Source: Paramoeba atlantica
Lineage: Eukaryota > Protista > Discosea
Length of the DNA: 64,000 bases
Assembly (NCBI GenBank): GCA_977017575.1
Contig: CDRNVI010000193.1
Coordinates: forward strand, 1-64,000
Reading direction: 5' to 3'
The translations under genes and the position numbers were made by a program. The notes beneath the pieces are model-generated. The model was not told where the DNA came from and searched no databases. It was given only the letters and a program-made list of their open reading frames with translations. This document shows positions 1 to 64,000 of this stretch, one piece after another. Position 1 is the first letter of the stretch. Each line of letters opens with the position of its first letter.

Positions 1-1355
1 GAAGATCTCGCTTTAGGCCTCGCAGGGTGACTGTCAATAAAGATCCCCAACTGCCCTTCAATACATTCAATCTTCTTGAGCACTGCAGAAATCATTCTGG
101 GGATTATTCCTCTCCTCCACGACTTCCCTTCCTTCGGACCCTTCCAACCAAGGGAGGCTTGGTCCAACAGACCCATTTCAAGGGAAGAGTATGGCCTCTG
201 GACCGTAGATTTCCTAAGAATGCGAGAATTGTGAAGGGATCTTACAAGAGAGTAGATCTTCCACAGTTCTCTGAACAAAGCCGCCTCAGTGTTTCTTTCT
301 CTTCAGTAGGGAACTAATTCCCAAGCTGTGGTCTTAAATCTGGTCAAAAACTCGTTAAAATCATCACCCTCAGAGAAGGTACCCATCCTCTCAATAAGAG
401 TGTTGATGAACCCATGGTCATTAATCAGATACTCAGGGATGGATTTCTTATTCGCCCGAATCTCCCATTCCTTAAACGAGGATCCTCCAATCAGCAGTGC
501 ATGATCTTTAAAGCCGGACGGGATGGCATTGATAAACAAACATTTTAATAGAGCCTTGGACAAGAAGAAGATATGGTCGATACACCTCCCTTTATAATGG
601 GTGGGTTCATCCCATTTCAAGCATGACATACAAAGAGTAGCACAACACTTTTCAATTTCCCCCATCTGTTTTTCCTTCACATCCCAATTGAAATCACCCC
701 CAAAGATATTTATGCTCCTGGGGTTCTGACCGAAGAAACAAGCGGCTTCCTGCGAGATGGTGGCTACTTTGAGGTCAGGGTGACAGTATATATTCAGGAC
801 GGAATAGTTCGTCAATCCAATAGTCACATGGACACCAAATAATCCACTCATGGTCTGGTCAAAGAAACAGGGAGAGATCTCTTTCACCTCCTCCATCTGC
901 CTAACACCAATGAGCAGACCCCTCCTCTTCCCAAAGGAGTTGTCTCTCAACCAGATATACTTCCTCAATTGGTTCCTGATAAGATCAAGGTCACTTTCAA
1001 AATCAGAGTGAGATTCTTGAATCAAAATGAAAAGAGGCCGACAACTCCTAGCCATCTTCTGAAGGGTTCTCAATTTTTCGAAATTTTGAATCCCATTCAT
1101 GTTCCAGGAAATAACACGTGCATCAGGAAACCTACATTCATCACTCTCACTTAAATTAGCTGAGGACCTATCACGGGGGTCAACTCCTGGCTCACTCGGA
1201 GGACCTGATGGGAGGCACTCTGACTGGGATACATTAGGCAAGTTTGTTGTTGGGGGAGGAGCTACCTGGGGGTCCACACCAAAACTACTTCTAATATCCA
1301 CCAATCCCTTTTCCTTTCTCTTCTTATTCTTCTTCTTCTTGAGTTTAGTCATCAT
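1..1355 (-). pseudogene. LINE-A ORF2 N-terminus (basic leader plus APE endonuclease), TGG>TGA stop at 303-305
   Basis: ORF 303..1355 has AP-endonuclease motifs and matches 48522 onward. Confidence 0.92.
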
Positions 1356-1360
1356 TTGTT

Positions 1361-1459
1361 TGTTTTTTTTTTTTTTTTGTTTTTGTTTTTGTGTTTTTGT
1401 GTTTTTGTGTTTTTGTGTTTTTGTGTTTTTGTGTTTTTGTGTTTTTTTTTTTTTTTTTT
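1361..1459 (-). repeat. Inter-ORF spacer of LINE-A copy 1: about 7 x AAAAACAC flanked by A-runs
   Basis: (GTGTTTTT)n read directly on the + strand. Confidence 0.9.
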
Positions 1460-3731
1460 AAATGACTGACTTCCCTCCCTCACTCTCTCTCCTTGCTTGG
1501 GTTGTTCTGGCAAACTCCTCGTTTGTTTCGATCTCCATAGCATCCCCCTCTTCCTCCTCTTTTCCTTCCACTCTCATATCTGACCCTTCAACCAAAAAGG
1601 AAAAGGGGACACCGTCTTGGACACCACCGCCTCTTTCCTCGGGTTTTTCCATAAGTGGATGAACAAAACCCACCCCTTCCTCATTTGGAAATTTCACCAA
1701 CTTTCTTTCCCTGCTCTCCTTTTCTTGTGCGATTTTTCTTTTCTTTTGTGATATTTTTTCCTTTTCCTCTTCACTCTCATTCTTTCCTTTTTCCCACCCT
1801 ACTCTAACATTAATCACCTCTTCTGATCCGCCCTTCTTCCTCTTAGTGCATCCTGTCTTCACAAGGTACTCAACCAAATAGAAAGCTTGACGCCTTAATC
1901 TCCTATCCTCTGGGAAAATTGAGCCATTCTCCAACCCCTCATAAACTCTTCCAAAATCCTCGGTTGCGCTTGCCCATTCGATGTTCAGGTTCAATTTCTT
2001 TAACATTGATTTCGCCTCCCTTCTATTGTCAGGTTCCTCCACCAATCCATTTTCGACCAGTAAATCTTCTTCGTTGATAAAGATGGGAGCAGGGCCAGAA
2101 ACAGGTTGGCTTCTTCTGTTCTCCTTCTTTTGGATCACAGAATTAGCGCAATTTCTTGACTTGCCCACAGTCTCTTTTGATAAAGAAGCAGACTTAAAGG
2201 AAGAGACTACTGGGTTGGAACATGTGTTCACCGATGTCCAGGTACCCTTCTTTTTTGGTTGAGCTTGCGGTCACTGGGCTGGCAATATGGGGGGCACTGA
2301 GAATCCACTAACTTGTTTGCTGCTCCCATTTATTGTTTTAATTTTCGAAAAGGTTTTGGTCCTGATGGGAGAAAACAAACTCATCTTACTCAGAGCTGCA
2401 GCATCACGCTTGACTGGACCCACAGAGGAACTCCTTTGGACAGCTGATCCCTTAGTTGTGGAAGAAGGTACTTTGAAGTTATTGGGTACAACTTCATGGC
2501 TCTTCTTCACAGGAGGGAGGCCCTTCGGAGGGGTAGGTTCAGCAGGAATAACATTAGGTGAGCGAGACACCAACCCTTGGCCACCAGCATTACACGCAGG
2601 TAAATTTGAGCCATCTTTTTTAACACCAATGGGGGAGAGACCTTCAGCAGGCTTAGAAGCTTGTGACTTGGGGGGAGTTTGATCTTTTCTCTCAGGGCCC
2701 ACCACCATAGACTCACCAGTATTACCGAGGGGGGCACAGGATGAGGGGACTCCTTCAGGTGAGACGAAGTTAAATTGCACACCATCTCTGGCAGCTTGTT
2801 TTCTTATCTTAACTCCTTTGGGGTCGCGGGTGTTGATTGAGTACATTTTCGTTCTCGCCATATTGCCAACTTCACTTGGATCCTTTTTTTGTAAAATTTC
2901 AAATAAACAATCCAAACAAGCAGGATGGTTAATTTGGCAAGTGGGGCATTTCACCACTTTATCAAAGGGCCTCGATGGGGTCCAAACAGAAACTCGAGCT
3001 TGAGTATTGCTAATCCCCAACCACCCTTTGGTGTGGGCGATGAGACGGACAAGGTTAATGGGGATTTGGGTGTAAACCAAAACAATACAATTTTGGGCTA
3101 TTTGAACTACTTCCTTCAAGTTATGTCTCGGAAGAGAATTTGGGTCAGCAAAAAGATTCTGGATCCACTCCACACCCTCGGCTTCGAAGGGAACCCTGAT
3201 TTTGAGCCCCCACAATTTTGCGTCCTTGTTGTTCCTCCAGACAAAGGATTTCTTGAGTTTTTTTGCCAATTTGTCACCTTTGTTCAAAAACTCTTTTTCT
3301 ACACTGGCAGCATCCATGTTCTCAAGCACTGAGATCACAAAATGGCCCTGCTTGACATTCACAAAAATCTTCCCTTTAAGAGAAGTCACATTTTCAATCG
3401 CTTTGATAACCTCGTTGAAGTTGGGAAGTCCCAGTCTAAAATCCAGTGATCCCACTAACTTTGTTGATCTCGACTTGGCTCCAACAACAGTTTTTGGGTT
3501 CAGGCGCATGACTAAACCTTGGTATAGTCTGACATTGTTCCGATCAATCTCGTGTAACACATCGCTGAGACCTTTGGAGGCTGGAAAGCCTTCCTTGGTT
3601 TCGAGAGGTCTTTTCTTTCTTTCACTTTTTTTAACAACTTGAGCAAATGATTCACTATCCGCTCGTCCTGACCAGGCGTTTCTGGCAGGAAAACCCTCTC
3701 CTTCCTTTACACTGGGTGAAGAGGTTTCCAT
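1458..3731 (-). pseudogene. LINE-A ORF1 (gag-like, CPTCQINHPACLDC zinc knuckle), one premature stop
   Basis: ORF track 2271..3758 and 1458..2231 are in the same frame and homologous to ORF1 at 46157-48424. Confidence 0.9.
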
Positions 3732-3813
3732 AATATTTTTTGTGGCAACCAGCCACAAGAATACACACTACAACAAAAGATAGGAAATTCAGACAAATGT
3801 ATCTTGAACCCCC

Positions 3814-3865
<52 letters not shown>

Positions 3866-4369
3866 GGGATATTTGATCCCCCCAAAAAAAAATCCCTTCT
3901 TTGACCTTGGCTCACCGCTCTCTGTTTTCTCACCCTGATTTTATTTTCTTGCCCTTGTCCTTGACTCTTCTTGATTATCTTTGGTTCTCAACTTGGAAAC
4001 TCTGATAGTGATAATAAACATCTTCAAAAACGAAGCACCAGGACTGTGCACCCCAGATTATGCTTTGCTTAATCACCCAGTGTTTTATTAGTGGGAAACA
4101 CACTTGTCTGCCAAATTTGTTCTGATCCACTTGAGGTTGTCTTCCCTGATTGGTAATCTTTAGTTTTCTCTTGATGATTCCCCTGGCATTTAATATGAAT
4201 ACTTGTTCTCTTATCCCTCCATTTGATGAGATGAAGCCACTGAAATTAGAAAAATGGAATGTGTTTGATTTGCACCCTTGAAATCTTTTTGATAACTGTC
4301 CCTGATTAATGAAATGATGATTTGAACCTTGACGAATCCTGTTTGAATGTGATTTTGTATTTCCTGAGT

Positions 4370-4700
4370 GTTTCTTCTGTTGTGTTGTGCTTTTGTTGCT
4401 TCTCTCCCTCTTCCCCTTGGCCACACAGATTCTCTTGTTGTGTTCTTGCATTTTGTCTTCATTTGAACAATGCTGCTTGTTGTTCAAATGGCTCCAAATT
4501 GGGGGAGGTGTGTTATGATCCTGTCGGTTCTTGGTTTTGTCCATTTGGAGCCATTCTCACATCCATCACTGCTGCTCTGTCTGCTCTCTCTCTTTCCCTC
4601 TCTTCTTTCTCTTTTCTCTTTGTTTTCCTCCTTTTGTTTTCTCCTGTTCTTTTCCTTCTTTTCCTGCTTTTTGTTTGTTTTGCTCTTTGTTTTGATGATT
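4370..4700 (+). mobile_element. Internally deleted Copia-2-related remnant: LTR 3' end, 81 bp internal, PPT, LTR 5' part
   Basis: TTCCCCTTGGCCACACA-GATT (4411-4431) matches the LTR end and PBS start at 53032-53052 (minus strand). The 3' UTR, PPT GGGGGAGG (4501-4508) and LTR start TGTGTTATGATCCTG (4509) match 40750-40830 (minus strand). The right boundary is approximate. Confidence 0.75.
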
Positions 4701-4879
4701 CTTTGCTTTTCTCATAATGATTCACACGATCCAATTTTCAATTTGAATCTGTTCTCCTTCTCTGATTCTCATTTTTCGGTTATTTTGCTGCTTTGATCTG
4801 GATGAATCACAAAATTTTTGAAGTTTGTTTTGATTTGAATGTTTTTCAGTTTTCCCTTTGTTTTTGTTGATCCAAACCT

Positions 4880-5662
4880 TCGATTGCTTTAACATAAGGA
4901 GAAGATTTACAACCAAGGCATGAGGGGTGTTCATCTACAAAAATTCTAAGTTGTTGTTTGAGAACTGCAATTCAAACCTTCCCAGCTTTGATCATTCTGG
5001 GAATAGCTTTGATTCTCTTCTTTTTAACACTAAACTTTATTAGGTGATGGTTTAACCCAAAGCCACTAATTTTTTTTAAGGTTAAAGATAACAAGGATAG
5101 AGTTTCACTTCTTTAAGTTCAAATGATCCAAAGATCTTTAATTCACTTAAACTCCTTCTCAGGGAATTTATTCTCTGCTTTTTAGCAGACAGGGCAGAGG
5201 ATAATCTGTTCTGTTTTTCACATTCAAGTGAGCAGGAAGAGAAAATAATGTTTTAATATTTTCCTCTTTGGGATTTGAACCTGCAACCCTGAATTGAAGC
5301 AATAGCTGTTTTACCAACTAAACCATCATGCCACAATTTATAGCTTTGATTTTCCATTTCTTGTCATCTCAAAAGCCATTCCATTCTATTGCAGCTGTAT
5401 GAAGGAGTTCAAGTTCCAACAAAGAGAAAGAATGTATGGCTGAAATTTTTCTTAAAATCTTGGTCTTTGCAAGGTGTTTGATGATTGTCTGGAGTTTCTA
5501 TAGTTCTTTGAAAAGGTAAGCTTCTTTCCTTTTGTCTTTCCACAGGGACTAATTCCCATATCTTTTCCTTGAGTTTACTAAGACAACTGACAGGATCTTT
5601 TCCATCTATATGATAGGATCACCTTCCATATAGTTCCCAACTTCATTAATGAGGGCATTAAT
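4880..5662 (-). mobile_element. LINE family B internal fragment (APE-RT linker), interrupted by SINE-D
   Basis: The reverse complement aligns with about 17110-17525. Confidence 0.85.
5018..5332 (-). mobile_element. SINE family D, full length, tRNA-like head
   Basis: Sense starts GGCATGATGGTTTAGTTGGTAAAAC (A box) ... GGTTCAAATCCC (B box) and has an A-rich tail. TSD ATAGCTTTGATT(C/T)TC at 5003-5017 and 5340-5354. Confidence 0.85.
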
Positions 5663-5982
5663 AAGTATTACCAATTCTGATTATCAGATTGTGATGAGAT
5701 ATTGGGCCAAATGGCTAATGGAAAGTGTCAGAGAGGTGATTTCCCCTGAACAAAATGCTATGTTTGCTGGAAGGTCCATTGATAAAGCAGTGGAATCAAT
5801 ACATGATTGGTTTATGGAAGCAATGGCAGAGAGCAAAGACATAACCATCCTCCAAACTGATTTCTGTAAGACCTATAACTATGTTAACCATGAAGCCCTT
5901 ATAGAATTGCTGATTGAGTTGAATGCTCCCCCCCAAGCTCTTGAAGTTGTATTTAAAGTTCTGCAAGAGTCAGATACATGGC
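5660..5982 (+). mobile_element. LINE family A RT fragment
   Basis: Aligns closely with about 50290-50615 (ISITNSDY...LQTDFCK...ESDTW). Confidence 0.88.
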
Positions 5983-6175
5983 TTTTTTTTTAACACTGGG
6001 CTTTATTAGGTGATGGCTTAACCCAAAGCCACTAATTTTTTAAGGTTAAAGATAATAAGGATAGAGTTTCACCTCTTTAGGTTCAAATGGTCCAAAGACC
6101 TTTAATTCACTTAAACTCCTTCTCAGGGAATTTATTTTCTGCTTTTTAGCAGACAGGGCAGAGGATAATTTGTTT
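5983..6175 (-). mobile_element. SINE family D, 3' portion only
   Basis: Near-identical to 5021-5215, with a poly(T) tract at 5983-5991. Confidence 0.85.
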
Positions 6176-7995
6176 GTTTTTTTTTCACTAGACATCAGAA
6201 GATGTCATTAATTTATTAAAGTAAAAAACCATCATATAGATGGAAAAGATAGTTTAGATCTTACCAATTGGTAACATAGATATGGTTGATTATATTTAAA
6301 TTAGTTAATTCTTAGAATAGTTAGTTAATCTTCATCATCACTTGGAGGAGGTCTACCTTTTTTAAAGATTACATATCTTTTTTTCTTTTTTTTCCTTTTC
6401 TTTCTATTCTTTTCCCAACATACTTTCACATAACTTGTCACTTGGGATTGAAGTAGAATAGAAATCATAGAGGTCTTTAGAAAGGGCTACTGGTGTTATC
6501 AAGGTTTCATCAGGAGAGAGAGGTTTGGGGAAGTATACCACTTGAGTTGTAATTACTAAACCTTGGAATTTCCTCAAGAGTGTGGAAGAGGGGATGAGAT
6601 AACTCCAATTTCACTCAAGGGGGTTGTTCAGTTTAGTCCATAAGAGAGAATTATCAACAATCCATTCTTCTTCAGTTTTTCCAACTTGTTTAATACAAGG
6701 GTTCCATTTGAAATCATTAACAGCAACTATTCCATCCATAACTAACCAACTAGCAGCAGTAGCAATAGCATCAGCATGTTTGTTAAGTTCACAAAAGACA
6801 TGGATAAATTCAACATCTTCAAATTTAGCAGCAGTTGCTTTAATCTCAATCAACAGGAGGTTAAGTTCATGGTTACTAATATTGTGACTCTTAGGAGCTG
6901 CCTTGGTTAGTATCATACAATCATCAACAATTTGGATGTGAGAACCCAAACCTCTTGCACTCTTTAATCCCAAGAGACAGCCTTTGAATTCACCAACATT
7001 ATTTGTACCAAAGGGAATAGTTTCAGCACCAACCAGGATTTCCTTTCCATCTCTGAAAATAGCATAGCCAGCACCACCAAGGTGAGAATCAGTATGGCCT
7101 GAACCATTGTAGAAAACTTGTAAGCCTTTAAACTTGAACTTTTTGATTTCTCTCTTTTTCTTTGCAGAGGTTGGGTCTTTATGAAGAGGTTTGGGAAGGA
7201 GTTTGTTCTTTTTTAAGATTTTGTGAAAGATATCAATAGCATACTCAGCAGATTGGGATCCTTCAGCATACACAGTTATCCACAGTGCAAGTAAGGCAGC
7301 ACTCACTATTGAGGTGAAGAGGTTTGAGCAATATTGAGCAATAAGTCCACACACAAAGGAAGAGGATTCCCAAGATGGAAGTTTCAACTTTATGCAGCTT
7401 TGTCCCATCTTTTCAAGGTAGCTTTTAGCACAAATACAAGTTTTGAGGAGGTGGGTTTGAGATTCTTTTTCTTTCTTACATAATCAATAGATAGGAGGTT
7501 CCAAAGTAAAATAGGAAATCTTATCCATTGTAAGGAGACCACAAATTAAGAATTTGGTAAGATTTTGTTGGAGCTGAAGTTTAAGAGTATGAGCTAAGTT
7601 GTAGACAATACATTTGATCTTTCCACCCTCTTGGTAGATATTTTCAAGCACAATAGGTATTTGATGAGAAAGGAAACTATAGTTTGTTTTGGTTGGGCCT
7701 CCCAGAGTCACTTCTTTAGAGATTTTTGAAGCAGCAGAGTAAGCATCAAGTCTCATAGCTCCAATGGCCAAGGGATTCTTGTATTCACAACTTAGAGGTT
7801 TATGAGAAATAAGAAGAGCCCAATTGAAGAGAATGAAGTGACAAACTTGACATTTACTACCAAAAAAAAAAAAAAAACCCTTAGGAAACATTTGAGGATT
7901 CTTTTTTGCTGATATCTTCCCTTTCTCAAGTTAGCTGTGGTAGAAGACCACCCCACAGGGAGCTGAGCATATCTGCTGATAGCTTTCAACTTACT
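6176..7995 (-). mobile_element. LINE family E, 5'-truncated 3' portion (zinc finger, RNase H, 3' UTR, poly(A))
   Basis: ORF 6611..7408 has LQVFYNGSG...GTNNVGEF...DDCMIL...HADAIA, homologous to LINE-A RNase H. Tail reads AATAAA...GACATCTTCTGATGTC...A(n). The 5' boundary is approximate. Confidence 0.88.
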
Positions 7996-7999
7996 CTAT

Positions 8000-10548
8000 C
8001 CAATTATGTTTTCCAGAAGCTCAGACTTGTCTTTCAACAGAGTTGCTGGAGGAAATGCTAATTCAGCACTACTATTTTTGAAAAAAGCAGTCCCAGGTAT
8101 GAACCAAATGATTGCTAAGCTTTGGGAGATGATTGATATTAAGAATGCCTCCCTTTCTACTTGCCTTGCTACCAAACTCAACCTGTCTCTCATCAAAGGA
8201 GCCAGAGTACACCCCCTTTTCCCAGTAGGAGCCTTTGCCTTCCCCAATGAGATTCCTACCTTCTCCAACTTCTTGAGAGCTATTGAAAGCCAAACCAACC
8301 TCAAGAGAAGCATTAGAGTGGAGGCAAGGGCCAAACACTATGCCATCCTTGCCCACAAGGAGGAAGATATCCTCACAATCCAATTTACTATTGAAAAGAA
8401 AGGAAATCTGATTGCCAACCAACTTGAGAGTTCTTGTATCTGGAGAATCAATCATGATGCCCATTTGTGGGGGATCAAGATTAGACTCCCCTTCCAAGTC
8501 TCAGAGAATGAGTGGATTTACAATTTATTCAACAGAGAGAACTATCTTCCCTCTTTCAATCTTAAAGAAGTGGTACGAGTCTCAGATGACTGCATCATCA
8601 TCTTCTACAAGTCCATCCCCCTCTCTCTAGTCCACCTTATTGCCAAGACCAAAGGATTCATCTGAATCAATGCCTTGATTAAAGCCAAGTGTTCCATTTG
8701 GACACCAACCTGACCATATTACCTCCTTGTTGAGTGCCCCCTCTGCAGGGTGAACCATTCTGCAAGCCTTACTTGCACTGCAAAGATCATCTGGAAACAA
8801 AAAGAAGATGCCATCAGCAAGCTTTTTGAAGAAGAGCAACAAAGTCCTAGTTTTGAGGAAAAGAAATACCAGAAGATAGAGCAGAAAATGGCAAATAAAA
8901 GAAAAAAAAAGGAAAAAAGAATAATCAAGATATCAGAAAGTATGGACTTGTTCACCCCCCTCCCCAGAGATCTGATGCCCAACTTCAACCCTTTCCTTTG
9001 ATGCTTGTCAACAAGTCCCAACTAATTTCTCATCTCCCCACTCCCCCCACCCCCCTCAACTCCCCTTTCCCCCAAGAGAGACTTTGTAATTCTCAAATCC
9101 CCTCTCTGGAATCCAACCCCCAAGTTACTCCAAATTTGTTGTTTTTCTTGGTTCCCCAACTTGAGAATTCTTTTCTGGAATATAAATGGGCTGCAAAATG
9201 AAGAGAAACTTGAGATCTGTAAGAGGATGGCAGCTAGCTCCCAGCCCCTATTCATCTTCCTCCAGGAAACCCATGCAACATCTGAAAATGATCTTGATCA
9301 TCTTAAGAACCACTTGAGGAAGTACATTTGGTTTTGTAACTCCTTCTCTGAGAGGAAATGTGGCCTTGTGATTGGAATTAGATATGTGGAAGGGATCCCT
9401 CTCTTCTTTTTTGGGGCCATTTGTTTGTGAATGCAATTCCATCTGGATTCAAAGATCATGCTGTAATGATTGGAGGAGCCAGTGTAAAAGAGTGGGAGAG
9501 CAACTCTCAGAAGAAGAGGATTCCTGAATATCTAATTAATGATCCCAAATTTATCTCTACTCTCTCTGAAGCTGTTGGAAACTACTCTGTGGGTGACCTT
9601 GTGACCTGTCTTGATAAAATGAAATCTGAAGCCTGGAGATTGACTGCTCTGTGGAAGGACAAGCATAAGAAAACTCATCTCTTCAAGAAACTTTGGAAAT
9701 TGCAGACTTTAGTTAAGAAGCTGAGAACAACTCAAATCCTTAGGAAGGATAGCCCAGCTCACCCCTTCACCTCCTTGGAAGCTGAACTGAGAGAAGCAGC
9801 AGCTGAGAATTGGGATAACCCTTTGAAAGGGCAGAAATGGAGATTAAAGATTATTCCTCAGATGATTAAAGTTGGTCTCTCTTGAATATCAAGTCTTGAA
9901 CAACAACTTAGAGTCTTCCTTGACAACCATCCAGCTTGTCCCAACAAGAAGTCCTCCCCCAAGGTGAGAGGAGTGATTGTTGATGGCATTTTGTCTTATG
10001 ACTCATCTATTGTGAAAGAAGCTATCAAGGGTTTTTGGGGTGATTTCTTGGGAACTGAACACCCTTATGACCTTAAAGCCCTGGATGAACTCCTTAACAA
10101 CCACCCCTTCTGCTTTCCAGACTCTGAAAATCATACAGTAGACCTTCTGAAAGTTGAGAAGCTGCTCCTTCAAGCCAACCATACCAGTGCAGGCCCTGAT
10201 GGAATTTCCTTCTCTCTCTATTGGAAAACTTATAAGAAATATCAAAAGATGTGGATCAAATTGATTCAACAAGCAGGAGAGAGTATGAAATTCCTTGATT
10301 CCTTTGGAGAGAGCCAATTGTGTTTGATTCCCAAGGTTGAGAATGTTCCTTGCCCTGACCAGTTCAGACCTATAAGTGTAACAAACTTTGATTATCAAAT
10401 TGTAATGTGATATTGGGTTCTTTGGTTTTCTGAAATTGCAAGTGGAGTAATCTCTGATACTCAATATGCAATGTTTAAGGGGAGATCAATTGATGCAGCT
10501 GTGGAAACAATTTATGATGCCTTCTATGAGGCTCAAGACTACTAAGCC
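8000..10548 (+). mobile_element. LINE family F 5' portion (ORF1, APE with internal deletion, RT start)
   Basis: ORF 8006..8665 is homologous to LINE-A ORF1 (LWGIKIRLPF). Zinc knuckle CPLCRVNHSASLTC, APE (FWNINGL, LQETH, FKDHA) and RT (AGPDG, PKV, FRPISV) follow. Confidence 0.88.
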
Positions 10549-12668
10549 TCATAAGGAATCACCCTCCCAAACTCTGGCCACATTATCTTGCTTGGGCAGT
10601 ACATCAGAAACCCCAACAATCCCTCAAAAAGATATGATGGATTTCCTTGAAGACATTGTTGCTGAAACTGATGCTGAGAGGGGGGTTATTTTAATTGAGG
10701 ATGAGGATGAAATTTCCCCAGTTGTGAACAGACCTCAATTCTCATCTGATCCAATTTCTGGGAGCAAATGGTTGATGACTATTCACAACACTGAAGGGGC
10801 TTGGAAAATATTAGATGGGGTGAATTTTCAGTGTAAGTGGGAGAGGACTGAAGATAGCCTTGGGAAGTTGAAGAGTGAGTTGGAAAAAGGACAGCTTAAA
10901 TGGGAATTGAGTTTTGATGCAGACTTCCTTGGCCACATTATTGATAGGGTGGTTGAGGAACTGAAATTAAAGCTGAAATCCAGACTGAGGAAGAGGGTAA
11001 TGTCAAAAGAGACAGTTGAGGAGAAAGAATCAACTTCTACTAGGACCAAACCATTACTTGTAACCAAGAAGCCAGCAAAGAAGAAGAAAAAGAAAAGTAG
11101 GGAAGAGAAGAAAGGGAAAGAGGAGATAAAAGAAGAGAAAGATGAAGAGGAAAAAACAAAGGAAAATGACTGTGATAAGAGTGTCCCCACTGGTGTCCCT
11201 GGGAAGGAAAAAGTGATTTATCCTTTTTCAGAGATCCCTACCTCAAATGGTTTTACGGTTTTTGGAGATTTGCATCAAATAGAATGGGGTGAAACAGTGT
11301 TGACAATGGATAGTGCTTGATTCCCTGAGTCAAGCAATGTTTCATCTTCCTCTTCTTCCCCCCTCTCATAAAGGAAAGAATGAAAAGAAAGAAAAACAAT
11401 AATAATTTAAAATCTTTCTTTCCACCACTGAAGGACCCTTGTGCTTCCTCTGACTCTTTCATTATTGATCTTTGTCAAAAAACAAACCTTGCCTCCCCAA
11501 CTCCTCAAGCACCTGTCTTGGTGTCCCAACCCTCTTCATCTTCTTTCCTTCCTCCCTTCCCTGCACCACCACTTCCAAACCTGTATCAGTATAACAAATT
11601 CCCAGACATAAGGATTTTATCATGGAACATCAATGGTGTTCATAATGATAAAAAACTCAACCTTTGCTGTAGAATGGCTGCAAGTTGCTGTTCTCTGTTT
11701 ATTTTGCTTCAAGAAACCCATGCTGCATCTGAAAAAGATCTTGATTATCTCAAGAATTATTTAAGGAAATATTTGTGGTTCAAAGACCTCTTCTCAAAAC
11801 AGAAGCGGGGCCTTGCCATTGGAGTTAGAAGAATGGAAGGCCTTCATGATATAGAACCATACCCAATTGAAAGCTCTAAGAGTGGTTTGTTTGGATTGAG
11901 AACCAAGATTTTCAATACTGAATATGCTGTAATGAATGTTTACTGTCATTACAATCTGAAACTTCCCTTTATGCAAGACCAAATCAGAAAGTTCTTCTCC
12001 AAAGATGGACTGAATGTTCTGGGAGGTGACTTCAACTGGGATTTTAATGAATCCCCTTTTAAAGAGCTTGCAGAATCCTCTGAATTTTGGAATTTATCAA
12101 AACTGGGGTGGTCAGAACCAACCCATTTCCAAGGACAATGTATTGATTATGTCTTTATTTCCTTGAACACTTCTAGCAAAAGGATTTTTGTTAATGTGAT
12201 CTGTTGGGTTGTCATAGTTGGTTTTGTTGACTTTGTCATTTTGTTGGTGAGCAGAAACACTGAACTGTTTTGTGTGTGTTTTCTGATTGTGAATAATTGT
12301 AAATTATTTGTTGCCCTTTTTTGTACAAAAGAGGTTTTGTTCTTTGGACCCATTTGTGGGTGAAAGAGCATAAACTTTCTTTTGTTCTTTTTGGCTTTTG
12401 GAACGCATTTGATAAAAGACATTGAACCAAGCTTGTTCTTTCTTTGTTCTTTGTTCTTGTTCTCTGTTCTTGTCTCTATCTCCATACTATTCTGTAGAGG
12501 ACTCAACTTTTTTTTGGTCTTTTCCTCATGTGTGTTGAGTTTAATCAGTTGTAAATCCCTTTTTTTTTGGAAAACTTTTTTTCTATGGAGTCAGCAAAGG
12601 AGGAGGCCCATGAGACGCCCCTTAGTTTGGAACAAGAGGATCAAGATGCGGAAAGTGAAATTGAATAG

Positions 12669-14528
12669 ATGTTGTCATCTGAGTTGTCATTATCAGTCTT
12701 GTCAGGGTCACTGGAGTCTGAAGTTGTCCAGCATTATGACAAACTGAGGAAACTTGAACTCACATTAATGGATCAGGTGATGAATCTCAATCTAGATGAG
12801 AGTGAGTTTCATGAAGAGGCTATTGTGAGTTTGCAGAAGCGAATTTCTACAATCCAAGTTACGTTGAAGCTCTTGAAACAAACGTTGGCTCATGAGACAA
12901 AATTCGAGACATCAGAACCTGAGTACTCAGACATAAGAAGTTGAGTAGGACCTTCAGGTGTTCCAGGGAATTTGAGAATTCCTGGAAGAAGAATGACAAA
13001 GTTGGAAGAGAAGGAAGCCACTTCTTTAACTGAGTTGGAATCAGATTATCATGTGATGAAGAGGGAGCAGTCTGCATTAGATTGTTCTTCCTTGAGTGGG
13101 AGTGATTCAAGGAGGCGAGCCAGAATACCAAGGGGAGTAGCTAATCCTTCAGTTGGTTTGTTTGAATCATCCACGGGCTCGGGAGATTGGTTAAAGAAAC
13201 TTGACAATCTACCAAAATTAAAAACCCCAACAAAGGATGTCGTGAAAGTCCTTGAGTTTCAGTTTTCATTTAAGATTTTGATGAAGGCTGAAGGTTTGCA
13301 AGAGGGGGTGCAGAAGAAGTATCTCTTGCGGGCAGTATCTGGAACAATGAAGTCTGATTTTGTACAGTCAAATACTTTGGATTGGACGATGAACCAGATG
13401 TTTAAGTTTTTAAAAAAATCGAATTTGGGAGCCAACTTCAGTCAGAAGGTGGAGGGACTCTTGGGTTCAGTGGTTCAGGAGGAGTCAGAATGTATAAAGA
13501 AATTTGCAAAGTGACTCTCCTGGTTTCTGTTGGAGCTTCAGTTGGATTTGAATTTGAAAGAAGCAAAATTAAAACTCTGAGAGAATTCTCACACAGAATA
13601 TGAATTACTTTGGGTGAGGAATTTTGGTCAAGTGTTTGAGTGTGACCAGGAGGTTCATTGGAGAGTTTTAGTGGACCATGCCTTTGAGGTCAAAGACACA
13701 GACCAGTTTGTTTTGTTGAAGGAGGATGCAAAGGTGCTAAAGAAAAAGGCAACTTGTGTGTTTTGTAAGAAAACTGGCCATTCAGAAAGTCAGTGTTACA
13801 AGAAGAAACTGCTACCTTCATCGACATCTTCAAATGAGAATGGGAATGAGAGTGCGAAGGAGAAAAAAATTTCTTGGAAAGAGATCAAAGGAAAAAATTT
13901 GTGTATCAAATGTTTGCAACTTGGTCACAAGAAGAAAGACTGTCCTGAATGCTTGACTCCCAAAGATGGTTGTTTTCTGCTACTGGAGAAAGGAGCCAGT
14001 GCTGATGCCAGTGCTTCATCTTTAATGGAAGAAGACAAGATGTATAAACAATTTTTGAGAGATGTTAATTCACCTCTCAGTGTGAGTGAGGAGAATGCTC
14101 TTGGCCCAATTTCACCACCTCCAGATTCGATGAAATTGTATGTTCCAATTCTGTGGGGTGATTCGAAATCGCTGGATATTTGGACTATCCATGATTCAGC
14201 AGTTACAGTGACGATGGCTGATTTGAGATTATGGGATCAGTTGGAAGGTGAAGAAGGTCAAGGGAAGCATTGGTCTGGTGGCATTGGTGCTGCAGTACAG
14301 ACACTTACTCGTTTTAAGATGGTTGCTGCATATACTTTGTTTTATGCAACTGTAGTTAAGGTTTGGAGAAATCCAGCTTTGACTGGTAATCATTTGTTGA
14401 TTCATCATGAAGATGCAAAGTGGTTGGGGGTGACTGTTCAAGGAATTGAAGTGGTCTTCCCAAGTATTGCTCGTCAAGTCCAAATTGATGATCGGCAGTG
14501 GTTGGATGATGATGAGGATCAGAGTTAA
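12669..14528 (+). pseudogene. gag: Gypsy-1 gag and putative protease region, broken by stops
   Basis: CVFCKKTGHSESQC and CIKCLQLGHKKKDC knuckles in ORF 13614..14528. The protease assignment (IHDSAVTV) is weak. Confidence 0.75.
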
Positions 14529-16092
14529 AAGGAGCAATGGGATGATGAGTCAGTCAAGTTGTTTATTCAGAGTATTGATGATGCTTTGAAGGAAAACCAG
14601 AGACTGCAGGAAAATTCTCATTGTGTGCTCCCAGGTTCTGAGTTTAAAATTTCTTTGAAAGAAGACACTCTGAAGTTTGTGCCACAGTATCCAATCTCTG
14701 AGAGATTGAAAGGAAAGGTTATGGAGCAAGTGAACAAGTGGGTGAAAAAAGGATTTGTTAAGAAGTGAGACAAGGACAAGAAGAACTTGTGGAATTCCCC
14801 TCTTTTAGCAGTCCCTAAGAAGTCTGGTGGTCGGGTGGATCCTGATGATATCAGAGTTTGTTTGGATTTGAGAGCAGTAAATGCTTTAACAAAGGATCCA
14901 AGTAATATTTTGCCATCTTCTGCGGAATTGTTTGAACGTGTTTGGGGTGCAAAATATTTTACCAAAATCGATCTCACAGAGGCTTATCATCATATTGTGG
15001 TGTCAGAAAAGAGTCAGCCATTGTTGGGTTTTCTGGCACCTGATAAGAGTCAGTATGTGTATGTGAGGATGCCATTTGGGCCAAAAGGTGCGGTTATGCA
15101 TTTTCAAGTCCAAGGAGAACGAGTTATTGGTGTTTCAGATGAAGCTGCAAGTTATTTGGATAATTTTCTAGTTTTTTCTAAAGAGCTGGAAAATCATTCT
15201 AATGAAGCTCACAGAGTCATCCAAAAGTTGACAAGAGCAGGATTTCGGATTAAGATGAAGAAATCAAAATTCTACATGAAGAGGATTCAATTCATGGGTC
15301 ATTTGATTGATGGTTTTACTCAAGAGATCAATTCATTCAAGAAAGAAATGGCTCAGAAGATGGTGAAACCTCAGACTGGAAAGCAAGTTGAAAGTCTTCT
15401 TGGTTTTCTGAATTTTTTGAGGGATTTTGTCCCAAATTATGCAACTATTGCAGCTCTGTTGGACAAGTTGCAAAAGATGAGGCATCTTGGTAAGGCATGG
15501 GGCAAAGAGCAAGACAAGTCTTTTGATTTTTTCAAAGAGGTTATCTCAAATGCTCCGGTGTTGTCTCAGCCAGATTGGGATTGAGAATTTTGTATTGCAA
15601 CTGATGTACCAAGTTGATGCAAATGACAAGAAATATTATATTGTATTTGCATCAAAAACTCTTCAAGCAGGGCAACGAAATTATCCTGCACCGAAGAGGG
15701 AACTTTTGGCAATTATTTTTGCAATTAGGAAGTTCCATTCATATGTTTTTGGGCAGAAGTTTAGAGTGGAGATGGATCATAAGGCGCTTGTGTATTTGAA
15801 TTCAAGTACAAAGTTTATGATTTTGGACTGGTTGGATTTTCTGTTGGATTACAACTTCTACATTGTTTATCAAAAAGGGATCCATAATGTTTTACCAGAC
15901 TATCTCTCTTGATTGTATCAAGAAAAATACCCAGTTACAGATGATTCTACTAAACCAGCAATTGATGCTTGTGATGTTGCTGCACTTGAGTGTGAGGATG
16001 AGCCTGTTGAAGGAACTAAGAGATATCTCGAAGAGTTTATTGGGAATGTACTTGGTAAGAAAGAGCTGGAGGAAGAAGAGAAACTGCCTTTG
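14529..16092 (+). pseudogene. pol: Gypsy-1 pol RT and RNase H, degraded
   Basis: ORFs 14559..14768, 14787..15584 and 15487..15912 (RELLAII, DHKALVY). Confidence 0.92.
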
Positions 16093-16393
16093 GGGGTTGG
16101 CGCCCGTAGTTTAGTCATAAATTTGACTATGTCCAACCCCAGGGGGGCAAGTTCAAATCCCAGTTTTTCGATATTATGGAAAATTTTTCTGGTGCTGTAG
16201 AGTGATTTGATTGGAGTGAGGAGCTCTTGAAGAAGTGTGAAAATCAGAACAGGTTACATCTCAGCCCTGTCTGCTAAAAAGTTGAGGATAAATTCCCTTG
16301 GAAGAAGCTTTGGATTATTCTCCCTTCTGATGTGCATCCTCCAGCCTGAACTTGCAGAAGTTCTAAAGTTCAGCATAAAGACCGACTGAACTA
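16093..16393 (+). mobile_element. SINE family C, 5' intact, 3' end deleted
   Basis: GGGGTTGGCGCCCGTAGTTTAGTC (A box) ... AAGTTCAAATCCC (B box). Matches 38440-38749 on the minus strand. Confidence 0.9.
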
Positions 16394-16397
16394 TATC

Positions 16398-16577
16398 TAT
16401 GAATTTGAGAAAATTTTAGATGATCAGGGCAAAGATGGCAAGAAGGAGTATCTTGTCAAATGGAAATATTATGATGAGACATCTTGGCAACCTGCGAGTG
16501 ATTTTTTGGCAGATGATGCAATTCAAGAATACAATGCAAAGCGGAGAAAATCGACATGGCATGTAAAGAAGAAATAA
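16398..16577 (+). pseudogene. Chromodomain at the C-terminus of Gypsy-1 pol (not in the ORF track)
   Basis: My translation: YEFEKILDDQGKDGKKEYLVKWKYYDETSWQPASDFLADDAIQEYNAKRRKSTWHVKKK*, matching the chromodomain pattern YxxEKILD...YLVKW...W. Confidence 0.85.
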
Positions 16578-18974
16578 GGAACTATTTCTGTTGTGATGCT
16601 TGTTGTGTTGGTTGTTTTGTTCTTTGTGTTTTGTTTTGTTTTATTGTGTATTGTGAATTGTGAGCAAGTGCACTTGCGGGGGGTGTTGGGTTGTCATAGT
16701 TGGTTTTGTTGACTTTGTCATTTTGTTGGTGAGTGGAAACACTGAACTGTTTTGTGTGTGTTTTCTGATTGTGAATAATTGTAAATTATTTGTTGCCCTT
16801 TTTTGTACAAAAAAGGTTTTGTTCTTTGGACCCATTTGTGGGTGAAAGAGTATAAACTTTCTTTTGTTCTTTTTGGCTTTTGGAATGCATTTGATAAAAG
16901 ACATTGAACCAAGCTTGTTCTTTCTTTGTTCTTTGTTCTTGTTCTCTGTTCTTGTCTCTATCTCCATACTATTCCGTAGAGGACTCAACTTGATCCCTTC
17001 AAGCTTTAAGGACCATGCAATGATTGTAGGTGGAACTAGTATCAAAGAATGGGAGTTGAAATCTAACAAGAAGAGAATCCCTGAATACTTCATTAAAGAT
17101 TCTAAATTTATTAATGCCCTCATTAATGAAGTTGGGGACTATGTGAAAGGTGATCCTGTCAGTTGTCTTATTAAACTCAAGGAGAAGGTGTGGGAATTAG
17201 TTCTTCTGTGGAAAGACAAAGGGAAAGAAGCTCACCTCTTCAAAGAACTATGGAAACTCCAAACAATCATCAAACACCTTGCAAAGACCAGAATTTTAAG
17301 GAAAACTTCAGCCATACACTCTTTCTCTTTGTTGGAACTCAAACTCCTTCATACAGCTGTGATAGGATGGAATGGCTTTCAAGATAACAAGAAATGGAGA
17401 ATCAAAGCTATTCCTAGAATGATCAAAGCTGAGATGGAACAAACTGCAGTTCTTGAACAACAACTCAGAATTTTTGTAGATGAACACCCCTTGTGCCCTG
17501 GTCATAAATCTTCTCCCCATGTTAAAGGTGTAATTGTAGATGGAGTGATCTCTCATGATGATAATGTGGTTAACAAAGCAATTAAAGACTTTTGGGAGAG
17601 CCTTCTCAGTACAGAAAGACCATATAACAAGGATTCTCTTGACAAACTGATTGCTGACCATCATCCTTGCTTTCCCCCAGTTGAGAGACATGATGTTGAC
17701 AGGAAGAAAGTTGATAAACTTCTTCAGAGAACCAATAACACCAACACAGGACCCAATGGTATCCCTTTCTCTTTATATAAGGCAACACAAGAAAAGTATT
17801 TTGACATGTGGGTGGAATTAATTCAACAAGCAGATGAGATTATGGAGTTCCCCCCCTCTTTTGGTGAGAGCCAACTCTGTTTGATTCCCAAAGTAGAGAA
17901 TATTCCCCATCTTGACCAATTTTGACTAATCAGTGTTACCAATTCAGATTATTGGATTGTGATGAGATATTGGGCAAAATGGCTGATGGAGATTGCAAGT
18001 GGAGTAATTTCTAAAGAACAGCATGCAATGTTTAAGGGGAGGTCAATTGACAAAGCAGTGGAATCAGTGTATGACTCTTTTTACAAAGCTCTGGCAGAAG
18101 GGAAAGATGTGACCCTCCTCCAAACAAACTTTTGCAAGACATATGATTATATGAATTGTGATGCACTTCTTTATATTCTCAAAGGTTTGAACGCCCCCCC
18201 CTCAAGCAATTTATGTTGTTGAGAAGGTGCTTTGAGAATCTGTAACCTAGCTGTCAAATATTGGTGGATCCAAGAGGGGAGGCAACAATGAATCAATCCA
18301 AAGTCAAACTGGTGTCAGACAAGGATGCCTGATCTCCCCCCTTTTGTTTGTAATTGTGTTTGACATCCTCCTGGTGAGCTTAAAGAAGAAATACAACCCC
18401 CAAGACCTATCAGGCTTTATGGATGACTTGGGGATGGTGATTTAGAAAGCTGAAACCATCAATTCTCTCACTCCAACCTTCAAGAAATATGAAGAAGCAA
18501 CTGGAGCTAAACTGAACTTTAATAAGTGCTTTGTCCTCTCAACTGAGTCTTTTAAACCTGTAGGCCCCTGGGCTGAGATGGCAAGATCCAATTACTGTGG
18601 TGATGAAACTGTATATCTGGGAGTGAGGTTGAGTAAACAGTTATCTCCTCTTAAGGATTGGGAGAAAGTGATTCTAAAGATGAAAAAAGTTGGAGCAGCA
18701 ATCAAAAAAAGGAGTGGCAATTTTTGCTCAAGAGTAAGGATGGTCAATACCTATCTATTGGATGCAACTTCTAACCTTATTAAGATAAATCTGGTTTTAT
18801 CGAAGTTGTTTGGACATTGTCACATCCTCCTGAAACATTGCAATGCAACCACCTATTCCATTGTTGCTTGTTTGTGCAACCTTGTTTGTCACAAATAAAG
18901 TTTATTCTCATTTTCCTCTCTAAACCCTTGTGCCTTACATCAGTTTTATTATTTTCCCTGTTTCACCTCCAACA

Positions 18975-18986
18975 GATTAAGAGTCT
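18975..18986 (+). promoter_or_regulatory. Copia-1 primer-binding site GATTAAGAGTCT, complementary to the tRNA-Lys(CUU) anticodon arm
   Basis: Immediately follows the LTR-terminal CA. The reverse complement AGACTCTTAATC is the conserved eukaryotic tRNA-Lys(CUU) anticodon loop. The same PBS occurs in Copia-2. Confidence 0.8.
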
Positions 18987-20761
18987 CTGTAGCTTTATCC
19001 ATGACTGAACTCATGTATGGATTTAATGGCTGGGAAATCACTCAAGACTGAGAAGAATTGTCGATCAATCAGGCAAGAAGAAATGAACACAATTTCTCAC
19101 TCTGCCAAGAAGTGCGATGTGACACACATGAGAGGGGAGTGTGCTAAATGATGATCGAAGCATCGGAATGAAGTCCTTGCACCATTGATTGGGTCTGATC
19201 AACCTGCTGATGTTCCAGAAAGGAACTCATATGTGATGCCCAAGTCACAGCTGCCCACTGAGAAGGAAAAGGATAATGAGAACTGGATGGATAGTATCCA
19301 ATTGGATGACACACCACTCTTCCAACCTCGTTCTTCAAATGCCTCTTGTTCTTCTACTTCTGCTCACCAGACTGCAACACCACTGACATCGAAGCCTCAG
19401 AGAGATCTCCCTGATCACTCTGATCCTGATCCACCTGATTCCAATGATTCTTTTGGCTCTGACGATTATGGCAATTCCTCTGATGAATTTTCATCAGATG
19501 AAAATGAGATTGAGTTGTACCCTCAAAAAGTCCACAAAGACCTGATGAAGGTGCAATACCCCTTTGATGGAACCAAGAAGAAGTATCAGAAATGGAAGGA
19601 TGACATCACAAATCATTTGGATTCATATGGTTTAGTGAAGTATCTACTCATCCCAGTTCCTCAAGTCCACTGCATGTGATCAGCAATGCATTTTAATGCA
19701 AAGAAGGTCTCTGTCTGCAGTGGAACACAAAACTTAAGATTGCTGTGCCCTTTTACAAGCATAAGCCCCACTGTGTTTAGCTCAAGTTGGAAAATGAGTA
19801 CAACAAGAAAACAATGGCATCTTTGCTGGATCTCATGAACAAGTTGATGACTTTGAAAAAGAAGGAGAATGAAACTGTCAATGATTATGTATCCCAAGGT
19901 ATGGCCCTCACCATAGAATCTGCTGAGAATAATGAACCTGTTTCAGAACACTGTATGATGGCTCTTCTTCTTTGAGGCCTTGGTCCTGAGTTCCAACCCA
20001 TGGAGACACTCAAATATCAGAAAGATTTATCTTTCAAGGATTTGGTCGATAGTTTGGTACACTTTGAAGAAAAAGTCCTATCTAAATATGGCAAGGAATC
20101 CGGTTTTGGATTCCCACCACATGTTGGTTTGTTGGCTGAAGCGAAGGAGGAGAAACATTGGAGAACTGAAAAGAAATTCAAACCTGGTGATTGATGTCCT
20201 GATGGTTCAACTGTTCATTAAGATCATTGCCATTGGTGTGGGGTGACTGGTCACTGGAAGGATGAATGTTGAAGAAAGAAGCAAGGAAAGCCCCAGACCT
20301 CTGTTGGTGAAACATTTCTTGCACAATTTGCAATGATTGGTGTCTGCAAAATGGCCTTCTACACCAAACCTTCCACTGAGGAGTTCCTTGAACCCTAACA
20401 TGATCCAACATAATGCTGCTGGCCCTGGTGGATCAATAACCCAAGCAAACAGCTCTGCTTTACCTGTTGAGAAACGCAGAACTGGTTCAATCCTCACGGA
20501 TGGAAGAGACTTAAGTTTAAGTCAAGTGTAAATAAGGAAATATCCAAATATGTAATATTCAAATATGTACATCACTTTATATAGAATCTCGACTCTGCAA
20601 CTCACAATTTTGGTAAAATTGGTTGTCACCCACCAAGCGTCACCCCTCTTCCTTTTCATTCTCACTTTTCCCAAATCATTTGAATTCCCCAAGTGTTTTT
20701 CCTCAAACTCTCAAAACCCGAAATAAACCACTATTTACATTGGTGACACCTGATTCGAATT

Positions 20762-22471
20762 ATGATGACTGGTGAAGAAGCATTTGACTCTGCGAAGTTG
20801 ATGGATGGATCAGAGCTACAGCCTGTTGAGATGGTGAAAGTGATCCAATTCCTTATGGAGCAAAATGAGAAATTGATGAGGCAGAACGAACATACTATGG
20901 CAAAGGAGATGGTCTGGAAGACTTCATACAAGTCTCATGAGAGTCATCTCAAACTGGCTCTCAAGAATGTCGATTTCAAAGACCTGTTGCAAGTTACTCA
21001 TTTCTGTGTTCAGGGTGAATGCAACTTGGAACAAGATGTTTGGCCCAACACACTTGAATTTGGAAGTCAAATCAAACTTGCAATAACTCTCCCCACTGGT
21101 AGTTGGAACTCCTTGGGACTGAAGAAGGATGCTGGATTGCCGAGAGATATATTACTTGCTCTGAATAGCTCTTTTGGGAGGCAGAATGCAGTCCTTTCAG
21201 ACGAAAAGAAATTCAACATTTTTTGAGTTCCTGATGAGAAGGTAACAGAAGACAATTTTTGACTTGTCACCTCTGAGTATATCCATCTCTTCTTGAAGGC
21301 AAAAGATACTGAATTGGACAAACCGGCTGTGAAGGAAGCAATGAGGGATTTTGGAAGAAGGTTTGAGAACCCAGCCTTTCAAGGAAAGTGGGACAAGTTG
21401 GCTGAGAAGGAAGAAGTCTGGAATGAACTGGTCCAAAATTTCTTAGAAGATATTGAGTTCACCCAAATCACAGCGAATCCTCGGGGTCTGAACAAATTGT
21501 TTGTGAGGAAAACAGACGAATACTAAAGGACAAAGGAAAGGCTGGGGAGGGGTCAAGAAAGATCCATTACCTACTTCCTTTGTTGGGGTAGTCATTCCCC
21601 CAAAAAATGTTTCATTCTGGATGAATTGAAACAGGAAGCTGCTGACCGCCCTGGAAGGGAATACTGTCTTCTTCATGGAAGATGCGACCATAAGAGCCTG
21701 GAGTGCCTTTGGTTAAGTGTTGCAAAATTCATAACAGAAAGAAAAATCAAACTTGTGGGAGATCATCCCTGGAAGGAAGCTGTGACTCATTATGGTGAGT
21801 CTGCAGCTCGAAAATACAATTGTATGGAACCTGCTGACTGGAATAAGAAACTTCCAGGGAAAAGAGGAAGAGAAATCCCTCAAGAGAAGGAGAAAGAAAA
21901 GAAGAGAAAATTGGAGAATACTCTTCAAGATTTGGTGACTGGGAAAATGACTCTGGATGAGCTCAGAAATCAAGGAAATGGTTTGTCAATTTTTTCTGGG
22001 AGTAAAAAGGAATTTACTCATAATATTGGGCAGCAGGACCACAAAGTGATGGTCAAGATGGGTGAAGAAGGCTTCACAATCTCTATTGGTGACTTAGTCA
22101 GAGACTTAAATCCTGAAATTTGCCAAATAAAAGACAAATTATTCACTATTCCTTGCATGGTTAATAATACCAATACACAAGCATTATGTAATTCTGGGGC
22201 TTGCAGGATAGATGTTGTAGCAAGAACATTCCTGAACAAAGCAATTCCCAAACTTTGGAGGCCTTACAGAGGGAATCACATCTCCTTGGCCAACAAATCA
22301 TCAGTATTGCCAACTGAGGAAGTTCTCCTGGAGATTGACATCTCTGGGGGAAGAAGAAGGCACTGGTTTGTTGTACTTGATGATCTTTCATCAGATATCA
22401 TCTTTGGAACTCCATTTTTGTCAAAAGTCGGTGCTGTTCTTGACTTTGATGAAGGACACATCGAATTCTGA
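20762..22471 (+). pseudogene. gag: Gypsy-2 gag and protease
   Basis: ORFs 20762..21226, 21293..21526 and 21626..22471 lie in one frame, separated by stops. Confidence 0.85.
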
Positions 22472-22594
22472 TGATTGATAAATAATGAGACAATTAGATA
22501 TCCAGTAATCAGAGGCTGAAATGGGGCATATGCTCAGGCACTCCTTCCCAATCCTGGAGAGATTGGAGAATTAAAAACAACTACACAAACAAGA

Positions 22595-24568
22595 TTGGAT
22601 CCAAGATCAATCTCAACAGTCAAGGTCAGACTGAAAAGCAAACCTATTCCAGATACAGATGGGTATGTGAAGGGAATCTCATGCCTTAATTCAAATTTAA
22701 CTGTCATGCCAGGCCTGACACATCTGAGATTTGATCATGTGAGACAAATATACATTGGCCAAATTGAGATTATGAATATTGGAAATACCTCATTCTCATT
22801 TGAAAAAGGGTCAACAGTTGCAAAACATATTTATATTACAGAGGAGGATGCAGAACAAACCATTGCAAAATCTCTTAACAAAAGACCAGTTGGTGAATAT
22901 TTTGAACAATTGTCAAAAAAACTTCACCAAAAGGGATCAGACAAAGGAATGTATAAAGACAAATTGGTCAATCCAGAACTACAGCCTCAAGAGGACTGCC
23001 ATGGAATGGCAAAACACATGCACAATCAAGGGAATCAGGAATTCTCAGGGGAAATAGCATTTTGTGCACAATGCTCTTTAGCAAATATTCTGTTGAGAGA
23101 TGGTCAGAAAAATCTGGAAGAAGATGAAAAAATGATTCCAGAGGAATATGAGGAGTTTGCAAAGAAAACTGGCCTTACCCTTAGTGACCTCAATCTTGAT
23201 CAGACAATTCAACTCTGTAAACTCTTTGAGAAATACAAAGAAATGTGGAACATATCTAATGATGCTCCAATTATGCACACAGATGCAACTGAGTTTAGAA
23301 TTGAACTCAATGACAAAAACCAAGAGCCTTTTAGACATACTTATCGAACAAAGGACATGGTTAAAAGGACAATTGAAGAAAAACAAATTCAAGAGATGGC
23401 TAAGAGAAGAGTCATCCGACCGTCAAATTCACCATATGCAAGCCCAATTATGTTGGTGGCAAAGGCAAATGGTAAAGTCCGATTCTGTGTGGATTACAGA
23501 GAATTAAATGAAAAGACTAAGAAATGGAGTTATCCAATACCAAAAATTAATGATGTGTTGTCATACCTGGGTGGATCCTCATACTTCTCAACATTGGATA
23601 TGACTGAAGCATTTTGGTCAATCCCAATTCAGGAGGAGGACAAGGAAAAAACGGCTTTTGCTTCACAGTTTGGGCTGTGGGAATGGAATTCAATGCCATT
23701 TGGATTAACAAATGCTCCGGCAACACAGCAGCATTTCATGGATACAATATTTGCTGGCTTACAATGGCATATATGTGTCAACTATGTTGATGACATAGTT
23801 ATTTTCTCAGAAACCTTTGAGGAACATGTTCAGTCACTAGAAAGAGTACTGGATAGATTAAAGAAAAATAAGTTGCGAATTAACCTAAACAAGGTGAAGC
23901 TTTGTCAAAGATCTTTCGCATTACTTGGGTATACGGCAACAAAGGATGGAATCTTGGCTAATGACAAGAAAGTCAAGGCCATAAAACATTTTCCACAACC
24001 AGCTAATCAAAAGGAATTACAATCATTCTTGGGATTAGTCAGTTGGTGCAGGAAATTCATCCACAATTGTTCCCAAAAAACATACCATCTTTGGGAAATA
24101 CTCCTACAATCATCATTTGAATGGACTAAAGAGGCAGATAATGAATTTTGGGAAATGAAGGAAACAATTGCAAAAATATCTATGCTTGTTCACCTGAATT
24201 TCAAGAAAACCTTTTACATTCATGTGGATGCATCAAAAAAGGGTTATGGTGCAATTTTGACACAACACCCTGATGATCCTCTTGATAGACAGGCACCAAA
24301 AAGGTCAGGAATACCAAAAAAGCACGAAATAGTCACTTTTGCAAGCCTGGCTTTGCCAAAAACTCATACAAAATACACAAATTCAGAACGAGAATGTTAT
24401 GGGGCCTACTGGACAATTAACAAGTTCAAAGAATTCATTATGGGAAGAAATGTGGTGATCTTCAGTGATCACCAGAGTCTGGTCAAATTGTGCAACTCTA
24501 CAACAAACACATCAAGGAGTGAACTTATTTGTGGATGGCTGCTGGAAATAGCCACAGTGGCAAATTGA
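22595..24568 (+). pseudogene. pol: Gypsy-2 pol: dUTPase-like segment, RT, RNase H
   Basis: SPYASPIMLV, RFCVDYRELN, YVDDIVIFS, VDASKKGYGAIL, SDHQSL. Confidence 0.95.
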
Positions 24569-25066
24569 ATTTTACATCGACCTGGGAAAACACTGGTTAT
24601 CCCTGACACACTTAGTCAAGCACACCATGTATCATATCAAGATGAAGATATACAAACTCCACTTAAAGAAGTCCTGGAAAGACTTGGAGTTAGTAATGTT
24701 GAAAACAAAACAACACAAGAACAAACAAAAATGGCAATATTAGGGCTCTGTTCTTTCTCAAAATCCTGTCATAGGGCAGATGAGTCCACTGGAGATGGAA
24801 ATGAGTTATTGGCCAATATGGGTCAGCATGCAAATAGCATGGGTCAACTTGGCAGCCAATTTGCTCAAGGAAGGAGCAAGGGACTCTCTCAAGGACAATC
24901 TTTTGGGATAGCTGATGGGTCAACTTCACATAAAGCGCTGGATGTAGTGATGGGTCAACTTCAGATGATTCCCAGCGGGACTGAGAGTGCTGATATTTCT
25001 GAGTCTTGAACAGATGAAGAATTTGGGTCAAGCACACAACCAGGTGAACCTCTTAGAATTCACACA

Positions 25067-26728
25067 GTGCCTGAACATACTCTTCCAGTAGAAGAAGAAA
25101 CAGAAAAATTATCAGAGACTGGTACTGGCCACACCAGATCTGAGAATCAGAATGATTCAGAAAATCAATGGGTCATAAAGGATCAAGAACATTACTGGAG
25201 AGGAGAACGAGCAATTGATGTTCGAGCTGAACAAATGAAGGATCAATTTTGCCACAGTATGAGAAATTTACTTCTGAATAGAGAAATACCTGAGTACAAG
25301 AAGAATGCTCAGAAATTGCTTGAAAAGAGGCAATATTACTGCCTCAATAAGGCAGGGACTCTTTGTCAGGTGGATATCCCAACAGAGATGGGTGAACCCC
25401 CAATTGTTTTACCAGACTCAATGGTACTTGAGGTAGTAAAACATTTCCACGACTATCAAGGGCATAGGAAGTTTCAGAAACTTTATAAAACTATGCGGGA
25501 TAAGTTTTGGTTTAAAGAAATGACACAATATATCAGTGAATATTGTGAAATTTGTCAAAAAACAAAAACAACAAAATATATAAAACCACCAATGGGTTCA
25601 ACACATGTTTGGTACCCAAATGTGACAATACATATCGACTCAACAAAAGGGATTGAGGGTAATATCAGAGGATATACCTATATTCTGTCAATTGTGGATG
25701 CTTTCACTGGATATTTGACACTTTTCCCATTGAAAGCTGTAAACACAAGAGAGATGGCCGAATGTCTCTTGAAATACGTCACAATTCATTCAATGCCACT
25801 TGAGATAGTGACTGATGGAGGCTCAGAGTTCAGAAAGGCACTCTTAAAAGAATTGACAAAAATTTGGGGCATACATCATACCAAAGTATCTCCTCACAAT
25901 CATAAAGGAAATGGCAAGGTTGAAACAATCCATTCACCTGTCAAGAATATGATGAGAGCTTATATAAGAAAATATGAAAGAGACTGGGATTTGCTTCTTC
26001 TGATGGTGGAATTTGCTTACAACACCCAAGTCCACTCAGTAACAAAACAAAAACGTTTTATGTTACAATTTGGTCGAATACCAACATACCCAATTGATAT
26101 TATACTGGGAACATCAAATCCAGAACTGGTAAGCCCTGATGAATATGTGGCTAATGTAAGAGACAAAATGTCTGAAATCTTCAATCTTGTAAATGAAAAA
26201 CAAAGAGAATCTGAAGAAAAAAGGGTTGATGATTATAACATTAATCAGAAAACTCAAATCTTATCAGCAGGGGATAGAGTCCTCCTCCTGAATCACACAA
26301 CAAAGAAGAAATTTAACCGGAAATTCAATTCAAGGACTCAGGATGATGTCCATAGAATTGAAGAGGTCTTGACACCTCAAACTTACAAAGTAAGAAACCT
26401 CAAAATGGGATATATTCTCCCAGCATCTGTTTATGGAAGTCAATTAAGACTTTACGATCAAAGGGTTGAAGAGGAAAAGGAACAAGACTCTCTGGAAGAG
26501 AAAGAGCTCCCACCAGGAGCCAGATGAAAAAGTCTGAGATATCAAATTGTTTCTGAAAGAATCTATGATGGATATCATCAATATCAAGTCCAAACCCAAC
26601 CACCTGCTAGTCAAAAATGACATGAGTGGTGGGATGAGGAAAACCTGAAAGGTACAAAGGAATTAAAAGAATACCTTGAGGCAAAGAATCCTCGAAAAAG
26701 CTATCAGTGGGCAGATCCACCAACCTGA
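25067..26728 (+). pseudogene. pol: Gypsy-2 integrase (HHCC, DDE) with a degenerate chromo-like tail beyond the TGA at 26525
   Basis: HDYQGH...CEIC, IHIDS, IVTDGGSEF, GNGKVE. Downstream in-frame relic: YQIVSERIYDGYHQYQV...WWDEENL...LKEYL. Confidence 0.88.
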
Positions 26729-28500
26729 GGTTTTTTACCTTGGAAAAGGTTTCCTCAGAGAACACAAGTGGATTTTCCCTTGAAAAGGTTTTTTGTTATT
26801 TGAAATAACTTGATCTTCTGATCACTACAAACAAACTGTGAGGAACTAACTTTTCGAATCAACTTCTCAAACGTTGAACAAATCTTTGGAGGAATGATAA
26901 ACAACTTGCATTTCTTGATTCAAGCCAGGAGACTTGTCTTTTTTCTGCAAGGGGGGAGGTGTAAATAAGGAAATATCCAAATATGTAATATTCAAATATG
27001 TACATCACTTTATATAGAATCTCGACTCTGCAACTCGCAATTTTGGTGAAATTGGTTGTCACTTGCCAAGCATCACCCCTCTTCCTTTTCATTCTCACTT
27101 TTCCCAAATCATTTGAATTCCCCAAGTGTCTTTCCTCGAACTCTTGAAACCCGAAATAAACCACCATTTACACAAGTTTTGTTTGTTCCAAACCTCTCCC
27201 ATGATCTTCTCTTTGTTTCTTCAACATGTGATGATTTGGATGTGTTCATGCTTTTTGATTCAGATCAAGTCCTAATTTGTAAAGGAAATATATTTGATTT
27301 GGCTGGGATTGAAGTCATTGCAACTGGAACATGAAATAATGGCCTCTACTACCTCTTTTACCAACTCCCATCACCTGGTACTGCTCTGCTTGGAAAGAAG
27401 AAGCATTGCAACCATGAGCTTCATCCCCAACACTGTGAATCTTTCTTGATTTGGCACCTATGGGCTGGACACATTAGTTCAATTAAACAGACTGTTGAGC
27501 TTCAAGTTGGTTACAATTTACCTCGAGTGCTCCACAGAAAGGGATCCATCTTCAATGGTCTGCATGTTCTAAGCACAAACAAAATGCAATTGCTGAGAGA
27601 TACAACCATACCTCTCAAGAGGGAATCAGATCCAACCTCCATTCTGGTTGCTGTCCTGACTTCTTCTGGCCTGAAGCAGCTGAATTCTTTGATTTGTGTT
27701 ACCAATTTACTGTCCATGGTGATGCAAAGATCTCACCAATGAAAGCTCTCTTCAAAACCCAACCTGACTGGATGTACTTCAGAGCCTTTGGCTGCTATGC
27801 TTTCTCTTTGCTACCTGAGGAACAACAGAAGAAATTGAAGCCCAAAGTTTGATTCAGAATTTATGTGTGACCTGCCCCCAATATGGCTGCTTACTGCATG
27901 TGGGACCCAATTGCAAAGAAATTTTTCGAGTCTGCTAATGTGGTTTTTGACAAGACTGTCTTTGGTGTCCAATCTCTCTACCAGAAGTATATTGGTGGAT
28001 CTTCTATTCCTCCTATTGATCTTTTCGGACCGCAACCATCTTCTGAACCTATTTCATTTGAGGAACTTGAGAAAGAGACACCTTGTGAGGAGGAATCCCA
28101 AGATGGAGGGGAGGAATTGATCCATGGCCCTGAAAACTTTGAATATTCAGATGGTTTCTATGAATCTGATGCACATGACTGAGATATTACCCCACCTGTA
28201 CCCAGTCTGACCCAAACTCCCTCTGAACCCAGAAGATCTGCTTGAGAAAGGAAGAAGAAACAATGGAATGATTTTGAAATCTCAATGACAGCTGCTCTCA
28301 TGGCTGAGGAAGACATCTCAACTGCATTGACCCTGAAAACTTTCAAAGGTGCTATTGCCTCCTGAGAGAAGCATGAATGGTTTGAATCAATGAAGAGAGA
28401 GTGTGATGCCCTCATGAAAAGGAAAGCTTTTGTCCTTGTCCACAAGAACCAAATCAATTATTCGAATGCAGTAATTTTACTTGGTTTGTGGAAATATTGC

Positions 28501-28923
28501 TTTTTTTTTTTTTGAGGCAGACTTTATTCAATTAGTAGTTCTTAATCTAAGCCATTTGAATTACATTAAATTATGTTTGTTTTTAACTTCTAACAAGAGG
28601 TGAAGTTTTTAAACTTCAGCTTAGTTCAGTCGGTCTTTATGCTGAACTTTAGAACTTCTGCAAGTTCAGGCTGGAGAATGCACATCAGAAGGGAGAATAA
28701 TCCAAAGCTCCTTCCAAGGGAATTTATCCTCAACTTTTTAGCAGACAGGGCTGAGATGTAACCTGTTCTGATTTTCACACTTCTTCAAGAGCTCCTCACT
28801 CCAATCAAATCACTCTACAGCACCAGAAAAATTTTCTATAATCTCAAAAAACTAGGATTTGAACTTGCCCCTCCAGGGTTGGACATAGTCGAATTTACAA
28901 CTAAACTATGGGCACCAACCACA
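28501..28923 (-). mobile_element. SINE family C, full length, inserted in Copia-1 RT
   Basis: Poly(T) at 28501-28513. TSD TGTGGA(A/G)ATATTGC at 28487-28500 and 28924-28937. Confidence 0.93.
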
Positions 28924-29512
28924 TGTGGAGATATTGCATCAAAACACAACATGGAAAGGTTACTTCCTTCAAGTCACAATATTGTATCAATGGCTCTTCA
29001 TTTATTCCAGACTCCATCAATGAGGTGTATTCCCCTGTTGCCCATTCCTCCACTCTGAGAACCATTCTGTGCTTGGCTGCCCTATTTGGATGTAAGCTCT
29101 ATGGTGGTGATGTACCCTCAGCATATGTTTGTGCTGATGTTGATCCTGACATGAAACCTGTTTATATAAGTTAACCCCCTGGTTTTGTTGAGAAAGGAAA
29201 TGATTTTGTGTGGCTGATGTTGAAAGGAATTTATGGATACCCCCCTGCTGGTCAAAACTGGTACAATCATTTGGTTGAGTCCCTATTGGCTTTTGGCTTC
29301 ATTCGGAACAATGTTGATCCTTGTCTGTTCATGATTGCTGAATCAAATGGAATTATGTTTTTGGTTGCTATTGTGGATGACTTGACCTGGTTTTCCACCT
29401 GCACAAAATTGCACAAGCACTTTGTGGAATACATGTGTGGAAAATATGATCTAAAATACTTTGACACAGTTGATTGGTTGATTGGAATGCAGATCAAGCA
29501 AGATGAGCTCTT

Positions 29513-30254
29513 CAAAAACTATGCCTTGAATGAACTACTTTGTGAAATCTGTAAGTTAGCAATGTGCTTTGACAAGATAGAATTAATCCATGTACCCTGA
29601 GAACTTAACAAGCGAGCTGATGCAATTGCAACTGCTGCAAGTTGGTCTAAAGAGGATGGAACATGTGCTGTGAATGATCATCATTGGGATCCAAGATCAC
29701 AACATGTTGCAGAAACCAGTGAAGAGTGGATTATTTTGAATTCAACCCTGTGGAACTGGATCAATTCCCCTCTCACCCATGACTGGACTTTCCCCATCCC
29801 CCCAGGGAATTTTGTAAGGAAATTCCAAGGAAACACAGTGACAACCCTCCATGTTTTGTTTCCAGCCCAAACTGCTCTTGAGAATGCTCTAATCCTCCCT
29901 GTAATAATTACTAAAGATATCCAAGGATGGTTCCATCAGTTCCAAGAAAGCAATCTGGTGAGGAGCTTTATCAAAGAAGATTTTTGAAGGAATGTAATTA
30001 ACTTCATAGAAACCTCCAAACCAAATTCACTCCCTGGTTTTAGAAGACAGACAATCAAACGCAGACCCTTTAGTGAGAACTAAAGTTGGTAAAGAAACTC
30101 CAATGCATCCTATGCTGAAGAGATCCTTGAATCTAACTCTTAACTTATCTCCCCTCCCCCCCCTCTTTTTTCCCCTCTCTTTTCCATCCTAGAGATGGTT
30201 TTTAACTCTAATAAATGGCACCTGGTGTCTGAACCTTTAAAAAAAAAAAAAAAA
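29513..30254 (+). mobile_element. LINE-B 5'-truncated 3' fragment with poly(A), inserted in Copia-1 RT
   Basis: Matches 32095-32582. TSD ATGAGCTCTT at 29503-29512 and 30255-30264. Confidence 0.92.
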
Positions 30255-32582
30255 ATGAGCTCTTTCAAGTTTCTTTGGACCAATCTGATTATGTGAAGTC
30301 AATCTGTCAAGAATACAATCACCTGGTTCGAATCCACTACAAGACCCCTGCTTCTCCAAAAATAAGATTGTGCCCTGATAGCTATCCCACCAACATCTCC
30401 ATCCCCATGATCAATGGGAAGTTCTTGTATGTCTCCAACACCCAACCAGATATCTCATATGCTGTTGGCCAGATCTGCAAGTTCCAAACCTGTCCCTCCA
30501 AAGAACTTGAGAATGCTATTTGTCACCTTATTTCTTATCTGAATGGATGCCCTAATGAGGAAATCAAATTTGTCCACCCTGCTAGTTTTGACCCCAAATT
30601 GATGACTGTTGATTTGAGTGTGTTTTGTGATGCTGCCTTTGCTGATCAATATGACCATCGCTCCACCTACAGCTATTTGGTTTTCTTATGCTCCAATCTG
30701 ATTTCCTGGTGTTCCAAGACAACCCCTTCTGTGAAACTCTCATCAACTGATGCTGAATATTATGTATTAGCTGAGGTCACAAAAGAGATTATGTATCTGA
30801 AACAATTGTTGGAGACTCTGGGTTTGACAGTTAAAACCCCTATTTTAATTTATGAGGACAATCAACAAGCTATTGACATTGCAAACAACCTGATGATCAA
30901 GTTGAGAACCAAGCACATTGATATTAAACTGCATTTTATTTGAGAGTTGATTGAAAATAAGACCATTTCTCTTGTTTATCACTATTCCTCTGTACAACAT
31001 GCAGACATGATGACCAAGCCTCTTGAGAGAATCCTGCATGAGAGACATACGAATGTTTGTTTTTCCAGATTGCATTGAAGTATTCATTGGATGGAGGGGA
31101 GTGTTGGATGCAACTTCTAACCTTATTAAGATAAATCTGGTTTTATTGAAGTTGTCTGAACATTATTGCATCCTCCTGAAACATTGCAATGCAACCACCT
31201 ATTCCATTGTCGCTTGTTCGCACAACCTTGTTTGTCACAAATAAAGTTTATTCTCATTTTCCTCTCTAAACCCTTGTGCCTTACATCGGTTTTATCATTT
31301 TCCCTGTTTCACCTCCAACACTATCTAACTCCATGCATGGGATATTTAGTGAGATTCAAACTGATTCCAAAATCTGTTGCCTCCTTGATGTGGAAATCCA
31401 TCCACTCAGCTCTGGGTGCCTATGCCAACACAAAAAGAGGGCTGCCTACAAGAGATAAGTTGGCTTACTTCACAAACCAAAACTCAAGTTGCTGACTCTG
31501 CCACTGAGAAAAGGAGTCATGAACTCATCTTCTGGAGGAATGTTCTGTGGCTGAGGGCCTCCTCCAAGCAATGGGAAGGAAATGTATTTTGTTGAATATA
31601 CCCAGCTGGCAAGAAACTAAGAATGTGTGTGGCCTTGTCTCAAATTTTCTCACCAGACAAGAAACCTCTGTGGTGAGTGTTGCTCTGTTGAGTTTGTGGC
31701 TCACAGTGTGTGCAGAAGGATTGAAATCACCCCAGTATGCTACTGAAATTTTCGAAAAAATCCTGAGAAAGAACAAAATCCTCCCTTGGCCCCCAAGAAC
31801 TCAAACAAAGAAAGGAATCAAAGAGAAGGAAAGTTTTAAATTTAAAGGTTTTCAAGTGTTTTATGATGGTTCAGGCTGTACAGACCCTCATCTGGGGGGT
31901 GTGGGCTTTGCAGTTTTCAGGGAAGGGAAAGAGATATGTGGTGGGTTTGAAACCATCCCTCTTGGGTCCAACAATATTGGTGAATTTACAGACTGTCTGA
32001 AAGGAATGTAATGTGCCAGATCAATGATGAATGAGATTGAAGTTGTTGGGGATTGTATGATTCTCACCAAGGCTGCACCCAAAACCCATGCCATCAAAAA
32101 CTATGCCTTGAATGAACTACTGTGTGAAATCCATAAGTTAGCAATGTGCTTTGATGAGATAGAATTCATCCATATACCCTGAGAACTTAACAAGTGAGCT
32201 GATGCAATTGCAACTGCTGCAAGTTGGTCTAAAGAGGATGGAACATGTGCTGTGAATGACCATCATTGGGATCCAAGATCACAACATGTTGCAGAAACCA
32301 GTGAAGAGTGGATTATTTTGAATTCAACCCTGTGGAACTGGATCAATTCCCCTCTCACCCATGACTAGACTTTCCCCATCCCCCCAGGGAATTTTGTAAA
32401 GAAATTCCAAGGAAACATGGTGACAACCCCCCATGTTTTGTTTCCAGCCCAAACTGCTCTTGAGAATGCTCTAATCCTCCCTGTAATAATTACTAAAGAT
32501 ATCCAAGGATGGTTCCATCAGTCCCAAGAGAGCAATCTGGTGAGGAGCTTTATCGAGGAAGATTTTTGAAGGAATGTAATTA

Positions 32583-35500
32583 AGGGAAGAGTATAGCCTC
32601 TGGACAGTAGATTTCCTAAGAATGTGAGAATTGTGAAGGGATCTTACAAGAGAGTGGATCTTCCACAGTTCTCTGAACAATGCCACCTCAGTGTTTCTTT
32701 CTCTCCAGTAGGGAACTAATTCCCAAGCTGTGGTTTTAAATCTGGTCAAAAACTCGTTGAGATCATCACCCTCAGAGAAGGTACCCATCCTCTCAATAAG
32801 AGTGTTGATGAACCCATGGTCATTAATCAGATACTCAGGGATGGATTTCTTATTCATCTGAATCTCCCATTTCTTAAACAAGGATCCTCCAATTAGCAGT
32901 GCATGATCTTTAAAGCTGGATGGGATGGCATTGATAAACAAACATTTTAATGGAACCTTGGACGAGAAGAAGATATGGTCAATACACCTCCCTTTATAAT
33001 GGGTGGGTTCATCCCATTTCAAGCATGACATACAGAGAGAAGCACAACACTTTTCAATTTCTCCCATCTGTTTTTCCTTCACATCCCAATTGAAATCACT
33101 CCCAAAGATACTTATGCTCCTGGGGTTCTGGCCAAAGAATCAAGTGGCCTCCTGCGAGATGGTGGCTACTTTGAGGTCAGGGTGATGGTATATATTCAGG
33201 ACAGAATAGTTTGTTGATCCAATAGTCACATGAACACCAAATAATCCACTTATGGTTTCTTGAATTAAAATGAAAAGAGGCTAACAACTCCCAGCCATCT
33301 TCCAAAGGGTTCTCAATTTTTCGAAATTTTGAATCCCATTCATGTTCCAGGAAATAACATGTGCATCAGGAAACCTACATTCATCACTCTCACTTAAATT
33401 AGCTGAGAACCTATCATGGGGGTCAACTCCAGGCTCACTCGAAGGACCTGGGGGGAGGCACTCTGACTGGGATACATTAGGCAAGTTTGTTGCTGGGGAA
33501 GAAGCTACCTGGGGGCCCACACCAAAGCTACTTCTAATATCCACCAATCCCTTTTCCTTTCTCTTCTTATTCTTCTTCTTTTTGAGTTTAGTCATTGTTT
33601 GTTTGTTTTTTTTTGTTTTTTGTGTTTTTGTATTTTTGTGTTTTTGTGTTTTTGTGTTTTTGTGTTTTTTTTTGTTTTTTAAATGACTGACTTTCCTCCC
33701 TCACTCTCTTTCCTTGCTTGGGTTGTTTTGGCAAACTTTTTGTTCATTTTGATCTCCATAGCATCCCCCTCTTCTTCCTCTTCTCCTTCCACTCTCATAT
33801 CTGACCCTTCAAATGAAAAGGAAAAGGGAACACCATCTTAGACACCACCACTTCTTTCCTCAGGTTTTTTCATAAGTGGATGAACAACATCCACTCCTTC
33901 CTCTTTTGGAAAATTCACTGACTTTCTTTCCCCACTCTCCTTTTCTTGTGTGATTCTTCTTTTCTTTTGCAATATTTTTCCTTTTTCCTCTTCACTCTCA
34001 TTCTTTCCTTTCTCCCACCCTACTCTAACATTAATCACCTCTTCTGATCTGCCTTTCTTCCTCTTAGTGCATCTTGTCTTCACAAGGTACTCAACCAAAT
34101 AGAAAGCTTGATGCTTTAATCTTCTATTTTCTGGGAAAATTGAGCCATTCTCCAACCCCTCATAAACTCTTCCGAAATCCTCAGTTGCACTTGCCCATTC
34201 AATGTTCAGGTTCAATTTCTTTAACATTGCTTTCACCTCCCTTCTATTGTTGGGTTCCTCCACCAATCCATTTTCAACTGGTAAATCTTCTTTGTTGATG
34301 AAGATAGGAGCAGGGCCAGAAACAGGTTGGCTTCTTCTGTTCTCCTTCTTCTAGATCACAGAATCAGTACAATTTCTTGACTTGCCCACAGTCTCTTTTG
34401 GTTGTGAAGAAGCAGACTTAAAGAAAGAGATTACTGGGTTGGAACATGTGTTCACTGATGTCCAGGTACCCTTCTTTTTTGGTTGAGCTTGTGATTGCTG
34501 GGCTGGCAATATGGGGGGCACTGAGAATCCACTAACTTGTTTGCTGCTCTCATTTATTGTTTTAATTTTAGAAAAGGTTTTGGTTCCAATGGGAGAAAAC
34601 GAACTCATCTTAATCAGAGCTGCAGCATCATGCTTGACTGGACCCACAGAGGAACTCCTTTGGACAGCTGATCCCTTAGTTGTGGAAGAAGGTACTTTGA
34701 AGTTATTGGGTACAACTTCATAGCTCTTCTTCACAGGAGGGGGGCCCTTCGGAGGGGTAGGTTCAACAGGAATAACATTAGGTGAACGAGACACCAACCC
34801 TTGGCCACCAAAATTATGCACAGGTAAATTTGAGCCATCTTTTTTAACACCAATGGGGGAGAGACCTTTAGAAGGCTTAAAAGCTTGTGACTTGGGGGAA
34901 GTTTGATCTATTCTCTCAGGGCCCACCACCATAGGCTCACCAGTATTACTGAAGGGGGTACAAGATGAGGGGACTCCTTCAGGCAAGATGAAATTAAATT
35001 GCACACCATCTTTGGCAGCTTGTTTTCTTATCTTAACTCCTTTGGGGTTGTGGGTGTTGATCAAGTATATTTCCATTCTCACCATATTACCAACTTCACT
35101 TGGATCCTTTTTTTGTAAAATTTCAAATAAACAATCCAAACAAGCAAGATGGTTAATTTGGCAAGTGGGGCATTTCACCACTTTATCAAAGGGCCTTGCT
35201 GGGGTCCAAACAGAAACTCGAGCTTGAGTATTGCTAATCCCCAACCACCCCTTGATGTGAGCAATGAGACAGACAAGGTTAATGGAAATTTGGGTGTAAA
35301 CCAAAACAATACAATTCTGGACTATTTGAACTACTTTCTTCAAGTTATGTCTTGGAAGAGAATTTGGGCCAGCAAAAAGATTCTGAATCCACTCCATGCC
35401 CTTGGCTTTAAAGGGAACCCTGATTTTGAGCCCCCACAATTTTGTGTCCTTGTTGTTTCTCCAAACAAAGGATTTCTTGAGTTTTTTTGCCAATTCATCA

Positions 35501-36057
35501 CCTTTGTTCAAAAACTCTTTTTCTACACTGGCAGCATCCATGTTCTTGAGCACTGAGATCACAAAATGGCCCTACTTGACGTTTACAAAAATCTTCCCTT
35601 TAAGAGAAGTCACATTTTCAATCACTTTGATAACCTCATTGAAGTTGGGAAGTCCCAGTCTAAAATCCAGTGATTTCACTAACTTTGTTGGTCTCAACTT
35701 GGCTCCAACAACAGTTTTTGGGTTCAGGTGCATGACTAAACCTTGGTATAGTCTGACATTGTTCTGATCAATCTCATGTAACACATTGCTGAGACCTTTG
35801 GAGGCTGGAAAGCCTTCCTTGGTTTCAAGAGGTCTTTTCTTTTTTTCACTTTTTTTTACAATTTGAGCAAATGATTCACTATCTGCTTGTCCTGACCAGG
35901 CATTTCTGGCAGGAAATCCCTCTCCTTCCTTTACACTGGGTAAAGAAGTTTCCATAATATTTTCTGTGGCAACCAGCCACAAGAATACACACTACAACAA
36001 AAGATAGGAAATTCAGACAATTGTATCTTGAACCCCCTATTTTTTTTTTTTTTTTTT
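32583..36057 (-). mobile_element. LINE family A copy 3, 5' end intact, 3' end lost, small internal deletion near 33257
   Basis: Collinear with 181-3815. T18 at 36040-36057 and an inter-ORF repeat at about 33600-33680. Confidence 0.94.
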
Positions 36058-38330
36058 CCACCAATTGAGGAAATTAGAATGAATCACAAAATCACAAGAA
36101 CAAATATTAGTCAAACAGAATGGAAAAACATAAAGGATTGGTGCAAAAGCAATTAATAATCCAGAATATATTACTTTAAAGCAAAAGAGAGAGACACAAG
36201 AGCACAAGATAATCAGAGAACTTAAGGCATGGACATAAAGAACAAGATAAAAAAATTCAATTCAGAAATTCAAAAATAATACAACTCAGGAAAGGAGAAA
36301 TCAATTCAACAAAAACAGCAGGAAAAAGGAAGAAAGGGATTTGTGTTCACTATTGGAGACACAGGTGGTGCATTGAATCCTCAGAAATGCTATGTTCACT
36401 CATCATTAAGTGAGGATTGGAAGGGAGAAAGGATAAGTGTTCAACAAGAATCACTATTGCATAGTTCCTCTGGGTATGCTACATTTACTTATCATTGAGA
36501 GAGGAAGGTGTTGAAGATGTTGAAAAGAAAAATCTTTCAAAGAGAAGCAAAACAAGTCATTATAAGATGAATTGGTGAGATTGAGAGTAGAAAATCAAAA
36601 TGATTTCAATAGAGACAAAGAAATCAAAAGTCCAGTAGAAATTATCAAGGTGTTACAAGCTTCAGAGATGATTGGGAATAGGTAAGAAGGACATTGGACA
36701 GAGAGCAACAGGAATGGAGCACAACAGCAACAAAAAAGACAAAAAAGATCATTTAGAATAGTGTTGAAAACATAGTTCAGAGACAAAACATTCCAAGTAC
36801 ACATTTTCAAAATTCAGAAAATGAATTTTCAAAGATAATTGCACATCATATATGTAAAAACAAATATATTGTTATACAAAAGATAAATGTTGATCAAATC
36901 AACAAATGTTACAATTGCATTGAGATTTGAGAAGAAAGGTGAGAAGAACACAAGCCAAAAGAAGAACATTAAGGAAAAATATCATGAGGCCAGTGAAAAT
37001 CCATTGTAAGGGTGAGAAAAACAAAAACTCAGAGAATTAGAGAAAATAAAACTCAGAACTCCCTTGAAAGAACAAAAATGAAGCAATGGAGTCACAAAAG
37101 AACAAAGAGAGGATATAAGAACTCCCTTCAAAGGTAATAGATGTTTCAAAAGCAAAGTGATGTTGGAAGGCATTGTTTAAGAGATTGCAAAGACAAAAGC
37201 AGTCTTCAAATTGCAGGCAGAACAGAAAGAAATGGGATAGCAATCTCCAAAAATAATGATAACATTGAAACAAAGGAAGAAGGAACAATATTCACAATCA
37301 ACCATAAAACAAGAGAGAATTGGAGAGCAAGAATTAGATCAAAAGATTAAATTGCACAACAATAATTTGATGAGAATAAACTATGGGGAATAACAAAGGA
37401 AATCAAATAATATCAAAATATTTTTAGGTAAAGTCAAGAAATTAGTCACAAGTCACACAAACACTCTCTTCCAATTTGATATTTTGATCTCATCACAATA
37501 AAAACATTTCAAAACAAGAGAGAGTATTAACCATCAAATTGCAAAACCAAATTGATAGAAGAAATCTAAAATCAATTTATCAAAGACCAAGAAAAGACTT
37601 AATTCCAATAAATCAACCAATAATTAAAATAGAATGTAAATGGTGCAAGATGTTCAATGGAACTTATTGAAAATAAAGCCATTACAAATCAAATTCAAGA
37701 ATCAGCATCATTACCAGAGAATAAACAAAAACATAAGACTATAATAGAGGAAAATGTAAATTGAGATTTCTCAAAGAGAAAAAAAACTTAGAACAGAGAG
37801 TATTGAGGATGAGAAAGAAGCATTAGTAATCAAATCAACTTCAAAACAAACAAATCAAATTAAAAAAGTCATAACTTGAGGGAAAGTGCAGTAACCAAAA
37901 TTAAAACAGCTTCAGGGGTGGTACATCTGAAATGACACAAAAACAATTTTTTAATGAAACACCCTTCCAACACCAAAATGGGTTTCAAAATTCAAGTAGA
38001 AATATCTGAGAGAGGAATCCAAGTGAAAATAAAGTCCAGAATTGAAATCACAAAAGGTAAGAGGAAAGTATAAATCTGACAATTTCAAAACAAGAAAGGA
38101 AATCAAAAGAATTTCCATCATTAACCAAAAACAAAAGAACAAAAAAAATCATCCTGAGGCATCAATCCAAGAATAACAAATTCAAAATAACATTGTTACA
38201 AGAAAAACAAGGAAATGGAATTAATTATTTCTTCAATAAAATCAACACAGGGATGAATTCAATTAGAAATAAAAGTTCAAATTCACAGGCAAGGAATTTG
38301 AGATAACAAAATGAAAAATTCAAAGAGGTT

Positions 38331-38751
38331 TTTTTTTCTTTTTGAGGCAGACTTTATTCAATTAGTAGTTCTTAATCTAAGCCATTTGAATTACATTAAA
38401 TTATGTTTGTTTTTAACCTCTAACGAGAGGTGAAGTTTTAAACTTCAGCTTAGTTCAGTCGGTCTTTATGCTGAACTTTAGAACTTCTGCAAGTTCAGGC
38501 TGGAGGATGCACATCAGAAGGGAGAATAATCCAAAGCTCCTTCCAAGGGAATTTATCCTCAACTTTTTAGCAGACAGGGCTGAGATGTAACCTGTTCTGA
38601 TTTTCACACTTCTTCAAGAGCTCCTCACTCCAATCAAATCACTCTACAGCACCAGAAAAATTTTCCATAATATCGAAAAACTGGGATTTGAACTCGCCCC
38701 CCCGGGGTTGGACATAGTCGAATTTACGACTAAACTACGGGCACCAACCAT
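38331..38751 (-). mobile_element. SINE family C, full length (least mutated copy)
   Basis: TSD AAAATTCAAAGAGGTT at 38315-38330 and 38752-38767. A and B boxes and CpGs are retained. Confidence 0.95.
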
Positions 38752-39709
38752 AAAATTCAAAGAGGTTAACAATAGAGTACATCTAGATTCAAGAAGTACA
38801 AATTCAATCCAGAATTACTTTGAAGATATCAAGAATTTTTAAAAACATCATCAAGACAGAGGGAAAAATCCAATCAAGCTTCAAGGAAATAAAACAAAAT
38901 GAGAAATCATCAAACATAAGAATAAATCCAGTCAGGCAAATTTACAATCACAAATTTACAATTAGAAGTAGCAGTTGAAGAACAAAAAATCTGAAAATAC
39001 AAATTCACAAGTCCAAAATGAGATAGAAATGAGTATTAAAACTACACAACCATCATTCAATCAATACAAATGATTACAAACATTCATTGAATCAAGAGAA
39101 AAAGCTTAATTAGGGCTCAACTCAAAATCAACAATAAAATAATCATCAAAATGCAGTTTGTAAGTATGAAGCAAACATCAACAAAAACCAATTGAAATAA
39201 CAGAAGGAATCATGAAAATTTTCAAATAGAACCAACAATCACAATATCCAACACAAAGAAGAGATTGAGGAACATGAAGAGGCATTGAGAAATGTTGATA
39301 AACAAAACTCAAGTCAAGATTATATGAGAAAACAGTGCTGTGTAAGCTGAAGTTGTCCAGAATGTTAATTCCAAATGATATGCTGTTCTGAAAGCATAAT
39401 CAAAGACAAATAACCAAAACAAACAATGAACAAAAGAACTGAATTGATTTACCAACAAAAATGAAGCATAGAAATCATCAAGAAATCATTTTGAGCAAAT
39501 CAAAGGCAGAGAGAATCCATAAAACAGGAATAGAACCAAAAGAACAGTTGGGCAAAACAAAGAACAAAGTCAAAACAGAGTGTTATGACAGGCAAAGAAA
39601 GATATCAACAAATACAAGAATAATCTCCAAGAGATGAGAAAAATAACATAAATTTTCCATGACATAAGGAGAAAAACAAAAAACAGGTATGATCAGAACT
39701 GTGCTTATC

Positions 39710-40137
39710 TTTTTTTTTTCCTTTTTGAGGCAGACTTTATTCAATTAGTAGTTTTTAATCTAAGTCATTTGAATTACATTAAATTATATTTGTTTTTAAC
39801 CTTTAACAAGAGGTGAAGTTTTAAGCTTCAGCTTCATTCAGTTGATCTTTTATACTGAACTTTAGAACTTCTGCAAGTTTAGGCTGGAGAATGCACATTA
39901 GAAGGGAGAATAATCCAAAACTCCTTTCAAGGGAATTTATCCTCAACTTTTTAGCAGACAGGGCTGAGATGTAACCTGTTCTGATTTTCACATTTCTTCA
40001 AGAGCTCTTCACTCCAATCAAATCACTCTACAGCACCAGAAAAATTTTCTATAATATCAAAAAACTGAGATTTGAACTCACCTCCCTGGAGTTGAATATA
40101 GTTGAATTTACAACTAAACTACAGGCACCAACCCCAA
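39710..40137 (-). mobile_element. SINE family C, full length, heavily C>T mutated
   Basis: TSD AACTGTGCTTATC at 39697-39709 and 40138-40150. Confidence 0.93.
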
Positions 40138-40845
40138 AACTGTGCTTATCAAAAAACCATGTGCTAGATCAAAGATGGTTGCCAGAAATATAATTCAAAA
40201 CAGTGCACACCAGTTAAAATCATAAGCTGAAAGCTAAAAAGTTGGTGCCTTGTTAGAGCTGATAGAAAGGGGGAAAATAAGTGATAATGGGATCACTAAG
40301 GATAGAAGAGGAGGTGCATCTACATAAATCAAAAGAAGAAGGATAAAAGAGAATGATCAGCTCCATATTACAAAAACAAACAAAAAAGATATCAATCATC
40401 CATGCCAAGAGTGCCAAAAAAATTGATAATCAGGATCATCTACAAGAAAGATCTAAAAACCAAAACAGGAAGCTTAATCACAGCTATAAAACCAAAAATG
40501 ACAAACAAAAATTGTTGTTCAAAACATAAAATCCAAACAGGAAAAACATTCCACAAAAGAAGGATCAAAAAAAGGAAGGAGGAAGAATGAGAGAAGAGGA
40601 AGGGAAAGAAGAGAGAGAGAGAGAAAAGAGAAGAAGGAAAAGAGAGGGAAGAGAGAGAGTGTCAATCGGGGAGAACAGGGAGAAAGAGATCAGTTGTTTG
40701 GCAAAAGAGGGAGTGAGAATGGCTCCAAATGGAAAACACAAGAGCCAACAGGATCATAACACACCCTCCCCAATTTGGAGCCATTTGAACAATAAGCAGC
40801 ACTGTTCAAATGAGAACAAAATGTAAAAGCAAGGAACAAGACAGA

Positions 40846-43800
40846 TCAAGGAGCAGAAGTGGGAATTGGGGCCACAAAGCTTTCTCTAAAGGGGATAAAT
40901 TTCGCTGGAGGCAAAGGTTTTGTGAATATATCAGCAATATTCTCAGCAGATGGGGTTTGGTCAATTTTAAGGACTTTATCATCAATGGCATCATGAATGA
41001 AATGGTCACAAACATCAAAATGTTTGTTGCCTTGGGTTACTCTAGGAATTTCAGCAATGGCAGTTGCAGGTTTGGAATTGACTCGCATAGGGATAACATC
41101 ATTGGATGGTAATTCAAGGTCTTTCAATAGGTTTCTTGCAAATTTGATTTCCCGGGCACATTCACTCATAGCATGGTATTCGGCTTCGCAACTTGATAAG
41201 CAAACTTGTGGGGATTTCTTAGAGCGCCAAGAGAGGGGTCTTCCATTGGCTCTAAGAGTATATCCATAGGAGGATTTTCGATCATCAAGGCAATCAGCAT
41301 TGCTCGAGTCAGCATAGGCATCTACAAATAATTCTTCTTTGTTGAAATGAGATTTAGGGAAATACAGACCAAGATTTGAATTTTTCTTCAAATATCCAAG
41401 AACTTTCAAAGCAGCTTCATCATGATGCTGGGCATGGTTGTGAAGGTAGTGAGAGCATTGTGAGACAGCAAAGGATATTTCAGGTCTAGTTTTCGTCAGC
41501 CAATTTAAAGATCCAACAAGGCTTGAGTAAGGAAAATCAGTAATTGGTTCATCTTCAGTCGGGGCAGATAGGAGCTTGGTATTTGCAGGCACATTGGAGA
41601 GCTTGACATCATATTTCTCAAAGGATTTCAGCACAGTTTCGAGGTAGGCACATTGATCAACAGTTATTTCATAAGCATTTTGTTTCACAGCACATCCAAG
41701 GAACCAAGAGCATTTACCATCATTTTTCCACTTGAAATGATCATACAATTTTGTGTGGATTTCTTCTCTTAATGCATCAGAGGTGCATACATCAAGGGTA
41801 TCATCAACAACAGTCAGAAATAGGCAGAAATTACCATTATCATCATGTCAGATGTAGAGATTGGGGTCTGGTTTACTGCATTTGAATCCTAATTCTTCCA
41901 CAAGGAATTTTCAAAAGGTCAAATTCCATCTTTGTCCAGCAATTGGCACTCCATACAAGGCTTTGTTCAACATGCAAACCCAGTCAGGATGAGCAGGGTC
42001 TTTAAATCCTTCTGGTTGCTCCACATAATAAACAATATTTCCTTTTGGCATTTCTGATTGAAGATAGGCACCAGGGACATCACCAGAGTCAACTTCAAGG
42101 CCATACATTGCAGCAACTGCATAGGTTAGATTAAGAGAGGTGGATGTTGTGGATCCAGAGTAATTGTCTTCAAAGCCAAGTTCAGGGTCAGAATTCAATT
42201 TCTTTGTCACACCACTTCCATCAGCACAGTAATAAGCCTTGTAACTTTTGATTTTTCCATCCTCAGTTTTAATTTGAAAGCACCAAATACCTCTCATAAT
42301 TATGTGTTTCTTTCCATCTTGGTTTGGTTTTGGGTGGGGAACGAGCGTCCAAGTCTTATTTTCATGGTGAGCAGCTATTTCACAGCAACAGGCTTCAATC
42401 CATTCATTTCTTTGTTCACTTCTTTGTGCTTGGTAGAACGAGCGAGGTGTTTTCTTGTTCAAGATAACAGTGTCAGCAAACATTGCATGGTGAAGATGAG
42501 AGAGGAAATTGTGTCCATGTAGATGGTCAGGAGCGAGATTTGGATCCATCAAAGGGTGATGTGCAGGTGGAGCAGCAATTCTACCAGATCAACAGGGTTG
42601 TGGTTCTTCTTTTACAGATTCATGTTCATTCTCAGAATTAGAATTCGAGTTATCTTTTGAATCAGATTCAATATCAGGTTCAGATTCAGGTTCAGGGTCA
42701 TTAAAAAGGGTTCTACAAGCAGTGCTAGAGTGAGCACTTGATTGGGACAGAGGATCAAGGCGTTTGTTCACTCATAGAGGCGCTTTTTGAATCTTCAAAG
42801 GGGTGCTCAGAGAGTTTGGGTTGGTTCTATATGGAGAAAGATTGATAACTACATCATCAGCTTCTTCAACATCAGAGGATTCAATTAATTCTTCTTTTTC
42901 CTTTTCAATTGGTTCAAGGTTGATATTCATTAACTTTAGAATTTCTTCATCCTTAGGGATAGATTCTTCATTTTCAATATCATCAGATAAATGCACATTG
43001 GAATGTCTTCTTGGAGATTCGGATATTGGCAAGATATCCTGCGAGCCAGCTTCAATTTGCTCTCCATTTGGACTATTAGTTTCCACAAATTCATCATCAG
43101 ATACAACGAGTTCTTCCCAAGAGTTTGGGACAAATTCAGGGGGTTCAATAAAATTTTCTTCATCATAAAAATCGAAATTATTCACTTTGCAACTTGTGAC
43201 ATCATCACTATCATCTAAACTTGTTTTGTTTTCACCTTCCACATAATATCTTGGCAATCTTCCAAGGGCACTTCTCTTCTTCAATTCAGGGATCCCAAAA
43301 GCATATTCATCAAATAAAACGCTCAAGCTTTGGAAAGTTTTCTGTTGGATTGGGTTAAATAGCAAAAATCCATGCATATTGTCGGTAGGTCCCAAATTAA
43401 TTCCAGCTCTTGAAACAGGGTCAGTTTTGGAGCGCATTTCTCAAGAAATATGAGTGAAAGCATGGCAGCCAAAGGTTCTAATTAAATCCATTGAGGGTTT
43501 TCTCTCATACAATTTTTCAAGAGGAGTAATCTTCTCACCTTCTTTCACAGTCATAGAGATTAATTTTGCAGCCATTCTTTCAACAAATTCCCAAAAATTA
43601 GCAGGTAATCCAGCAGCCAGACGAATTGCTTGGGCAGTACTCCATTAAGTATAATTTCCTCTTTCAGCAACACCATTTTCTTGAGGGCAGCAAGGGCTGG
43701 AACAGTGGATTTCAATTCCTTTCTTGTGACAGTATATACCAAGAGAGGTTTCTTGCCCAATAAATTCAAAGGCTCCATCACATTATAAAATCTTCACTTT

Positions 43801-44200
43801 CACACCAGCTTGTCTCTCCAATTTTTGAATTACATCAATTATCTTATTGCCAGCATCAGATTTTCTTTTAATAAATTGAGATAAATCGCAGCCAGAGTAG
43901 TCTTCAATAATCGAGATCGAGTATTTGTTGTTATGGTAAGAGAGAGTAGACTTCTCATGCAAATCAATGTGTAACATCTCACCACAGCATCAAAAAGTGT
44001 GGCAACCACTATGATGAGGTCTCATCTTATTCTTCGCAAAAATACAGGCATCACAAACTTGGTCAGGATCAGCAATCAGGTCTTTGTAGTTGGGAGGCAG
44101 CCCATGAATGGCTTTCACACCAATTGTTCTAGCAAACCGGAAAGATGGCCATGTCTTTGATGCCATAACTTCAATTCTTTTTCACATTCAGGATTTAAGG
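40846..44200 (-). pseudogene. pol: Copia-2 integrase, RT and RNase H, fragmented
   Basis: ORFs 43783..43977, 42772..43437, 41911..42552 and 40846..41748. Confidence 0.9.
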
Positions 44201-44201
44201 T

Positions 44202-45593
44202 TCAACAAATTCTCTTCTTTGGTCCAGTTTCATCAGAAGCAATGTATTCATTTGCATCAGCTTCTTCAATTACTTTTTGAGTACAATAAACATGGTTCAT
44301 ATTAGGGAGTGGCAAGTGATAAAGTCCATTTCTTTGGCTTCCAGATAAAATCTTTTCAGCTTCAGAAAGTGGAATTTTCTTTCTTGTCACTTTGACACCA
44401 TCCTTGTCGAAAATAATCAAGGTGTTCCAAGTCTCACACATTTGAGATACAGAAAGCAAGTTCAGGGTACAATCTGGCACAACAGAAATATTCTCAAGAA
44501 GTTTCATATCTTTTGCTAAATTTAAATCACCTTGAAGGACACCTTGGATCAAATCACCATTGGCTTGCGAGATTTCAAAAATTTCGTCAGGTTTACAGGC
44601 ATTCACAAGGTATTCTCTTGATTTCAGAATAGAAGTTGTGCATCCAGAATCAATAATTGCTTCATTATCTGAGAAGAGTTGAAGTCTTTTTTTTTCAGGG
44701 GCAGAGAAAGATTTTAAAACAGACAAAAAGCACACAGGAAACCCTTTATTGGTCATTTTAACTTTCCATTCTTCAAACTGTTGTTGGAATTCAAGGAACT
44801 CACGAAAAGCAATTTCACCAGCTGGTGCCTTAGAGAGAAAGCATTTTCGCGCCATATGGTGTCCAAGACCACAATTAAAACATTTATATGGTCTCTTTGG
44901 CGGTTCTTCCCAACCAGGTCGAGTTCGAAGAGCAGAGTATGGATCTTGACGATACTGAGGAGCATAGGATTGTTGATTTCGCTGATAAGATGCATTTTGA
45001 TTGTATTGTGGAGGAATATTAGGTGGGGCTGGGGATTGAGTAAGGGGTTGGATAGGCAATTGGGACAGGACAGGGGAAGGAGAGGGAACAGGAGTGAGAG
45101 AGGGAGAAGGAGAGAATGGAGGTGCTGGAGAAGGAAAAGATGCAGGAACTTGAATAGATGGAGAATAAGAGGACGAGGAAACAGGTGCTGGGCTGGCAAA
45201 TGCTTGATGAGCAACATTAGCTGAGTGGCTCTTGTTCATTATTTCTTTCATCACTTTTTCTTTCTCAACTAGGTCTTTTTTTGTCCATTCGAAATCCCAA
45301 TTCTTCCCTTCTGCAGTTTGTCGGATTGTTAGAATGGTTTGGGCCCACGTTTGACTTCCAATTCTGTGTAGAAGAGTGGTTACTTTTTCTTCATTTGAGA
45401 TTTCAACACCACTGTTTTCACACATCAATATTATTAATGATATGTGGGTGGTCATCTGCTTGAAGGATTCACCTTGCAATCTTTGAAAAGCATCAAATTC
45501 TTTCCTCAGCACCTTCTTCTTCTCATCCTCATCCACCAAATACGTTTCTCTTAAGAACTTGATTAAAGTATACGGTTTTCCAAGAAATCTCAT
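44202..45593 (-). pseudogene. gag: Copia-2 gag-protease
   Basis: The 463-aa ORF has a CCHC knuckle, the DSG protease motif and the LYHL pre-integrase motif. Confidence 0.9.
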
Positions 45594-46004
45594 ATTTTGT
45601 GTTGCCTGCTTCAGGTCTGGTTGTAAGCAGTTTCAGATGAGTTGCACGACTTGGAGATGATTGATTTTCTGATTCTCAACTCTTATCAATGATTTCTCAG
45701 GGACTACTCCTTCATTAGCTTGTGCAGTGGGTACTTCAGCAGCATCATCAATAGTCAAATGATGATCAAGTCTTAACGCATAAAGGTGACTGTTGAGTGA
45801 ATTGAACCAAGACTTAAAATCTGTTGCATTAAATTTCTCCTTAAATTGCCCAAACTGGATGTTCTGGGAAATGTTGGGTTTGTAATTGGGGAAGGTCTTT
45901 TGATATTGTGGATCCAGGGATACAAATAAAACAAAAACAAAAACAAAACAAGAAAGAAGTGTGATGGGAGAGTAGACCTCTTCCTCGCTAACAACTTCAC
46001 CCAG

Positions 46005-46027
46005 GGCAGAGCTCTAGACTCTTAATC
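46005..46027 (-). promoter_or_regulatory. Copia-2 primer-binding site, complementary to the D-arm and anticodon arm of a tRNA-Lys(CUU)
   Basis: The plus strand reads GGCAGAGCTCTAGACTCTTAATC(T), which parallels tRNA-Lys GGTAGAGC...AGACTCTTAATCT. Confidence 0.8.
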
Positions 46028-46030
46028 TGT

Positions 46031-46074
<44 letters not shown>

Positions 46075-46156
46075 AGGGGTTCAAGATACAATTGTCTGAA
46101 TTTCCTATCTTTTGTTGTAGTGTGTATTCTTGTGGCTGGTTGCCACAGAAAATATT

Positions 46157-48424
46157 ATGGAAACCTCTTCACCCAGTGTAAAGGAAGGAGAGGGATTTCC
46201 TGCCAGAAACGCCTGGTCAGGACAAGCAGATAGTGAATCATTTGCTCAAGTTGTTAAAAAAAGTGAAAGAAAGAAAAGACCTCTTGAAACCAAGGAAGGC
46301 TTTCCAGCCTCCAAAGGTCTCAGCAATGTGTTACACGAGATTGATCAGAACAATGTCAGACTATACCAAGGTTTAGTTATGTGCCTGAACCCAAAAACTG
46401 TTGTTGGAGCCAAGTCAAGACCAACAAAGTTAGTGGAATCACTGGATTTTAGACCAGGACTTCCCAACTTCAACAAGGTTATCAAAGCAATTGAAAATGT
46501 GACTTCTCTTAAAGGGAAGATTTTTGTGAACATCAAGCAGGGCCATTTTGTGATCTCAGTGCTTGAGAACATGGATGCTGCCAGTGTAGAAAAAGAGTTT
46601 TTGAACAAAGGCAACAAATTGGCAAAAAAACTCAAGAAATCCTTTGTCTGGAGGAACAACAAGGACACAAAATTGTGGGGGCTCAAAATCAGGGTTCCCT
46701 TTAAAGCCGAGGGCGTGGAGTGGATCCAGAATCTTTTTGCTGACCTAAATTCTCTTTTGAGACATAATTTGAAGGAAGTAGTTCAAATAGCCCAAAATTG
46801 TATTGTTTTGGTTTACAACCAAATCCCCATTAACCTTGTCTGTCTCATTGCCCACACCAAGGGGTGGTTGGGGATTAGTGATACTCAAGCTTGAGTTTCT
46901 GTTTGGACCCCAGCAAGGCCCTTTGATAAAGTGGTGAAATGCCCCACTTGCCAAATTAACCATCCTGCTTGTTTGGATTGTTTATTTGAAATTTTACAAA
47001 AAAAGGATCCAAGTGAAGTTGGCAATATGGCAAGAATGGAAATGTACTTGATCAACACCTGTGACCCCAAAGGAGTTAAGATAAGAAAACAAGCTGCCAG
47101 AGATGGTGTGCAATTTAACTTTGTCTCACCTGAAGGAGTCCCCTCATCCTGTGCCCCCCTTGGTAAAACTGGTGAGCCTATGGTGGTGGGCCCTGAGAGA
47201 ATAGATCAAACTTCTCCCAAGTCACAAGCTTCTAAGCCTGCTGAAGGTCTCTCCCCCATTGGTGTTAAAAAAGATGGCTCAAATTTACCTGTGTGTAATG
47301 CTGGTGGCCAAGGGTTGGTGTCTTGTTCACCTAATGTTATTCCTGCTGAACCTACCCCTCCAAAGGGCCCCCCTCCTGTGAAGAAGAGCCATGAAGTTGT
47401 ACCCAATAACTTCAAAGTACCTTCTTCCACAACTAAGGGATCAGCTGTCCAAAAGAGTTCCTCTGTGGGTCCAGTCAAGCATGATGCTGCAGCTCTGAGT
47501 AAGACAAGTTCATTTTCTCCCATCAAGACCAAAACCCCTTCGAAAATTAAAACAATAAATGGGAGCAGCAAACAAGGTAGTGGATTCTCAGTGCCCCCCA
47601 TATTGCCAGCCCAGCAACCACAAGCTCAACCAAAAAAGAAGAGTACCCGGACATCGGTGAACACATGTTCCAACCCAGTAGTCTCTTCCTTTAAGTCTGC
47701 TTCTTCACCAAAAGAGACTGTGGGCAAGTCAAGAAATTGTGCTGATTCTGTGATCCAGAAGAAGGAGAACAGAAGAAGCCAACCTGTTTCTGGCCCTGCT
47801 CCCATCTTCATCAACGAAGAAGATTTACCGGTCGAAAATGGATTGGTGGAGGAACCTGACAATAGAAGGGAGGCGAAATCAATGTTAAAGAAATTGAACC
47901 TGAACATCAAATGGGCAAGTGCAACTGAGGATTTCAGAAGAGTTTATGAGGGGTTGGAGAATGGCTCAATTTTCCCAGAGGATAGGAGATTAAGGTGTCA
48001 AGCTTTCTATTTGGTTGAGTACCTTATGAAGACAGGATGCACCAAGAGGAAGAAGGGCGGATCAGAAGAGGTGATTAATGTTAGAGTAGGGTGGGAGAAA
48101 GGAAAGAATGAGAGTGAAGAGGAAAAGGGAAAAATATCACAAAAGAAAAGAAAAATTGCACAAGAAAAGGGAAGCGGGGAAAGAAAGCTGGTGAATTTTC
48201 CAAATGAGGAAGGGGTTGTTCATCCACTTATGGAAAAACCTGAGGAAAGAGGTGGTGGTGTCCAAGACAGTGTCCCCTTTTCCTGTTCGTTTGAAGGGTC
48301 AGATATGAGAGTGGAAGGAGAAGAGGAGGAAGAGGGGGATGCTATGGAGATCGAAACGAACAAGGAGTTTGCCAGAACAACCCAAGCAAGGAGAGAGAGT
48401 GAGGGAGGGAAGTCAGTTGTTTAA
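46157..48424 (+). pseudogene. LINE-A ORF1, about 755 aa, single CGA>TGA stop at 46892-46894
   Basis: ORFs 46130..46894 and 46931..48424 are in frame. Copy 1 has Arg (QARVSV) at that codon. Confidence 0.92.
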
Positions 48425-48521
48425 AAAAAAAAACACAAAAACACAAAAACACAAAAACACAAAAACACAAAAACACAAAAACACAAAAACACAAAAACAA
48501 AAAAAAAAAAAAAACAAACAA
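48425..48521 (+). repeat. Inter-ORF spacer of LINE-A copy 2: about 8 x AAAAACAC between A-runs
   Basis: Read directly from the sequence. Confidence 0.92.
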
Positions 48522-51500
48522 ATGATGACTAAACTCAGGAAGAAGAAGAATAAGAAGAGAAAGGAAAAGGGATTGGTGGATATTAGAAGTAGCTTTGGTG
48601 TGGGCCCCCAGGTAGCTCCTCCCCTGACAACAAACTTGCCTAATGTATCCCAGTCAGAGTGCCTCCCATCAGGTCCTCTGAGTGAGCCAGGAGTTGACCC
48701 CTGTGATAGGTCCTCAACTAATTTAAGTGAGAGTGATGAATGTAGGTTTCCTGATGCATGTGTTATCTCCTGGAACATGAATGGGATTCAAAATTTCGAA
48801 AAATTGAGAACCCTTTGGAAGATGGCTGGGAGTTGTTGGCCTCTTTTCATTTTGATTCAAGAATCTCACTCTGATTTTGAATGCGACCTTGATCTCATTA
48901 GGAACCAATTGAGGAAGTATATCTGGTTGAGAGACAACTCCTCTGGGAAGAGGAGGGGTCTGCTCATTGGAGTTAGGCGGATGGAGGGGGTGAAAGAGAT
49001 CTCTCCCTGTTTCTTTGACCAAACCATGAGTGGATTATTTGGTGTCCATGTGACTATTGGATTGACAAACTATTCTGTCCTGAATATATACCGTCACCCT
49101 GACCTCAAAGTAGCCACCATCTCACAGGAGACCACTCGTTTTTTCGGCCAGAACCCCAGGAGCATAAATATCTTTGGGGGTGATTTCAATTGGGATGTGA
49201 AGGAAAAACAGATGGGGGAAATTGAAAAGTGTTGTGCTTCTCTCTGTATGTCATGCTTGAAATGGGATGAACCCACCCATTATAAAGGGAGGTGTATCAA
49301 CCATATCTTCTTCTTGTCCAAGGCTCCATTAAAATGTTTGTTTATCAATGCCATCCCGTCTGGCTTTAAAGATCATGCACTGCTGATTGGAGGATCCTCG
49401 TTTAAGGAATGGGAGATTCAGGCAAATAAGAAATCCATCCCTGAGTATTTGATTAATGACCATGGGTTCATCAACACTCTTATTGAGAGGATGGGTACCT
49501 TCTCCAAGGGTGATGATCCCAACGAGTTTTTGACCAGATTTAAAACCACAGCTTGGGAATTAGTTCCCTACTGGAGAGAAAGAAACACTGAGGCAGCATT
49601 GTTCAGAGAACTGTGGAAGATCCACTCTCTTGTAAGATCCCTTCACAATTCTCGCATTCTGAGGAAATCTACTGTCCAGAGGCCATACTCTTCCCTTGAA
49701 ATGGGTCTGTTGGACCAGGCCTCCCTTGGTTGGAAAGGTCCAAAGGAAGGGAAGTCATGGAGGAGAGGAATAATCCCCAGAATGATTTCTGCAGTGCTCA
49801 AGAAGATTGAATGTATTGAAGGACAGTTGGGGATCTTTATTGACAGCCACCCTGCGAGGCCTAAAGTGAGATCATCCCCAAGGGTTAAAGGAATTGTTGT
49901 GGATGGGGTCATTTCCAGAGATAATGGTGTGGTCCAGAAAGCAATTAAAGAATTTTGGGGGAATCTATTGGGCTCAGTGAGGCCATACAACAAGGACTCT
50001 CTCCAGAAGCTGATTGAGAACCATAAACCTCGGTTTCCTAAGGTTGATTACCATATTGTTGATGGGGCCAAGGTTGATAAACTGCTGCGACAGTGCAATA
50101 ATTCAAGTGCTGGCCCAGATGGTATCCCCTTTGCTCTCTACAGAGTGACAAGTGAACAGCTGTGTGATATGTGGTGTGAACTTATCCAGAGAGCTGGGGA
50201 ATCAATGGATTTCCCTGAGTCATTTGGGGAGAGTCAGCTTGTGTTACTACCTAAGATTGAGAATATTCCTCATCCTGACCAATTTCGACCAATAAGTATT
50301 ACCAATTCTGATTATTGGATTGTGATGAGATATTGGGCCAAATGGCTGATGGAGAGTGCCAGAGAGGTGATTTCCCCAGAACAAAATGCTATATTTGCTG
50401 GAAGGTCCATTGATAATGCAGTGGAATTGATACATGATGGGTTTATGGAAGTGGTAGCAGAGGGCAAAGACATGACCATCCTCCAAACTGACTTCTGTAA
50501 GGCCTATGACTATGTTAACTGTGAAGCCCTTATGGAGTTGCTGATTGGGTTGAATGCTCCACCCCAAGCCCTTGAAGTTGTATCTAAAGTTCTGTGAGAG
50601 TCAGATACATGGCTCCCAACTGTAGGATCGAATGATAAGACACAGAAGGAAGCCATCAAGAGCTGGACTGGTGTGCGACAAGGCTGCCCCATTTCACCTC
50701 TTCTGTTCATTATCCTTTTTGATGTTTTATTGGTTAGTTTGAACAATGGGGGTGACCTTGAGAAGCTTGCCGGGTTCATGGATGACTTAGCCCTTCTCCT
50801 TCACAGGGTCCAGTCCATAAATTCCTTGACCTCGACCTTCCAAGAATATGAACAAGGAACCAGAGCCAAACTCAACTACAACAAATGCTTTGTATTGTCA
50901 ACTGAAAAATTCTCTCCTGTGGGCCCTTGGGTTGAAATGCCTTCAGCTAATTATTTGGGAGAGGAGACTGTGTACTTGGGAGTTACAATTTCTCGAAGAA
51001 TGAACCCAACTAAAGACTGGGAAGGGGTGATCAAGAAAATGCAGAAGGTTGGAACAGCAATTAAGCAAAGGAAAGGCAGCTTCAAGGAGAGAGTCCAGAT
51101 GATCAATACTTACCTTATTCCTTGTATGGGTTATTTGGCAAGATTCAAGCTTATCTCAAAAGCTGTCTCCTCGAAGATGTGGAAGGCCATTCATTCAGCC
51201 TTAGGCGCATATGCAAATCTAAAGTCCTGTGTAATGACCTCTCTTTGTCCCCCCTTCTTTGAAAAACCCCAAGTTAGACACCCTATTCTGTTTAACTGGG
51301 TGCTGCTGATATTGAGGAAACCTCTCCAAGATCATTATAGGAATCCATTGTCCATTGGGGCCATGAGGATTGATGCTTTGGAAGCTAGTGGCACTATCTC
51401 AGAACAAGTGAGGATGGGCTCCAAAACCAAGAGATCCTTCTTTCTCCTCTCTCGGAACATTTCTGTGGGAGTGGAGAATTTCTATGTGGGGGATGGGTGC

Positions 51501-52877
51501 TTGAAATGTGTGATCTATAATTTGTCTCTTCCACAAAGACCCCAGATTAAGCGGAACCTTTTGAAATTTTTTTTGAGGGGTCTTCCAACTGTGGATAAGA
51601 TTGCCCATTTTATATCTGTGAGTCCACTTTGTCGGCTGTGTAGGAAAGCCAAAGAGTCAAGGGTGCACCTCCTTGAAGAATGTCTGAAAGTTAAGGCAAT
51701 TTTGAAAACTATTGGGAGGAGATGCTTTGTTTTAAAGATTCCTGGGTGGGAGAGTGCCAACTTTGTGTGTGGATTTATGAACCAGTATCTAAAGAAGGCT
51801 GAAGCATCTGCAGTGAGTGCAGCCCTATTGAGCTTGTGGATCACTGTATGTGCAGAAGGATCGAAGTTCCCAAGCTTTGCTGTTAAAATTTTTGATGAAA
51901 TTGCTAAGACAAACAAGATGATCCCCAAACAAACTATAAGAAAGGCTCCCCCCAAAGGTAAAAGAGAAGTGAAACAACCAAAGTTCAAGTACCCTGCCTT
52001 GCAAGTGTTTTATGATGGCTCTGGGCGTGTAGACCCCGACATTGGGGGAGCTGGGTATGTGATTATTAAGGAAGGTTTGAAGGTTGGAGGTGGATTTGAA
52101 ACAATCCCACTAGGCTCAAATAACTTGGGTGAGTTTTCGGGATGCTTAGCTGGTCTACAACAAGTTATTGGCTTTGGGCAACACATAGAGATGGTGGGAG
52201 ATTGTAAAATTCTGACTGAGGCAGCGCCTAAGATGAAACCAATTGATAACTTTGAGCTCAATGAGATCCTATCTGAGATCAGAAATATTGCTAAGAGTAA
52301 ATTTGCCAAAGTGGAGTACACTCATGTGTATTGTGAATTCAACAAGAGGTCAGATGTGATTGCAACAGCAGCAAGTCACTCTGAAGAGGATGGGATGGAA
52401 GCTGTGTTTGATAGGAACTGGGATCCAAGATTGAAACAACTAGCAACAACCAGTGAGGAATGGATTATTGAGAATTCCAAGCTGTGGAAGTGGGTGATTG
52501 AACTGTTGGATTTGGATTGGAGCTTCCCTGTGAAGAAAGTTCAGTTTAAGAGGAGGTTTAAGGACAAGGTGATTACAACTAATAATGTTTACTTCCCAGT
52601 ACAAGCTGCACTGGATGGGGTGATGATTTCTCCTGTGTTCATTTCAGATGATATTGTCAAGTGGTTTCCAGAAAGAGCTGCACCTGGAGAGATGTTAGAA
52701 AGTTTTGTTGAAAAAGAAAACCGAAAATGGAGAGAGGAGTATGAGCAAGCAAGGAACTGTTGGTTGAAGAGTGCAATGAGACCTTCCATTGTAAGGAAGA
52801 TTATTAGGCCTATTAAGGCTGTTGAGAAGAAAAAAATTTTGAAAGAGATTCAAATGAGAAATAGAAAGAAACATTAG
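48522..52877 (+). pseudogene. LINE-A ORF2, about 1451 aa: APE, RT, zinc finger, RNase H and C-terminal extension; single TGA at 50595-50597
   Basis: ORFs 48339..50597 and 50673..52877 are in frame. Motifs: WNMNG, GDFN, DH; AGPDG, DFCKAYD, RQGCPISP, FMDD, YLGV; CRLC...HLLEEC; FYDGS, NLGEF, GDC, RSDVIA. Confidence 0.95.
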
Positions 52878-53448
52878 AGCTTTTGGCCACTAAGTTGGCA
52901 CTGAAGTGGGTTGATCCTACTTGATTATAACAATTTAATTTAAGTGTATTCTTGGGTGTCCAGATTACACTTCATTTCAATAAATGGCATCTCTGATGTC
53001 TAAAATTAAAAAAAAAAAAAAAAAGACTCTTAATCTGTGTGGCCAAGGGGAAGAGGGAAAGGGACAAGAAAAACACAACAGAAAGGAACTGAAGAGAATG
53101 ATTTATTTGTATCAACAAACAGAAAAGGGGGAACAAATGATTTGTGACAGCAGAGAAAAAGGGGGGAAAACAACACAAAACAAAGGAGAGAAAGACAGTG
53201 AAAACAGTGTGAAAAGAGTGTTTTAGTGGCAGATAACTGCAATAGAACGCAGGTGGATCATTCATGAATCAACATCCCGAAAAGCATGGAGAAAAGGAAA
53301 AAGACAGGAGAAAAGAGAAGGGAGGAAAAGTGAGAAAAGGGGAAAAAGAAAAGGGAAAGGAAGGAAAGAGGAAAGAGAGAGAAGGAGGGAGGAAGGATGA
53401 GAGAAGAGGAAGGGAAAGAAGAGAGAGAGAGAAAAAAGAGAAGAAGGA

Positions 53449-54294
53449 TTTTTTTTTTTAAGGTTCAGACACCAGGTGCCATTTATTAGAGTTAAAAAAC
53501 CATCTCTAGGATGGAAAAGAGGGGGGAAGAAAGGGGGGGGGGAGGGAAGATAAATTAAGAGTTAGATCCAAAGATCTCTTCAGCATGGGATGCATTGGAG
53601 TTTCTTTACCAACTTTAGTTCTCACTAAGGGGTCTATGTTTGATTGTTCACCTTCTAAAACCAGGGAGTGAATTCGGTTTGGAGGTTTCTATGAAGTTAA
53701 TTACATTCCTTCGAAAATCTTCCTCAATAAAGCTCCTCACCAGATTGCTCTCTTGGGACTGATGGAACCATCCTTGGATATCTTTAGTAATTATTACAGG
53801 GAGAATTAGAGCATTCTCAAGAGCAGTTTGGGCCAGAAACAAAACATGGGGGGTTGTCACTGTGTTTCCTTGGAATTTCCTTACAAAATTCCCTGGGGGG
53901 ATGGGGAAAGTCCAGTCACAGGTGAGGGGGGAATTGATCCAGTTCCACAGGGTTGAATTCAAAATAATCCACTCTTCACTGGTTTCTGCAACATGTTGTG
54001 ATCTTGGATCCCAATGATGGTCATTCACAGCACATGTTCCATCCTCTTTAGACCAACTTGCAGCAGTTGCAATTGCATCAGCTTGCTTGTTAAGTTCTCG
54101 GGGTACATGGATGAATTCTATCTCGTCAAAGCACATTGCTAACTTACAGATTTCACAAAGTAGTTCATTCAAGGCATAGTTTTTGATGGCATGGGTTTTG
54201 GGTGCAGCCTTGGTGAGAATCATACAATCCCCGACAACTTCAATCTCATTTGTCATTGATCTGGCACATTGCATTCCTTTCAAACAGCCTGTAA
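53449..54294 (-). mobile_element. LINE-B 3' fragment inserted in the Copia-2 5' LTR
   Basis: Poly(T) at 53449-53459. TSD AAAAAAGAGAAGAAGGA at 53432-53448 and 54295-54311. Confidence 0.93.
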
Positions 54295-54436
54295 AAAAAA
54301 GAGAAGAAGGAAAAGAGAGGGAAGAGAGAGAGTGTCAATCGGGGAGAATAGGGAGAGAGAGATCAGTTGTTTGGCAGAAGAGGGAGTGAGAATGGCTCCA
54401 AATGGAAAACACAAGAGCTGACAGGATTGTAACACA

Positions 54437-55324
54437 CAGGGGTGAGCTCAAGCTGCACTTGCAATTGTGGCATTTTTTAGGGTTGAAGTGACTTCAGATA
54501 TTCCTTTTGAGCCTTTAAAAAAAAAATCTAACATCATATCCATGTGTTCACTCTTGTGGTCTCTCTTTTAATTTGTTTGTTTTTTGGTTGAATGAGGATG
54601 GTGAAGGTTGAAGAAATGGAACAAAAAAGAAAAGGAAAAAGGAAAAAAAGTGTGTATTTGTTATTCTTTTGATGATTGGATTGTTTAATTTGAAAGAAAA
54701 GGTTGTGTGTTGAAGTTGAAGATGATGATGCTGTGGAAGGAAAAAAAAGAACCTGTTTTGTTGATTGATCCAAACAGAAAGAGATTTCTTATTGTAAATT
54801 CATTTGATGATAAAAAAGTGAAAAGAGAAACAAATTCTTTTTTTTTTCTTCAAAAAACACCTCAAAACTCACTCTCAAACACTCTTTTCAACCTTTCTTT
54901 CAGTTCCAGAGAGGAAAAACAAAACAAAAAACCAGTGGCAGTAGTCAAAAAAAAAACACAAAAAAAAAGCACTTTTTTTTTCAACAGTCGATTTTTTTTT
55001 GTTTTTTTTCAACCATCAAAATTATTTTTTCAACAATCAAAATCTTTGTTGTTTTTTTTCAACCTTTGAAGTTATTTTTTCAATAGTTGAAATTTTGATT
55101 GACTTTTTTCAACTGTCAAAGTTATTTTTTCAACAGTTAATGTTTTTCTTGGTTTTTTTTGACAGTCAAAAGTTTGGACAATGGAAAAAAGTCAAGTTGA
55201 GGCTGTTTGTGAGCTGAGGTGGGCAATAACATCAGCTAACTTTCAGGGTGTTGAAACCTCTCCAGCAGTCCTATTCAAACCCACAAATCACCCCAACTGC
55301 AAGTGCAGCTTGAGCCCACCCCTG
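54437..55324. mobile_element. Non-autonomous DNA transposon (MITE-like, 888 bp) with 27-bp TIRs
   Basis: CAGGGGTGAGCTCAAGCTGCACTTGCA (54437-54463) and TGCAAGTGCAGCTTGAGCCCACCCCTG (55298-55324) have one mismatch. TTTTTTCAAC-like subterminal repeats occur at about 54965-55140. No ORF of note and no TSD. Confidence 0.85.
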
Positions 55325-55327
55325 TGT

Positions 55328-55856
55328 GAGTGGATTATTGTTAATTCAACCCTGTAAAACTGGATCAATTCCCCTCTCACCCATGACTGGACTTTCCCCA
55401 TCCCCCCAGGAAATTTTGTAAAGAAATTCCAAGGAAACACAGTGACAACCCCCCATGTCTTGTTTCCAGTCCAAACTGCTCTTGAAAATGCTCTAATCCT
55501 CCCTGTAATAATTACTAAAGATATCCAAGGATGGTTCCATCAGTCCCAAGAGAGCAATCAGATGAGGAACTTTATTGAGAAAGATTTTCAAAGAAATGTA
55601 ATTAACTTTATTGAAAACTCCAAACTGAATTCACTCCCTGCTTTTAGAAGGCAAACAATCAAATGCAGACCTCTTAGTGAGAACTAAAGTTGGTAAAGGA
55701 ACTCCAATGCATGCCATGCTGAAAAGATCATTGGATCTGACTTTTAATTTATCTCCCCTTCCCCCCCTTTTTTCTTTTCCCCCCTTTTCCATCCTAGCAA
55801 TGGTTTTTTAACTCCAATAAATGGCATCTGGTGTCTGAACTTTAAAAAAAAAAAAA
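55328..55856 (+). mobile_element. LINE-B 3' fragment with poly(A)
   Basis: Matches 29723-30254, with A-run at 55844-55856. Confidence 0.9.
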
Positions 55857-57348
55857 GAGATTGGGAATTGACTTGGAGGAGATCAAGAGTCAGATCAAAC
55901 AAATAGAGTAGAGAGCCAAGTGTCTTCAGAGTAGCACACATTGTGCAACAGAGAAATCAATGACTCCTTGATAAAGACATCTATGCCTTTTTGATTTACT
56001 AAATAAAGGAGAATGAGAGCTGATGTGGAACTGTCAAATTCTGAAATGATCCAACATTCACTTTTCAAATTCTCAAATTGCACAACAACATTTTGATTGC
56101 TTTTATTATTCACTGTAAAATCTATCATTTTACATTTGGAGGCTTCAATGGGAAGGGATAAAGATAAGAAACAAGAAGGAGGGACCCCTGGTAAGACGAA
56201 AAAGTAGCCTAAGAAACATCTTGGAATGTCTAAGCTAAGTCCTCCTTCTCTTGGTGAAACTCCTAGTGCTGAAAGTGATTCCCCTCTTGATTCTAGTACC
56301 CCCTCTTCCCTTCATTCTGATCCTTCTGGTCTTTCCAATTCCTCAGAAATGCAACTAGTAGTCATAAATGGCGCCCTCTACCAGCAAAAGGTCAATGACA
56401 AAGGCAAAATTGAATTGATTCCCCTGCCCAAAGTTGTGGTTGCTGCTTTGAATGTGGGTGTGAGATGAACTCTGAGCCAAGAACTTGATCAAAGCATCTC
56501 TTCATCTTCAACAACACAAAACCATTGTTTGGGAAAAGATGCTTTGATACTGATACCAGACGAGAAATTCTTTGTGGCTGACAAAGCTCTCCAACAATCA
56601 ATTGAAAGAGTGATCAATGGCCTCTCAAAGAATCTAACCAAAACAGAAAAGCTTGATGCTCTTTATCAAGTTTGGAAAACCAATGGATGGTCAAATAATG
56701 AACTTGCTGTAACCCTTGCATGACCCAAGTTGATAGCATTTGGACTTGATGTCATTGGTCATCCTCAAACCTTCCAGAAGTTGGTTTTTGATCTCTGTAT
56801 GGCTTCAAGTCACATTTACAAACCCCTTGATACTGATACAAGTGCTTTTTACTTGTACAAGTTTGATATCTCTGAGGATTTCATGACTCATACAATGAAG
56901 TTCTTGAACATTGCTGTCAAGGAAAAGGGGAGTGAGGACACCCAACTTGAAGAAGTTAAAGACATTTTCAAAGCCCAAGTACAAGATTCTTTGTACCATC
57001 AGGCATGGGAGGGAGCAAAAGCTACAGCTAAAGGAGGTGACATGCTTTCTATTGCTCTGACTGTCCAGTACCAAAAGGACTACCCAACAAAACAACTCAC
57101 TGATAAGACCCAAAACTCCCTTTCATTAGCCTTGAACCCTAATGGACAAGAGCTGAAAGAGGTGAGAAAGAGGGCACAGGAGTTGCAATGCTGAGCCTGT
57201 GAAGACTTTGGTCATGTACCCAAAAATTGTCCTTTGGTGAAAGAAGCAATGCAAAAAGGGTTGAAATATTGCTGCCATTGTGGTAATCAAGACACCCACA
57301 TTACACAACACTGCAAAGTAACCAGAAAAAGGAAAAGAGGGTTGAAAG

Positions 57349-57730
57349 CCCAGGGGGGTGAGTTCAAATCCCAGTTTTTTGATATTATAGAAAATTTTTC
57401 TGGTGCTGTAGAGTGATTTGATTGGAGTGAGGAGCTCTTGAAGAAGTGTGAAAATCAGAACAGGTTACATCTCAGCCCTGTCTGCTAAAAAGTTGAGGAT
57501 AAATTCCCTTGGAAGGAGCTTTGGATTATTCTCCCTTCTGATGTGCATCCTCCAGCCTGAACTTGCAGAAGTTCTAAAGTTCAGCATAAAGACTGACTGA
57601 ACTAAGCTGAAGTTTAAAACTTCACCTCTCATTAGAGGTTAAAAACAAACATAATTTAATGTAATTCAAATGGCTTAAATTAAGAACTACTAATTGAATA
57701 AAGTCTGCCTCAAAAAGAAAAAAAAAAAAA
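57349..57730 (+). mobile_element. SINE family C, 5'-truncated just upstream of the B box
   Basis: Matches 38331-38705 on the minus strand and ends AATAAAGTCTGCCTC-A(n). No TSD found. Confidence 0.9.
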
Positions 57731-60132
57731 TTCAGAACCCATCCACATCCTCTCTTTAAGTCAAATTGAACAAAAAGGAGAAGAAAGCTGTGATGTCAGG
57801 GGATCTCTAGAATTTGAGTCGAAAATAGGTAATCTAAATTCAACAACATGCCTCAACACAGGATTTGGAATTAATGCAATCAATTTACAACAATTAAAAA
57901 GACCTGATATTCAAATAATAAGAAGAAGAAAAATCCATACTTTAAAAGTCACAGTTGGAAATTCTTCCAAAGTTGTTGTAAATGAAGAAGTTTTACTGAA
58001 AGTAAAATTCTCACATTTTGAAGCTAATTTATGGTTCTTCATATTCGACCACCTTCCTGTCCAAATGTTGATAGGCTGGCCAGCTATGAAAAGACTAAAA
58101 CTTGGAATGGATGTGTTCAGGCAAAGCCAAAAGAAAATAATCTTCAAATGAATGAACTTAGTCTGGACTTGGAACTTCTTGATGACAGAAGGAACCAGAG
58201 AAGTAAAACCCTGGTCACAACAGCAGTAACCAGTGGCATTCCCCCAAGATCAGCTGTGATAGTGCCACTCACAGCAAGTCTCATCACTGGAATGTTTTTT
58301 CTTTCCAAGAGATAGTGGAAAAGGCAAATTAATTGCTCCACAAGGTTTTATCTCAATTACCCAAAAAGAAAGACCTGGAAGAAAGAAAAACATCTATCAA
58401 TCAAACATATTGGTAATTAATCCAACAAACAAATATGTAAAACTTAAAAAAGGATGGGAACTTGGTTTCATACATGAGATTAACAATGATGATGTTGAAC
58501 AAACAGAACTTCTTCAAATATCAAATTGTTTGCTCCTTGATCTTCAAGATATTCAACCTGTAAAAAAGGTGAATACAAAAGAACAAGATCAAAAATCAAA
58601 AGAAAAGAAACCATTTAATTCAAAAGTGGGAGCAAACTATTTTAAAGCTCTCAACAGCCCTTGGCTTGATGCTTGGGTTGCTAAAGAAAATAAGATGTTG
58701 TTTCTTAAAGAGGGACAAAAACGCAAATTTTCAGAAAATTTTGCAAAAAAAATCTCTCCAATTCAAAGTCAAAAACAACCCAAAATAAATTCAACAATGG
58801 AAACAAATGCTTTTGACAAATCAAAGATAAATCAAGTTTTTGCTCTCCTTGCAAATCCAGAAAATGAACCACCAGATTTTGGTGAAGAAAATCAAATGAA
58901 ATCTGAATTAAAAGAAGCATATGAGACATTTCAAATCAATGCTACAAACTTGAATTCTCAACAACAAATTAAATTAGCAGAATTGCTAACTGAATTTAAA
59001 GACCTTTGGGATGAACAAAAAAGAAAAGATCCATTGACTCAAACAACAGCAACAGAGCATAAGATCAAAACTGATGCAACTGCTAAACTGGTTCACACAG
59101 TTCCTCGAAAAACAACTCCTGCTGAAGATTACATTATTTGGAAACATATTGATAAAATGGTGAAAAGAAAAGTAATTCAACCTTCAACCTCACCATGGGC
59201 TTCACCAATTCTATTGGCAGACAAAAAGAATGGATGCATATCCTCTTCCAAGAATGGATACAATTCTTGGAGCCCTTGGCAATTCCTCATATTTCTCATC
59301 AATTGATCTGATGGATGTCTTTTGGTCAATTCCAATCCAACAACAAGATGTTGAAAAAACAGCTTTTACAAGCAAATATGGACTTTGGGAATTTCTCTCA
59401 ATGCCATTTGGATTGTGTAATGCTCCAGCAACACAACAATGTTATATTGAAGCTGTATTGAATGAACTCATATGGAGATGCTGTTTTGCATAAGTCAATG
59501 ATATTATCTGTTTCAGCAATTCCTTTGAAAAACATTTAGAAGACTTGAGGGATATACTAGGAAGACTAAAGGAACATAATTTAATTTTACAACCTTTAAA
59601 ATATTCTTTCTGTAAACCAACTTTTGAAATACTTGGCTTTGTTGCTACAAAGGATGGTTTATCACCAAATCCAAAAAAGGTTAAAGCAATCCAAAATTAT
59701 TCCCTTCTAAAATCACCAAAGGAGGTTGAGATATTTATAGGAATGGTTACTTGGTTGAAAAGATTCATACCAAACCTCTTCAAATTAACTTTTCATCTAA
59801 GAAAAGCAAAAACATTAAAAGAATCAAGATTTTTCCTATCAGAAAAAGCTGAAGAAGAATTTCAAATACTGAAAGACATACTCAAAAAAGAAACCTGTGT
59901 AGCACATCCAGATCTCTCAAAAAGATTCTTCATCCATGTTGATGCTAGTTCTTGAGGTCTTGGAGCTATCCTAACACAATTAAATGACAAAAGTTATCAC
60001 AGAGTAATTGAGTATGCTTCAAAGGCATTAACACTGACTCAATAAAAATATACTAATCCTGTCAAAGAAGAATTAAGAATTATTTGAGCTTTAAAAAACT
60101 TTAAGTATTATGTTCATGGAAGAGAACTGATT

Positions 60133-60506
60133 TTTTTTTAAAGTTCAAACACCAGGTGCCATTTATTAGAGTTAAAAAACCATCTCTAGGATGGAAAAGA
60201 GGGGGGAAGAAAGGGGGGGGGAAGGGGAGATAAATTAAGAGTTAGATTCAAAGATCTCTTCAGCATGGAATGCATTGAAGTTTCTTTACCAACTTTAGTT
60301 CTCACTAAGGGGTCTGCATTTGATTGTTTGCCTTCTAAAACCAGGGAGTGAATTCAGTTTGGAGGTTTCTATGAAGTTAATTACATTCCTTTGAAAATCT
60401 TTTTTGATAAAGCTCCTCATCAGATTGCTCTCTTGGGACTGATGGAACCATCCTTGGATATCTTTTGTAATTATTACAGGGAGGATTAGAGCATTTTCAA
60501 GAGACA
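60133..60506 (-). mobile_element. LINE-B 3' fragment inserted in Gypsy-3 RNase H
   Basis: TSD GAAGAGAACTGATT at 60119-60132 and 60507-60520. Confidence 0.92.
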
Positions 60507-63068
60507 GAAGAGAACTGATTGTAGTTTGTGATTGTCAAGCTCTGTGCTCGGTCTTTTCAAGAACTGGAACAAAAATCCCTGAACATGCAATGTTGCATGA
60601 TTGGGTTGCCTGAACATTAGAATATAATCCTCTTGTCATACATAAACCTGGAAAACTGATGGCTATTCCAGATGTGTTGAGTAGGCACTTTGTTGGATAC
60701 AAAGACAACAAAGATGAAAAGAAAGATTATATGACAAATTGTTTTGAAAAAAATAATTGACCTCATGCTAGATGAAATGTCAAAAAGCAGAGCAATGTTG
60801 AGACAAAAAGATATCCTTGAAAAAATAGAGGCAATTGATTCTTCACCAAACCAAACATTTGATCTTCTTGAGGTCAGAATGCTTTGGCAAAAAGGTAAAG
60901 AACTTTTTCAAGGGGAGGACACCATAGAGGTTAATGGAGACACCATAGATTGTCTTCTTGTTCCACTTCCTTTCTTGGCTCAAGCCCAAAGATATGACAA
61001 GTTTTGCTCAAAAATCATCAACTACCTTTATGGGATACTTCCAAAACACCAGTCAGAACTTAGAATGCTGCAAAGACAAGCATTCAAATACTGGATCAAT
61101 GCAAATGGTATTTTAAGAAAGATTGATGAATCAGCTCCAGCCAAGACCAGACCTCCTGCTGTATTACCTTGAGCACTTTGGGATGATGTCCTAAAGGCCT
61201 ATCATGACTCTCTTGTCTCTGGACATCAGAAGTATGAATATCTCTATCAAGCAATTGCTGCTTCTTATTATTTTCCAGATATGTCCTTTTATATTAAAGG
61301 CTATTGTCATCAATGCTTGAATTGTGCAATCAATTCAAAAGGAAAGACCTTGACATTCAAATTGAACCCATATATAGCTTCATACCCTGGAGTCACTGTC
61401 CACCTTGATTGTACAAAAGGCCCAAAGACTTCAGCCAGGGGAAATACTCATTTATTGGCAATTGTGAATAACTTTTCTGGATATCTGAGGTTATATCCAA
61501 TCCCTCAGCCCACTGCAAAGGATGCCACTGGAGCTTTATTGCAGTACATTTGTGTAAATTCAATGCCATTGAAGATTGTTACTGACAATGGACCTAAATT
61601 TGCAAATGAACTCTTTACTAAATTATCTAATTTGATAGGATTGAAACAAACCACAATTTCTCCTTATAACTCTAAGAGCAATGGTTGAGTAAAATGGACA
61701 CACAAAGTCACCAAGTCAATCCTACAAGTCTATGTGGACAAATTTAGAGATGATTGGGATTTATTAGTGCCTTTAGTTGAGTTTGCCTTCAATACCTTTC
61801 AATCTTCATCAACCACATATATGCCCTTTCAAGTACATTTTGGACAACCACCAATTATGCCTCTTGATATGATGTATGGGTTAGTCTATCAGCCATATGT
61901 GACCAGAGATGAATATGTAAGCAAACTCCAAACTGACCAAGATAAAGTCATTGAGTGGGTTCAAGCTGAACAATTGCAAGTTGCTGAAAGTCAATCTGAA
62001 CTCTATAATCGAACTCATAAGTCAAGGATCACACAACTTGAAATTGGTGACTATGTATTGTTAAGAAAATTCAGAACAACTACAGATGAAGCTGATCTTG
62101 GAAAGAAATATTGAACCTTATTCCATCAAAAAGTGTATATGGTTGTGGGAGATTATGAGAATGGAAGTTATACATTACAAAATCTATCCTGAAAAGATCC
62201 TCCATTCAAAGCAAACATCTCAATTATCAACTGTTCCAACTGGTCAACCTGCTAATGAGTCTACTCCTTCTTCCCCTCCTTCATCTTCAGAAATATCTGA
62301 GGAGCTGAGGTTCTCATCGTGTGGGAGGATGCAACAGAGAAATCAACGACTCCTTGATAAAGACATTTATGCCTTTTTGATTTACTAAATAAAGGAGAAT
62401 GAGAGCTGACGTGGAATTGCCAAATTCTGAAACAGTCCAATGTTCACTTTTCAAATTCTCAAATTGCACAACAACATTTTGATTGCTTTTATTATTCACT
62501 GTAAAATCTATCATTTTACAATTGCTTGTGTGCAGTTCCTCAACAGCTACAATCATTCTCCATAACTTCCTTCAAGAGTGTTTTAGTGAATGGAACAGAA
62601 GCATTGAAGGTGGGTTCTTCCCCTGATTGACTGAATTTGAAGAAGAATAAATTAATTTATATTCTTTTTTGTCAAATCAATGGAATTTCTGATCTTTGAT
62701 TTGAAGTTCAACCACATGCATTCACAATTTTGTTTACTCTACCAGTTCCTTACTCTAATGAGATTAAGAATATTGATAGTTTATGATATGAAAATCTGGA
62801 AAATCTTCTTGAATCAGGTGAGAAATATTGGATTTATCCATTACCTTCTTTTGTTCAACTGATTCAACTAATTTTCTTAACTTTGCTGCTCCTATAATGG
62901 AGAGGTCCTCTGGAGTGGGGCTTCACTTTTAAGTTTCAAAAATAAACTTTTCTTTGTTTTTTTATTTTTGAAAGATTTTTTTGGAAAAGCTGAACTATTG
63001 TACATCTCTATTTAAAAAGTAAAAAAAAAAATTAAAAATAGTGAAATTTTTAAATCAAAAAAAAAATT

Positions 63069-63223
63069 AAAGAGCTTGTGGGGCTTAGAAATCTTATAAG
63101 TTTCCTACTAAGATATTCAATAAGATTCTCAATCTGATTTTTCATTTTATTAAACTCTAATAAGAATCTTATTGAAATCTTATTAAGTAATTTTAAAAGA
63201 TTTTTAAGCCTCACAAGCTCTTT
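63069..63223. repeat. 155-bp foldback / candidate MITE with nested inverted repeats
   Basis: Outer arms at 63069-63095 and 63197-63223 (25/27 complementary). Inner arms at 63116-63129 and 63163-63176 (14/14). Confidence 0.7.
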
Positions 63224-63369
63224 TTTTGAAAAGTTTTTTATGATAAGCTTGTTCAAAAGAAAATTTAAAAACAAAGTAATAACAACTGATAAAGTTTATT
63301 TTCTCATTCAGTTTACTCTTGTCTTTCCTTAAATGATATTGTAAAATAGTTTTCTAATATGATATTGAA

Positions 63370-63560
63370 CTGAGATGCTAAAATCATTTGTTGAAGGTGA
63401 GAGATAGAAAAGAAGGGAAGAGCTGGAACAAGCAAATCAATGGTTGAGAAGTGCAATGAAACCTCCTATCCAAAGGAAGATTATCAGACCTATAAGTGAA
63501 GTGAGAAAAAAAAAATAATGAAAGAAATTAAAAAGAGAAATATAAAGAAACAATAAAGCT
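63370..63560 (+). pseudogene. Relic of a LINE ORF2 C-terminus related to family A
   Basis: EELEQANQWLRSAMKPPIQRKIIRPISEVRKKKIMKEIKKRNIKKQ* aligns with LINE-A EEYEQARNCWLKSAMRPSIVRKIIRPIKAVEKKKILKEIQMRNRKKH*. Confidence 0.8.
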
Positions 63561-64000
63561 TTGAGGTTCCACAAAAAGAAAAATAAATGAAATGTAAGTC
63601 TATGAGAGATCAAGTGAAAACCAGGTTTTCTTTGATAAAAGCAACAAGCTCTGAGTGATACTAGAAGTGGAGTGAGGTGGGATGAACAGAGAACTGCAAC
63701 ATCACAAAATCACCAAATATTTTTGGAATGGAGGAGGGTTGTGGTTGCTCATGAACACTGGTGGCACCAGTGAAGAATCCTTTGGGGAGGAAAAAGGGTC
63801 TTTGAAGAGCCAAAGCTGGTTGAGCTCACACATGAATCAAAATCAAAAATCCTAAGATGTTTATGCAATGTAGAACCCAAACCTTTGATTTTTTGAAAGT
63901 TTATTTGATCAATACCCCTCATGTAAGCTGCTTGTTTTCTCAAAGTGTGGGTGAGGATCACATTTGAAAATCTAATTGTTTGCATCCACCATATTCCTCC

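Follow-up and report, generated by a model that had tools for sequence, protein, structure and literature searches.

The window, which is the whole stretch of 64,000 nucleotides of Paramoeba atlantica DNA that was analysed, harbours three copies of LINE-A, an L1-like non-LTR retrotransposon with a length of about 7 kb. One of them, here named W2, can be followed on the forward strand from an A-run at its 5′ end to its 3′ tail, and both of its open reading frames carry an in-frame stop. The window also contains two copies of a tRNA-derived SINE, a family with an AATAAA-like signal and A13 tail, and three pieces of LINE-B, a sister family of LINE-A. The coordinates of all features are given in Table 1.

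Table 1. Retrotransposon features in the window, with positions counted from its first nucleotide.
Feature	Position	Strand	Remarks
LINE-A, copy W2	46033-53024	+	From A-run to 3′ tail
5′ target-site duplication (TSD), 15 bp, GACTCTTAATCTGTG	46017-46031	+	Identical to 53025-53039
Extra C between TSD and A-run	46032	+	Missing from empty sites
5′ A40 tract	46033-46072	+	Arrived with the insertion
5′ UTR, 84 nt, starting TAAGGGGTTCAAGATAC	46073-46156	+	Pyrimidine run, then AG, at about +30 to +48
ORF1, 756 codons	46157-48424	+	In-frame stop 46892-46894 in W2; one CX2C..H..C motif
Inter-ORF A-rich spacer	48423-48514	+	A11, (CACAAAAA)n, A16; ends 7 nt before the ORF2 ATG
ORF2, 1451 codons	48522-52877	+	In-frame stop 50595-50597 in W2; APE-like N-terminus, RT, Cys-His knuckle, RNase H, in this order
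AATAAA polyadenylation signal	52979-52984	+	23 nt ahead of the tail
3′ poly(A) tail, A17	53008-53024	+	
3′ TSD	53025-53039	+	Same 15 bp as 46017-46031
LINE-A, second copy	1-3864	-	Reference positions 1-3804, off the contig start; A49 head at 3816-3864
LINE-A, third copy	32582-36057	-	Reference positions 1-3625, rearranged; A18 head at 36040-36057
tRNA-derived SINE	28501-28920	-	AATAAA-like signal, A13 tail, 13-bp TSD GCAATAT[C/T]TCCAC; without 5′ A-run
tRNA-derived SINE, second copy	57346-57730	+	
LINE-B	29512-30255		Sister family, RNase H region about 72% identical to LINE-A
LINE-B	53449-54186	-	
LINE-B	55328-55856		

The ORF2 product of LINE-A possesses a reverse transcriptase (RT) domain matching Pfam RVT_1 (7e-11). 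In a phmmer search of the PDB, human L1 ORF2p ranked highest, with 2e-8 in the thumb/fingers region and 4e-5 in the palm region, and the RT of R2 matched ORF2 less well. The RNase H domain corresponds to Pfam RVT_3 (1.6e-11). For the putative Cys-His knuckle behind the RT, zf-RVT gave E=0.0015, which falls short of the Pfam cut-off; a CX2CX8HX4C motif is located at ORF2 residue 1037. For the N-terminus of ORF2, Pfam returned no match and PDB phmmer gave chance histone matches only. By eye, this region contains WNMNG, QESH, GGDFN and KDH in the order of AP-type endonucleases, and its protein-language features in the protein atlas have Exo_endo_phos as the nearest named clusters (score 0.95). 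A single-sequence AlphaFold2 model of the same region reached a pLDDT of 35, too low for use. The ORF1 product matched no Pfam family. A word search with ORF1 found six proteins, all from the ENA assembly ERZ24900291, and a metagenome scan with its N-terminus gave zero matches. Taken as a whole element, LINE-A is unrelated in sequence to human L1; it fits an L1-like LINE in its tail and TSDs, with AATAAA before the poly(A) and TSDs of 12-17 bp in 13 copies. Both ORFs are open in one copy (L002, with an ORF1 of 757 aa), and the family may therefore still be active.

Genome-wide, at least 78 first-look candidates of LINE-B were found. The AATAAA signal is also present ahead of LINE-B and SINE tails. 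The 3′ end of LINE-B, AATAAATGGCACCTGGTGTCTGAACCTT, parallels that of LINE-A, AATAAATGGCATCTCTGATGTCTAAAATT, including an apparent compensated small stem (CATC/GATG vs CAC/GTG). In 16 of 20 copies a G follows the 3′ tail of LINE-A, and (A)GA opens most of the TSDs, which indicates that the first-strand nick is placed with another preference than the TTTT/A of mammalian L1. The spacer between the two ORFs of LINE-A, also seen on the minus strand at 1363-1459, is a microsatellite composed of A11-21, (CACAAAAA)4-8 and A9-19. This spacer could be an internal translation-initiation element.

Several LINE-A loci are present together with their flanks in 2-5 copies at 0.1-4% divergence (L006/L007/L024, L027-L031, L010/L011/L018). 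These are large segmental duplications or uncollapsed haplotypes, in a part of the assembly that is rich in repeats. Mostly G-to-A and C-to-T changes, with AT enrichment, were found relative to the main family in the diverged copies L010, L011, L018 and L017 (contigs C184, C141, C144 and C199), a pattern that suggests deamination-type decay of these subfamilies, either methylation-linked or RIP-like. About 690 nt of (CCCTAAA)n were found at the start of contig C191 (L020:1-690), which places repeats of the TTTAGGG type at a contig end. In contig C226, one LINE-A (L012) has landed on the border of an interstitial (TTTAGGG)4, which lies on its upstream side.

In all three LINE-A copies of the window the A-run directly precedes TA(A/G)GGGGTTCAAGATAC, and the flanks upstream of the runs are unrelated to each other. 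The positions reported for these runs in the initial annotation were exact, and so were those of the 15-bp TSD around W2, to which the single extra C has to be added. The initial annotation had also concluded, from the TSD of W2, that the A-run was inserted with the element, and the copies elsewhere in the assembly bear this out. In all ten copies with two readable ends, the 5′ A-run as well as the 3′ tail is enclosed by TSDs of 12-17 bp that are non-A in sequence. Between the 5′ TSD and the A-run stand 0-3 extra bases, which are absent from four copies and read c, cc, t, tt or aat in the others. Three paralogs (L033-L035) with 92-93% identity were found for the 400 nt that precede W2. These represent empty sites, in which the upstream flank, a single TSD and the downstream flank follow one another without the A-run and without the extra C. 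Since the empty sites have one TSD and no A-run, the A40 tract arrived with W2. The 5′ A-run is thus brought in with LINE-A and is not target DNA. The two observations that, according to the initial annotation, would have spoken against this, namely full-length copies mostly without a tract within their TSDs and empty sites with an A-run, were both looked for and not made. Among the ten TSD-defined copies, in which the A-run is pure A, no foreign 3′ UTR was found next to it, and none of these copies had a 5′ transduction of more than 3 nt. L024 and L027-L031 are copies of duplicated blocks and carry no junction information.

The presence of the A-run was surveyed across the 45.7-Mb assembly (248 contigs) with the first 300 nt of LINE-A as query. 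Twenty-two matches were obtained, and a pure A-run opens all of the twenty-one that include the 5′ end. Two further diverged copies, reached on ENA contigs via ORF1 relatives, begin with A21 and A32. Hence, 23 of 23 readable 5′ ends start with an A-run, followed by TA(A/G)G..GGTTCAAGATAC, and among them are subfamilies that share only 80-87% identity with the reference, which makes this an old trait. The T before AGGGG is constant in every copy. As assembled, the homopolymers measure 8, 15, 15, 17, 18, 18, 19, 21, 22, 22, 22, 25, 26, 27, 32, 34, 37, 40, 43, 47, 49, 50 and 98 nt, and the variability described for the three copies of the window therefore holds for the family.

The 5′ ends of LINE-A start with A(n) and never with a leader exon, and a pyrimidine-tract/AG site is kept about 48 nt inside the element. 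In the window this site, a pyrimidine run followed by AG (CTATCTTTTGTTGTAG) at 46100-46120, resembles a splice acceptor. The 22 matches obtained with the initial 300 nt of LINE-A include none that begins at it. The 5′ ends of LINEs such as R2, L1Tc and Schistosoma elements are processed by ribozymes of the HDV-like or twister type. At the 5′ end of LINE-A, an Rfam cmscan of 45950-46450 with E<=10 found no ribozyme among the known families, and the folding of the 5′ UTR was moderately above that of shuffled sequences (z = -2.6).

Truncated copies and closely related pairs are informative on how the tract originates. Three 5′-truncated LINE-A copies with clean TSDs of 15-16 bp were available, namely L019 (from reference position 5759 onward), L022 (from 5876 onward) and L036 (only 43 nt plus tail), and all three adjoin their TSD directly, without an A-run. 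Therefore, the tract requires that the cDNA reaches the 5′ end of the RNA. The truncated LINE-B at 29512 is also devoid of a 5′ A-run. Among full-length copies, the closest independent pairs differ widely in tract length: A8 vs A98 at 1.9% divergence, A17 vs A43 at 1.3%, and A17 vs A49 at 1.6%. A Mantel test for inheritance of tract length gave rho = -0.28, and nearest relatives differ on average by 32.8 nt, vs 21.9 nt after permutation. Tract length is thus not inherited and is re-set at each event. After insertion it is stable, as seen in duplicated loci that keep their length: L010, L011 and L018 all have A22 at up to 4.3% divergence, and L006 and L007 both have A15 at 2.7%.

The other A-tracts of the element vary within narrow limits. 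The templated A-runs between the ORFs, although they pass through transcription and reverse transcription like the 5′ tract, are 9-21 nt long in 14 copies of the main family, and the diverged L010 and L011 have a single A23. The 3′ tails measure 11-20 nt (mean 14.6, sd 2.5, n=20), and they are just as uniform in the youngest copies, where the 5′ runs have lengths of 8, 17, 43, 47, 49, 50 and 98 nt. The sum of the 5′ and 3′ tracts ranges from 20 to 113 nt, with a mean of about 51. The 5′ tract needs a complete cDNA, is uninherited in length, is stable later and consists of pure A, and the templated runs and the tails are narrow in length; together this shows that the 5′ tract is made anew at each full-length retrotransposition.

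The initial annotation knew of no LINE with such a 5′ tract. However, a 5′ poly(A) head is already known from Zorro3, an L1-clade LINE of Candida albicans (Goodwin et al. 2007, PMC1965478; Han & Shao 2012, PMC3510499), although it is shown more cleanly in LINE-A. Zorro3 possesses poly-A at its start, between its non-overlapping ORF1 and ORF2, and, in a short form, at its end (PMC1965478). Among 30 de novo insertions of Zorro3, those with the native 5′ end had 5′ tracts from 19 to about 160 nt and 3′ tracts mostly of 15-25 nt, 6-87 A's headed the inserts that reached into the ACT1 promoter, and the single truncated insert had the 10 A's of its target only, with none gained (PMC1965478). Zorro3 always integrates in genomic poly-A, and the authors read its 5′ tract as an mRNA sequence that pairs with the target (PMC1965478). 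Similar to Zorro3, LINE-A has 5′ tracts (8-98 nt), inter-ORF runs (A11-21 and A9-19) and 3′ tails (11-20 nt). In Zorro3, however, target DNA and 5′ tract cannot be told apart and a non-A TSD is not seen, whereas LINE-A is bounded by non-A TSDs of 12-17 bp. The 5′ UTR has 84 nt in LINE-A compared to 5 bp in Zorro3, and LINE-A differs further in its 756-aa ORF1 and C-terminal RNase H; the two elements are compared here by layout. Our literature search for other LINEs with 5′ poly(A) yielded Zorro3 only, which is a weak negative, since phrases containing "5′" are unsearchable.

Heterogeneous 5′ A-leaders of tens of nucleotides are made by polymerase slippage in poxvirus post-replicative mRNAs and in transcripts of yeast linear plasmids, where they are reported to permit cap-independent translation. 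Those leaders are not DNA-encoded and are not known to be copied back, in contrast to the LINE-A tract, which is present in the DNA of every copy. By way of speculation, the A-runs ahead of ORF1 and ORF2 might serve LINE-A as cap-independent translation leaders too.

For the synthesis of the tract, we tentatively favour, at somewhat less than an even chance, that the RT on arrival at the 5′ end of the RNA goes on to copy the unused distal part of the element's own poly(A) tail. End-to-end template jumping is documented for LINE RTs, as in R2 from Bombyx mori (Bibillo & Eickbush 2002/2004, cited in PMC6895275); having arrived at the 5′ end of one template, the RT extends the cDNA on a second one without homology, and the activity has been invoked for the formation of LINE 5′ junctions. 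In the R2 models the acceptor is upstream target DNA or another RNA, whereas the acceptor proposed here, drawn from sequence comparison, is the distal tail of the same molecule. The integration of LINE-A follows ordinary target-primed reverse transcription; its targets are non-A and mostly start with (A)GA, and the TSDs are 12-17 bp long. In the favoured model, first-strand priming would take place at a depth of about 15 nt in the poly(A) tail of the RNA, and the distal tail would be left as an uncopied 3′ overhang; priming at this depth would account for both the uniform 3′ tract and the overhang. At the RNA 5′ end the RT would make an end-to-end jump onto this overhang, perhaps assisted by a few templated 5′ A's through the T-rich 3′ end of the cDNA, and would copy A's until it meets the primer junction. 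The cDNA would then end in T(n), and the top strand would read TSD, 0-3 extra nucleotides, A(n) and element. An own-tail overhang would provide a natural stop and a tract that is only ever composed of A's. The 5′ tract and the 3′ tract together would equal the tail length of the RNA, and the observed sums are plausible as mRNA tail lengths. No chimeric product proving a jump was found; one stacked pair (L023) was examined, and its two units are 8.3% diverged.

We know of no earlier proposal in which a LINE copies its own distal poly(A) tail. Such a closed loop, in which one tail supplies a fixed short 3′ tract and a variable 5′ tract, might give the element a self-renewing A-head, which in turn might act as a translation leader or as a portable promoter-opening element; as a whole this extension is less likely than not.

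Alternatively, the tract might be a transcribed poly(A) leader. Transcription would start in or just upstream of the genomic A-run, at scattered sites and/or with slippage of the polymerase on the T template as in poxvirus late mRNAs, and the RT would simply copy the leader. This is a serious possibility, although we would not expect it to be the true one. The constant T before AGGGG, together with the A-runs ahead of both ORFs, suggests that the tract may be at least partly transcribed. The RNA must contain the invariant T of A(n)-TAGGGG, and its transcription would more naturally begin on an A upstream of this T than on U. As in Zorro3, the A-runs ahead of both ORFs also hint at a role at the RNA level. 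The truncated copies without a tract fit trivially, and transduction of 1-2 nt from the parental flank could account for the extra c, cc, t and tt. W2 (c followed by A40) and L009 (flank ending in cc, followed by A37) have in common the rare variant TAAGGGG, tracts of 40 and 37 nt and a matching flank base C, and they look like parent and offspring that inherited the tract and one base of flank. One master copy whose tract measures at least 100 nt, if transcribed from scattered start sites, would give the spread of 8-98 nt as well. Against a transcribed leader, however, tract length has no phylogenetic signal, and the internal runs, which are templated, vary far less. Scattered starts alone would only shorten the tract over generations, so an expansion step would be needed in any case, yet the tract is kept through 15-20% divergence and one of the youngest copies has A98. 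A leader is also at odds with the lack of 5′ transductions longer than 3 nt in ten copies. A hybrid of both readings is quite possible, in which the cDNA, ending in T owing to a few templated 5′ A's, would pair with the tail.

It is unlikely that the RT generates the tract without a second template, either by slippage on terminal A's of the RNA or by adding untemplated T's to the cDNA as a terminal transferase. Stuttering of this kind would agree with a tract that is pure, re-set at each event and dependent on reaching the RNA end, and the outer 1-3 extra nucleotides resemble untemplated additions. Nonetheless, the internal A-runs are not expanded by the same RT, although these are not located at a template end. 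To our knowledge, moreover, untemplated additions by LINE RTs amount to a few nucleotides, and the tracts of 40-98 nt are far above that.

A jump in trans onto the poly(A) tail of another mRNA, or an insertion beside the tail of an older element, appears highly improbable. Two truncated copies, L020 and L023, do lie directly behind the 3′ end and poly(A) of another LINE; the two units of L023, however, are separate events given their divergence, and L023 was ruled out as a single-event template-switch chimera. None of the ten TSD-defined full-length copies carries a foreign 3′ UTR between TSD and A-run, and the fact that the A-run never continues into a 3′ UTR argues against the tails of other RNAs and for an own-tail overhang or a leader. 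The two explanations given in the initial annotation, a slippage-made leader and an RT that finishes on a poly(A) tail, continue to be the foremost ones, except that the tail of another RNA is now disfavoured. Finally, landing in genomic poly(A), as in Zorro3, with the A-run being target DNA in original or expanded form, would suit the three-tract architecture common to both elements but has virtually no probability left, as it is refuted for the copies examined by the non-A TSDs that enclose the two tracts in 10 of 10 copies and by the three empty-site paralogs without an A-run, and the truncated copies adjoin their TSDs directly.

Of all steps in the target-primed reverse transcription of LINEs, the completion of the 5′ junction is understood least. 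LINE-A acquires its tract without a poly-A target, and thus separates the synthesis of the tract from the choice of the target. The family represents a natural system in which an RT copying its own tail, a stuttering RT and a slippage-made leader can be told apart. The A-runs ahead of both ORFs raise, as a speculation, the idea of translation leaders in the host organism. If the jump onto the own tail is true, one poly(A) tail would be split in two at each retrotransposition, and the A-run at the head of LINE-A would renew itself with every jump.
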